This document shows, in pieces, positions 1 to 64,000 of a DNA stretch of 64,000 bases. The DNA is taken from the NCBI GenBank assembly GCA_963780445.1, contig CAWACC010000008.1, positions 12,523 through 76,522 of the forward strand, given 5' to 3'. Source of the DNA: an uncultured Parachlamydiaceae bacterium. GTDB taxonomy: Bacteria; Chlamydiota; Chlamydiia; Chlamydiales; Parachlamydiaceae. The position numbers and the translations under genes are program-made. The notes below the pieces were generated by a model. The model was not told the DNA's origin. It ran no database searches and saw nothing but the letters and a program-made list of their open reading frames with translations. Position 1 is the stretch's first letter. The number at the start of each line of letters is the position of its first letter.

Positions 1-147
1 TTTAACGGGAATGGGGTCCAAAGGTCTGCTCTATCACGCTTTGTATGCCCAAAAACTTGCGAAAGAAATTTTAAATTTTATAACACTTAATTCTTGACTT
101 TGCCCCTGTCTGCCTGTATAATTAAGTGTTCATAATAGAGGTATTCA

Positions 148-1512
148 ATGGATATAATTCTTAAAGAGCTAGCCAAATCATTCAATGAATATTTTACTGT
201 TCTTGTTGTATTTCCTACCATCGCCTGTTTTGGAATTTATTTAACATACAAGCTGAAATGCATGCAGATTTCAAAAATGAAATTGGGCTTCCAATCGCTT
301 TTTCAGAAGAACACCGGAGGCGAAGGGCAAATCAGCTATTATGAAGCCATCGCCGCCGTCTTGGCCGGCAACTTCGGAACAGGAAACATCTCCGGCATGG
401 CCGTGGCCATGGCCACCGGAGGTCCCGGAGCCCTCGTCTGGATGTGGATAACCGCCTTTCTCGGATCTATCATTCAATACGCCAGCTGCCTCCTCTCCGT
501 CAAATACCGAAAACTGAATGCAGAAAATGAATACATTGGCGGCCCCATGTGCTACCTCCACGAAGGATTAGGATTTAAAACCTTGGCTGCCATCTTTGCC
601 ATCTTCACTGTATGCGGCGCCCTCACCGTAGGAAACTTAGCTCAGGTCAACTCCATCACCCTACCCCTCCAGTCGCTCGGCATGCCGCCCCTCCTGTGCG
701 GAGTGATCATTGCTGTCGTCGTGGCTTCAGTGACCTTGGGAGGAATCCGAAGAGTCGCTAAATTCGCCTCTATATTTGTGCCCTTTAAGGCATCCCTATA
801 TCTCGGCACAGCTTTAACTATTCTTCTCATCAACTATGAAAACATCCTACCAGCCCTATATCTCATGTTTGATTCTGCTTTTAACTTTACCTCCCTAGCC
901 GGCGGCGTCATGGGTTATAGTGTCGTCAAAACCATTACCACCGGATTGGACCGAGGGATCTTTGCCACCGATGCCGGCACCGGACTGGTGCCTATTTTGC
1001 AAGCCAATGCCAAAACCAAAAACCCTGTGATGGACGGCATCATTACTTTGGTCGCCCCTTTTCTCGTGATGATCGTTTGTACGACAACTGGGCTAGTACT
1101 CTTGGTCACCGGCGCCTGGCAGCATCCTGAGCTTAAAAGCACCAATATGGTCTCTTATGCCTTTGAGACTGGTTTGGGCACTGTTTTCGGCAAGTATATC
1201 GTGATTGTTTCGCTTGTTTTATTCGCCTATACCACCATTTTGGCCTGGGGATGCTGCGGAGAAAAAGCCGTCAGCTTTTTAGCCGGATCCAAAGCCGGGC
1301 GAATATTTCAGTTGGTTTATGTAGCTGCTATTCCCATTGGAGCCCTTGTCCATGTCGACTGGGTGTGGTTGCTGGCTGATATATCTATTTCGTTTATGCT
1401 GTTGACCAACCTCATCGGAGTGATAGGACTTTCCCACGAGGTCATTAAAGACAGCCACGAATACTTCCCTCCCAAAAAAGAACTTAAGGAAAAGGCAAGC
1501 CCGATCCAATAA
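148..1512 (+). CDS. Alanine/glycine:cation symporter (AGCS family) transporter
   Basis: 454-aa multi-TM ORF. The segment GNFGTGNISGMAVAMATGGPGALVWMW matches the conserved AGCS (Na+/alanine symporter) region. A purine-rich SD-like sequence lies before the ATG. Confidence 0.85.
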   Translation: MDIILKELAKSFNEYFTVLVVFPTIACFGIYLTYKLKCMQISKMKLGFQSLFQKNTGGEGQISYYEAIAAVLAGNFGTGNISGMAVAMATGGPGALVWMWITAFLGSIIQYASCLLSVKYRKLNAENEYIGGPMCYLHEGLGFKTLAAIFAIFTVCGALTVGNLAQVNSITLPLQSLGMPPLLCGVIIAVVVASVTLGGIRRVAKFASIFVPFKASLYLGTALTILLINYENILPALYLMFDSAFNFTSLAGGVMGYSVVKTITTGLDRGIFATDAGTGLVPILQANAKTKNPVMDGIITLVAPFLVMIVCTTTGLVLLVTGAWQHPELKSTNMVSYAFETGLGTVFGKYIVIVSLVLFAYTTILAWGCCGEKAVSFLAGSKAGRIFQLVYVAAIPIGALVHVDWVWLLADISISFMLLTNLIGVIGLSHEVIKDSHEYFPPKKELKEKASPIQ

Positions 1513-1640
1513 AATATTTCTATTTCTAGGAAATAATTTTTCCAAAACACTTTTTTACCATAACTTAATAAACACTTAATAATATATTTAATATTATTAT
1601 TTATAATAATATTAAGATTAATTAATATGTAGGTTTAAAA

Positions 1641-3095
1641 ATGAATATAATTAATAATACAACTCAATATAGCCGTGATTTTGTTTGGCAAAAATTTAAA
1701 AATAAAAACTATCCAACTGCAGCTGCGAGAGAGTTAGAGGATTTGAAAAAACAGGCCGACAAAATGGCGGATTATATTCTTTCGGGAGGGATCCCTGCTT
1801 CCAAGCTGGATGAAACTTATAAAGCTTGGATGGCTAAAAAAGGGCTAAACAAACTCACGGATGTTGAAAAGCACGCCAGAGTTTTTGCATTATCCCTTAA
1901 AGTTATACAGCAATTTAAAACCTTTAAAGGCGAATTGGGAATTTCCAAAAGTTCAATTTCAAAAAAAGAGAGGAAAAATGCCCCCTTTATTAAATTATTT
2001 GGGCCTGAAGCTAAGTTTGATGTATTGAAATCAGTAAATAGTAAGCTAGTTGAAATGATCCTTTTACGATCTTTAGGTAAAGGGGCGCATAATGCTGCTC
2101 ATTTGGTTTATGGCATCAATTATGGGGAAACTGTCCTAAGATCGTTGAAACCGGAAGTACTTGAAAACAAAGTTCTCGTAAAACGATGGGTTTCAGATAG
2201 CACAATACACCAAAAACTTCTTAATCTTAAAATCCCTGGCATTGTAGATATACGTGATATCTTTGTTATCGATGAAAAACATAAACCCATAAAACGATCC
2301 ATGTTGATGGAAAAGTGTGATGGGGATTTAAACAAAATTTGCGGTAAAATATCAAATCAACAGGCTAAGAAGATCATGAAACAAATTCTAACGACGATTA
2401 GCCAGATGCATGCCAACGGATTCGTCCATGGAGATTTAAAACCAGGTAATATCCTTTATGTGAATTCCCCGGAGGGTGTGATAACAAAGTTGGGAGATTT
2501 TGAGACCACAGAAAGGGCTTCCCAGGGTTGGAGTGGAACCAACACCCCTGCATATGTCACTCCCCAGGGTTGGTTAAATGAAAATATAGGAGCAGAGAAC
2601 ACGAAAAAACAAGATTGCTTTGCCTTAGGATTTATCGCTTTTCAATTAGAGAAGGGTGTAATTTTTTCGACAGTTGCCAGAGATTATCGCTCCCGCCTTC
2701 GAGAAAACCATGCTCTAAAAGATCTATTGAATCAATTTAAGCATCAGGAAATAAATCGTGATGAACTTCTCAGGAAATTAAGTGAACTCTATCCAAAGGT
2801 TCCTGAGTTTAATAAAATATTGGATGAAAAGACTCTTGAAATGCTTAATGAAAAGATTGACGATGAGAAATTTCTAGAGATTCTGAATAAATGTCGCAAA
2901 GGCATTATTCAGTTTGAATTTGAAAAACCGTGGGAACAAAGCTTTAAAAATCTTCTGAATAATTTGCTAGTTCAGAACCCAAGTCCCTATCATAGATTAA
3001 TTGCCCAGCTTTTGAATCCAGATGCTAGCCAAAGGATCACAGCTCAAGAGGCATTAGCTAAATTGAACATGATAATAGAAGAAGATCTTTATTAA
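1641..3095 (+). CDS. Eukaryotic-like Ser/Thr protein kinase (candidate secreted effector)
   Basis: 484-aa ORF. Catalytic loop HGDLKPGNIL (HRDLKPxN-like); DFE in place of DFG (KLGDFETTE); glycine-rich GKGAHNAAHLV; downstream DCFALGF (subdomain IX-like). The gene and its upstream region are AT-rich. Confidence 0.75.
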   Translation: MNIINNTTQYSRDFVWQKFKNKNYPTAAARELEDLKKQADKMADYILSGGIPASKLDETYKAWMAKKGLNKLTDVEKHARVFALSLKVIQQFKTFKGELGISKSSISKKERKNAPFIKLFGPEAKFDVLKSVNSKLVEMILLRSLGKGAHNAAHLVYGINYGETVLRSLKPEVLENKVLVKRWVSDSTIHQKLLNLKIPGIVDIRDIFVIDEKHKPIKRSMLMEKCDGDLNKICGKISNQQAKKIMKQILTTISQMHANGFVHGDLKPGNILYVNSPEGVITKLGDFETTERASQGWSGTNTPAYVTPQGWLNENIGAENTKKQDCFALGFIAFQLEKGVIFSTVARDYRSRLRENHALKDLLNQFKHQEINRDELLRKLSELYPKVPEFNKILDEKTLEMLNEKIDDEKFLEILNKCRKGIIQFEFEKPWEQSFKNLLNNLLVQNPSPYHRLIAQLLNPDASQRITAQEALAKLNMIIEEDLY

Positions 3096-3107
3096 ACATC
3101 TAATTCA

Positions 3108-3135
3108 AGGCTGACTATGTTGCCACAATCAGCCT
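3108..3135. terminator. Candidate stem-loop between the convergent kinase and atpK genes
   Basis: AGGCTGA ... TCAGCCT forms a 7-bp stem with a 14-nt loop in the 63-bp convergent spacer. There is no clean U-tract, so the call is weak. Confidence 0.2.
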
Positions 3136-3158
3136 ACTCGGCGATAAATTTTTTCTGA

Positions 3159-3581
3159 TCACATTATCAAAATCGTGAAGACGAATACAAACAGCGAAAA
3201 GGACTCAATAATCCCCACAGCAGCAAAGCACTTACCAAAAAGAGAGGGCTGCTTTGCGGTTGCTTGAATACCCGTAGCGCAAACTTTCCCCTGATACATG
3301 GAGGAAAACAAAAGGCCAAAACCGGCGCAAATGCCAATAATGACTCCGGCCAAAGGAGACACGCTTCCGGCTTTGATGGCATTTTTCATCAATATGGTAA
3401 GTAATAATCCATAAATAGACTGAGATGAGGGCGCTGCAGAGAACAATATAAACTTGGCATGCCCTTCTTCTACTCTGCTCATAACGGCATGTGAAGCGGC
3501 GCCGGCTATGAAGCATCCTATACTGCTTCCGATGGCGCTGATTGCTAGGACCAGTGCAGGTCCAGCCATATCAAAATTCAT
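3159..3581 (-). CDS. atpK: V-type ATPase proteolipid subunit K
   Basis: 140-aa hydrophobic, Gly/Ala-rich four-helix ORF with a conserved Glu in the last helix (GIIESFSLF). It is the last gene of the V-ATPase operon. Confidence 0.85.
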   Translation of the reverse strand: MNFDMAGPALVLAISAIGSSIGCFIAGAASHAVMSRVEEGHAKFILFSAAPSSQSIYGLLLTILMKNAIKAGSVSPLAGVIIGICAGFGLLFSSMYQGKVCATGIQATAKQPSLFGKCFAAVGIIESFSLFVFVFTILIM

Positions 3582-3596
3582 AACTTTAACTCCTGT

Positions 3597-5522
3597 TTAT
3601 TCTGCTTTTTCAATTTTTAACTTTCGTAAAGGATCAAATGGCTTGCCCCCTCCCTCGAAACTATAGTGATACCACTCGAGGAAATTAAGACGCAAGCCAT
3701 GTATAGTTCCACCCATGATGCATAACAGCATATTGACTCCATGTCCTGCGATTATAATGGGAAGGGCCAGGGCAAAATTCAATCCTGCGGCCAGATCATT
3801 GGTTGTAGCGGCCAACATAGCTCCGGACAGGCCCAATGCATACAGACGCAAATACGACATCGCATCGGCAAAGAGCTGTCCAATATGCATAGGCTCCAAA
3901 AGTCCCGACCATTTATGCTGAAAGATGGCGATGACTGTGGCCAATCCGGCTCCAATGTAAATCATATACAAACCCGTTTCGGGAGCAGTTTCCTTATTCA
4001 CTCCAAAAATAAAATGTATCAAGGAGGTGGCATGCAGGTAATAAGGGATATAAAGATACGCTCCTATGATGAATATAATCCACCCAATGGAGCTTTTATT
4101 CCGGTTTATATAACGCAGCATGGACAGGATGATATGGACAACTCCAATAAAGATGGCCATTTCTAACAAAATATTATCTGCAAATCGGTTATACAACGTA
4201 TACTCTTTTTTGCCATGGACATCTTCAACCGCTGTTTTTAAGAACACGTCCGGATCTTTAACATTAGCCAGAGCAGGAAATTTATGTACCCATTCCTTCC
4301 AGTCTTCATCGTGATGTTGAATAATATACTCGACTTTTTTCTCTACCATCCATTGCATGAGGGAGATTTTCCTTAGAGGATTGTCCATGCCCACCGTTAT
4401 TCCGAAAAAGGAGGTAGTTAGAATGCCCCAAACAAAAACCGCCCCTGCCAAAACAGTCAGTAAATTCAATACTCGCCACCCCGTCTTAGTAAAGGAAAAC
4501 CTGTACCTGGCATACAAAGCCGCAGCCAAAAAAATCAGCCCATATCCCGCATCACCTACAATAAAGGCAAAAAAGAAGGAAAAAAATACGAGCACCCATA
4601 AAGAAGGGTCTTTATCAGTATGAGAAGGCGTATCGTAAATATTCACAAGATCTTCACCTAATCGGGCTGCTCCTTCATTTTCAAGATAGGTCGGTATGGT
4701 GTCATCGGGGCGAATGGCCACCTGTTCGACATGGACGTCCCCTTCTTTGATCAGCTTATGCAAATCTCCGAGTTTAGTCTGTGGGACCCATCCTTCGATA
4801 GCAAAAAGCTGCCCATCGAGGGCAGGCGTGGTCTGGGCATTTGCGTCGTGCAGATGGTAGGTATTGAGCTTATAGATCAGATGATGGTGAAGGAATTCGT
4901 TATATTTAGCGTAACCTTTAAGCCTCTGCTCAATGGAATGGATTTCTTCCGCAATTTCTTTAAGGCGTTTTGACAATTCACCGAGAGGCTTATGGATGAC
5001 TATTTCAGCCATTTTAGGGTAGGTTTTCGGTCCCGGATTCAACGCCATGAAGTAATCCAGCGAAATGTCAGATCCGACATAAACAATTTCAGGTGGAAGG
5101 GCCTGGAGGTTTATGGACCCGACTCTAGCGCAAAAAAACTGCATTTTTCTCTGAGTTTCTTTTTCAAGCTGCTGGCGCGATTCTGCTGAGAAATCCCCAA
5201 AGACTTCCATGCGGGCCATGTCTTGCTTGATGACTCTTTCCTCTTCATATAAGGCCTCTTCAGTTTTTTTTAGCTGAAGGATTTTCAACACTAGCCCGTC
5301 AGCCAGCGCATATTCTTCGATCTCTTCCTGTTCTATGGGGGGGAGGCCTTTGACAATTTTAATAGCTTTCAGCAGATCCTGCAATTCTTCGGGTACGTGG
5401 CCTACTTTTGCGGGCTTTGTCTTGATGAAATGGATGATCCCATGATCCTGGGCTTTTTGAAAAAAATCTTCCCTTTCCCCTTCAAACCCTACAAAAAGAT
5501 ATTTGTTTACATCATATCGCAT
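3597..5522 (-). CDS. atpI: V-type ATPase subunit I (membrane stator/a-subunit)
   Basis: 641 aa with a soluble coiled N-terminal half and a multi-TM C-terminal half. It sits between atpD and atpK, as in chlamydial V-ATPase operons. Confidence 0.85.
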   Translation of the reverse strand: MRYDVNKYLFVGFEGEREDFFQKAQDHGIIHFIKTKPAKVGHVPEELQDLLKAIKIVKGLPPIEQEEIEEYALADGLVLKILQLKKTEEALYEEERVIKQDMARMEVFGDFSAESRQQLEKETQRKMQFFCARVGSINLQALPPEIVYVGSDISLDYFMALNPGPKTYPKMAEIVIHKPLGELSKRLKEIAEEIHSIEQRLKGYAKYNEFLHHHLIYKLNTYHLHDANAQTTPALDGQLFAIEGWVPQTKLGDLHKLIKEGDVHVEQVAIRPDDTIPTYLENEGAARLGEDLVNIYDTPSHTDKDPSLWVLVFFSFFFAFIVGDAGYGLIFLAAALYARYRFSFTKTGWRVLNLLTVLAGAVFVWGILTTSFFGITVGMDNPLRKISLMQWMVEKKVEYIIQHHDEDWKEWVHKFPALANVKDPDVFLKTAVEDVHGKKEYTLYNRFADNILLEMAIFIGVVHIILSMLRYINRNKSSIGWIIFIIGAYLYIPYYLHATSLIHFIFGVNKETAPETGLYMIYIGAGLATVIAIFQHKWSGLLEPMHIGQLFADAMSYLRLYALGLSGAMLAATTNDLAAGLNFALALPIIIAGHGVNMLLCIMGGTIHGLRLNFLEWYHYSFEGGGKPFDPLRKLKIEKAE

Positions 5523-5524
5523 AA

Positions 5525-6142
5525 TTATTTCTTTGCTTGTGCCAGCCTTTCCTCAATTTTATGTTTCGCCACTTTCGCCTGTGAAACTGCGGCCAGCTGC
5601 ATATCGCCTAGGAACACTTTGATCTTTTTTATGTTGGACAGGGCCCTTGGGATCAAAATTTTTTCAAAGAGGTTGACCCGGATCGACACTTGCCTGAACT
5701 CGTATTCCAAGGCCCGTTTTTTTTCTTCGGCTATTTGCACTTTTATCCAAGCCGTGGCCACTCTTCTTAAACCGGCGACGACGCCATCCACCCAAAAGGG
5801 GGAATCCATTAGAGGATACGAGTACTCGGCAAAAGTAATGCCCTTAAAAGAGGGAGCTTCCACACCGGCTATATTTTCGTATTCTTTTTTCAGTTCTAGA
5901 ACTTTAGTTGCAGCTTGAGGGTCTATAGTTACGGTTTCGGTAAGAAAAAGAGCATATTCATCCACCTGTTCCTTTTCTTTGCGATATTCCTCCTGTGCCC
6001 TGGCTATTTCCTGCCGGGCTTCCTGCACGACGACTTGAAGCATGGCTTTTTTAAGCTGCAGCGTAGGCAAATACTTCAGCAGCTGGGACAACCGGTTTTG
6101 CTGGTCTCGCAGCTCAGTCTTTGTCATCTTCACTTCAGCCAT
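5525..6142 (-). CDS. atpD: V-type ATPase subunit D
   Basis: Coiled-coil-rich protein of about 205 aa. I moved the start to the ATG at 6142 (MAEVKMTKTEL), which has AAGGA upstream and lies 9 nt after the atpB stop. The track ORF begins at a TTG at 6163. Confidence 0.85.
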   Translation of the reverse strand: MAEVKMTKTELRDQQNRLSQLLKYLPTLQLKKAMLQVVVQEARQEIARAQEEYRKEKEQVDEYALFLTETVTIDPQAATKVLELKKEYENIAGVEAPSFKGITFAEYSYPLMDSPFWVDGVVAGLRRVATAWIKVQIAEEKKRALEYEFRQVSIRVNLFEKILIPRALSNIKKIKVFLGDMQLAAVSQAKVAKHKIEERLAQAKK

Positions 6143-6150
6143 AACAATCC

Positions 6151-7449
6151 TTATCCCGGCCAATACTTGTCGATCAGTATCTTCTTGATTCCGGTCTCTT
6201 CAGGTTTGAAACACTCTTTTAGGGTCTTCCATCCGAGGTTCAAGGCCTCTTCAAGAGGCAGGTTCACTTGCAGGTTCATCATGCGGTCCTCAAACAAATG
6301 GGAATAATGTAGAAGCTGTTCATCCCACTTGGAAAGCTTAAAGCCCATGCTCTGCTTTTCCCTTGCCTTCTTGGATTCCGCATACAGCCGGATCATTCCA
6401 TTGGCCAGATCTCCATGGTCCTCGCGGGTCACTTTGCCTATCACCAGCTGTTTCAAACGGGACAATGAACCAAAGGGTTCAATTCGGTCCTGATGAAGAT
6501 AGAACTGCCCTTCTGTAATATATCCGGTATTGTCGGGAATGGGATGGGTCACGTCATCCCCCGGCATCGTCGTCACCCCCACAATGGTGATGGATCCACT
6601 GCCGTCTATCAAAACAGCTTTTTCATAACGGGAGGCCAGGTCGGAATAGAGGGACCCCGGATAACCGCGGTTCGAGGGGACTTGGTCCATCGTAATGGCT
6701 ATTTCCTTGATGGCATCGGCAAAGGCAGTCATATCGGTCAACAAAACCAAAACGTTTTTGTTATTCACGGCAAATTTTTCCGCTACGGCCAAGGCCATGT
6801 CAGGGACCAATATACACTCCACAGCAGGGTCTGTGGCACGATGTATGAACATAATCGTCTTGTCCATCGAACCGGACTCCTCGGCGTTATCAATGAAAGC
6901 CTGATAGTCCTTGAATGTCAGGCCCATCCCGCCTATGATCACCACATCGGCATCGGTCTGGTTGGCAATCCGCATCAAAAGCTGGTTGTAAGGTTCGCCA
7001 GGCACGGAAAAAATGGGGATTTTCTGCGATCTCACCAAGCAGTTAAAAACGTCGATCATGGGGATATTCGTCTTGACCATTTCACGTGGAATGATCCGCT
7101 TCACTGGATTAAAGGAGGGCGTTCCAATATTTACCGGTTCCCCCACTATTTCAGGCCCGCCATCAATGGGTTTTCCGGTGCCGCTCAATCGCCTCCCCAG
7201 AAGGCTGTTGGAATAGGCGGCCTGCATCTCCCGCTTTAAAAAAGTAACTTTGTCATTCGTCGAAATGCCGCGGGTGCTCTGGAATACCTGCAGGGTGACC
7301 TGATCTCCGTCGATCCGCAGCACAGAGGCATAGACGCTCCGGCCATCCTGAAAGTCGATGCGCGCCAGCTCCCCCAGGCTAACCCCTACGGCGGTGACTT
7401 TAATGAGGTTGCCCCGCATTTCGTTGATTTTTTCATAAACCATTTTCAT
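6151..7449 (-). CDS. atpB: V-type ATPase subunit B (non-catalytic)
   Basis: 432 aa with an A/B-type ATPase fold (VPGEPYNQL..., [30 protein letters not shown]). Located in the operon. Confidence 0.9.
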
Positions 7450-7465
7450 AAATAAAAAACCCTTT

Positions 7466-9253
7466 CTAAGAAACTTTGGCCATCATCTGTTCTATTTCCG
7501 CCCAGGCCTTCCGGTATTCCTCCCCTTCAAAGGCCATAAAGTTCATGTTTTTCAGCATGTTTTGCAGGCTCAAAAAATAGGACCTGGCTTCATCATGGTT
7601 GGAGAACTTGAAATGTTTGTCTAATATCTGGTGGATCAATCGAAATAGGGGGATCTGTCGTTTTAAAGGACAAAAAGCGTCTTCCTTGTCAAAAGCATTC
7701 TGCTGCAAGTAGCTGAAATCATACATCTCCGCTTTTAAATAGACAATCAAATCTTCCATGGAAGTCCCTTCTTCTCCCACGACTTCCATCCGTTTGCCGA
7801 TCTCATCCCCTTTCCTCAAAAATTCCGCGGCCTTGCGGACCATGCGGCCCCACCCTTCCACCTGTTTGTCCAGCTCCCTGCTGATGTCATCCACATATTT
7901 GGTCCACGATATCAGGGGGTTGATGGCGGGATAGCGGCGGGAATCGGAGCGCTCCCGGGATAATCCCAAAAAGGCGCCTACCACAGAAAGCGTAGCCTGC
8001 GTCACCGGCTCCTCAAAGTTGCCTCCGGCAGGCGAAACAGCTCCTCCAATGGTCACAGAGCCTTTATCGCCGTTGCGAAGCTCCAGCACGCCGGAGCGTT
8101 CATAAAACCCAGCTATACGGGATGCCAGGTAGGCGGGAAATGCTTCATCTCCAGGTATTTCCTCAAGGCGGCCGGACATCTCCCTCAAGGCCTGCGCCCA
8201 GCGGGAGGTGGAATCGGCCAGCAGGAGCACATCCAGCCCCATCTGGCGGTAATATTCGGCTATGGTCATGCCCATATAGATGGACGACTCCCTGGCAGCT
8301 ACAGGCATGGATGAAGTATTGCATATAATCACCGTGCGGGTCATCAAGGTCTCGCCGGTATTGGGATCGATCAGATGGGGGAACTCGCGCAAGACTTCCA
8401 CCACTTCGCCGGCGCGTTCTCCGCAGGCTGTCACGATGACGATATCGACATCGGAATACTTCGACAGATGGTGCTGAAGCACGGTTTTACCGGCTCCAAA
8501 AGGGCCTGGAGTACAGAAGGTGCCGCCTTTCATGATCGGAAACTGCGTATCGATAATCCGTTCACCCGTCACCATCATTTTGGTGGGCTTGACTTTCGTC
8601 CCTTGGAACAGGGCATTCTTGATGGGCCATTTTTGCGCCATCGTAAAGGAATACTCCACCCCAGCTTCATCTTTGGCTTTGGCTACAACAGTATCTACGG
8701 AGTAGGATCCGTGCTTGATTACCCAGGTCAGCTTGTACTGGCCAAAGAGGGTAAAGGGTACCATGATATGATGATGGAACCTCCCTTCCATGGTGGTCCC
8801 TAAAGTATCGCCTCGTTCGACTGCTTGTCCCACCTGAGCCTGCGGGATATAGTCCCACCGGTATTTCCGGTTAAGCGCATTGATGTAGATGCCTCGCGGT
8901 AGAAACAGGCCGGCCTGATGGGCCACTTCTTCCAAAGGATTTTGCAGGCCGTCAAAAATCGATGTCAGCAATCCGGGTCCGAGCTCTGCCTCGAGCAGTT
9001 CTCCGGTAAACTCCACCGGCGTCTGATATTCCACTCCTCGAGTATCCTCAAATACCTGGATCTTGGCTTCGTTTCCATTGATCTCTATCACCTCAGCCTT
9101 GAGCCGGATCCCATCCATGGATACCATGGCCACTTCGCCCTGCTTGATGTTACCCCTAAACTTCACCTGAAGCAAATTCCCAAAGGCTTTCTCAACATTC
9201 CCTTGGGCTCGGGCTTTTTGTTTCTCTTCTACAGCGGACTCGTTTTCACTCAT
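7466..9253 (-). CDS. atpA: V-type ATPase catalytic subunit A
   Basis: 595 aa with Walker [10 protein letters not shown] and typical A-subunit blocks ([26 protein letters not shown]). Confidence 0.93.
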
Positions 9254-10035
9254 GATTTTTCCTTCACTACGTTTTCTAAAATGTTTAATCCTTTTTCCTT
9301 ATCAAGGCGCATAAAACGCTCAATCAATATAAACCGGGCCATATAACCCAAAATATGGTTTATTGAAAAATAGTCAAATTGCAATCTGTCTTCAATCCAA
9401 TTAAATACATATTCCATCACAGCTTTTTGTAATTTTAACGGTGAACTGTCGTATAGTTGAAGCACCGGCTTGAAATCTTCGAACCCTTCGGGCAGTTCAA
9501 ATTCTTTGGAGTCTTTATGCTCCAGCAGCTGGGCCACGATATCGTCTTCCGGATCTTCATACTCAAATTCCACTTCCAGGTCCCTGCCTAGACGGCGGGC
9601 CCGGTACGCGGTCATGATCAGGCGGATATTCCTTTCGAAGGCCCTGTAATCGCGCAAAAATCCGGTGTTTTGAGAAGCTTCCTCAGCAAAATAGGTGGAT
9701 ATCACTTTGGAAAAATGGCGCTGCCGCTCTTCCGGGCTGTCATATTCATTCAAATAGTCATATAAATAGCCGGGCAGCTCATTTCCCTCTCGCGTCAGCA
9801 ACGCGTCCTCTAACTGGTTCTCATTGAGGGTCCCCCAATAATCCAAAGGTTCCTTTTTCCAATACGCACGCACGTTCCTCAGATCATAAAACCAGCGCAT
9901 ACGCCGCATCTTGTCAAAGTCGGAGGGAGTCAAGTTCTCCTGCAGCAACTGATCAAACTCGTGGAAGGAAATCTCCGGCTTCTCATCCAAAACCAGCTTC
10001 GGAAGCACAATCGATAAATAATAATACTGTTTCAT
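9250..10035 (-). CDS. DUF2764-like protein conserved in chlamydial V-ATPase operons (positional equivalent of C. trachomatis CT309)
   Basis: 261-aa ORF whose stop overlaps the atpA start by 4 nt. It holds the same position (between atpE and atpA) as the conserved hypothetical gene of Chlamydia V-ATPase operons. The family assignment is from memory and was not searched. Confidence 0.6.
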   Translation of the reverse strand: MKQYYYLSIVLPKLVLDEKPEISFHEFDQLLQENLTPSDFDKMRRMRWFYDLRNVRAYWKKEPLDYWGTLNENQLEDALLTREGNELPGYLYDYLNEYDSPEERQRHFSKVISTYFAEEASQNTGFLRDYRAFERNIRLIMTAYRARRLGRDLEVEFEYEDPEDDIVAQLLEHKDSKEFELPEGFEDFKPVLQLYDSSPLKLQKAVMEYVFNWIEDRLQFDYFSINHILGYMARFILIERFMRLDKEKGLNILENVVKEKS

Positions 10036-10050
10036 ATATCTCTGTCCCTA

Positions 10051-10404
10051 TAATGGATCCACAGTCATTTCCCCTGCAGGGGAAAATATAATCCCAGTCA
10101 TTTCCCCGGCAGGGGAAAATATAATCCCAGTCATTTCCCCGGCAGGGGAAAACGTGAATAGCCCCGTGTGAAGCGAGCGTAAGCGAGCGGAACGCGGGGT
10201 TATTGCATAATAAATATTGCGCCCCGGTAGGGGCGCAAGAATCCTTCCTTTCATCCAAATATTGTTTTGTGTTTTGTGTTTCGTGCGCCCCTGCCGGGGC
10301 GCAATCTTTACTATGCTGCAAACCCCGTGTTCCGCTCGCTGACGCTCGCTTCACACGGGGCTATTCACGTTTTCCCCTGCCGGGGAAATGACTGTGGACC
10401 CATT
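10051..10404. repeat. Roughly 355-bp nested palindromic element inside the V-ATPase operon
   Basis: Left terminus TAATGGATCCACAGTCATTTCCCCTGCAGGGGAAAA pairs with right terminus TTTTCCCCTGCCGGGGAAATGACTGTGGACCCATTA. Inner arms 10152-10201 and 10321-10369 are reverse complements, as are 10202-10240 and 10281-10321. Each arm contains GC-rich mini-hairpins (TTCCCC-TGCA-GGGGAA; GCGCCCC-GGTA-GGGGCGC). Confidence 0.9.
10062..10153. repeat. Three tandem 33-bp units (CAGTCATTTCCCCNGCAGGGGAAAATATAATCC) in the left arm only
   Basis: Unit starts at 10062, 10095 and 10128 give an exact 33-bp period. The right arm carries a single copy. Confidence 0.9.
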
Positions 10405-10421
10405 AAAATTCTGTTTTATCA

Positions 10422-19854: not shown

Positions 19855-20988
19855 ATGCTGGAAACCAAAGAGAAGAAAAAAACAGGCGGATTAGCCGGCG
19901 TTGTGGCCGGAGATTCTGCCATCTGCCTTTGCGGAGCGGAAGATCAAAGCCTGAGATACCGTGGCTATTCCATAGAAGATCTCGCACGCCATTCCACCTT
20001 TGAGGAAGTGGCGTGGCTGCTGCTTCGAGGAGGATTGCCCTCTCCAAGTGAATTGCATGACTACCGTCTAAAACTGAAAAAAATGAGGGACATCCCTCCC
20101 GTTCTAAAATCCGTTTTAGAGAAAATCCCTCCCCACACCAACAGAATGGACGTCCTTCGGACCGGATGCTCCTTTCTAGGAAATTTGGAACCGGAAACGC
20201 CCCAATCCGAGCCCTTTGCCATTGCAGACCGCTTGATTGCCTGCCTGGGCTCTTTGCTATTTTATTGGGACCACTTCCAAAAGACCGGAAAATCGCTAGA
20301 CCTCCATACCCCGGAAGAAAGCTTGGCAGGGCATATCCTGACCCTGGCGCTGAATCGCAGGCCGGAGGAAGAACACCGGCGCTGCCTGGATGTTTCCTTA
20401 ATACTCTATGCCGAACACGAATTCAATGCCTCCACTTTTACTGTAAGAACGATTGCAAGTACCCTATCCGATTTCTATTCAGCTATCTGCGGAGGGATCG
20501 GAGCTCTTCGCGGGCCTTTGCATGGGGGTGCAAACGAATGGGCCATGGCCCTGGTCCAACAATTTAATACTCCCGAACAGGCGGAATATGAAATACGGCG
20601 CCTCCTGGCAGAAAAGCAATTGATCATGGGATTCGGCCATCGCGTCTATACGACATCCGATCCCCGATCCGCCATCATCAAGGAATGGGCAAAAAAATTA
20701 GGGAGCCATGCTAAAGACGGGTATTTGTTTCCCATTGCGGAACAGATTGAAAAAGTGATGTGGAATGAGAAAAAGCTCTTTCCCAATCTGGATTTTTATA
20801 GCGCATTGGCTTACCACTTTTGCGGTATTTCCACAGAAATGTTCACTCCCCTGTTTGTCCTGTCCAGGATAAGCGGTTGGTCCGCCCATCTCCTGGAACA
20901 AAGGGCTAACAACAAACTCATCAGGCCCATAAGCCATTACACAGGCCCTGCACCCCGCCCCTATCCAAAACAAGATACACGGCCCTGA
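19855..20988 (+). CDS. prpC: 2-methylcitrate synthase / short-form citrate synthase
   Basis: 377 aa with the citrate-synthase signature [14 protein letters not shown]. Both the size and the immediately adjacent PrpD gene favour a PrpC assignment. Confidence 0.75.
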
Positions 20989-20989
20989 A

Positions 20990-22420
20990 ATGGATACTGA
21001 AGCTGATGCAATCAACCAAACGATTGCCGAATATGTCCACGACTATAAAATAACGAGCGATGAGGCATACCTTACGGCAAGGTATTGTCTGGCAGATTCC
21101 ATAGGGTGCGCCTTGCTGGCATTAAAATTCAGGGAGTGCACAAAACTGCTGGGCCCGGTGGTTCCCGGAACTGTGGTGCCCGGCGGCTCAAGGGTTCCCG
21201 GGACCTCGTTCATCCTCGATCCGGTCCGTGCAGCTTTCAACATAGGCGCCATGATCCGATGGCTGGATTTTAACGATACCTGGCTGGCGGCGGAATGGGG
21301 CCATCCTTCCGACAATCTTGGCGGGATTTTAGCCGTCGCCGACTTTGTTTCGCAAAAAATGGAGGCCGCCCGCCAACCTCCCCTGAAAATTTCGGACCTG
21401 CTTACGGCGATGATCAAAGCGTATGAAATCCAGGGAATCCTGGCTCTGAAAAACAGCTTTAACCGGGTGGGATTCGATCATGTCATACTAGTAAAAGCCG
21501 CTACGGCAGCTGTGGCCACACAGCTTTTGGGAGCCACCAAAGAACAGATTTTCAATTCACTCTCGAATGCGTGGATCGATGCGGGCCCTTTAAGGACCTA
21601 TCGGCATGCTCCCAATACGGGTTCGCGAAAATCGTGGGCGGCAGGCGATGCCGCCAGCCGAGGAGTGCAATTTGCTTTTATGGCCCTGCAAGGTGAAATG
21701 GGCTATAAGACGGCTTTAAGCGCTCCCCAATGGGGATTGTACGATGTGCTGTTCCAGGGAAAGCCTTTCATCCTGGAAAGGCCTTTGGGTTCTTATGTCA
21801 TGGAAAACATTCTGTTTAAAATAGCTTACCCTGCCGAATTCCATTCCCAAACCGCCATAGAATGTGCCATCCAACTGCATCCTCAAGTAAAAGACCGCTG
21901 GGAGGAAATCAAATCCATAGAAATAGGCACGCACGAATCCGCCATCCGCATCATAGACAAAAAAGGAGAACTTAAAAATCCAGCCGATCGCGACCACTGT
22001 CTGCAATATATTGTCGCCATTGGCCTTCTCTATGGGGATTTAAAAGCAGAGCACTATGAAGATGAAATCGCAAAAAATCCCCTCATCGACAGGCTGCGCC
22101 ATAAAATGACGGTAAAGGAAATCCCTTCCTACAGTTCGGATTACCTCCATCCGGACAGACGGTCCATACCCAACAGCATTAAAATTACAATGAGGGACCA
22201 AACAATATTGGGCCCCTTGGCCATCGAATACCCTTTAGGACATCGAAAACGCCGCAAAGAAGCATTGCCATGGCTTCTCAAAAAGTTTTATGCCAATTTA
22301 CAGCCAAGATTCCATCCGGACAAAGCGGCAGGGATTTTAAACCTTTTCCAACAACCTCACGACCTGCTGGATTTGCCAGTTTCTAATTTCTGTCAGTTGC
22401 TGGCGTCCCCTGAAGCATAA
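20990..22420 (+). CDS. prpD: 2-methylcitrate dehydratase (MmgE/PrpD family)
   Basis: 476 aa; the start lies 1 nt after the prpC stop. PrpD-like N-terminus ([19 protein letters not shown]) and length. Confidence 0.8.
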
Positions 22421-22853
22421 AGACATCCGTAAAGCCGGAATACAGCTTCGCCAACCCCATTAAAATAGTGGATGCTATAATACTCGATACAATGGCAACA
22501 GCAGCCATATTGATCGTAATGCCTAAAATGGCCGATGCGATCAGGGAACTGACTGTGACACTGACTGCTATGCGGATGAGTTGATAAAGTGGTTTCTGCA
22601 AACTTTCCTTGAAAGGCAATTGCTCGAGTACGGCTTTTGCAATCAAATCCACCACAGTAAAAATAGCGACAGCCGCGCACGCATCCCATGGCTGAATCGC
22701 CAGATTGGCAGATCTTCCCAAGACAACTTTACCAGGATTCAGCCATAGGGCCACCGCATTGATAAAATGGCCTGAAAAATAACCGATTCCCGTTTGCAAT
22801 ATCATGGAACCGGCATGATAAACAACATTTTCTATATTGCGAACTGATATCAT
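22383..22853 (-). CDS. Hypothetical small membrane protein
   Basis: 156 aa with several hydrophobic helices. Its 3' end overlaps the convergent prpD 3' end by 38 nt. No recognisable domain. Confidence 0.45.
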
Positions 22854-22945
22854 ACGAACCTATTTTGATTTGGACTACTAGAAACACTATAGCTTTTATG
22901 CGTCTTTCTGTAAATTGGAATATATAGGAAAAGCAAGGGTCGTTG

Positions 22946-23070
22946 TTCTTCACCACTGAGACACTGAGATCACTGAGAAAATATGAGATAATTGAGAGGG
23001 ATTATAATTTAGGCATCTATCTCATTATCTCATACCTTCTCAGTGATCTCAGTGGCTCAGTGGTGAAGAA
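22946..23070. repeat. Family-A (CACTGAG) palindromic element, copy 2
   Basis: TTCTTCACCACTGAGACACTGAGATCACTGAGAAAATATGAGATA ... TCTCATACCTTCTCAGTGATCTCAGTGGCTCAGTGGTGAAGAA. Confidence 0.9.
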
Positions 23071-23097
23071 TGACTTAGGTATTATTTAGGAGCAAAA

Positions 23098-24135
23098 ATG
23101 AACTCCCACCTTTTTAAAAATAAAACCGTCCTGATCACAGGGGGTACCGGCAGCTTTGGACGCTCTTTTGCCAAACGGCTCCTGACTGAAAATGAATGCA
23201 CCAAAGTGATCATCTTCAGCAGGGATGAATGGAAGCAATGGGAAATGCAACAATCAGATCCCATTTTCAAGCACCCCAAAATCCGCTATTTCTTGGGAGA
23301 CGTCCGTGACTCCACCCGCCTGATGCGGGCCTTCCACGAGGTCCACTATGTAATCCATGCCGCGGCCCTGAAGCAGGTGCCTGCTGCTGAATACAATCCC
23401 GGCGAATTCATCAAAACAAATGTATTGGGCGCCATGAACATCATCGAGGCCGCCATCGATTGCCAGGTGGAAAAAGTGATTGCCCTCTCTACAGACAAAG
23501 CCGTCAACCCCATCAACCTATATGGAGCCACCAAACTGTGCTCAGACAAACTGTTTATAGCCGGCAATGCCTATGTGGGCGCCAGAGGAATTCCCCGATT
23601 TTCAGTCGCCCGATATGGCAATGTTTCCGGAAGCCGCGGCAGCATTATCCCTTTTTGGGCCGGGCTGCTGGCAGAAGGAGCCGCATCGCTGCCCATTACA
23701 GACAGCCGCATGACACGTTTCTGGATCACCCTGGACCAAGCCATCGATTTTGTAGAAAAATGCTTTCAGGAAATGCGGGGAGGTGAAATTTTTGTACCGA
23801 AAATCCCCAGCATCCACATTGAAGACCTGGCAGAAGCCATGGCTCCTGGATTACCTAAAACCTATTGCGGAATCAGGGACGGAGAAAAATTGCATGAACT
23901 CATGATCAGCTCCGACGACGCAAGGCATACCATCGAATTCTCCGATCATTATGTCATCATTCCCGAAGCCTATATCCATGATCTCCATAAGCTCGCCAAA
24001 TTCTTGGATGGGCGGGAAGGTCAATTCACTCCGGAAGGCTTCTGTTATACCTCGAATAACAACACCCAGTGGCTGAAGGTTGAAGAACTGCGAAAACTAG
24101 TCAAAAGGGAAGGGACTAAAGGCAAAGGGACATAG
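23098..24135 (+). CDS. UDP-N-acetylglucosamine 4,6-dehydratase-like SDR (PseB/FlaA1/CapD family)
   Basis: 345 aa with Rossmann motif VLITGGTGSFG and catalytic YGATK. The last roughly 10 codons (REGTKGKGT*) are encoded by the family-B repeat. Confidence 0.8.
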   Translation: MNSHLFKNKTVLITGGTGSFGRSFAKRLLTENECTKVIIFSRDEWKQWEMQQSDPIFKHPKIRYFLGDVRDSTRLMRAFHEVHYVIHAAALKQVPAAEYNPGEFIKTNVLGAMNIIEAAIDCQVEKVIALSTDKAVNPINLYGATKLCSDKLFIAGNAYVGARGIPRFSVARYGNVSGSRGSIIPFWAGLLAEGAASLPITDSRMTRFWITLDQAIDFVEKCFQEMRGGEIFVPKIPSIHIEDLAEAMAPGLPKTYCGIRDGEKLHELMISSDDARHTIEFSDHYVIIPEAYIHDLHKLAKFLDGREGQFTPEGFCYTSNNNTQWLKVEELRKLVKREGTKGKGT

Positions 24136-24217
24136 GGACATAAGGGACCTAAGGGACTAAAGGGACAAAATTCATAATTTTATGTCCCTTAGGTCCCTTA
24201 GGTCCTTTAGGTCCCTT
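24105..24217. repeat. Family-B (AAGGGAC 9-mer) palindrome, copy 1
   Basis: The left arm has about 6 units of NNAAGGGAC, the loop is AAAATTCATAATTTTA, and the right arm is TGTCCCTTAGGTCCCTTAGGTCCTTTAGGTCCCTT. Confidence 0.9.
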
Positions 24218-24292
24218 CTCCTTTTCCCATTGGCAAGAAAAAAAATATTATTTATAACTATTTTTTTTGAATACTGCCTACAGGAGACACGC

Positions 24293-25306
24293 ATGCGCAT
24301 TGGAGTCATTGGCCTAAACCACAAATTGGCGGATCTAAAACTGCGTGAGAAATTAGCTAAAGCCTGCCATCTCCACTTTTCCATGGGGCAAAACCGCCAC
24401 CAACAACACTACTTTGTCCTGCTCTCCACCTGTAATAGGACAGAAATCTATTTCACTTCGGAAGAACTGGCAGAAGCACATTCCTATCTGTTGTCTCTTT
24501 TAAGGATGGAAATCCAGGACAACTTTGATCAAAAAATGTACTCCTATTTTAGCTACGACTGCTTTTTACATCTTTGCAGAGTCACCGTGGGATTGGATAG
24601 CGCCATCATTGCCGAAACAGAAATCCAGGGACAAGTAAAAACAGCCTATGAAAACGCCATCCAATATACCCAGCTGCCTTATGAGCTCCATTACCTGTTT
24701 CAAAACTGTTTGACGATCGGAAAAAAAATACGCTCTACCCTTCCCATCAAACCGGGTTTGCCCGATCTGGAACACTCTATTTTTCAGGCAGGAACACAAT
24801 TTTTCCAATTCCCATACCAGATACCTATCCTGTGCATCGGAGCTTCAGAGATCAATAAGAAAGTCATCGCTTTTTTGAGAAAAAAACGCTTCGAAAATAT
24901 CACTCTCTGCAATAGGACAGCCTCCTATGCCCAAGAAATTGCAGAAAAAGAGAAAATCCACTACGGCGATTGGGATCTAGTGCATTCGTGGCATAAGTAT
25001 GATTGGATTATCTTTGGAACAAAATCGCCCAGCTATCTAATCAATAGAAGCCAACTGCCGGAACATATTGGCCGAAAATTGATAATTGATTTGAGTGTTC
25101 CGCGAAATGTAGACCCTCGCTTAGGCCAAAACGTCAATATTGACCTGCTCAATATTGATCATTTAAATCAAACCCTTAAAATACGGCGAAAAAAACTGCA
25201 TCAATTGGTAACCCTAGCCGAAGAAATGGCCATACAAGCCGCAAAGCAAAAAGTGCTAGGTTTTCATCTCAGACACCAGCGAAGCCTGGTATACCAAGCT
25301 GGCTAA
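24293..25306 (+). CDS. hemA: Glutamyl-tRNA reductase
   Basis: Start reassigned to MRIGVIGLNHK (AGGAG SD 7 nt upstream). Contains the HemA catalytic motif LSTCNRTEIY. The track ORF start at 24182 reads through the repeat arm and is rejected. Confidence 0.85.
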   Translation: MRIGVIGLNHKLADLKLREKLAKACHLHFSMGQNRHQQHYFVLLSTCNRTEIYFTSEELAEAHSYLLSLLRMEIQDNFDQKMYSYFSYDCFLHLCRVTVGLDSAIIAETEIQGQVKTAYENAIQYTQLPYELHYLFQNCLTIGKKIRSTLPIKPGLPDLEHSIFQAGTQFFQFPYQIPILCIGASEINKKVIAFLRKKRFENITLCNRTASYAQEIAEKEKIHYGDWDLVHSWHKYDWIIFGTKSPSYLINRSQLPEHIGRKLIIDLSVPRNVDPRLGQNVNIDLLNIDHLNQTLKIRRKKLHQLVTLAEEMAIQAAKQKVLGFHLRHQRSLVYQAG

Positions 25307-25310
25307 ACCA

Positions 25311-25445
25311 ACCAATAACGGTACGTCCTTTTATGAGAAAGTAGCCAGAGCGTCCCGCCCTGGCACAGGCCGAGACGGACTGGTTACCTTTTCATGCTTC
25401 GCCTTGCCATAACTTTTAGGACGTAACAATAACGTCCTTAACGAC
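25311..25445. repeat. Family-D palindromic element, copy 1
   Basis: GGTACGTCCTT...ATGAGAAAGTAGCCAGAGCGTCCCGCCCTGGCAC...CTGGTTACCTTTTCATGCTTCGCCTTGCCATAACTTTTAGGACGTAAC. Recurs at 26448-26600, with partial copies at 39228-39270 and 60765-60802. Confidence 0.85.
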
Positions 25446-25541
25446 ATTTTTATTGTAGATTCTTAAATTCAAATTTGGTAACATATTTGTTCAAGAATAT
25501 GAAAAAAAAAATATAACCCTAAAAATTAATTAGAAGATTTT

Positions 25542-26462
25542 ATGCAAAGTGTAAATACAAGTTTACCTATAGTTTATCCATCATTTCAAAACCTGGAAAG
25601 TGGATGGAACATGCTTCCTCAAGATCTATCAAACATTATTTTTACCTACGCTGGCGCGGAAAATCTTCCTTCGCTAGCTTTAACATGCAAAAATTGGTCC
25701 GTTCTAGCTGATAATAAAGAATTTAGAGAAAATATACGGCCTGCCGGAATTTTTGGGACTAAGGAATGGAAAGAAACTTTTGATGTCAATGCCGGTGAAG
25801 AACCTATTTTGCCAAGATGCGCCTACGCGGAAATGAAAGATGATAAGTTTCAGATCATTTTAGTTCCTGAAAAAGTTAAGGATGAGAAGGATGAAATTAA
25901 TCTATATAGTAAAGAAGGGATAGATAAACTATTAAAAAAAACAAAAAAATTAACTTTAAGGACAAATTGCGGTTTTATTTCAAATTCCTTCAAAATAGTC
26001 AAACCTGAGAAAACACACTGGCTATCTATTGCAAAAGACTATATAGATGGCGGTGATTATTACAATGGACAATTCCATGACATAGCAAAAAGACCGGTAT
26101 CTGTACCAACCGGATTTTTCGGGTGTGATGTAAAACTTATACAAGCAAAAAAAGGAGAAGACATTTCTAGGCTCATAGATACTATAATAACTCGTAGTAT
26201 ACGATATATCACAGAGCCTGTTTATGGACAAAAATTTTTAGTTGTTAAAGAAAAAAGAGATTCTAAAACTCATATATGCATCCATATTGATGGCAAGCTA
26301 TTGTGCGTTGGACATCCTGAAAATTATTCTTATGAAAATTGGACCTATAATATTACTTTGGCGAAAAGATATTTTGCTTCTGAACAAAATGCAATGGAAA
26401 TCTGTGATCCTGATAATGCAATTAAAAAAACGACCTTAACGACCTTAACGGTACGTCCTTAA
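25542..26462 (+). CDS. F-box-like protein with a C-terminal domain of unknown function (paralog family 1, copy 1)
   Basis: 306 aa with an F-box-like segment LPQDLSNIIFTYAGAENLPSLALTCKNWSVLADNKEFRENI. Nearly identical to 26700..27593 and related to 59724..60581. The last 13 aa (KKTTLTTLTVRP) are read from family-C/D repeats. Confidence 0.65.
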   Translation: MQSVNTSLPIVYPSFQNLESGWNMLPQDLSNIIFTYAGAENLPSLALTCKNWSVLADNKEFRENIRPAGIFGTKEWKETFDVNAGEEPILPRCAYAEMKDDKFQIILVPEKVKDEKDEINLYSKEGIDKLLKKTKKLTLRTNCGFISNSFKIVKPEKTHWLSIAKDYIDGGDYYNGQFHDIAKRPVSVPTGFFGCDVKLIQAKKGEDISRLIDTIITRSIRYITEPVYGQKFLVVKEKRDSKTHICIHIDGKLLCVGHPENYSYENWTYNITLAKRYFASEQNAMEICDPDNAIKKTTLTTLTVRP

Positions 26463-26600
26463 AAAGTCATGGCACCACATGACTTTTTATGAGAAAGTAG
26501 CCAGGGCGTCCCGCCCTGGCACAAGCCGAGACGCCTGGTTACCTTTTCATGCTTCGCCTTGTCATAACTTTTAGGACGTACCAATAACGTCCTTAAGAAC
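26425..26600. repeat. Family-C units followed by family-D element, copy 2
   Basis: AAAACGACCTTAACGACCTTAACG followed by GTACGTCCTT...AGGACGTACCAATAACGTCCTTAAGAAC. Relative to copy 1 it has an extra hairpin AAAAAGTCATGGCACCACATGACTTTTT. Confidence 0.85.
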
Positions 26601-26699
26601 ATTTTTATTGTAGATTCTTAAATCCAAATTTGGTAATATACATGTTCAAGAATATGAAAAAATAAAAAATATAACCCTAAAAATTAATAAGGAGATTTT

Positions 26700-27593
26700 A
26701 TGCAAAGTATAAATACAAGTTTACCTATAGTTTATCCATCATTTCAAAACCTGGAAAGTGGATGGAACACACTTCCTCAAGATCTATCAAACAATATTTT
26801 TACCCAAGCTGGCGCGGAAAATCTTCCTTCGCTAGCTTTAACATGCAAAAATTGGTCAGTTCTAGCTGATAATAAAGAATTTAGAGAAAGTATACGGCCT
26901 GCCGGAATATTTGGCGCTAAGGAATGGAAAGAAACTTTTGATGTAGATGCCGGTGAAGAACCTAATTTGCCACGATGCGCCTACGCGGAAATGAAAGATG
27001 ATAACTTTCAGATCATTTTAGTTCCTGAAAAAGTTAAGGATGAGAAGGATGAAATTAATCTATATAGTAAAAAAGGGATAGATAAACTATTTAAAAAAAC
27101 AAAAAAATTAACTCTAAGGACAAATTGCCCTTTTATTTCAAATTGCTTCAAAATAATCAATCCCGAGAAAACACACTGGCTATCTATTGCAAAAGACTAT
27201 ATAAACACTGGTGGCTATTACAATGGTCAATTCCATGACATAGCAAAAAGACCGGTACACGTACGAATGGGATCTTGTGTTGTAAAACACATTCAGGCAA
27301 AAAAAGGAGAAGATATTTCTAGGCTCATAGATACTATAATAGCGCAAAGTATAAAATATATCAAAAAGCCAGATTTTAAAATGAAATTGTTCGTTGTTAA
27401 AGAAAAAATAGATTCTAAGACCCATATATGCGTCCATATTTACTTTGACATGCTTCATGGAATGGAATTGTGCGTTGGACATCCTGAAAATTATTCTTAT
27501 GAAAATTGGACCTATAATATTACTTTAGCAAAAAGATATTTTGCTCCTGAAGAAAATGCAATGGAAATCTGTGATCCTGATAATGCAATTTAA
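26700..27593 (+). CDS. F-box-like protein (paralog family 1, copy 2)
   Basis: 297 aa, a tandem duplicate of 25542..26462 (start-to-start period 1158 bp) with the same N-terminus and F-box-like motif. It stops at a TAA just before the family-C repeat. Confidence 0.65.
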   Translation: MQSINTSLPIVYPSFQNLESGWNTLPQDLSNNIFTQAGAENLPSLALTCKNWSVLADNKEFRESIRPAGIFGAKEWKETFDVDAGEEPNLPRCAYAEMKDDNFQIILVPEKVKDEKDEINLYSKKGIDKLFKKTKKLTLRTNCPFISNCFKIINPEKTHWLSIAKDYINTGGYYNGQFHDIAKRPVHVRMGSCVVKHIQAKKGEDISRLIDTIIAQSIKYIKKPDFKMKLFVVKEKIDSKTHICVHIYFDMLHGMELCVGHPENYSYENWTYNITLAKRYFAPEENAMEICDPDNAI

Positions 27594-27662
27594 AAAACGA
27601 CTTTAACGACCTTCACGACGATAATAAAAATGTCGTTAAGGTCGTTATTGTCGTTTGTCGTT
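27594..27662. repeat. Family-C (AACGAC) palindrome
   Basis: AAACGACTTTAACGACCTTCACGACGAT / loop / GTCGTTAAGGTCGTTATTGTCGTTTGTCGTT. Confidence 0.85.
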
Positions 27663-27705
27663 AAATAAAAAAAAGCCTAGGCCAGCCCATTCCCAATGCA
27701 GTTAA

Positions 27706-28404
27706 TTACTTTCGATTTAAATCATATCTAAATGTTGAAATCCAGGTTTGAAATTCTTCAAGACTGCACCTATCGTCAATAAAGTTATGCGAAGGGTCTG
27801 GCATTACTTTGTAAAATGTAACAGTAAAGTCATTATCATAAATAATATAATAAATAAAAACTAGATATTCAGAAGTATAAGAGGTTGGATTAATTTTAAA
27901 CGAATAAAAGAATGCCTCTTTACCATTCAATTTCACCCATTTTTCTTCCAACATCTGTGTTAATTGGGGGTTTATTGCGGACTTAAAACCTTCCCCTAAT
28001 TTATGACCCATCTCATATTTTACTTTTTCTGGTATAGGACCACTTTTGGCTACAGCACAGCCGTATTGATTTCTATTCAATGCTCCCGGGCCGAAACTTG
28101 CATAGGAAAAATGCACATTATCTTCTCGCCTAAAGGACTTTTCCCCTATCGTTAACCATTCCTTGTCATTATTACTAAAAGAAGGTGGAATACCAATGGT
28201 AAACACACCTGGCAATGTACCAATGTGGTTGGTATATTGCGTCTCTTCCAATACACCTTGCGTCCGCTTTTTTGCCGGCATAAAATTTCCAAATCCATTC
28301 CCTCCGGTTTTCACCAGACCTTGAAAAAAGTCTAATTCCTGCATTGCTTGGCAATTTTGAAATAATATAAAAGAACATACAAACAAAATTAATATTTTAC
28401 GCAT
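27706..28404 (-). CDS. Hypothetical secreted protein
   Basis: 232 aa with an N-terminal signal peptide MRKILILFVCSFILFQNCQA. No recognisable domain. AT-rich. Confidence 0.5.
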   Translation of the reverse strand: MRKILILFVCSFILFQNCQAMQELDFFQGLVKTGGNGFGNFMPAKKRTQGVLEETQYTNHIGTLPGVFTIGIPPSFSNNDKEWLTIGEKSFRREDNVHFSYASFGPGALNRNQYGCAVAKSGPIPEKVKYEMGHKLGEGFKSAINPQLTQMLEEKWVKLNGKEAFFYSFKINPTSYTSEYLVFIYYIIYDNDFTVTFYKVMPDPSHNFIDDRCSLEEFQTWISTFRYDLNRK

Positions 28405-28502
28405 AAGCCTCCATTTAAAAAATTTTATAATCTAGCGAATCCAGTATAATTAATTAGGAAATATAAAATCAATTAAAAAGCAGTTCTTGCGAAAATTTGA
28501 GT

Positions 28503-28665
28503 AAAGGGACGAAAGGGACCTAAAGGACATAAGGAACCTAAAGGACATAAGGGACAAAACGACAAACAACGATAACGACCTGAACGACAATAACGACCTT
28601 AACGACAAACGACTTGTTTATTGTCGTCGTTAAAGTCGTTATTGTCGTTAAAGTCGTTTGTCGTT
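28503..28665. repeat. Family-B direct array (28503-28555) abutting a family-C palindrome (28556-28665)
   Basis: AAAGGGACGAAAGGGACCTAAAGGACATAAGGAACCTAAAGGACATAAGGGAC, then AACGAC-unit arms around the loop TTGTTTATT. Lies immediately downstream of the 5S rRNA. Confidence 0.9.
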
Positions 28666-28678
28666 AAATAAAAAAAAA

Positions 28679-28794
28679 GCCTGGCGGCGACCTACTCTCC
28701 CACACTCTTGTGTGCAGTACCATCGGCGATGAAAGGCTTAACTTCTGAGTTCGGAATGGGGTCAGGTGTTTCCCTTTCTCTATTGCCACCAGGC
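28679..28794 (-). rRNA. rrf: 5S ribosomal RNA
   Basis: The reverse complement reads GCCTGGTGGCAATAGAGAAAGGGAAACACCTGACCCCATTCCGAACTCAGAAGTTAAGCC...GGGAGAGTAGGTCGCCGCCAGGC, followed by a T-run. Confidence 0.93.
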
Positions 28795-29023
28795 AAGAAT
28801 ATCTTCGAATCCCTAGGGCTCTGTGCCCTAGTTGCCTAGGGCGATGCCCTAGGCTTCTACATACCAGGCTTTCAGCCTGATGATCGGATTTTGAATTCAC
28901 TTACAAAAATCAACGCTTGAGGTTATTCTTCACACACTCATTACAACTGTGATTTTACTAAACTTGCGACCACTCTTTCTTTATAGACGCTTTCTTAAGG
29001 TCCTTATTCACGTCTTCTTAAAA

Positions 29024-31967
<2,944 letters not shown>

Positions 31968-32275
31968 AAAAATTTATTCTTTGTTCAGCTGTAATATATT
32001 GTTGTTCGATCTCTCGAACATTGAGCTACGATGAGTATTGATTACTAGCTTCTTTTATGCCTTAGTCGCGGTCTGCACCTCTGCATATTTTTATGTGTGA
32101 AGATTATTCCTCAACGCCGTTGACTTTTTGGTCATGTGAATGCCTATATGTAGTTTCCCGCTGATTTGTCAGATCGTAAGTCTGATGATATTGAATAATT
32201 TAGCTTGGCAACGGTTACGATCGTTCAATCTGCGTAGACTGTGATAGCATACTGCACCGCAAAGCATAAAATTCA

Positions 32276-32349
32276 GTCGGTTACCAAGACTTGAACTTGG
32301 GACCTCGACATTATCAGTGTCGCGCTCTGACCAACTGAGCTATAACCGC
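32276..32349 (-). tRNA. tRNA-Ile (anticodon GAT)
   Basis: Reverse complement GCGGTTATAGCTCAGTTGGTCAGAGCGCGACACTGATAATGTCGAGGTCCCAAGTTCAAGTCTTGGTAACCGAC. Anticodon loop CTGATAA. No CCA is encoded. Confidence 0.85.
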
Positions 32350-32365
32350 TTATGCTTGTTAACCA

Positions 32366-32437
32366 TGGAGGCTAGGAGACTCGAACTCCTGACCCTCTGA
32401 ATGCAAATCAGATGCTCTACCAACTGAGCTAAACCCC
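32366..32437 (-). tRNA. tRNA-Ala (anticodon TGC)
   Basis: Reverse complement GGGGTTTAGCTCAGTTGGTAGAGCATCTGATTTGCATTCAGAGGGTCAGGAGTTCGAGTCTCCTAGCCTCCA. Anticodon loop TTTGCAT. The G3:U70 identity pair is present. Confidence 0.85.
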
Positions 32438-32621
32438 GATTATACCTAATAATGAGTATACAGGATGAGATTCAGCCAATTAAATGACCCGTTCTCGAGA
32501 GCGCTCCGCGGCGTAACTTGTTTCCATGATTCTGTCATTTTGACAACGAAAGAAGACGACGTGTTTACTAGTGAAGTTTGCCCAACCTAAGTATCGCATC
32601 TTCTGCGATACTTTGTCCTTT

Positions 32622-34158
<1,537 letters not shown>

Positions 34159-34376
34159 AAAAAAAAAATTTTGAAAATTTGTTGGTGACACTTTACGTGT
34201 CTTTTATAATTCGTGATTTATCGTTTATTATAACGAGTTCACGTACAAGCTTTATTTCGTTTGCACATCGTCTTTTATCTACTGTCAAAACAACATTGAT
34301 CGCATCAGGCGATCTGTTCGATTCATTTGATATTAGCTTGCCCTTGCCTACTACTCACCATGCGAATGAAGCTCAA

Positions 34377-34450
34377 ACTATACAAGTTAACCTATTATTT
34401 TCGCAAGCACTTTTTTACTTTTTTTTTATTTTTTTTTAATTTTTTTTTAA
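34377..34450 (-). promoter_or_regulatory. Candidate rRNA promoter with an A/T-rich UP-like tract
   Basis: On the minus strand: TTGCGA, an 18-nt spacer, then TATAGT, preceded by about 40 nt of A-runs (AAAAAAAAATTAAAAAAAAATAAAAAAAAAGTAAAAAAG). Located about 220 nt upstream of the mature 16S 5' end. Confidence 0.3.
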
Positions 34451-34472
34451 TCGCGTTGAGAACATATTGTAG

Positions 34473-34623
34473 AAGGGTAAGGGACCAAAGGGACGAAAGG
34501 GACCAAAGGGACCAAAGGGACGAAAGAGACATAAGGGACATAAGGGACATACAAAATATGCTGTGATTCCTTACGCCCTTTCGTCCTTTATATCCCTTTT
34601 GCCCCTTATGTCCCTTTGGTCCC
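34473..34623. repeat. Family-B (AAGGGAC 9-mer) palindrome, largest copy
   Basis: Eight consecutive 9-bp units (GTAAGGGAC CAAAGGGAC GAAAGGGAC CAAAGGGAC CAAAGGGAC GAAAGAGAC ATAAGGGAC ATAAGGGAC), a loop, then degenerate inverted units ...CCCTTATGTCCCTTTGGTCCC. Confidence 0.92.
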
Positions 34624-35379
34624 AGTTGCCTTTTGCAATAATGCTGTGATCACTTCCGGATTATTATCATATATTTTTTTTACAATTTCATTTAGCAGTG
34701 TTCTAGCTCCCTTATGATTTTTTTCTACAGCTTTTTTAAGCCAGAACAAAGCCTTTTGAATTCTAGCCATGCAATCTTTTTTGGTTTCATTATCTGGCAC
34801 CCACGCACCTCCTTGATCAAGCAATCGCTTTCCCAAAAAGTAGGTAGCTTCCAGGTGCCCTTTATTTGCTGCCTGCTCTAACCAGTAGAGAATTACCTCG
34901 ACTTTAGGTCCATCCTCAAAATCATTCGTGTATATGATATAACCATAATAGGCAGTATAATACAGCCATAATGCTTTAGGGTTTTCAAAAGGATCTCCAT
35001 CTTCATTCTCCACATATCTTTTGGCCAATATATATAGGGCATAATAATCCTCCGGGTTTGCGACCACATCGAGATGATGCATGCATTTAAAATACTGCCT
35101 TGCAGCTTTTTCAGTTACATAGTATCTTCCATAAGCATCTTTCAGCTCTCTTACATTTGATGAATATAAATACACAGTACGGGACAAATGCTGAAACCAG
35201 TACTTCATATTGGATTGATTCCTTGCATGGATCCTATCGTTTACTATTTTTGAAATGAGACAGCATTTTGCCAGGTGCCGGGGTGTCAGATATCCGAAAA
35301 TTTTGCTTCTGAGCTCTTCTGGAAGGGATACAAAGTCGTAAACTATCTGGTTAGGCGGCTGGGCATTGTAACTAATCAT
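34606..35379 (-). CDS. F-box / Sel1-like repeat protein
   Basis: 257 aa with the canonical F-box LPEELRSKIFGYLTPRHLAKCCLISKIVNDRI and Sel1-like repeats (WLEQAANKGHLEATYFLGKRLL; WLKKAVEKNHKGARTLL). The C-terminal ...TGTKGT* is encoded by the family-B repeat. Confidence 0.75.
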   Translation of the reverse strand: MISYNAQPPNQIVYDFVSLPEELRSKIFGYLTPRHLAKCCLISKIVNDRIHARNQSNMKYWFQHLSRTVYLYSSNVRELKDAYGRYYVTEKAARQYFKCMHHLDVVANPEDYYALYILAKRYVENEDGDPFENPKALWLYYTAYYGYIIYTNDFEDGPKVEVILYWLEQAANKGHLEATYFLGKRLLDQGGAWVPDNETKKDCMARIQKALFWLKKAVEKNHKGARTLLNEIVKKIYDNNPEVITALLQKATGTKGT

Positions 35380-35421
35380 AAATTCTCCTTTAATGAATTT
35401 TTTGGATAAATAGCGGGTCCA

Positions 35422-36225
35422 TTATCTGTTTTGGAGGACCCAGATGTCTTGTTTGATTGATTTTTGCGGGTAGTCTGACACCTGTTCTAGAATATGGAAT
35501 TCCTTAAAGAGGTCAAACTTTAAAAATTTTGGGCTGTGGAAGGCTGCAAAGCCTCTTCTACCTTCGGTGATATCATCGCGGACGACTAATCTTCCCTGAT
35601 CATACTCTCCTTTTTCCTGATCTGACAGCAGATATCGAAAGAAATCGCCGTGAGAGGTCAAAATAAGGACCCCATTCGGTTTTAAAATTCTTTTTAGTTC
35701 ATGGATCCACGCGAACTGCATGTCTTCGGAAAGGTGTGTAATGACTGAAAGGCCATAGATTGCATCAAAGAAGCTAGGAGGATAGTGGAGAGGAGGTTTT
35801 AAATCATTGCATGAGAAATCGATTCTTGGAAAGTTATTTTGACACCATTCAAAAGTCTGTTTGTTGAAGTCTGTGCCAAAAAGTTCTGGGGTTCGTGAAG
35901 CAAGAATCCGGGGCATATGTTTGAGGACACGTACGGGGCCGCAACCCCAATCCAATACATGAAGAGGGCATTGAGTTGTATATTTCAGGATTATACCGGC
36001 AATCCAGCGGGCGTCTTCAAAGCCTGATTCTTCATACAATTCAAAGTCCACGTGGCCATAGGCATCGAATGCAAGCTCTAGCGGAGGGGGAATAAAAGAA
36101 GGATTTTTTTTTAGAAAATTCCTGTTTTTTTCCTTCAACTTTATGTATTTGCAACGTGATCTGAAGTAATCCAGTACTGGGATAAGATTGAGTCTTGATA
36201 AAATTATCTTTACGTAATTTTTCAT
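35422..36225 (-). CDS. Class I SAM-dependent methyltransferase
   Basis: 267 aa with motif I VLDWGCGPVRVL and post-I/II blocks (FDAIYGLSVITHL; LKPNGVLIL). Confidence 0.75.
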   Translation of the reverse strand: MKNYVKIILSRLNLIPVLDYFRSRCKYIKLKEKNRNFLKKNPSFIPPPLELAFDAYGHVDFELYEESGFEDARWIAGIILKYTTQCPLHVLDWGCGPVRVLKHMPRILASRTPELFGTDFNKQTFEWCQNNFPRIDFSCNDLKPPLHYPPSFFDAIYGLSVITHLSEDMQFAWIHELKRILKPNGVLILTSHGDFFRYLLSDQEKGEYDQGRLVVRDDITEGRRGFAAFHSPKFLKFDLFKEFHILEQVSDYPQKSIKQDIWVLQNR

Positions 36226-36324
36226 AAAAAAAACTATTTAAAATAATGTGGGGTAATTTTTATATTGAATCCATTTGGATTTAATTGTATAGGGTTAATC
36301 AGGAAACCTTATATTAAAATTATT

Positions 36325-37128
36325 ATGCCAGGTTTTTGCTATAAGGACAAGGGAATACCCTGCCTGATCTTTATTATAGCCCTTTTGCTGCCAGGGGTTA
36401 GCATAGCGTTTGATACCCTATTAGACCTGAGTTTTCTTGAATATCATACACATCACTTTTGGAATAAACAGGGGCAAAGGAAGAACAGCCGGACTCATTT
36501 TAGAAAGAACGAAGGACAGATCTATTTTGAGGTAATCCCTGTTCCAGGCTGTGTCTTTTCAACTCTAGGGACCTTTGCGGCCATTCATGATCGCCTGAAT
36601 GGGAATGCCTATGGTTTTGGAGATATCGAGCTTAACTGGACATTTCAACCTCTCCCTAACTGCGCAGAGACTTTCTGGTTGAATGTGACGACGATAATCC
36701 CCGCAGGGGATGAAAAAGATTCTTTGCGTTATGGACGATGGGCCATAGAAGGGGATCTATTTTATTCCAATGCGAAACTCGTTTATGATGTGCCTTGCTG
36801 GTATTATGTGGGTATAGGGTACCGTGCCTATCAGGGTTTCCCCTCGGATCAGGTCCGGGCCATTATCAATGGAACTGCAGCCCTTTCTTCCCGCCTGTTT
36901 TTATATGGGATAGGCAATGTGGAGTGGGGAATATTTAATGGAAGAAGAAAGGAACATTTTAATCAGATTTTGTATAATCCCAATTATAGGCTTGTAAAAA
37001 TTCAGACTGGAATTTTGGGATATATTACCGACTGGCTGTATGTTGATGCCGGGTATTACCGGCATGTTTGGGGGGAAAACATCGGAACAGGAGGAGGTTT
37101 CATTGGAGGTTTTGGTTTGCGTTTTTAG
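36325..37128 (+). CDS. Putative outer-membrane beta-barrel protein
   Basis: Start placed at the first ATG (MPGFCYKDKGIPCLIFIIALLLPGVSIAFD, signal-like). Alternating aromatic/Gly-rich segments end in the typical OMP terminus GGFGLRF*. The track ORF begins at a TTG at 36265. Confidence 0.5.
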   Translation: MPGFCYKDKGIPCLIFIIALLLPGVSIAFDTLLDLSFLEYHTHHFWNKQGQRKNSRTHFRKNEGQIYFEVIPVPGCVFSTLGTFAAIHDRLNGNAYGFGDIELNWTFQPLPNCAETFWLNVTTIIPAGDEKDSLRYGRWAIEGDLFYSNAKLVYDVPCWYYVGIGYRAYQGFPSDQVRAIINGTAALSSRLFLYGIGNVEWGIFNGRRKEHFNQILYNPNYRLVKIQTGILGYITDWLYVDAGYYRHVWGENIGTGGGFIGGFGLRF

Positions 37129-37858
37129 GTATTTTCTTTGTATTTTTTTTATTTTGAATACCACAAGCGGAATCTGCGAAATTTCCACTTACTTTTTGCC
37201 CGAAGATCACCCGGTAAAGCCCATTGCGGATGCGCTTTTTTCTCAGAGCCGAGCTACATTGGATATCAAATCGATGAAAAATGCAGGTTTTATCGATCCC
37301 TATCCCAGAAAATTCACCCATGTCGTTGTCACTCGCCATCCCTTGCTGGAAGGGTATGTTTTGAAAGTGTACCTGGATGCCCAGCGCTATTTTAAAAAGG
37401 AGTCGGAGCTTTACCATTGGCTGAACCGCATAACCGGAGCGGAACTCATTCGAAAGTACATTGAGGAAAACAGCCTCGAGGAAATATTCAAAGTGCCTCA
37501 GAAATGGATTTACCGATTGCCCGATTTTCCCGCTCCTGCACGGGAATTTCTTAAAAAGGAATATATCCTGATTGTAGAGGATATGGAACTGGTTTCGCGG
37601 GAAGAAAATAAGGAACTGTGGTCTAGCGCGTTGGTCACACCTGATTTATTGCATCATATTTTCACTCTATTAAATACTATAGGTTTGCATGACTGCGGCA
37701 GCATTGAAAACATACCGTTCACAAAAGATGGCAGGATTGCTTTCATAGACACTGAAACGTACAACTCTTGGCCTGTAAATTTTAAGAAATTGGCTCCTGG
37801 CTTATCCAAAGAAATGAAAATATACTGGAATCAACTGGTATTAGAAGAAAAAAAATAA
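37040..37858 (+). CDS. Protein-kinase-like (PKL) fold protein, atypical
   Basis: VLKVY (beta3 Lys-like), hinge LIVEDME, catalytic-loop-like LHDCGSIENIPF (HxDxxxxN), and metal-binding AFIDTE. The start is uncertain: the track ORF overlaps the upstream gene by 89 nt and the true start is probably downstream. Confidence 0.4.
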   Translation: MLMPGITGMFGGKTSEQEEVSLEVLVCVFRYFLCIFFILNTTSGICEISTYFLPEDHPVKPIADALFSQSRATLDIKSMKNAGFIDPYPRKFTHVVVTRHPLLEGYVLKVYLDAQRYFKKESELYHWLNRITGAELIRKYIEENSLEEIFKVPQKWIYRLPDFPAPAREFLKKEYILIVEDMELVSREENKELWSSALVTPDLLHHIFTLLNTIGLHDCGSIENIPFTKDGRIAFIDTETYNSWPVNFKKLAPGLSKEMKIYWNQLVLEEKK

Positions 37859-37930
37859 AATACTATTTTATTGAAATTCGCTTTTCTGATTTCATATGTA
37901 CAGAAATTCTCAACTTTGGAGGAGATGCGT

Positions 37931-38266
37931 ATGAAAGTGTTAAGCGGTTTTATTTTTTTTACATCCATGATCAGTTGCCTGGGATCTTTAGACGCACATA
38001 GGCATGAAGTCATTGTCATAGAGGAAGAACCTGCTGTGGATTGTGTCGTGGAGCAGGCACCACCTGAAGATATGGTGGAAGTATGCACTCCTTGCCCGGG
38101 AGCGAATTATTTCTGGATAAAAGGACGCTGGCATTGGAAGCATGGATGGCAATGGGCGCCGGGTCGTTGGGAAGTGCGCCCTTATGCTGCAGCTGTATGG
38201 AGCCATGGCCATTGGAAACGCAAACACCATGGATGGGTATGGATCGAAGGGCATTGGACACACTGA
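37931..38266 (+). CDS. Small secreted WxxGxW-repeat protein
   Basis: Start moved to the ATG at 37931 (GGAGG lies 8 nt upstream). Signal peptide MKVLSGFIFFTSMISCLGS. C-terminal repeats WIKGRWHWKHGWQWAPGRWEV and WSHGHWKRKHHGWVWIEGHW. Confidence 0.6.
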   Translation: MKVLSGFIFFTSMISCLGSLDAHRHEVIVIEEEPAVDCVVEQAPPEDMVEVCTPCPGANYFWIKGRWHWKHGWQWAPGRWEVRPYAAAVWSHGHWKRKHHGWVWIEGHWTH

Positions 38267-38269
38267 CCC

Positions 38270-39163
38270 ATGTTTTGCAAACGCCTGAAAAAAGAAATTG
38301 CTCCCGGCACTTTCATTTCCACTCCCGCGCGCCTCATGGCTATATTGCAATTGTGCCTGGCTTTTACGGTCCTGGCATGGCAGGCGGGTTATCCCTTTAT
38401 GGGAGAGCTGTTTGAAATAAAATCAAAATTGCTGGTCTATGACTATGTGATGGGGGTGAACAATGCAACCTATGCAGAACAGTTTTCGAATCTGCCCGAA
38501 AAGAAGAAAGAAGAAATTTTAAGGGAATACCAGACCTTAAAAGCTCATTTGGGCCGCCCTTTTGTGGATAAAGCGCTAGATTCTGTAGAAAGGGTATTTT
38601 TCAGCCTATCCCCCTTCAAATTATTGTGGATATTCTTCTCCATCATTATTCCCATTTTATTGCTTAAGAAGGTCGAAGGGGCCGCTTCAGTGATCTGGCT
38701 CCTTCCCTTGACCACCATGGTATTTATTGTCCATAACAGATGGTATGGAGAGGTGGTTCCTCTTTCCAAGGATACACAGCTTTTTCCTACTGAAGAAATC
38801 ATTGTTAATAACTATTTGAGGCATCCTTTGAGTTCCGATTTAAACCTGCAGGAGAAGCAGCTTCGCAATGGCTGGGAACTGTATTTGATTGAGGAATGGG
38901 CAAAAGAAACTCCTTCTTCGGATGCCTTCCAATTCACATTACAGAAAGAAAAAGGCGATTTTGCATTTAATCTTGCCCGGCTTTCCGGGCTGGAAATCAA
39001 ACCCTATAAATCATTCAATAATACACAGGAATCCTATCCTGTTTTGGCTCTCTATTTATTTTGGAACCTATCTTTTGCGTTAGTGGTGGGATCGGCTCTC
39101 CAGACTCCGCAGACAAGGCAAACAATACAAATTGTGTACCATTCTTCACCACTGAGCCAGTGA
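38270..39163 (+). CDS. Hypothetical integral membrane protein
   Basis: 297 aa with several TM helices. The start is 3 nt after the upstream stop, suggesting translational coupling. The last codons (SSPLSQ*) lie inside the family-A repeat arm. Confidence 0.5.
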   Translation: MFCKRLKKEIAPGTFISTPARLMAILQLCLAFTVLAWQAGYPFMGELFEIKSKLLVYDYVMGVNNATYAEQFSNLPEKKKEEILREYQTLKAHLGRPFVDKALDSVERVFFSLSPFKLLWIFFSIIIPILLLKKVEGAASVIWLLPLTTMVFIVHNRWYGEVVPLSKDTQLFPTEEIIVNNYLRHPLSSDLNLQEKQLRNGWELYLIEEWAKETPSSDAFQFTLQKEKGDFAFNLARLSGLEIKPYKSFNNTQESYPVLALYLFWNLSFALVVGSALQTPQTRQTIQIVYHSSPLSQ

Positions 39164-39270
39164 GATCACTGAGAAGGTTTGAGATAGGGAGGATAGATGC
39201 CTATTGATCAACTGTAACATGGCATTTGACGTACGTCCTTAAAAAGTTATGGCAAAGCAAAGCATGAAAA
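39143..39270. repeat. Half family-A element (39143-39200) plus a partial inverted family-D fragment (39228-39270)
   Basis: TTCTTCACCACTGAGCCAGTGAGATCACTGAGAAGGTTTGAGATAGGGAGGATAGATGCC has no right arm. GACGTACGTCCTTAAAAAGTTATGGCAAAGCAAAGCATGAAAA is the reverse complement of the family-D right arm. Confidence 0.8.
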
Positions 39271-39359
39271 TCTTCTTCATTGAATTAAATTTTATTTTAA
39301 TTATATTGACTTTAGATTTTTATTAAAAACATTAAATATTAAATTAAATAGAGATTTGT

Positions 39360-41222
39360 ATGAACAAAATTGATTCTATTAATCCTGCATTCGAGACTCC
39401 TCTTCACCTGGCAGTCAAAAGAGGTGATTTGCCCCAATGTAAATTATTGTTGGAGAAGGGCGCTAATATTAACGCCATCAATTGCCTTGGACAAAAAATA
39501 TTACCTATTGCATACGAATCTGAAAACAAAGAGCTCAGGTTCTTTTTTTTAAAAGAGATGATGAAAACCAAACCATTGTCCAATGATGGCAAGACTCCCA
39601 TTTTTGAATATGAGTGTTATCATCACAAACCTCTTTCCGACAAGGAATATGATGATTTTGAAGCGCCTCATAATGAGTTGACAAAATTGACAAAAGAACT
39701 GAAGCTTTTAGGCTTACGCTTTTCTTTACGAGGAAACGTCTTTGAAGGGAGCCCCTCTTTTTTAACCTATAATGCTCTCGCTTCATCTCTGGAAAACTAT
39801 TTAAAGCTCAATCCAGGGCAACCAGCGTCTATTCAATCCATTCCTGATATCATTAAAAATTCTGTAAATATTAAATCTGAGGAAATAATCACACAATTAA
39901 AGCAAAACAAAATAGCGACCCTTTCTTGCGGTTGGCCAGGACATGAAACAACAATAGTCTGTTCTAATAAATATTTAATAATCTGTAATAGGGGAAGTCA
40001 ATGTGGGGATAAACCTGGAATCACCCTATATTCGATTAATAATCCTGCAAAGCTTGATGCCATTATCAGAACCCTTATTGAAAATAGACAGTGGAAACTG
40101 GATCAGAAGGAACAAGCCAAAATTGCAATTGAGGGTACAAGAATTGCTTTTCTAAAAGAAAACATGAAAGAAAAATTTATTAATTTTTTTAATAAAGAAT
40201 TACAGGAAACATTGAAACTTAAAGAACTTCGATATTTCAAACAAAAACCTCAGACAAGTGGAAACTGTGCCTGGATTGGGCCAAAAATGGCTTTCCAGGG
40301 AATTATTATCCTCAATTCAATGCTGGAAAACCCCAATGCCGACCTCGATGACCTTATAAAGGAATCCAAAAAAATTTATACTGAATGGAAAGAATTTGAT
40401 TTGATTCATTCTTTGAAAATCCTCTCCGAAGCGGAAAAAGAACCTTTACTCAAATCTATAGTCGATTTTGAAGCAGTCTATGATGAGTTGTTTGCTTTAA
40501 ATCTTTCAAGAAAACCAGCTCTTGATATGCTATGCAATGCACGACCTCGTTTAAAAGAGTGGATTTCCAATCCCCCTTCTCACGTGATTTCCCATGCCTA
40601 TCAGCATAAGAGTTCAAAACTTTTAAAATCGTGCCTTTCCGCTGGCATTCCACCTGATTTGGAAAAGTTCAGCAAGTGCAACGATAACAAAATCTCCGAC
40701 ATTCATTACGATTACTTTCTAAAGAAAGATATAAAAGCCAATCAGGCGGATGCTTCCGGGATAACTCCTCTGCATGCCCTGTGCTGCAATGCTAACACAG
40801 CCAAGTTGCTGGAACTATTAAAATCCTGGAAAAAGGAAAGTGAAGAACTGAAAGAACCGCAATTATTTCAGAATGCCTTAAACGGTAAAAGTAGTTTAGG
40901 ATTGAACTTTCTTGATGTTCTAATTACAAAAGCAAAGGATCTGGCATCTTTAAAAGAATTGATCGATTGGTCCATTAAATCCGGAGCTGGTATTTTTGAT
41001 GCGACTATTCAGAATACCTTGGTAAAATTCAAAAAAACAGAAGACCTGGAAGTGATCAAAATGCTGTTGAAAAATGCAGGTTATTCTTTGGATGATTGCG
41101 CTTTCCTCTTTGATAATTTATTGAATGGTGAGCCTTACGAATTTACGGAAGCGGTTTTTATGGATTTGTCAGCAGATAGACAAAAATCCCTGCAAAATAA
41201 CCCAGAAGGGCAGGTACAGTAA
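39360..41222 (+). CDS. Ankyrin-repeat protein with a large non-repeat central domain (candidate effector)
   Basis: 620 aa with an N-terminal ANK repeat (TPLHLAVKRGDLPQCKLLLEKGANINAIN) and C-terminal ANK repeats (ITPLHALCCNANTAKLLELL...). The central region of about 350 aa carries the motifs GWPGHETTIVCSNKYLIICNRG and QTSGNCAWIG. Confidence 0.7.
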   Translation: MNKIDSINPAFETPLHLAVKRGDLPQCKLLLEKGANINAINCLGQKILPIAYESENKELRFFFLKEMMKTKPLSNDGKTPIFEYECYHHKPLSDKEYDDFEAPHNELTKLTKELKLLGLRFSLRGNVFEGSPSFLTYNALASSLENYLKLNPGQPASIQSIPDIIKNSVNIKSEEIITQLKQNKIATLSCGWPGHETTIVCSNKYLIICNRGSQCGDKPGITLYSINNPAKLDAIIRTLIENRQWKLDQKEQAKIAIEGTRIAFLKENMKEKFINFFNKELQETLKLKELRYFKQKPQTSGNCAWIGPKMAFQGIIILNSMLENPNADLDDLIKESKKIYTEWKEFDLIHSLKILSEAEKEPLLKSIVDFEAVYDELFALNLSRKPALDMLCNARPRLKEWISNPPSHVISHAYQHKSSKLLKSCLSAGIPPDLEKFSKCNDNKISDIHYDYFLKKDIKANQADASGITPLHALCCNANTAKLLELLKSWKKESEELKEPQLFQNALNGKSSLGLNFLDVLITKAKDLASLKELIDWSIKSGAGIFDATIQNTLVKFKKTEDLEVIKMLLKNAGYSLDDCAFLFDNLLNGEPYEFTEAVFMDLSADRQKSLQNNPEGQVQ

Positions 41223-42438
41223 TTTTTCTAAGGTACCAGAAAAAATCGACTTTTTGCACACCCATAAAGACAACCCCTGCGGCGGATCCGATCAATAGGA
41301 TACTGCCGCCCGTTCCGGCGCAAAAAGCAATCAATTCCCACAGCGCATGGTCTGGCGGGTATTGCTCCAAACTATACATTCCCATAGTGGCTGCCACGAG
41401 CGGGACGTTATCTATTACGGCAGAGACGATGCCGATAATGGTAGCGATGATGCTTATATTTCCAATGGACTCATCCAAGAATCTGGCTACGGCAGATAAA
41501 ATATTGGCGCTTTCCAAAGCATTGACGCACAATAAAATTCCGAGGAAGAAAAGGGCGCTGGACAGATCAATTCTAGAAAGGACAGCCGGTACTCTCAGAT
41601 CCTCACCGGAAGGATCCCTGTAATGAAGCAAGTCTGTAACTAGCCACATGATTCCAAGTCCGAATAACATCCCCATAAAAGGAGGAAGCCCTGTGAGAAT
41701 TTTGAAGATGGGAACGAAAACAAGGCAACCTATCCCAAGAGAGAAAATCAGGACACTAGTAGGGCTTACCTTTTCTTTTTGAGACGTCGTTATTTTTTCT
41801 TCATTATTGGATTTTATCATGAAGTAGAGCCAAGCAAAACTGACGACAAAAGAGACAAGGCTCGGTAAAAAAAGGGTTTTTATAATGTTCAAAGTCGTTA
41901 TTTGACCGCCGATCCATAGCATGGTTGTGGTTACATCTCCGATGGGAGTCCAGGCCCCTCCCGCATTCGCCGCGATGACAATCCCGCCGCCTATGAGGAG
42001 TTTGTCTTCTTTATCTTTAACAAGTTTGTTTAGCAAGGCCAACATCACTATAGTTGTAGTCAGATTGTCCAAAATGGCCGACAGGAAAAAGGCAATAATG
42101 CCTATAATCCATAATAATGTTCTTTCAGATTTTACCTGGATAAGATTGGAAACGATCTGGAAACCCTTGTGCACACTGATGATTTCCACTATGGTCAAAG
42201 CCCCGACCAGAAAAAACACCACCTGTGAAATATTGGCCAGATGATGGCCTAAAAAAACCAGATTTTCTTCTTTCGTAACCCCCGAGTGCGCGAACTGCAG
42301 CACCCAGCATATGACAGCCATCAAGAGGGCGATGGTGGTTTTATTGATTTTTGTATAGTGCTCAAAAGTAATTAAGGCATATCCTATGATAAATACGATG
42401 GAAATCCATAATCCTGTGAAATGAATGGAGTCTGACAT
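41158..42438 (-). CDS. NhaD/ArsB-superfamily Na+/H+ antiporter-like permease
   Basis: 426-aa polytopic membrane protein with an ArsB/NhaD-like duplicated architecture. Its 3' end overlaps the convergent ankyrin gene by 65 nt. Confidence 0.65.
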   Translation of the reverse strand: MSDSIHFTGLWISIVFIIGYALITFEHYTKINKTTIALLMAVICWVLQFAHSGVTKEENLVFLGHHLANISQVVFFLVGALTIVEIISVHKGFQIVSNLIQVKSERTLLWIIGIIAFFLSAILDNLTTTIVMLALLNKLVKDKEDKLLIGGGIVIAANAGGAWTPIGDVTTTMLWIGGQITTLNIIKTLFLPSLVSFVVSFAWLYFMIKSNNEEKITTSQKEKVSPTSVLIFSLGIGCLVFVPIFKILTGLPPFMGMLFGLGIMWLVTDLLHYRDPSGEDLRVPAVLSRIDLSSALFFLGILLCVNALESANILSAVARFLDESIGNISIIATIIGIVSAVIDNVPLVAATMGMYSLEQYPPDHALWELIAFCAGTGGSILLIGSAAGVVFMGVQKVDFFWYLRKITVPALLGYFAGIFVYLLTNP

Positions 42439-42514
42439 ATGAAATTATCCTTCTTTCTATGTATAAAATTCATTGATACAGTAAAATGATATTTTATGGA
42501 ATGATAAGTTGTCA

Positions 42515-43027
42515 ATGGAAACTAGGTTATTGGTCATTAAAACCCATCTTAAACCAGCTATAAAAAGGACAGCCTTAGTCAGAGGTACTTTGCTGGGTGG
42601 ACTGGGAGCTGTTATTATGGTTTTAGGCGGAATATATATTCCTCTCAATTCACTTGCAGTATGGGGCCTTCCGCTATTTCTGGCGGGTTTCGGTCTGATC
42701 ACCCTAGGCCTTCTCCCCTATCGAAAACTGTTGCGGCAAGAACAGCAGCCCTGTGAACTGCATCTTTATGAGGCCAGGCTGTTATTTATACACAAAAGGA
42801 TTCTTCTCACCTTGCCTCTGGCCAGTATAGAAAAAATGGAATTTCAAACCCTTCGAAACATGGAAGGTATTACTGTATATCTTAAAAATCCTGTACCAGA
42901 GAAAATAGTGCTTCACAGGCAGCGGCTTTCTGCAAAGCAATTGTATTATTTTAAAAACGCCCTATTTTTCCCTAATTTCAGCCATAGATCTTACGAAGAA
43001 TTAATGAAAGGGACCAAAGGGACATAA
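42515..43027 (+). CDS. Hypothetical membrane protein
   Basis: About 170 aa with two N-terminal TM helices. The C-terminal MKGTKGT* is encoded by a family-B repeat. Start placed at the first ATG; the track uses a TTG at 42509. Confidence 0.45.
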   Translation: METRLLVIKTHLKPAIKRTALVRGTLLGGLGAVIMVLGGIYIPLNSLAVWGLPLFLAGFGLITLGLLPYRKLLRQEQQPCELHLYEARLLFIHKRILLTLPLASIEKMEFQTLRNMEGITVYLKNPVPEKIVLHRQRLSAKQLYYFKNALFFPNFSHRSYEELMKGTKGT

Positions 43028-43051
43028 ATTTGTTGTCCCTTAGGTCCCTTT
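43007..43051. repeat. Family-B hairpin between convergent genes
   Basis: AAAGGGACCAAAGGGACATAAATTTGTTGTCCCTTAGGTCCCTTT fills the whole convergent spacer, in a bidirectional-terminator-like position. Confidence 0.85.
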
Positions 43052-43052
43052 C

Positions 43053-44021
43053 TTAGAGGCCTGACTGAAGGATATCATGCAGTTTTATGACCCCTGCAAC
43101 AGTATCGGCTTCATCGACGACTGCCAGAACGGTGATCGGATGTTTGGGATCAGCTTCCATTTTTTGCAGAGCCGTCCAGGCCAATTCTTCCGGGCGGATG
43201 GTCCTTGGAGTCAGGGTCATAATTTCTTTCATTTTTATTTCCAGGGCGTTCGAGCCTATTTTCTGCAGTGTCCTTCGCAAGTCCCCATCGGTAAAGATGC
43301 CTAGGAGTTTCCGATTGTGGTCCACAACCAGAACACAGCCGCAGCGTTTGTTTGAAAGTTCGACCAGCGTATCAACAAGAGTGTCCTCAGGCCCGCACAA
43401 AGGGATGGCAGAACCTGTAAGCATCAAGTCTATTACTTTCATCACCAGACGCCGTCCGATCCGTCCGGAAGGATGGTTCATGGCGTATTGGTCTTGGGAA
43501 AACTGCTTGATCTCCATCAAGGATATCGCCAATATATCTCCTATGATCATTTGCATTACGGTGGAAGTGGTTGGAGCCAGGTTATAGGGGCAAATTTCCC
43601 TGTCGGTCGGAATAGTTAACACAAAATTGCTGGCCTTGGCCAGCCGGCTTTCCGGATTGGATACAATAGATAGGATCTTAACCCCTTTATTGCGAAGAAA
43701 AGGCACCAGATGCAACAGTTCATCGCTTTCGCCGCTTTTGCTGATTAGAATAATCATATCGTTTTCTGTCACAATCCCGATGTCGCCATGCAAAGCGTTT
43801 ATCGGAGAGACGAATAGAGACCTAGTGCCTGTAGAAGTCAGTGTGACAGATATTTTCTCGGCGACCAGTCCGCTTTTTCCAATCCCTGACAAGAGAATGA
43901 TGCCCCGGCACTCCCGAAGGATACCGATCATTTTTTCCAACTGCACGAGATCCAATTTCTCAAAAAAATGATTTAAATAATTGCGCTCGTTGACCCATAG
44001 CCTTTCTATGACATCTTGCAT
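43053..44021 (-). CDS. kdsD: Arabinose-5-phosphate isomerase (KdsD/KpsF; SIS + tandem CBS domains)
   Basis: 322 aa with an SIS domain (LLSGIGKSGLVAEKISVTLTSTG) and two C-terminal CBS domains. This is the Kdo pathway enzyme expected in Chlamydiae. Confidence 0.85.
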   Translation of the reverse strand: MQDVIERLWVNERNYLNHFFEKLDLVQLEKMIGILRECRGIILLSGIGKSGLVAEKISVTLTSTGTRSLFVSPINALHGDIGIVTENDMIILISKSGESDELLHLVPFLRNKGVKILSIVSNPESRLAKASNFVLTIPTDREICPYNLAPTTSTVMQMIIGDILAISLMEIKQFSQDQYAMNHPSGRIGRRLVMKVIDLMLTGSAIPLCGPEDTLVDTLVELSNKRCGCVLVVDHNRKLLGIFTDGDLRRTLQKIGSNALEIKMKEIMTLTPRTIRPEELAWTALQKMEADPKHPITVLAVVDEADTVAGVIKLHDILQSGL

Positions 44022-44122
44022 ACAGAAAACCTTTCCAAATTTAAAAAAACAGTAATTTCTAAATGGATTTTAATTGATATCTTCATTACTCTCAAGCTTG
44101 TTTTTGTACTTTGAGGTAAAAC

Positions 44123-45577
44123 ATGAATATTAAAAAAATTCCTATAACCATTGCTGAAGGAGATGGCATTGGCCCAGAAATTATGAACGCAACTTTGTTG
44201 ATTCTGGAAACTGCCAAAGCCCCGCTTGATATTCATCGCGTGGAAATAGGGGAAAAAGTGTATAAGCGAGGTGAAAAGACCGGCATTGAACCTGCGACAT
44301 GGGATGCGATCCGCCGGACAAAGGCTTTTTTAAAAGCTCCCATAACCACTCCGCAAGGAGGAGGATTCAAAAGCCTGAATGTGACTATCCGGACTTCTCT
44401 TGGGCTTTATGCCAATGTGAGGCCCTGTATTTCTTACAGCCCCTTTGTGGAATCAAGGCATCCCAAAATGAATGTCGTCGTCGTAAGGGAAAACGAGGAG
44501 GACCTCTATACAGGCATAGAATACCGCCAGACACCGGATACCTACCACGCCTTGAAAATCATCACCAGGCCAGGATGTGAAAAGATCGTCCGTTATGCGT
44601 TTGAATATGCCAGGGCGAACAAAAGAAAAAAGGTGACCTGTTTTACAAAAGACAACATCTTAAAACTATCCGACGGGCTTTTTCACAAAATCTTTGACGA
44701 AATCGCAAAAGAGTACCCTGATCTGGAAAATGAACATTGGATTGTGGATATCGGCGCTGCCAAGCTGGCGGATACTCCCGAAGTCTTTGATGTGATCGTC
44801 ATGCCCAATTTATATGGAGATATCCTCTCCGATGTGGCCGCCCAGATTGCCGGCTCTGTGGGACTGGCCGGATCGGCCAACATTGGAGAACACGGGGCCA
44901 TGTTTGAAGCCATTCATGGATCAGCTCCCAGGCGGGCAGGGCAGAACCTGGCAAATCCCTCGGGACTCCTGCTGGCGGCAGTACAAATGCTGGTACATTT
45001 GGGACTTGCTGAAACAGGGACTCTAATCCACAATGCCTGGTTGAAAACCTTGGAAGATGGCATTCATACCTATGATATTTTCAAACCCAATACAAGCAAG
45101 GAAAAGGTAGGCACAAAAGAATTTGCGAAAGCTGTAGCTGCCCGATTGGGCCAAATCCCGCATACGCTCAAGGCGGTTCATTATGCCGCACCTAACATGA
45201 GCAAACACACACCTTCGCAGCCATCTTCCCAAGCTCCAAAGATAACAAAGGAACTTGTTGGCATCGACGTTTTTATTGAATCTCATGGAGATGTAGAATC
45301 CCTGCAAAAAAAATTGTCCTCCCTGAAAAACAAGGATTTCAAACTCACGATGATCAGCAACCGCGGAGTGCGCGTATGGCCGGAAAAGATGCCTGAGACC
45401 TCCTGCAGCGATACCTGGAGGTGTCGTTTCATGAAGAAAGAAAACAAACTCCATTTAAAGCAGTTAGCGGAGCTTATTCAAAATCTGGCAGATGCCCAAG
45501 TGGATTTTGTCAAAACAGAACATCTGTACACTTTTGATGGAGTGCCGGGGTATACGGTAGCCCAAGATGAACAATAA
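44123..45577 (+). CDS. icd: Isocitrate dehydrogenase (isocitrate/isopropylmalate DH family, long form with a C-terminal extension of about 130 aa)
   Basis: 484 aa with the family signature NLYGDILSDVAAQIAGSVGLAGSANIG. The stop codon TAA is the first base triplet of the family-B repeat (TAAGGGAC). Confidence 0.8.
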   Translation: MNIKKIPITIAEGDGIGPEIMNATLLILETAKAPLDIHRVEIGEKVYKRGEKTGIEPATWDAIRRTKAFLKAPITTPQGGGFKSLNVTIRTSLGLYANVRPCISYSPFVESRHPKMNVVVVRENEEDLYTGIEYRQTPDTYHALKIITRPGCEKIVRYAFEYARANKRKKVTCFTKDNILKLSDGLFHKIFDEIAKEYPDLENEHWIVDIGAAKLADTPEVFDVIVMPNLYGDILSDVAAQIAGSVGLAGSANIGEHGAMFEAIHGSAPRRAGQNLANPSGLLLAAVQMLVHLGLAETGTLIHNAWLKTLEDGIHTYDIFKPNTSKEKVGTKEFAKAVAARLGQIPHTLKAVHYAAPNMSKHTPSQPSSQAPKITKELVGIDVFIESHGDVESLQKKLSSLKNKDFKLTMISNRGVRVWPEKMPETSCSDTWRCRFMKKENKLHLKQLAELIQNLADAQVDFVKTEHLYTFDGVPGYTVAQDEQ

Positions 45578-45786
45578 GGGACTAAAGGGACCAAAGGAAC
45601 ATAAAGGTTTACCACTGAGCCAGTGAGATCACTGAGAATGTATGAGATAATTGAGAGGAGTCTGAAACATATGTTAAAAGACGGACTTAATAGTATAGGA
45701 GTTGAATCTAACTCGCCCTATCTCATACCTTCTCTGTGATCTCACTGGCTCAGTGGTAAACCATGTCTTTTATGTCCCGTCTTTCA
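45575..45786. repeat. Composite element: family-A copy 4 (45608-45760) nested between family-B arms
   Basis: TAAGGGACTAAAGGGACCAAAGGAACATAAAGG | TTTACCACTGAGCCAGTGAGATCACTGAGAATGTATGAGATAATTGAGAGGAGTCTGAAACATATGT ... CTCACTGGCTCAGTGGTAAACC | ATGTCTTTTATGTCCCGTCTTTC. Confidence 0.9.
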
Positions 45787-46449
45787 TTGCTTTTCAACCT
45801 CGAATTTTTTGAATAATTCCCTGATGGCATTCCCTCGATCATTATCAAATTCATCCGATTTTATTATTCTTGCTATCGTGATTGTATCATAATCGATTTT
45901 TGCATTCATATCTGCTCCACTTTTCAGCAAAAATTCAATGATAGAAAGAGGCATAGACCTATTATATATATAATTAAGACATGCCGCAAGAAGAGGTGTC
46001 ACTCTACAATAAGTACGAGTATGTCCGCGTTTACAGTTCAAACTTTGCGGAATTAGCCTCACGATATCTTTGATATCCTTTTCGGTTTCTTGAGTATATG
46101 CCTTAATGGAATGATCGCCAAATGGGAGATTCCATCCGGTAAAAACAGCATCGAGAAGATGAGGATTTACATCACCGTCTTGTTCTCCATATTGCTCATA
46201 ATATTCGTTATATACAGAATATTTATTTACAAGCTCGTGGATTCTTTTTAGATCTTTCATTTTTTCAGAAAATACTACTGATGTTTCTTTGTTAATTTTG
46301 GCAATGTTGTTTATTGTGTTGGCATAATTTTTTATTTTGCAACTTGTAATCATTGTTGGTTGATCAAGAATGGCAATTTTTAAAATAATTGAATTGACCT
46401 CTGAAGGCAATTCTGGAAATAAGGGAAATGATAAATTTAAGTTGGACAT
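45784..46449 (-). CDS. F-box-like / ankyrin-repeat protein (paralog family 2, copy 1)
   Basis: 221 aa with N-terminus MSNLNLSFPLFPELPSEVNSIILK (tentative F-box-like LPxE...IL motif) and a C-terminal ANK-like segment TPLLAACLNY...IIEFLLKSGADMNAKI. One of three tandem paralogs. Confidence 0.6.
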   Translation of the reverse strand: MSNLNLSFPLFPELPSEVNSIILKIAILDQPTMITSCKIKNYANTINNIAKINKETSVVFSEKMKDLKRIHELVNKYSVYNEYYEQYGEQDGDVNPHLLDAVFTGWNLPFGDHSIKAYTQETEKDIKDIVRLIPQSLNCKRGHTRTYCRVTPLLAACLNYIYNRSMPLSIIEFLLKSGADMNAKIDYDTITIARIIKSDEFDNDRGNAIRELFKKFEVEKQ

Positions 46450-46551
46450 GATGTCTCCTATTATATTAGATTTTTGAACACGATTTTATTGAGGCATATG
46501 CCCGAGGTATTCCTCGAAAATTTTTTGAGCTAATTCTAACCGGGCCTTCTC

Positions 46552-47229
46552 CTAAATTTTTTCAAACTCGTATTTTTTGAATAATTCCCTGATGGCATGC
46601 CCTCGATCTGTATCAAATTCATCCGATTTTATCATTCTTGCTATCGAGATTGCACTACCATATTTACCAGAATCGATTTTTGCATTCATATCTGCTCCAC
46701 TTTTCAGCAAAAATTCAATGATAGAAAGAGGCCTAGGCGCATGATATTTATAATTAAGACATGCCGCAAAAAGGGGCGTCACTTTTTGACACATACGAGT
46801 ATATCCATGTTTACAGTTCAAACTCTGAGGAGTTAACCTCACGATATCTTTAATATCATTTTCGGTTTCTTGAGTATATTCCTGAATCGAATGATCGCCA
46901 AATGGGAGATTCCATCCGGTTAAAACAGCATCGAGAAGATGCGGATTTACATCACCGTCTTCTTCTCCATATTGCTCATAATCTCTGTTATATATAGTAT
47001 ATTTATTTACAAGTTCGCGAATTCTTTTTAAATCTTTCATTTTTTCAGAAAGCACTTCGAAGGTTGTTTTGTTAATCGAAGCAATGTTGTTTATTTTGTT
47101 GGCATAATCTTTTATTTTGCCACTTGTAATTATTGTTGGTTGATCAAGAATGACATTTTTTAAAATAATTGAATTGACCTCTGAAGGCAATTCTGGAAAT
47201 AAGGGAAATGATAAATTTAAGTTGGACAT
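46552..47229 (-). CDS. F-box-like / ankyrin-repeat protein (paralog family 2, copy 2)
   Basis: 225 aa, nearly identical at the N-terminus to copies 1 and 3. It ends at a TAG where copy 3 has TGG (Trp). Confidence 0.6.
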   Translation of the reverse strand: MSNLNLSFPLFPELPSEVNSIILKNVILDQPTIITSGKIKDYANKINNIASINKTTFEVLSEKMKDLKRIRELVNKYTIYNRDYEQYGEEDGDVNPHLLDAVLTGWNLPFGDHSIQEYTQETENDIKDIVRLTPQSLNCKHGYTRMCQKVTPLFAACLNYKYHAPRPLSIIEFLLKSGADMNAKIDSGKYGSAISIARMIKSDEFDTDRGHAIRELFKKYEFEKI

Positions 47230-47253
47230 GATGTCTCCTATTATATTAGATTT

Positions 47254-47315
47254 ACACGATGTGCGAGTTTGTCTTGCAGCCTTTCCAGGCTGTCAAGAAA
47301 AACTCGCACGCCGCG
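47254..47315. mobile_element. 62-bp palindromic (MITE-like) insertion flanked by an 8-bp direct duplication TTAGATTT
   Basis: The paralogous spacer at 46466-46480 reads TATTAGATTTTTGAACACG without interruption. Here the spacer reads TATTAGATTT[ACACGATGTGCGAGTTTGTCTTGCAGCCTTTCCAGGCTGTCAAGAAAAACTCGCACGCCGCG]TTAGATTTTTGAACACG. The insert folds as a long hairpin (GTGCGAGTTT.../...AAACTCGCAC). Confidence 0.6.
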
Positions 47316-47335
47316 TTAGATTTTTGAACACGATT

Positions 47336-48106
47336 TTATTGAGGCATAAGCCTGAGGTATTCCTCGAAAATTTTTTGAGCTAATTCTGGAGGTATTTCCG
47401 AAAGGATGGATTGCGGATCTTTCTTTTGTGCCAGAAATAGGAACCGGGCCTTTTCCCAAATTTTTTCAAACTTATATTTTTGGAGCAATTCCAAAATAGC
47501 ATGTTGTCGAGTGGCATCCATTTCTGTATAATTCTCTTCTACTAAGTAAGATGCAGATTCCTTCCCGGCGCAGGTTGCATAAAGATTCGCTCCACTTTTC
47601 AGCAAAAATTCAACGATGGAAACAGGTATTTTTTCGTTGATACATGCAACAATCAAAGGAGGAGTTTTAATGGTGAGACGCGTTTGTCCCTCATTACAAT
47701 TCAAACTTTGAGGAGTAAGCCTGACTATATCTTTGATATCCTTTTCGGTTTCTTGAGTATAAACCCCAATGGAATGTTTGCCACCAGGTAAATCCCATCC
47801 GGTAAAAACAGCATCGAGAAGATGGTGATTTATGAAACGGTCTCCAAATAGCTCATAACATTCGTTATATACAGTATATTTATTTATAAGTTCGTGGATT
47901 CTTTTTAGATCTTTCATTTTTTCAGAAAAGACTTCTGAGGTTTCTCTGTTAATCTTGGCAATGTTGTTAATTTTAATGGCACAATCTTTTATATTTTTAC
48001 TTGTAAATATTGTCGGTTGATCGAAAATGACATTTTTTAAAATAATTGAATTGACCTCTGAAGGCAAATCTGGAAATAAAGGAATTGATAAATTTAAGTT
48101 TGACAT
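47336..48106 (-). CDS. F-box-like / ankyrin-repeat protein (paralog family 2, copy 3, with a C-terminal extension)
   Basis: Start reassigned to MSNLNLSIPLFPDLPSEV to match its paralogs (the track ORF starts 22 codons upstream). It has an extra C-terminal tail ...KIWEKARFLFLAQKKDPQSILSEIPPELAQKIFEEYLRLMPQ containing a second F-box-like LxxIPPELxxKIF motif. Confidence 0.6.
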   Translation of the reverse strand: MSNLNLSIPLFPDLPSEVNSIILKNVIFDQPTIFTSKNIKDCAIKINNIAKINRETSEVFSEKMKDLKRIHELINKYTVYNECYELFGDRFINHHLLDAVFTGWDLPGGKHSIGVYTQETEKDIKDIVRLTPQSLNCNEGQTRLTIKTPPLIVACINEKIPVSIVEFLLKSGANLYATCAGKESASYLVEENYTEMDATRQHAILELLQKYKFEKIWEKARFLFLAQKKDPQSILSEIPPELAQKIFEEYLRLMPQ

Positions 48107-48250
48107 AACGTCTCCTGTTTCTATATTTTTGAATACGATATTAAATTTATAATAAATAAAAATAATCGTCAAGTATAAAAAAACATATATAAAAAAACGA
48201 TATTATGGTATGATTAGTTTTGCCTTTAATATTAAAGTTAAGGAGACAAC

Positions 48251-49711
48251 ATGAATCAAAATGTTTTTATAAGTAAATTTAATTCACTTAATCAGGCAGT
48301 TGATAGTGGTGAAATAATAAAAATTGCTAAAAATGGCGAATTAAAACACAAATGTGTGTCCGGGAATTTTTTCGAAAGACTCCGTGGACGCGTGGTCCGT
48401 GTTATTAAAGAAATATCGAGTTTTCTGACTGGAGAAGATTTACTGGCCAATGTCCGTATTAAAAACATAGCGCAGAAAACTTTTGATCTATGTAATAAAT
48501 ACTCTGAAGAACATAACGTGTCCTTAAGCCAACAAGAAGCTGATTCGGCTATTAAATTTTTGGAAAAGCTAAAAAATAAAGCCAAATCTGATATCTCAAA
48601 ACTGAATGTGGATATTTGTGTATTAAAGATACAGGCTCTTATGCTACAGCAAATTAACAATGAAGCGAACAAAACCCCTCCACCCGTGAGGCCGCAATTG
48701 CCGGATAACTTGCCTTCATTTGGCAGCACTACAAAAACAATTATATCTGATACTGCTGCAGCAAATACACCCACAATTACCACGACGACGACAACTCCAG
48801 CAACGCCAATAATTCCTACCCCCATCCCAACCCCACCCCCAACAGGAGCTATGCTACCCCCACCGCCTCCCCCTATGGGAATGCTATCTTCAAAAACCAC
48901 ATTGACACCTGAACAACAATGGAAACATGACCAAGAGACCAAGTTAAAAAGGAATCAACTGGAAAGGGCCAATCCAAACGCGTTTTACTGCCAGATACCC
49001 GTGGATGCCTTAACTAAAAGCCTGTTAACTGAACACTTGAATACACTCGGTTTCCTCAAAATAAATTCAAATCTCAACAAAGAAGAAAAAAAATATCTGG
49101 AAGAAAAGGAAAAAGAACTCAAATCCCGAATGGAATCCCGAAAAGAACCGATGAGCCAAAACAGCTCTGATTTTAAATACCAACTTTCTAGACTGACGAA
49201 TGAAGAACTTTCCATATTGATAGCCATATATTTCTCTACCCTAGAGAAAAAGGAAGAGAATTCCATCTATAACGAATTTAAATATCTGGTGGAAGGGAGT
49301 TTGAATAATTCGCCTGCATTGCTGTCAGGGCCGATAGGCCAACTTTTTATGGCAAATAAAACGCAATGGATTGAATTGTTAACTAGCAGTGGCGGCTGTT
49401 TAAGCGCTTTTCTCAAACTGTTAGAGGCAAGAATGAAAGGAACCATCCAGGAGCCGCAATATAAAGCCCAACCCTACGACCCCGCGAAGGTACGTCGCCA
49501 GGAAAAAGAGAAAACTCTACCTAACAATACTGCAACAACTGAAGGAAAACCAGAAATAAAGGATGAAATCATCCATCATAAGCCTTTGCATCATGTGGAT
49601 AAACAAGCGCAAGATCCAGTAGAAAAAACCCCTGAAGAAAATGAAGTCGAACGGATAAGAAGACTAATTAAAGAGCAAAACAAACGCGCCAACGGAAAAC
49701 CAAACGGCTAA
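48251..49711 (+). CDS. Proline/threonine-rich hypothetical protein (candidate effector)
   Basis: 486 aa. The central tract is TPPPVRPQLPDNLP...TPTITTTTTTPATPIIPTPIPTPPPTGAMLPPPPPPMGML, and the flanks are charged and helical. No enzymatic motif recognised. Confidence 0.5.
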   Translation: MNQNVFISKFNSLNQAVDSGEIIKIAKNGELKHKCVSGNFFERLRGRVVRVIKEISSFLTGEDLLANVRIKNIAQKTFDLCNKYSEEHNVSLSQQEADSAIKFLEKLKNKAKSDISKLNVDICVLKIQALMLQQINNEANKTPPPVRPQLPDNLPSFGSTTKTIISDTAAANTPTITTTTTTPATPIIPTPIPTPPPTGAMLPPPPPPMGMLSSKTTLTPEQQWKHDQETKLKRNQLERANPNAFYCQIPVDALTKSLLTEHLNTLGFLKINSNLNKEEKKYLEEKEKELKSRMESRKEPMSQNSSDFKYQLSRLTNEELSILIAIYFSTLEKKEENSIYNEFKYLVEGSLNNSPALLSGPIGQLFMANKTQWIELLTSSGGCLSAFLKLLEARMKGTIQEPQYKAQPYDPAKVRRQEKEKTLPNNTATTEGKPEIKDEIIHHKPLHHVDKQAQDPVEKTPEENEVERIRRLIKEQNKRANGKPNG

Positions 49712-49715
49712 AAGT

Positions 49716-49903
49716 AAAAGGGACCAAAGGGACATAGTTTACCACTGAGCCACTGAGATCACTGAGAAGGTATGAGATAATTGAGAGGAGTCTGAAACAT
49801 ATGTCAAAAAGACAGACTAAAACAGAGCCTAACCCTCTCTATCTCATACCTTCTCAGTGATCTCAGTGGCTCAGTGGTAAATTATATCCCTCTGGTCCCT
49901 TAT
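49716..49903. repeat. Composite element: family-A copy 5 (49738-49882) nested between family-B arms
   Basis: AAAAGGGACCAAAGGGACATAG | TTTACCACTGAGCCACTGAGATCACTGAGAAGGTATGAGATAATTGAGAGGAGTCTGAAACATATGT ... CAGTGATCTCAGTGGCTCAGTGGTAAATT | ATATCCCTCTGGTCCCTTAT. Same orientation and core as copy 4. Confidence 0.9.
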
Positions 49904-49946
49904 TTTTTTCTTTTCAATATCATCTTCTCTTTTATATAATGTGACC

Positions 49947-51713
49947 ATGTATAAAACAATACTTGATACCTTAAGTGACAAATTCAGACAAGCTGTCCTT
50001 GCGGCTTATCCCGAACTTGCCGATAGCGGGCAAGAGGTTTCCATCGAAGTCACGCAAAGTAGTGCAGCCAAACCAGGCCACTACCAATTCAATTCAGCCA
50101 TGAAGCTGACGCGGCAGCTTAAAGTGAAGCCGCATGAAATAGCTGAGAAAGTTAAGGCAAAACTCCCCATTTTACATAAGGAGGGGCTGCCCTTTATCAG
50201 CCAAGTTGAAATTGCCGGGCCGGGCTTCATCAATATCACCCTAGATGATGTCTTTATCACTTATGCTGTCAACCAGCTGTTGCTTCCCCATCTGGGTATG
50301 GAAAAGCCCGCCCATAGGGAGCGGATCATCATTGATTTCTCATCGCCAAACATAGCCAAAGAGATGCACGTAGGCCATTTGAGATCGACCATTATCGGGG
50401 ATTGCCTGGCAAGGCTCTTTGAGTTTTTGGGCCATGACGTGCTTCGGCTCAATCATCTGGGAGACTGGGGCACGTCCTTTGGGATGTTGATTGCATATAT
50501 GAAAACACAGGCTCCTCAAGTTCTGACCGGAGAACAACCGACCGACCTGACTCATCTGGTACATTGGTATCGGGAAGCCAAAAAGCAGTTTGATAGCGAC
50601 CCTGACTTTAAAAAGAAATCCCAAGAAGAGGTCGTTTTATTACAGGGCGGACAGGCGAAAGCCCTTAAGGCTTGGCAGATCATCTGCCTGATTTCCGAGA
50701 AGGCCTATAAGGAAGTTTATGACCTGCTTGACGTAAAACTAGTGGACCGGGGCGAATCCTATTATAATCCCATGCTGGCAGATGTTGTCAAAGAACTCGA
50801 ATCCAAAGGCCTTGTCACCATTTCTGAAGGGGCCAAATGCATTTTTCTGGAAGGGTTTAAAAACCGGGAGGGAGATCCCCTGCCATTGATGATTCAAAAA
50901 TCGGACGGAGGGTATAACTACGATACCACCGATATGGCAACCATCAAACACCGCATTGAAATAGAAAAAGGGGAACGATTGATCTATGTCACAGACATGG
51001 GCCAAAGCACCCATTTTCAAATGATCTTCAAAGCAGCGGAAAAAGCCGGCTACCTCGATCCAGCCAAAGTGCGCACCGATCATGTTCCCTTTGGATTGGT
51101 ACTAGGCCCTGATGGAAAAAAATTCCGAACCCGTGCTGGGGAAAGTGAAAAACTGATCGACCTTCTAAAAACTGCGATAGACCAGGCCAGGAATATACTA
51201 ATGACAAGGAATCCCGAGATGCCCGTCGAAGAGAGGGAATCCTTGGCGAAAGCTTTGGGCATCGGAGCAATCAAGTATGCTGACTTGAGCTGCAACCGTA
51301 CTGGAGATTATACGTTCAGTTATGAAAGGATGTTGAGATTTGAGGGAAATACCGCCGCATTTCTCATGTATGCGTATGTACGGATCAACGGGATCAAACG
51401 CAAAATCAATGCTGATATGGAAGAAGTCAGGAAAAAACACAGGATTTATTTGGAGCACCCCTCCGAATTTGCTTTGGCTTTACATCTGGCCCAATTTGGA
51501 GAAGCATTAAATCAGATGGCAAACGACCTCTTGCCTAATCGCCTGACCGATTACTTATATACCTTGGCAGAGAAATTCAATGCCTTCTTCAGGGATTGCC
51601 GTGTCGAAGGGACGGTCCAGCAATATTCCCGATTGCTGTTATGTGAAGCCGCTGCCGGGGTATTGAAGCAGGGGTTGGAAATACTGGGTTTAAAAACTGT
51701 AGACAGGATGTAA
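49947..51713 (+). CDS. argS: Arginine--tRNA ligase
   Basis: About 588 aa with class I HIGH motif HVGHLRS, ArgRS N-terminal domain features and a C-terminal DALR-type anticodon-binding region. Start placed at the ATG at 49947; the track uses a GTG at 49941. Confidence 0.9.
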   Translation: MYKTILDTLSDKFRQAVLAAYPELADSGQEVSIEVTQSSAAKPGHYQFNSAMKLTRQLKVKPHEIAEKVKAKLPILHKEGLPFISQVEIAGPGFINITLDDVFITYAVNQLLLPHLGMEKPAHRERIIIDFSSPNIAKEMHVGHLRSTIIGDCLARLFEFLGHDVLRLNHLGDWGTSFGMLIAYMKTQAPQVLTGEQPTDLTHLVHWYREAKKQFDSDPDFKKKSQEEVVLLQGGQAKALKAWQIICLISEKAYKEVYDLLDVKLVDRGESYYNPMLADVVKELESKGLVTISEGAKCIFLEGFKNREGDPLPLMIQKSDGGYNYDTTDMATIKHRIEIEKGERLIYVTDMGQSTHFQMIFKAAEKAGYLDPAKVRTDHVPFGLVLGPDGKKFRTRAGESEKLIDLLKTAIDQARNILMTRNPEMPVEERESLAKALGIGAIKYADLSCNRTGDYTFSYERMLRFEGNTAAFLMYAYVRINGIKRKINADMEEVRKKHRIYLEHPSEFALALHLAQFGEALNQMANDLLPNRLTDYLYTLAEKFNAFFRDCRVEGTVQQYSRLLLCEAAAGVLKQGLEILGLKTVDRM

Positions 51714-51720
51714 TAATCTT

Positions 51721-52995
51721 ATGTGCAAACCGGCAAAGGGAATAAATCCCAATATCTTTTTTGGCGTGGCCCTCGTGCTGGGGCTGGCAGCAGGGTTTTA
51801 TGGCTCGCCTGCTGTGTTTTCTACAGCAGAAGTGGTTTCACAAATTTTTATCAACCTGTTGAAGCTAGTCAGCCTCCCCATCATCTTCCTTTCGATTGTT
51901 TCAACGGCCTTGGGAATGGAAAGCACTCAGGAGATCAAAACCATCGGCTTCAGAGTGGTCAAATATACCTTATTGACGACTATTCTCGCGGCTTCTGTAG
52001 CCCTGCTCATTTATGTTTTTGTCCATCCTGTCCAGGTGATCCTCTCTTCAGATCCGACAAATGATGCCGGAAGCCAGGCGGGATATCTTACCTTTCTTCT
52101 CCGAGCTATCCCTTCGAATATCCTGCAGCCTTTTGTAGAAAACAACGTGATAGGGGTCCTTTTGCTAGCCTTGATGCTTAGCCTGGCAGCGTTCGGCTTG
52201 CCCGTGCAAAACCGGGTGGTCCTCCACCAATTTTTTTCCAGCCTGTTCCAAGTAGTCATGAAAATCACCCAGTGGCTTGTGCGGTGGATGCCTATAGCGA
52301 TATGCGCTTTCATCACACTGTTTGTCAGGGACTTAAAAGGGGGATTGGAATTTAAAAGTCTGGCATTGTATCTTTGCTGCGTTCTATCTGCCAATCTCAT
52401 TCAGGCGCTGATCATTTTACCTTTGATCCTTAAATGGAAAGGGGTCTCCCCCCTCCATATGATGCGGTCGATGATGCCCGCCCTGTCTGTCGCTTTCTTT
52501 ACCAAATCTTCGAGTGCCGCCTTGCCAATGGCTATGAAATGCGCAGAAGAAAAAGCAGGCATATCCCGAAAGGTCTCCAGCTTTACTTTGCCTTTATGCA
52601 CTACGATCAATATGAACGCCTGTGCGGCCTTCATTCTCATTACGGTATTGTTTGTTTCGATGAGCCATGGGATGACCTACTCCCCTATTGAAATGACCGC
52701 ATGGATACTCATAGCCACTTTAGCTGCCATCGGAAATGCAGGAGTTCCCATGGGTTGCTATTTTTTGGCCAGCGCTTTTTTGGCGGCCATGAATGTTCCC
52801 TTGACCCTTATGGGAGTAATCCTCCCCTTTTATGCCTTGATCGACATGTTAGAAAGCGCTATTAATGTATGGTCCGATTCCTGTGTCGCAGCCGTTGTAA
52901 ATAAAGAGATGGAAGAAAAGCAACCAGTTCCGCCGGAAGAACCTCTGCTCCCTTCTCCCAATTCACACAATATGATACAATCGGGTGCAGAGTGA
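51721..52995 (+). CDS. Dicarboxylate/amino acid:cation symporter (DAACS/GltP family)
   Basis: 424-aa polytopic protein with the family motif FTKSSSAALPMAM (SSSAxLP). Confidence 0.8.
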   Translation: MCKPAKGINPNIFFGVALVLGLAAGFYGSPAVFSTAEVVSQIFINLLKLVSLPIIFLSIVSTALGMESTQEIKTIGFRVVKYTLLTTILAASVALLIYVFVHPVQVILSSDPTNDAGSQAGYLTFLLRAIPSNILQPFVENNVIGVLLLALMLSLAAFGLPVQNRVVLHQFFSSLFQVVMKITQWLVRWMPIAICAFITLFVRDLKGGLEFKSLALYLCCVLSANLIQALIILPLILKWKGVSPLHMMRSMMPALSVAFFTKSSSAALPMAMKCAEEKAGISRKVSSFTLPLCTTINMNACAAFILITVLFVSMSHGMTYSPIEMTAWILIATLAAIGNAGVPMGCYFLASAFLAAMNVPLTLMGVILPFYALIDMLESAINVWSDSCVAAVVNKEMEEKQPVPPEEPLLPSPNSHNMIQSGAE

Positions 52996-53020
52996 AAACC
53001 AGGGAAACAGGTCAAACAAC

Positions 53021-54062
53021 ATGAATTCAGGAAAATTCCATACTCCCTTAAAACGGGTCCCCTATAAGTTCTTTCCTCATGACACGCAAGCAGTGATCAA
53101 AAAACTGGGAAAAGAGGTTCTTATCGAAAACCTCAGGCAAATGCTGCTTCTCCGCAATTTTGAAACGCGTGCCGAATCGGCGTATCTGCAGGGAAAAATA
53201 GGAGGCTTTTTTCATTCCTATATTGGACAAGAAGCCATCCAGACAGCAGCCATCCAAGCCATTGGCTTGAACCACTGGTGGATTACATCCTATCGCTGCC
53301 ATGCTTTGGCCCTGCTACTAGGGGCCACCCCCAATGAAATTATGGCCGAACTGTATGGCCGCGCCACAGGCAATGCCAAAGGACGCGGCGGCTCGATGCA
53401 TCTTTATACCGATCGCCTGCTGGGAGGATTCGGAATTGTAGGCGGGCAAATCCCCATTGCTACAGGAGCCGCTTTTACCGTCAAATACAAAGAAAATAAA
53501 GAAGAAATCGCCATCTGTTTTATGGGTGACGGGGCTGTTGCGCAAGGGGCTTTTCATGAATCCTTGAATCTAGCCTCTTTGTGGGATTTGCCCTGCATTT
53601 ATGTGATTGAAAACAATCAATGGGGCATGGGAACGGCAGTCAATCGGGCCGTGAGCGTAGACTACCTGGCAGAAGATAAAGCCCCGGGGTATAACATGAA
53701 GGGTTATACATTCGATGGAATGGATTTCTTCAACTGCTATGCCGGATTTGACCACGTTTTCCATGAAGTCTTGAAGACCAGCCGGCCTGTTTTGATAGAA
53801 GTCGTTACCGAGCGCTTTAAAGGCCATTCGATATCAGATCCTGGGCTCTACCGCTCTAAAGATGAACTGAAAGAAAGCATGCAGCGAGACCCTATTGCAT
53901 CTCATGCAAAAAGCTTTGATAGAAGCTCATATCATTGATGAAGAAACAATAAAAATAATGGACAAAGAAATGAAGGAACAGGTCATGGCCTCCATGAAAT
54001 ATGCCGATGAAAGCCCTTGGCCGGATCCTCTTTCTCTGGAAGAAGATGTTTATGCTCCATAG
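53021..54062 (+). pseudogene. pdhA: Pyruvate dehydrogenase E1 alpha subunit, interrupted by one single-base frame disruption near 53900
   Basis: The TPP-binding block GDGAVAQGAFHESLNLASLWDLPCIYVIENNQWGMGT is present. The first frame ends ...RDPIASHAKSFDRSSYH* at 53938. The expected C-terminus LMQKALIEAHIIDEETIKIMDKEMKEQVMASMKYADESPWPDPLSLEEDVYAP* continues in the +1 frame to 54062. Confidence 0.75.
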
Positions 54063-54070
54063 GTACCCTA

Positions 54071-55056
54071 ATGGCAAATACCCAAATCATTGAAATGCGC
54101 GAAGCGCTTCGGCAAGCTTTGGATGAAGAGATGGCGCGCGACCCCGCTGTCTTCATCATGGGCGAAGAGGTGGGGGAATATAATGGCGCTTATAAAATAA
54201 CCAAAGGCCTGCTCGATAAATGGGGTCCCAAGAGGATCCTGGATACTCCCATTTCCGAATCGGGGTTCGCCGGGCTGGCCATAGGAGCCGCCATGACAGG
54301 TTTAAGGCCTGTCGTAGAATTCATGAGTTTTAATTTCTCTTTTGTAGCTGCAGACCAGCTGATTTCCAATGCCATTAAAATGTATTACATGTCAGGCAAC
54401 CGCTTTTCCGTGCCTATCGTTTTTCGGGGCCCGAATGGTGCCGCCGCTCAGGTATCCAGCCAGCACTCCCATTGCGTCGAAGCTATTTACGGCAATTTAC
54501 CCGGATTCATCGTCATTGCGCCCAGCAATCCCTATGATGCCAAAGGCCTTTTAAAATCAGCCATTCGGAATAACAATCCGGTTTTATTTTTGGAATCGGA
54601 ACTGTCCTATGGCGACAAAATGGAAATTCCTGTCGAGGAATACCTGGTGCCTATTGGCAAAGCAAAAATTGTAGAAAAAGGACAGCATGTAACCATTGTT
54701 TCCCACAGCCGGATGGTGCTGTTATGCCATACTGCCGTGAAAGAACTAGCGAAGAAAGGGATAAAAGCGGAACTGATTGATCTGCGGACATTGCGGCCTT
54801 TAGACATAGCCACAGTCATTGAATCAGTCCGAAAGGACTCATCGCTGCGTTCTAGTCGAAGAAGGGCATATCTACGCAGGAATCGCTTCAGAAGTGGGAT
54901 TTCAAATCCAGGAATATGCATTTGACTATCTGGATGCCCCCATCGAAAGGGTATGCCAGCGCGACACACCGATGCCATATTCCAAAGTGCTTGAAAGCGA
55001 AACGCTTCCAACCGTAGCATCGCATTCTGGCCGCTGTATATAAAACTATGAGATAA
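54071..55056 (+). pseudogene. pdhB: Pyruvate dehydrogenase E1 beta subunit, interrupted by two single-base frame disruptions (about 54836 and about 55023)
   Basis: Start MANTQIIEMREALRQA. Frame 1 degenerates after ...VIESVRK. The conserved THRCVLVEEGHIYAGIASEVGFQIQEYAFDYLDAPIERVCQRDTPMPYSKVLE... lies in the +1 frame (track ORF 54819..55043). A typical end ILAAVYKTMR* lies in the next +1 frame. Confidence 0.75.
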
Positions 55057-55072
55057 TCTATAAAGGAGACAT

Positions 55073-56383
55073 ATGCCATTTACATTGACCATGCCAAAAC
55101 TCTCTCCCACCATGGAATCCGGAACCATTGCCAAATGGCACAAAAAAGTCGGCGATTTTGTTGACTCTGGCGACCTCATTTTAGAAGTGGCTACAGATAA
55201 AGCTACAGTCGAATACAACGCACTGGACGGAGGTTGGCTCCGCCAAATCCTGATTCCAGAAGGGGGCGAGGCTTCTGTCAACCAGCCCCTGGCAATTCTA
55301 AGCGAAAAAAAAGAGGAAAGCATTGAAGGGTATCAGCCGGAAGGGGTATCGCCAAAAGCCAAAGAGCCCTCCCCTGAAATTCAGGCTCAACCTTCCCCTC
55401 AGGAACCTTCGAAACCTGAATCTTCCGCGGCCCCCCCTTCCTTCAAAGGGATGGCGCAACCAGCCTTTATTCCGGAACCTCCTCTGACAAGTTATGCATT
55501 TGAAATGCCTTCCGGAGGTATAGAAAGTAGAATTAAAGCTTCCCCATTAGCCCGCAAGCTGGCCAAAGAAAAAAATCTCGACCTGACGACGGTCAAAGGG
55601 ACAGGGCCTAACCACCGTATCATGAGCCGCGATCTGGAAAAGGCCCAGCCTGCCGGCACAATCGCTTTTAGCCATCGGGAAGTTCCACAAATACCGCCAG
55701 GAACCTATGAAGAAGAGCCCTTAACTCCCATGAGAAAGGCCATAGCCCAGAGGCTGCAGGAAGCCAAAACATTTATTCCTCACTTTTATGTCACCCGCAC
55801 CCTAAACGCCAAACCTTTAATGAATATACGCGAACAGTTGCGCCACCATCAAATCAAAATTACCTATAATGACCTGGCGATCCGGGCTTGCGCCCTGGCT
55901 TTAAAGGAACATCCTGAAATCAATAGCGGATTCGATTCTGAAAAGAATGCTGTGATCCGATTCAAGACTATTGATATTTCTGTAGCTGTAAGCCTCGAAG
56001 CAGGCCTGATCACCCCCATTATCCGCCATGCGGACTTTAAAAACCTGGGAGAAATCTCACTGGAGATGCAATCGCTGGCAAAAAGGGCGAAAGATGGCAA
56101 GCTGGCTCCGCACGAATACAAAGGAGGATCGTTCACCATTTCGAATCTGGGCATGTATGGAGTGACGGAATTTCAGGCCATCATCAATCCTCCGCAAGCG
56201 GCAATTCTGGCGGTGTCAGGCATATTGGAAGTCCCGGTAGTCAAGAATGGAGCCGTCGTCGCGGGAAATACAATGAATATTACCCTTTCCTGCGACCATC
56301 GTGTCGTAGACGGAGTCAAAGGAGCCAAATTCCTGAATACCGTTCAAAAATACCTGGAAAACCCCGCAGTGTTATTGATTTAA
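55073..56383 (+). CDS. pdhC: Dihydrolipoamide acetyltransferase (PDH E2)
   Basis: 436 aa and intact. Lipoyl domain (EVATDKATVE), E3/E1-binding domain (ASPLARKLAKEKNLDL), and a catalytic domain with DHRVVDG. AAGGAG SD upstream. Confidence 0.9.
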   Translation: MPFTLTMPKLSPTMESGTIAKWHKKVGDFVDSGDLILEVATDKATVEYNALDGGWLRQILIPEGGEASVNQPLAILSEKKEESIEGYQPEGVSPKAKEPSPEIQAQPSPQEPSKPESSAAPPSFKGMAQPAFIPEPPLTSYAFEMPSGGIESRIKASPLARKLAKEKNLDLTTVKGTGPNHRIMSRDLEKAQPAGTIAFSHREVPQIPPGTYEEEPLTPMRKAIAQRLQEAKTFIPHFYVTRTLNAKPLMNIREQLRHHQIKITYNDLAIRACALALKEHPEINSGFDSEKNAVIRFKTIDISVAVSLEAGLITPIIRHADFKNLGEISLEMQSLAKRAKDGKLAPHEYKGGSFTISNLGMYGVTEFQAIINPPQAAILAVSGILEVPVVKNGAVVAGNTMNITLSCDHRVVDGVKGAKFLNTVQKYLENPAVLLI

Positions 56384-56390
56384 ACACTGC

Positions 56391-57104
56391 CTAGTAATAA
56401 CGATCGACATTAAGACCCAGTGCAGCCATTTTTTTTCCACTTATTTGGGGACATCGGCCAAAATGTATATCTGTAAGATGAGTCATCTTGGATAATGCCA
56501 CAGCAAATGCGTCCTCCGTTATTTCATGACAATAATCAAGACATATGCTTTTAAGTCCGACAAGCTTTGTAAGTGTTTCTGTAAATTTATCTGTTAGATG
56601 TTTAGGTTCGCAAATCAATAATTTCTTAAGTCTCGTAAGCTGGGGAAGCTTGTCCGATAACTTGCCCTCATCAAGGTTATGGTCGTAAAGATCCAAGCTG
56701 TTAAGGTTTTTGAACTTTTCCAGCGGATAATCCTTGAGTTGATTATCTGTTTTTGATGGGTGTAAGGTTAAATGAATAAGATTAGGGCAGTTTTGACTTA
56801 ATTTCTCCAGATCTTTGTCTGTAACATCACGACACTTATATAAATCAGCTCTAGGCAAATGATGTTTGCTAATGTAGTCCACTGCTTCAGCAGCTGTATC
56901 GAATATCCACATCTTTTTAAGAAAAATAGCAGAGTCACTTATCCAATCCTTAAAAACTTTTAAAGACAAATTCCGCATTTTTTTCGATACCAAAGCCATT
57001 TCTTCCAATCCATCAGAAGATAAAAGCTCCGTTAAAATTTTTGTTTGCAATTCTTCAGGAAGATTATTGAAACATGTTGTATTTGAATAAATATTTGTAT
57101 TCAT
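56391..57104 (-). CDS. F-box / leucine-rich-repeat protein (FBXL-like)
   Basis: 237 aa with F-box LPEELQTKILTELLSSDGLEEMALVSKKMRNLSLKVF and cysteine-containing LRRs (CPNLIHLTLH; LKSICLDYCHEITEDAF; LTDIHFGRCPQISGKK). Confidence 0.75.
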   Translation of the reverse strand: MNTNIYSNTTCFNNLPEELQTKILTELLSSDGLEEMALVSKKMRNLSLKVFKDWISDSAIFLKKMWIFDTAAEAVDYISKHHLPRADLYKCRDVTDKDLEKLSQNCPNLIHLTLHPSKTDNQLKDYPLEKFKNLNSLDLYDHNLDEGKLSDKLPQLTRLKKLLICEPKHLTDKFTETLTKLVGLKSICLDYCHEITEDAFAVALSKMTHLTDIHFGRCPQISGKKMAALGLNVDRYY

Positions 57105-57300
57105 AAGTTTGTTTACCTTTAATTTATACTTAAATTATTTTATTTGATATATTTAATAAATTATGACAATCAATTCTAATAAATATAGTGTAACATAACC
57201 TGTAATTCAATAACAATTAGAATATTAGATAATGAATATTAGATAATTAATAAAACATACCAAACTAACAATGTATAGTCTCTCCGTTGATCAGAGCTGC

Positions 57301-57429
57301 CTATGGATGAGGTGTAATAGCAAGAATTGTAACAACTGCCTTGGCGATGGCTCTCTTAGAAGGATCTGAAATTAAGTGATTTAATTGGTCTTTTGCCAAC
57401 TCTGAATAATCAATATGAAAATTACTCAT
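57301..57429 (-). pseudogene. Truncated RelE/ParE-family toxin remnant
   Basis: A 42-codon ORF MSNFHIDYSELAKDQLNHLISDPSKRAIAKAVVTILAITPHP*, whose ATG overlaps the antitoxin stop (GATGAGTAA). It matches only the N-terminal half of the RelE/ParE pattern. It is not in the ORF track because it is under 60 aa. Confidence 0.45.
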
Positions 57430-57676
57430 CGTTTAACATCTCATTCCATTTATTTAATTGTGCTTTCGTCAAGCGTGTTGTTTTTCCTTCATAAGATTCT
57501 TGAAATCCTTGATTTAACATGCCATGAAGCTGTTTTTTACGGAAGTCCTCCACCGTTTTATGGAAAACTTGACGCATTAAATTGCGAAATGGAATACGAA
57601 ATTCTACGCATTTTGTCTTTAAAAAAGTATGTTCTTCAATTGGAACATCAAAACTGACTCGAACTGTTTCTTTCAT
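57422..57676 (-). CDS. Ribbon-helix-helix-type antitoxin-like protein
   Basis: 84 aa. The N-terminal beta-strand/helix pattern MKETVRVSFDVPIEEHTFLKTKCVEFRIPFRNLMRQVF is typical of CopG/RHH antitoxins. A toxin-like ORF follows with an overlapping start. Confidence 0.5.
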   Translation of the reverse strand: MKETVRVSFDVPIEEHTFLKTKCVEFRIPFRNLMRQVFHKTVEDFRKKQLHGMLNQGFQESYEGKTTRLTKAQLNKWNEMLNDE

Positions 57677-57989
57677 GATACAACTCCTATATACATCTTA
57701 ATTATAGCAAGAGTGATACTTTTATACAAGTATCCATTTTTATTCTCAATTTCCAGCAATTCCCGCTAAAAAAATACATTTTCCAAAAGTATCTTGAAAC
57801 GTCAAACAACAGAAATCTTTTCGTAAACTTTCAAACACCCTCGGCGGCAAGATATTGTTTATCGGAAAAAGGCATCCATATCCTGTCACCGAAGGCGCCC
57901 TGCCCATCCTGTTTTTTTCCTGGAGTTTCTGCTCAATTACCGTACATATTCAAAATTAATATAAAACTTGCTATAAAGTGAAAAAAAAT

Positions 57990-58035
57990 AGGGCATAAGG
58001 GACAAAAACTAATTTGATGTCCCTTATGTCCCTTT
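57990..58035. repeat. Family-B hairpin immediately upstream of the 58055 gene's SD
   Basis: AGGGCATAAGGGACAAAAACTAATTTGATGTCCCTTATGTCCCTTTA, followed by TCTTTTAGGAGGTAAATTATG. Confidence 0.85.
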
Positions 58036-58054
58036 ATCTTTTAGGAGGTAAATT

Positions 58055-59719
58055 ATGAATGCAATCCATAAACTTTTTTATCTGTTTCTGATAGGTATTT
58101 TTTCCTTTGCCAATGCTCCGTTGGCTGGAGGCTGCGGATGTGAGAAAGACAAAGAGAAGATCTCAAAACCCACGGACAGTCTTCGTGGAAACGTCAGCCT
58201 GATGCAAAAAACTTCACCTGACTGTCAGGGAATGGACATCATCATCATATGTTCCAGCACCCCTAGCCTGTCGGATTTCTGGGAAAACCGCCTTCTGGAT
58301 ACATGCCCCTACCTTCTTCCTGCAAAGACCCTGGTCATTTGCGTGGATGAAGACTGGCATAACAGCCAAGGGGCCGGCAACGGTATGGGCACCTTGTATG
58401 CCTATCAAAAGGCCAGGGACAAAGCCTTGGATCTTTACGGAATTGATATCGTAAAAAAGCAGGCCTTAGGTTCTTCCATAGCGATGTACCATACTGCGGG
58501 CCTAGGAAAACGGCTGGCTCCCCTGACTGTCAGCGAACGGGGCATCAAGTCCGCAGTTAAACTGCCCGGCCTGATCCACCGCCTGTCCCAGGGTCCGAAT
58601 GAGGTCCAACTGATGACCCTTTTGGAAGCAGCGCTCAAACAGACAGCCGTCTATGCTTCCAGCCGAAAGGGGCGGCTGTCCGTCTTTTGGAGCGACCAGG
58701 TATTCATTCCTTCGGCTCCTTGCCTCTATACTCCAAAAAGCCATATTGATATCCTGGTCAAAAAGATACCCGCCCTCTCTGATACTGTCTGGACAGAGCA
58801 AAATCTGGGAAGCTATGGATTGGCCATCTGGAATGAATCCAAAGAAGCCAAGTTGCTGGACAAATGCAGCTACTCTACTTTTTTGGAAATATTCAACCAA
58901 AACCCCTCTCCACAAGATATTGGAATAAGCATGGGAGCCTTCAGCCTATCGCTGCCGATGACACTGGCTTTGCTGGAGGAATTTGAACAGGAACTGCAGG
59001 AAAAAAACCTCCTGTTGGACAGCGATCCTTGCTTCTGGATGCCTCTGACCCTGGATTTCGACACTTATTTTTTAGCCATGCAGGCGCGTAAAACTTCTGA
59101 AGAGTTTATCAGGTCCCACTACATGAGGATGCAGCATTTTAAAAAGAAATTTGAAGAGGGGCATCATGAATCTCATTTTGGATTGTTCCAGGCAGTGGAT
59201 ATTGGCAGCGAAAGCTACTGGTGGGATTATGGTACCGTCGAATCGTATTATCGGAACAACATAAAAATGACACAGGAGGGAACCGAAGGGGAACTCATGC
59301 GGCTTTTTTATAATATTCCCCATGTGGTTGAGGACAGCATCGACTCTGTTGAGATTCAAAATTCAACGATTTTGGGCTGCTCCCTCAATAGGGGAAAAAT
59401 CAGGAACAGCCTTGTGATAGGAGTCCAGGCCGAAAACCTCGATCTGGAAAACTGCATCATGATCGGCAGTAAAGCAAAATCATGCACAGCCAAAAATTCT
59501 CTTCTCTATAAAATCAAAGAAGATAATCCATTGATTTTGGAGCCTCTGCATGTAAGGGCAGATTTTTTTCTCCCTCACCTGCAACACAACAAGGCGCTCA
59601 CCGCTCCTCTGCATAGCGACGGGAAAGTCAACTGGAAAATCAGACTGGACCCAAATCCCTATTCCTGGGAAGAGGCTGTACAAATAGTTTCAAATCCAGA
59701 ATTTTTGCTTTGCCAGTGA
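58055..59719 (+). CDS. Fucokinase-N-terminal-domain / GDP-fucose-pyrophosphorylase-like nucleotidyltransferase with an N-terminal signal/lipoprotein-like peptide
   Basis: 554 aa. N-terminus MNAIHKLFYLFLIGIFSFANAPLAGGCGC. The nucleotidyltransferase core is AGNGMGTLYAYQKA...MYHTAGLGKRLAPLT, resembling the GGxGxRLxPLT-type motif. The C-terminus has hexapeptide-like beta-helix repeats (IQNSTILGCSLNRGKIRNSLVIGVQAENLDLENCIMIG). Confidence 0.4.
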   Translation: MNAIHKLFYLFLIGIFSFANAPLAGGCGCEKDKEKISKPTDSLRGNVSLMQKTSPDCQGMDIIIICSSTPSLSDFWENRLLDTCPYLLPAKTLVICVDEDWHNSQGAGNGMGTLYAYQKARDKALDLYGIDIVKKQALGSSIAMYHTAGLGKRLAPLTVSERGIKSAVKLPGLIHRLSQGPNEVQLMTLLEAALKQTAVYASSRKGRLSVFWSDQVFIPSAPCLYTPKSHIDILVKKIPALSDTVWTEQNLGSYGLAIWNESKEAKLLDKCSYSTFLEIFNQNPSPQDIGISMGAFSLSLPMTLALLEEFEQELQEKNLLLDSDPCFWMPLTLDFDTYFLAMQARKTSEEFIRSHYMRMQHFKKKFEEGHHESHFGLFQAVDIGSESYWWDYGTVESYYRNNIKMTQEGTEGELMRLFYNIPHVVEDSIDSVEIQNSTILGCSLNRGKIRNSLVIGVQAENLDLENCIMIGSKAKSCTAKNSLLYKIKEDNPLILEPLHVRADFFLPHLQHNKALTAPLHSDGKVNWKIRLDPNPYSWEEAVQIVSNPEFLLCQ

Positions 59720-59723
59720 AATC

Positions 59724-60581
59724 CTAGCCAAACGACTTCCGAGCCAAGGCAAAGCCAAGGTCCTTATGTGGATTGTCAGTGGCGTTGAAGACAACAAGGC
59801 CGGAAAGCGCAAAACCTAAACCGATTCGTAATCCTCGAGTCTGCTCATTAACACGTACCCAATTGTATTGAAGTTTAGCCCAATCCCATATAAAATTGCG
59901 CTCTCCAGATCGGACATATTCCATATACATGCTGATAGCTGTATCCATAAATCCTGAAATAGTCATACCAGGTACATTTTTATTTATCTCCTTGGCAAAC
60001 TTTTGCTGATCTTCATAACTTCTACCTTGGCCTATGATTTCTTTGCTTATCAACACCCAATGCGGCTTTTCAAGATTTCTTTTTTCTTGATAAGCTTCTT
60101 TCCAGGATCCTGGATTAAAACCAATTTTATTTCCTTTTGTTGAATTTTCCACCAGTTTGCTAATAACCTCCAGCCTATCCAATGGAACTTTTTTGACCGC
60201 CTCGATATCCACAGATGTTACATTTTCTTGCATTACCTTGACTGTTTCAGGGATGAAAGTAAGGTAGTAGTTCCCCCTTTTCATATCTCCATAGACCCGC
60301 CTTGGCAGTGGGAGTTCTTCTCCGGCATCCACTCCAATATATTCTTTCCATTCGCGGCTGCCAAAAGCGGTGGCTGGGCGTATCGTTTCTCGCAAGACCT
60401 TATCATCGGCCAAATTCCGCCACTCGTTGCAAACCAAAGCCAGCTGGTGAAGATCTGCTTTCGCATTTTGGAAAATAATGCGAGTGACATCCAATGGAAG
60501 TAGACTGGTTTTACCTATGGGATCTACTAGAGGCTGTCCGCTTTGAGAATCTATTCCTGTAACAACGTTACTTATATTCAT
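59724..60581 (-). CDS. F-box-like protein (paralog family 1, divergent third member)
   Basis: 285 aa. LPLDVTRIIFQNAKADLHQLALVCNEWRNLADDKVLRETIRPATAFGSREWKEYIGVDAGEELPLP aligns with the 25542 and 26700 proteins. Confidence 0.6.
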   Translation of the reverse strand: MNISNVVTGIDSQSGQPLVDPIGKTSLLPLDVTRIIFQNAKADLHQLALVCNEWRNLADDKVLRETIRPATAFGSREWKEYIGVDAGEELPLPRRVYGDMKRGNYYLTFIPETVKVMQENVTSVDIEAVKKVPLDRLEVISKLVENSTKGNKIGFNPGSWKEAYQEKRNLEKPHWVLISKEIIGQGRSYEDQQKFAKEINKNVPGMTISGFMDTAISMYMEYVRSGERNFIWDWAKLQYNWVRVNEQTRGLRIGLGFALSGLVVFNATDNPHKDLGFALARKSFG

Positions 60582-60764
60582 AAAAGAACTCCTTTAGTTT
60601 TATAATATTTCATTTGACAGGGATTTCAATACGTGCTAATTTGACATTAAATGTAAAATCCGCACAAATACAATAGAGAAAATGATTATCGACGAATTTC
60701 AATATGTTCCGCAAACACTTTTCTTAAAAAACCAGACAAGAAGCCAAGGGAATGTCTTTTCAAT

Positions 60765-60802
60765 CATATGCTTCACCTTGCCATAACTTTTTAGGACGTA
60801 CG
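60765..60802. repeat. Partial family-D fragment
   Basis: CATATGCTTCACCTTGCCATAACTTTTTAGGACGTACG matches the right arm of the family-D elements. Confidence 0.75.
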
Positions 60803-60809
60803 AAAAGTA

Positions 60810-61847
60810 TTACAGATGCAGCAGCAAGGAATGTTCTTCCATCTTAGGATAGGTGTTGAATTCTTTGCAAAGGGCTTCCATTTCGTAAAGGGTTTCTTTT
60901 TCTTCGGATAGATTGACCTGAAATTGGGAAATAGATATAGGAAGCATCTGCACCGATAGCAGGCGCTGTTTGTTTAGTTTGACGATGAAAAAGAAAGAGC
61001 GATCATTGCGCAGGACCGGATCTACAGCGTAATCATCGACTAGTTCTCCTGTGTCATACAAAATCAGTTTGTTTTTATAGGCTTCGACCCCCTGAAAAAC
61101 ATGCGCACTATGCCCATGCACGATATCAACGCCAAGGTCGATCACTTCATGGGCAAAAGATCGAAAATAGGAATAGGGCCTTTTACGCATATTCGGCCCC
61201 CAATGAAGAGACAGGATCAACACATCTACCTTAGTCCTGAGAGAAGCAATGGAATCCCGGATTACCCCTGCATCGCCTATTTCAATAAAATTCGTTCCAG
61301 GATGATCCTTAGAGGCTATCCAACCAGGCTCATTGTCGGTACAGCCGAGCAGTCCGATTTTTATTCCCTTTTTTGTGAGGACCGCAGGCATTTTGGCATG
61401 GGCTATAGAGGTGCCCGCTCCCACGTGGAGAATATGGGCCTGGTCCAAGGTTCTAATGGTTTCCTTAAGCCCCTCTTCAGAAAAATCGAGGATGTGATTA
61501 TTGGCCAGATTGACAGCGTGGATATGGCCTGCTGTAAGGGCTGCGACCTTGTCAGGGCTTGCCTTGAAATTAAACACTTTAGGACGCAGCTTTTTGCTTT
61601 TGGTCAACGTCGTTTCCAAATTGACAATATTGACATCATTGCAAGCGAGAATCGGGTGTAAGTTACCCCAAATATACGATGGAGGATAACGATCCAGATA
61701 CGTATTGACAAGGCGTCCGATCATCAGGTCTCCTCCCAAACCAATGGAGAGAACGGGATCTTCCTTCCATTTCTGAAGCAGCTGCAACAATATGGCCTGG
61801 TATGGGAACCCAGCCAAAAGAGGTGATGACATGCAGGACACTCCCAA
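60810..61847 (-). CDS. CapA/PgsA-family (PGA_cap) metallophosphatase-like protein
   Basis: 345 aa with the blocks LGGDLMIGR, NLETTLT, NLANNHILDF, SLHWGPN and IVHGHSAHVFQG. The start is uncertain: the annotated 5' end overlaps the upstream gene by 124 nt. Confidence 0.75.
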   Translation of the reverse strand: MGVSCMSSPLLAGFPYQAILLQLLQKWKEDPVLSIGLGGDLMIGRLVNTYLDRYPPSYIWGNLHPILACNDVNIVNLETTLTKSKKLRPKVFNFKASPDKVAALTAGHIHAVNLANNHILDFSEEGLKETIRTLDQAHILHVGAGTSIAHAKMPAVLTKKGIKIGLLGCTDNEPGWIASKDHPGTNFIEIGDAGVIRDSIASLRTKVDVLILSLHWGPNMRKRPYSYFRSFAHEVIDLGVDIVHGHSAHVFQGVEAYKNKLILYDTGELVDDYAVDPVLRNDRSFFFIVKLNKQRLLSVQMLPISISQFQVNLSEEKETLYEMEALCKEFNTYPKMEEHSLLLHL

Positions 61848-62212
61848 AACTCCTTAATAGTAGTCCGAATCTGTTCCGGAAGATCATCTGGCGGTTGTGT
61901 CTTCTCAAACAGTGAATTGCATTTTAGACATCTGGAAAAAGGGCGATATAGCCAATCCACATTCTTTTCTTCTTTCAATTGCTCCATCCATTCGCTTAAA
62001 CCTTCCTCTTTCAGGTAAATAACGGTTTTCTGTTCTGGGTCCAATTTTAGAAAATATTTGTCCCGCGTGATAAGGCAACGATTTTCTTCGACAGCTTTTT
62101 CAAAAATTTTTTTATCGTCCATCGCTCCTTCAATAATGACCGTATCATAACCGGCTATCCGTAGCCATTTTCCCAATTCTGCACACATGTGATCGCAAAG
62201 AAATTTTATCAT
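61724..62212 (-). CDS. Mut7-C RNase domain (DUF82, PIN-like + zinc ribbon) protein
   Basis: 162 aa. FLCDHMCAELGKWLRIAGYDT...RCLITRDK...FSRCLKCN...ECPACHHLFWLGSH matches the Mut7-C pattern. The tail after GSH looks non-native. Confidence 0.65.
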   Translation of the reverse strand: MIKFLCDHMCAELGKWLRIAGYDTVIIEGAMDDKKIFEKAVEENRCLITRDKYFLKLDPEQKTVIYLKEEGLSEWMEQLKEEKNVDWLYRPFSRCLKCNSLFEKTQPPDDLPEQIRTTIKEFWECPACHHLFWLGSHTRPYCCSCFRNGRKIPFSPLVWEET

Positions 62213-62305
62213 AACTCCACCCTATTAGGTTATTACATTGAACTTAAAAGCTCACATTTTCTATACTACATATAATTATACTATATTATTACCCAAGTTA
62301 AACAG

Positions 62306-64000
62306 ATGCTTTTATTTAATGCAGAATCCATTTCAAAATCTTTTGGGACCCGCGTCCTCTTCGAGGATCTATCCATCAGCATTTTCAACGGAGACAGAAT
62401 CGGCCTGATAGGTCAGAACGGATCGGGTAAATCGACCTTTTTAAAAATATTGGTGGGATGGGAAAAACCGGACTCAGGCATTTTATCTCCGCGCCGAGGC
62501 CTTAAAGTAGGGTATGTCCCGCAAACCTGCGATTTTCCAGACCGAAAACCCTTAGATATTTTAATGGATGCCATTCAGACCACGGCACATATTCCCGACT
62601 ACGAAAAAGAAAGGGCTGCTAAAACGTGGTTGAGCAAACTGAATTTTACCGGAAGCGAACCCTCTGCGGCCTTGCTGTCGGGAGGATGGAAAAAACGGCT
62701 GATGATAGCCCATGAGATGATAAATTCCCCTGACCTGCTGCTTTTGGACGAACCGACCAACCATCTGGACCTTGAAGGAATCCTCTGGCTGGAAAAATTC
62801 CTGAAACAGGAAGTCCCCACTTACCTGCTCGTCAGCCACGACCGCTACTTCCTGCAGCATGCCACAAACCGGATGATCGAAATAGGCACAGCCTACCCTA
62901 AAGGCCTTTTTGCCATTGACGGCCCTTATTCCCATTTCTTGGCGAAAAAAGAAGAATTTCTTCAGGGTCAGATCCAGCAGGAACGCTCTCTGGCTTCCAA
63001 GGTGCGGCGGGAGATGGAATGGCTTCGCTCCAACCCCAAAGCACGCACTACAAAATCCCAGGCCCGAATCGATCAGGCCATGGAATGGATTGACGATCTG
63101 TCGGAAGTCAAAGAACGCAACAGGCAACGCAGAGCTTCCATAGATTTTGCAGCCAGCGAACGAGAGACCCGAAAACTTCTCGTGGCAAAAAACATCGAAA
63201 AAGAACTGGGAAATAAAGCGCTGTTCCAAAATCTGGATTTCACCCTTTCTCCAGGGACCCGCATGGGGTTAATAGGGCCCAACGGCTCAGGAAAGACGAC
63301 GTTGCTGCGCATTCTCGCGTCGGAATTGGCGATAGACAAAGGGACCATAAAAAGAGCGGACAACCTCCAAACGGTGTACTTTGATCAACATCGCAGCAAG
63401 CTGCCGGACCATATTACCTTGAGGGAAGCCCTTTGTCCCCAAGGGGATTTTGTCCAGTTCCGAGGCCAAGCCATCCATGTCAATGGATGGTGCAAACGTT
63501 TCCTGTTTTCTCCGGACATTTTGGGCATGCCGCTCAGCCAACTCTCCGGAGGTGAACGGGCCCGCATTTCGATCGCCCACCTGATGCTCCAACCGGCAGA
63601 CCTGCTATTGCTGGACGAACCCACAAACGACCTCGATATACCTACTTTGGAAACCCTGGAGCTCAATCTTCTAGATTTTCCAGGCGCTGTGGTCCTGATA
63701 ACTCACGACCGGTGTATGATGGACCGGATTTGCACGGCATTTCTGGCCCTTGGCGACCTTTCCAATACACAGATTTATCCTGATTATGCCCAATGGGAGG
63801 CCTCGGCCAAGAAAAGCCTTACCGAAGCTGAACCTGTCAAACAGAAGATAACTAAAGAAGAATCCCGCCCAGCCAAATCCAGGCTATCCTATAAAGAAAA
63901 GCGGGAATATGATGAGATGGAGGGTAAAATCCAAACACTGGAACAGGAGATGCAGCAGTTGACGCTGATCCTGGAAAATCCCTCCCATGCCCAAAATGAT
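62306..64000 (+). CDS. ABC-F family ATPase (Uup/EttA-like), 3'-truncated by the window end
   Basis: Not in the ORF track because no stop is reached. The frame is open from the ATG at 62306 for 565 codons. It has two ABC cassettes: Walker A GQNGSGKST and GPNGSGKTT, signatures LSGGWKKRL and LSGGERARI, Walker B LLLLDEPTNHLD and LLLLDEPTNDLD, and a charged inter-domain linker. Confidence 0.9.
   Translation, partial: MLLFNAESISKSFGTRVLFEDLSISIFNGDRIGLIGQNGSGKSTFLKILVGWEKPDSGILSPRRGLKVGYVPQTCDFPDRKPLDILMDAIQTTAHIPDYEKERAAKTWLSKLNFTGSEPSAALLSGGWKKRLMIAHEMINSPDLLLLDEPTNHLDLEGILWLEKFLKQEVPTYLLVSHDRYFLQHATNRMIEIGTAYPKGLFAIDGPYSHFLAKKEEFLQGQIQQERSLASKVRREMEWLRSNPKARTTKSQARIDQAMEWIDDLSEVKERNRQRRASIDFAASERETRKLLVAKNIEKELGNKALFQNLDFTLSPGTRMGLIGPNGSGKTTLLRILASELAIDKGTIKRADNLQTVYFDQHRSKLPDHITLREALCPQGDFVQFRGQAIHVNGWCKRFLFSPDILGMPLSQLSGGERARISIAHLMLQPADLLLLDEPTNDLDIPTLETLELNLLDFPGAVVLITHDRCMMDRICTAFLALGDLSNTQIYPDYAQWEASAKKSLTEAEPVKQKITKEESRPAKSRLSYKEKREYDEMEGKIQTLEQEMQQLTLILENPSHAQND

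What the first reader, a model, noticed from the sequence alone, without database searches (positions are those of the whole stretch)
49738..49882. Family A: 120-150-bp MITE-like palindromes with CACTGAG-repeat termini (5 copies in 64 kb)
Copies lie at 15657-15801, 22946-23070, 39143-39200 (left half only), 45608-45760 and 49738-49882. All share roughly 40-bp terminal inverted repeats: (T)TACC or TTCACC, then ACTGAGCC ACTGAGAT CACTGAGAA GGTATGAGAT. Each terminus holds three CACTGAG direct repeats spaced 8-9 bp apart, and the variable core is 40-70 bp. No transposase is visible in the window. One copy per roughly 13 kb is a very high density for a bacterial genome. A half copy and two terminal subtypes (TTCTTCACC versus TTTACC) point to turnover.
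Basis: seen in the sequence. Interest (0 to 1): 0.65.

Follow-up and report, generated by a model that had tools for sequence, protein, structure and literature searches.

The report
Nuclease-linked palindromic repeats, ORF-less copies
These five ~110-150-bp hairpin-forming repeats are gene-less copies of a very widespread, apparently undescribed selfish-looking element whose full form carries a small 'GxxExxY' nuclease gene between the same repeat arms, which gives a large orphan protein family its first clear genomic context.

Summary
In detail: there are four full palindromic copies and one half copy, and the arm pattern matches 9 times against 0 expected. The 'MITE of an unseen transposase' reading is only partly right. 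No window copy has a target-site duplication. Each full copy carries two different inner arms, A and B, which match the two ends of ORF-bearing elements in related Chlamydiae. Those elements enclose a 126-130-aa GxxExxY protein (PF13366/TIGR04256, PD-(D/E)XK nuclease superfamily). The link is general. In at least 40 of 78 diverse metagenomic GxxExxY loci, and in cultured Bacteroides, Bernardetia and Sphingomonas, the gene sits between inverted arms that read TTCACC plus three heptads at 8-9-bp spacing. The heptad differs between lineages but is homogenised within an element. Only 1 of 80 loci has a transposase nearby. In some Chlamydiae the arms lie inside IS903-like ends (GGCTTTGTTG) and those copies move with 9-bp duplications; the window copies lack these ends. 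Three of the four full window copies sit at the centre of terminator-like 9-mer palindromes. Soil metagenome depth suggests tens of copies per genome. An 83% relative has an empty orthologous site. The closest analogues are REPIN-RAYT systems and ORF-bearing 23S rRNA intervening sequences. That the nuclease mobilises the copies is inferred, not shown.

The parts
15657..15801 (+). Full ORF-less copy. The A-type arm is on the left and the B-type arm on the right, so the lost ORF would have read on the + strand.
   Evidence: Lies between an MFS symporter gene and an unknown 873-aa gene.
15797..15844 (.). 9-mer array (GTTAAGGTC)n abutting the right end of copy 15657. A degenerate inverted counterpart lies at about 15637-15656.
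22946..23070 (-). Full ORF-less copy with TTCTTCACC-type termini, B arm on the left and A arm on the right. It lies 28 bp upstream of pseB.
39143..39240 (+). Half copy: an A-type arm (39143 to about 39195) followed by a putative remnant of the GxxExxY 3' end (GCCTATTGATCAACTGTAAC, translating as LLINCN). There is no right arm. Host ORF 38270-39163 ends at a TGA inside the second heptad.
   Evidence: The same arm-to-ORF-C-terminus joint recurs in metagenomes. The copy is identical in the 95-98% nucleotide-identical strain L136 (icd protein 99% identical).
45608..45760 (-). Full ORF-less copy between the convergent genes icd and an unknown 221-aa gene.
   Evidence: Present in strain L136 and absent from the orthologous gap of the 83% relative L137/L138.
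45576..45607 (.). 9-mer array (AAGGGACTA)n on the left flank of copy 45608. Its inverted counterpart lies at about 45761-45785.
49738..49882 (-). Full ORF-less copy; this is the finding's own coordinates. Both heptad arms have no mismatch to the family pattern. It lies between an unknown 486-aa gene and argS.
   Evidence: Short-read assemblies break at it.
49710..49909 (.). Extended palindrome: the copy plus inverted 9-mer flanks (GGGACCAAAGGGACATAG / TATATCCCTCTGGTCCC) followed by a T-run. It folds as a hairpin of about 90 bp.
   Evidence: 70-nt arms, 91% complementary. (-128.2 kcal/mol, z = -16.7).
24110..24217 (.). Context, not a member: a 9-mer palindrome with no heptad core and a tight apex, at a gene 3' end. 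Equivalent sites are 27596-27655, 28573-28658 (just 3' of the 5S rRNA gene) and 34479-34623.

Best explanation
Family A consists of internally deleted, ORF-less copies of a palindromic, selfish-looking element. The full form is about 430-650 bp. It carries one small gene for a GxxExxY protein (PF13366/TIGR04256, PD-(D/E)XK nuclease superfamily) between two inverted arms. Each arm starts (T)TCACC or TTTACC and holds three heptads at 8-9-bp spacing; the heptad is CACTGAG in this lineage. The genome is a soil Parachlamydiaceae-like chlamydia. SHOWN: (1) the window copies keep the two different inner arms (A next to the ORF start, B next to the stop) of ORF-bearing chlamydial elements; (2) the arm-gene-arm architecture recurs across phyla; (3) the copies have no target-site duplication; (4) three of the four full copies sit exactly at the centre of terminator-like 9-mer palindromes; (5) the family is multi-copy and lineage-specific. 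INFERRED: the six heptads are binding sites for the encoded nuclease. I infer this because the heptads are homogenised within and between arms while differing between lineages. One or a few ORF-bearing copies per genome would then supply the nuclease in trans. Nuclease cleavage at or near a palindrome centre, followed by copying from another element (a homing-like or recombinational process rather than DDE transposition), would spread the ORF-less hairpins. This parallels REPINs and their RAYT. Once inserted, a copy simply lengthens an existing hairpin at a gene's 3' end, so it is tolerated. A separate route is shown only for relatives: where the arms lie inside IS903-like ends, an IS5-family transposase moves the chimaera with 9-bp duplications.
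For: Each full copy has one A and one B inner arm, 89-95% identical over about 45 nt to ORF-bearing elements L051, L043, L049 and L025. GxxExxY-only elements are bounded by CACTGAG arms in Chlamydiae-like contigs: L049 3907-4440, L050 and L051. The ORF is PF13366 (E = 3.7e-40) and TIGR04256 (E = 3.4e-42). Residues D83, E93 and K95 are invariant in both alignments; reading them as the catalytic PD-(D/E)XK triad is my assignment. Generality: of 78 diverse loci, 40 or more have an inverted repeat bracketing the gene that scores above direct-orientation and shuffled controls. Both ends read TTCA|CC(A/G)CNGAG in 35 aligned elements. The same holds in cultured Bacteroides finegoldii, Bernardetia and Sphingomonas; in Sphingomonas the element lies between fabD and fabG. 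Only 1 of 80 loci has the IS5-like transposase nearby. Heptad-type concordance is 0.50-0.54 within and between arms, against a null of 0.13-0.15. No TSD is found in the window copies. Nesting in 9-mer palindromes has P of about 3e-6, or about 0.002 if only intergenic DNA is counted. In soil metagenomes the arms reach 90-345x, the GxxExxY 3' half 2.8-4.8x (similar to the single-copy flanks), and the transposase region 0x at >=85% identity. The orthologous site is empty in an 83% relative. The protein family comprises 28,328 clusters at 50% identity.
Against: No ORF-bearing copy lies in the 64-kb window, and none is proven for this genome. Nuclease activity, heptad binding and any role in mobility are untested. 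The structure model was poor (pLDDT 61.7) and gave no fold match. ORF-bearing copies look stable rather than mobile: one identical protein sits at one locus across many samples, and several elements sit at orthologous loci. No precise filled-versus-empty junction was obtained. Many chlamydial relatives of this same CACTGAG family do carry IS903-like ends with perfect 9-bp duplications, so a DDE transposase demonstrably moves some members. Two window ends (39143 and the left end of 22946) faintly resemble those ends. The origin of the 9-mer arrays is unexplained; they could be products of the element rather than its targets.
Confidence: 0.6

Rival explanations
1. The copies are classical MITEs of an IS5-family, IS903-group insertion sequence. 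They were inserted by a DDE transposase with 9-bp duplications, and their outer 20-nt inverted repeats and duplications have since decayed or been overwritten.
For: In related Chlamydiae and marine contigs the CACTGAG arms are the subterminal part of ends that read GGC(T/G)TTGTTG plus 10 nt. The composite carries an IS5-family transposase (NF033579, PF13737 and PF01609), and perfect 9-bp duplications flank L003, L015 (a 141-bp MITE) and L025. Most short chlamydial copies keep recognisable remnants of those ends. A plain 92-bp MITE with IS903-type ends and a 9-bp duplication exists in Protochlamydia naegleriophila.
Against: None of the four full window copies has the GGC...TTGTTG end or any duplication, although the adjacent 26-nt heptad block of copy 49738 matches the family pattern without mismatch on both arms. 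The 20 nt outside its two arms match each other (16 of 20, by eye on the listing) but not the IS end, which is not what independent decay would give. The transposase region has zero depth in the metagenomes that hold this genome. Outside this sub-lineage, 79 of 80 GxxExxY elements have arms but no transposase and no IS ends.
Confidence: 0.2
2. The copies are not mobile now. They are host-kept structural or regulatory hairpins, such as long terminators or RNase III processing sites, that were multiplied by recombination among similar intergenic palindromes. GxxExxY would be a passenger or an unrelated neighbour.
For: Copies sit at gene 3' ends inside terminator-like palindromes followed by T-runs. 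The closest described analogue, the Coxiella 23S rRNA intervening sequence, is an RNase III substrate with three tandem heptamers (PMC4990558). ORF-bearing elements are strongly co-oriented with their neighbours: 55 of 63 upstream and 49 of 62 downstream. They also persist at fixed loci. Tandem unit number varies between the orthologous loci L005 and L021, which fits recombination or slippage.
Against: Arm mismatches show no G-U over A-C bias on the ORF strand (65 versus 58), and the arms of ORF-bearing elements are only 82% complementary, so a strictly kept RNA helix is not supported. Homogenisation of the three heptads within an arm is not needed for a hairpin. Many distinct flanks and insertion inside a fab operon indicate insertion events. 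The relative at 83% has an ordinary short hairpin at the same site.
Confidence: 0.15

Closest known systems
REPIN-RAYT systems (REP doublets and their REP-associated tyrosine transposase; named from my own knowledge of Nunvar 2010 and Bertels & Rainey 2011)
   Same: In both, short hairpin-forming inverted doublets are dispersed in intergenic DNA in tens to hundreds of copies. A single small nuclease gene is flanked by the same repeat in inverted orientation. There are no target-site duplications. The gene-bearing copy persists at one locus. The enzyme's role in spreading the repeats is inferred rather than shown.
   Different: Here the protein belongs to the PD-(D/E)XK superfamily (PF13366), not to the HUH/Y1 IS200-like family. 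The arms are three heptads at 8-9-bp spacing with a TTCACC terminus, not REP hairpins with a GTAG or CGTC tag. The ORF-less copies are internal deletions of the gene-bearing element and keep its two distinct inner arms.
ORF-bearing 23S rRNA intervening sequences (Coxiella and Leptospira IVS with the S23p four-helix-bundle ORF; PMC4990558)
   Same: Both are stem-loop elements of about 430 bp bounded by inverted repeats, with a small ORF in the loop and three tandem heptamers at the ORF-proximal 5' end (GACAGAT in Coxiella, compared with CACAGAG or CACTGAG here). Both sit at the centre of a pre-existing hairpin, show a sporadic distribution that suggests transfer, and have an unknown mobility mechanism.
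   Different: The IVS lies inside the 23S rRNA, whereas the window's 23S gene is uninterrupted. The ORF family differs. The IVS heptamers are contiguous with a 7-bp period. Whether S23p elements share these arms was not tested.
MITEs of IS5-family, IS903-group insertion sequences
   Same: Both have terminal inverted repeats, small size and multiple copies. Chlamydial relatives of this very family carry GGCTTTGTTG ends, 9-bp duplications and an IS5-family transposase.
   Different: The window copies lack those ends and the duplications. In the wider class the arms occur without any transposase.
Small palindromic repeats of host-restricted or naturally competent bacteria (Neisseria Correia elements and Rickettsia palindromic elements; from my own knowledge)
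   Same: Both are 100-150-bp palindromic intergenic repeats at high density with no known enzyme of their own. Correia elements are RNase III substrates.
   Different: Correia elements have TA duplications and no linked ORF-bearing form. There is no sequence similarity, and none matched in Rfam.

Membership tests
Classical MITE (deletion derivative of a DDE-transposase IS) | Terminal inverted repeats, small size and no coding capacity | tested here: met
   Arms of 38-47 nt are 92-95% complementary, and the elements are 125-153 bp.
Classical MITE (deletion derivative of a DDE-transposase IS) | Direct target-site duplication flanking each copy | tested here: not met
   All outer offsets from 0 to 25 nt were scanned for 9-mers; the best result was 3-4 mismatches of 9 in all four full copies. 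Inspection by eye showed no shorter consistent duplication.
Classical MITE (deletion derivative of a DDE-transposase IS) | An autonomous IS with the same termini that encodes a transposase | tested here: inconclusive
   A composite with an IS5-family transposase exists in relatives, but its termini lie 20 nt outside the arms and are absent from the window copies. The window has no transposase.
Classical MITE (deletion derivative of a DDE-transposase IS) | Many dispersed copies and presence/absence differences between relatives | tested here: met
   Arm depth is about 30-100 times that of the flanks, with many distinct flanks. The orthologous site is empty in the 83% relative.
IS5 family, IS903-group MITE | Terminal GGC(T/G)TTGTTG inverted repeat | tested here: not met
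   It is absent from all nine window arms, and present in L003, L015, L025, L033 and L041-L048.
IS5 family, IS903-group MITE | 9-bp target-site duplication | tested here: not met
   None is found in the window. Perfect 9-bp duplications occur in L003, L015 and L025 at the GGC terminus.
IS5 family, IS903-group MITE | A cognate transposase present in the same genome or community | tested here: inconclusive
   There is no hit in the window, and depth is zero at >=85% identity in three soil metagenomes that hold the genome. The full genome was not available.
REPIN-RAYT system | Dispersed inverted repeat doublets that form hairpins | tested here: met
REPIN-RAYT system | A nuclease gene flanked by the same repeat in inverted orientation | tested here: met
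   Seen in relatives and across phyla. Not seen within the window itself.
REPIN-RAYT system | The enzyme is an HUH/Y1 (IS200/IS605-like) RAYT | tested here: not met
   The protein matches PF13366 PDDEXK_3 and TIGR04256 GxxExxY.
ORF-bearing 23S rRNA intervening sequence | Located at the tip of helix 25 or 45 of the 23S rRNA | tested here: not met
   The window's LSU rRNA matches the full model without an insert: 2941 nt against a model of 2925. All copies are intergenic.
ORF-bearing 23S rRNA intervening sequence | A stem of terminal inverted repeats enclosing a small ORF, with tandem heptamers at the ORF-proximal end | tested here: met
   Seen in ORF-bearing relatives and compared with the description in PMC4990558. 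This is a resemblance of architecture only.
ORF-bearing 23S rRNA intervening sequence | The ORF belongs to the S23p / four-helix-bundle family | tested here: not met
   All ORFs found between arm pairs are GxxExxY.
ORF-bearing 23S rRNA intervening sequence | Excision of the stem by RNase III | not testable with these tools
   No RNA runs could be listed for this sequence.
GxxExxY-associated heptad-arm element (class proposed here) | A (T)TCACC or TTTACC terminus followed by three like heptads ending in (G/A)AG at 8-9-bp spacing, on both arms in inverted orientation | tested here: met
   Window arms are shown, and the class consensus.
GxxExxY-associated heptad-arm element (class proposed here) | Distinct A (ORF-start side) and B (ORF-stop side) inner arms | tested here: met
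   Each full window copy has one of each.
GxxExxY-associated heptad-arm element (class proposed here) | A GxxExxY ORF between the arms (the autonomous form) | tested here: not met
   The window copies are ORF-less. Only a putative remnant follows the arm at 39143. They are therefore filed as non-autonomous members.

The most novel reading that the evidence does not exclude
GxxExxY proteins and their heptad-repeat arms would form a previously unrecognised class of prokaryotic selfish element, driven by a PD-(D/E)XK nuclease rather than a transposase. The class would span Chlamydiota, Bacteroidota, Pseudomonadota and many uncultured lineages (28,328 protein clusters). It would insert without target duplication, often at the centre of existing hairpins or in tight gaps inside operons, and it would shed ORF-less hairpin copies such as family A. 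ORF-bearing 23S rRNA intervening sequences, whose origin and mobility have been open questions since about 1990, would be a sister branch of the same class.
Probability: 0.3. Interest if true: 0.85.

Novelty: new variant of a known kind. Interest (0 to 1): 0.72.

Why it matters
PF13366/TIGR04256 is a very large protein family: 28,328 clusters at 50% identity. The 2012 PD-(D/E)XK catalogue lists its function as 'Unknown' with 'multiple transfers'. Three full-text searches found no paper that links it to repeats. Showing that the gene is habitually enclosed by lineage-specific but internally homogenised heptad arms, and that ORF-less arm pairs multiply to tens of copies in a chlamydial genome, gives the family a concrete and testable role: a nuclease that recognises its own flanking repeats. 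It also offers an analogue of REPIN-RAYT systems built on a different nuclease fold. The architecture is shared with the ORF-bearing 23S rRNA intervening sequence: a stem, three heptamers, a small ORF and a position at a hairpin centre. That makes the old question of how such sequences arise directly testable. In practical terms, these repeats break short-read assemblies of environmental Chlamydiae. They also supply stop codons and long hairpins at gene ends, which affects annotation.

Tried and rejected
1. My first guess, from the heptamer- and nonamer-rich sequence, was a cyanobacterial MITE. I rejected it because the genome scan hit mostly Parachlamydiaceae/Chlamydiae MAGs and the icd relatives include a Parachlamydia sp..
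2. Rfam gave nothing at the gathering threshold. The permissive search returned only a sub-threshold MIR2118 hit (44.8 bits against a gathering score of 85), which reflects a generic hairpin.
3. The TSD scan of the window copies found none.
4. An RNA-level helix test found no bias: G-U 65 against A-C 58.
5. Structure prediction for GxxExxY gave no information. There was no PDB sequence hit, the AlphaFold model had pLDDT 61.7, and Foldseek found no match with E <= 0.001.
6. A homolog search with the 486-aa gene upstream of copy 49738 returned nothing, so that search was wasted.
7. No RNA-seq runs could be listed for the window sequence. Annotated-record and encoding-contig loci could not be sent to the read tools.
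8. Comparing all held chlamydial loci with each other gave no filled-versus-empty pair. The icd approach then gave one empty orthologous site, but it is too diverged to show a precise junction.
9. I looked for other cargo, such as S23p, between arm pairs in the held loci and found none. This is a biased sample, because the loci were chosen by GxxExxY.
10. I tested whether an identical GxxExxY protein occurs at several loci. It occurred at one locus across many samples, so ORF-bearing copies look stable.
11. Literature searches for the sequence strings and for GxxExxY, PDDEXK_3 and intervening-sequence-protein combinations found no prior description.
12. I considered deriving the 9-mer arrays from the IS903-like end or from repeated 9-bp duplications. 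The orientation of the AACGAC arrays does not fit, so this is left unexplained.

Full report
OBSERVATION. The 26-nt arm pattern CACTGAGNCACTGAGATCACTGAGAA matches nine times with at most three mismatches, against 0.00 expected in shuffles. That is two inverted arms in each of 15657-15801, 22946-23070, 45608-45760 and 49738-49882, and one arm at 39143. The arms are 38-47 nt long and 92-95% complementary. The window also holds an rRNA operon. It has no detectable transposase or GxxExxY gene.

WHOSE GENOME. An exact-pattern scan of one genome per species returned 38 loci, most from Parachlamydiaceae, Parachlamydiales or Chlamydiae MAGs. A few came from MAGs labelled Bacteroidetes, Desulfuromonadales, Geopsychrobacteraceae and Bacteriovorax. 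The window's icd gene has a 99% homolog on a soil-metagenome contig, and its relatives at 73-83% include one named Parachlamydia sp.. An ankyrin-repeat protein lies next to the half copy. I infer a soil Parachlamydiaceae-like organism. This is an inference, not a demonstrated placement.

WHAT THE COPIES DERIVE FROM. In one Parachlamydiaceae MAG, arm pairs 0.9-1.3 kb apart enclose a 126-aa ORF and a broken transposase. The ORF matches PF13366 (PDDEXK_3, E = 3.7e-40) and TIGR04256 (GxxExxY, E = 3.4e-42). Other chlamydia-like contigs carry the ORF alone between the arms, for example L049 3907-4440, which is 534 bp. Beyond the heptads the two arms differ: an A-type inner arm lies next to the ORF start and a B-type next to the stop. 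Each full window copy has exactly one A and one B arm, 89-95% identical over about 45 nt to those elements. That is the signature of internal deletion of an asymmetric parent. The half copy is an A arm followed by GCCTATTGATCAACTGTAAC (LLINCN), against the ORF's C-terminal LLINFN. The same arm-to-C-terminus joint recurs in soil metagenomes at depth 7-8. The host ORF 38270-39163 reads into this arm and stops at a TGA in the second heptad.

THE ASSOCIATION IS GENERAL. Eighty diverse GxxExxY loci (53-73% identity) were fetched from metagenomes. In at least 40 of the 78 that could be tested, an inverted repeat brackets the gene and scores well above direct-orientation and shuffled controls. Nearly all these arms read (T)TCACC followed by three heptads. 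Thirty-five aligned elements end on both sides with (A/T)TTCA|CC(A/G)CNGAG, span 429-833 bp (about 430-650 bp apart from one of 833 bp), and have no IS-type outer repeat and no duplication. The heptad differs between lineages: CACTGAG, CACAGAG, CACGGAG, CGCGGAG, CGCCGAG, CGCAGAG and CACGAAG. It is homogenised within an element, with concordance of 0.50-0.53 within an arm and 0.51-0.54 between arms, against 0.13-0.15 for heptads from different loci. Spacer patterns are mirrored between the arms. Only 1 of the 80 loci has the IS5-like transposase nearby. Cultured organisms show the same arrangement. In Bacteroides finegoldii the element starts 1 nt after the radA stop codon and ends 6 nt before the next gene's start. 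In Bernardetia it lies between ade and a mannose-1-phosphate guanylyltransferase gene. In Sphingomonas parapaucimobilis it lies between the fabD stop codon and the fabG ribosome-binding site. The Bacteroides record also has an ORF-less copy. The ORF is co-oriented with its upstream neighbour in 55 of 63 cases and with its downstream neighbour in 49 of 62. The protein family comprises 28,328 clusters at 50% identity with E <= 1e-3.

THE TRANSPOSASE LAYER. In the chlamydial MAG and in marine contigs, the true ends lie 20 nt outside the heptads and read GGC(T/G)TTGTTG. I recognise this from my own knowledge as the IS903 inverted repeat. The enclosed transposase matches NF033579 (IS5 family), PF13737 and PF01609. 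Its nearest plasmid relatives are a Protochlamydia naegleriophila IS5-family gene and enterobacterial IS5-family elements such as ISEc35. Perfect 9-bp duplications sit exactly at the GGC terminus in L003, L015 (a 141-bp MITE) and L025, and one-mismatch duplications in L016 and L033. So some members of the CACTGAG family are moved by a DDE transposase. The window copies have neither the outer repeat nor any duplication. In three soil metagenomes that hold this genome, the transposase region has zero depth at >=85% identity. The GxxExxY 3' half is there at 2.8-4.8x, similar to the single-copy flanks, and the arms reach 90-345x. A plain 92-bp MITE with IS903-type ends and a 9-bp duplication, but no heptad arms, exists in P. 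naegleriophila. This makes it plausible that the chimaeric ends arose when a heptad-arm element entered the centre of such a palindrome. That step is inference.

WHERE THE WINDOW COPIES SIT. Copies 15657, 45608 and 49738 lie exactly at the centre of inverted arrays of 9-mers, (GGGACNNAA)n or (AACGACNNN)n. The same arrays occur without a heptad core at four other gene 3' ends, one of them just downstream of the 5S rRNA gene. The chance of three of four random insertions landing there is about 3e-6, or about 0.002 if only intergenic DNA is counted. With its flanks, copy 49738 folds into a hairpin of about 90 bp (-128 kcal/mol, z = -16.7) followed by a U-run. Several metagenomic copies have the same kind of flank. 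Whether the arrays are targets or by-products of the element is unresolved.

DISPERSAL AND TURNOVER. Short-read contigs break at the copy. Arm depth is about 30-100 times flank depth, with many different flanks. A strain 95-98% identical at the nucleotide level carries copies 39143 and 45608 unchanged. In a relative with 83% identical icd, the orthologous convergent gap holds no arms and no 9-mers, only an ordinary short hairpin; its downstream gene is a 44% identical homolog. Three further relatives show none near icd. The sites are too diverged to give a base-precise empty junction.

MECHANISM. Shown: the copies derive from GxxExxY elements, lack duplications, are nested in palindromes, are multi-copy and are lineage-specific. 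Inferred: the six homogenised heptads are binding sites for the encoded nuclease, which would act in trans on ORF-less copies, as in the REPIN-RAYT model. Its D83, E93 and K95 residues are invariant. Spread would be by cleavage and copying at palindromes rather than by DDE transposition. Several results argue against a purely RNA-level role. Arm mismatches show no G-U bias (65 against 58), and the arms of ORF-bearing elements are only 82% complementary. Several results argue against high mobility of the ORF-bearing form. It sits at orthologous loci in related organisms, and one identical protein occupies one locus across many samples. Orthologous Bacteroidetes loci differ only in the number of tandem ORF-less units.

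COMPARISON WITH KNOWN SYSTEMS. The closest functional analogue is the REPIN-RAYT system, but the enzyme there is an HUH nuclease, so membership fails. The closest described architecture is the ORF-bearing 23S rRNA intervening sequence. The Coxiella IVS is a 428-nt stem-loop at the tip of helix 45, with an S23p ORF, three tandem heptamers (GACAGAT) at its 5' end and RNase III cleavage at the first repeat (PMC4990558). The ORF family and the location differ, and I could not test whether S23p elements share these arms. Rfam has no matching family. The 2012 PD-(D/E)XK catalogue lists PF13366 as 'Unknown', and full-text searches found no prior description.

VERDICT. The feature is real. It is a non-autonomous member of a widespread, apparently undescribed class of GxxExxY-associated palindromic elements. 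'MITE-like' describes its form but not its likely mechanism. I rate it a new variant of a known kind, with interest 0.72.

Noticed in passing
window 24110-24217, 27596-27655, 28512-28668, 34479-34623; also 26429-26450 and 58017-58034: Inverted arrays of 9-mers of two kinds, (GGGACNNAA)n and (AACGACNNN)n, form palindromes at gene 3' ends. One lies just 3' of the 5S rRNA gene and one upstream of the rRNA operon. They are absent near icd in relatives at 75-83% identity. Their origin is unexplained; they could be terminators, targets of the heptad-arm element, or its by-products.
   Followed up: partly
window 10051-10405: This is a different complex palindrome. It has 74-nt arms that are 97% complementary (10128-10201 / 10321-10394), nested shorter inverted repeats, and a 33-bp tandem repeat (ATCCCAGTCATTTCCCCGGCAGGGGAAAATATA, 2.9 copies at 10057-10152). 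It is probably another repeat family.
   Followed up: no
window 39143-39163: Host ORF 38270-39163 reads through the element terminus and the first heptad and stops at a TGA inside the second heptad. Its last ~6 codons and its stop codon are therefore supplied by the repeat.
   Followed up: yes
window 45784-48172: Three adjacent minus-strand genes (221, 225 and 278 aa) look like tandem paralogs; cross-matches to strain L136 are 87-90% identical at the nucleotide level. The first has a 44% identical homolog next to icd in the 83% relative.
   Followed up: no
window about 40235 compared with L136 2621-3084: The window and a strain 95-98% identical to it differ by an indel of about 460 bp in the ankyrin-repeat gene region. 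The gene is called as 620 aa in the window and 244 aa in L136.
   Followed up: no
L142 3436-3527 (Candidatus Protochlamydia naegleriophila plasmid pPNK, NZ_LN879503.1): A plain 92-bp palindromic MITE with IS903-type ends (GGCTGTGTTGAATAAAT) and a perfect 9-bp duplication (CATTTTGCA), but no heptad arms. A further matching end lies at 4644-4661.
   Followed up: partly
L050 513-653 (same place as L049 about 4415-4555): A GxxExxY element ends 17 bp from a bacterial small SRP RNA gene (Rfam RF00169, 46.9 bits), so it is inserted right beside a structured RNA gene.
   Followed up: no
L005 6668-7038, L021 6037-6300, L020 6815-7095, L051 3582-3958, L017/L019: ORF-less units also occur as head-to-tail tandem arrays with periods of 113-128 bp. 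Some ends carry partial duplications of the terminus plus the first heptad, for example L038 and L051. The orthologous loci L005 and L021 differ in unit number.
   Followed up: partly
L029 2608-3460 (MAG labelled Bacteriovorax sp.): This contig is 68% identical at the nucleotide level to the window's pseB gene and carries a CACTGAG palindrome. It may be a chlamydial contig binned into the wrong MAG.
   Followed up: no
proteins P0121-P0134: The best-scoring representatives of the GxxExxY family are proteins of about 270-295 aa with two matched stretches. They are either tandem two-domain fusions or read-through of adjacent copies.
   Followed up: no
window 45623-45651 and 49753-49781: The B-type arm contains a sigma-70-like pair, (C/G)TGAGA, a 17-nt spacer and GATAAT with an upstream TG, reading into the core. 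This may be chance.
   Followed up: no
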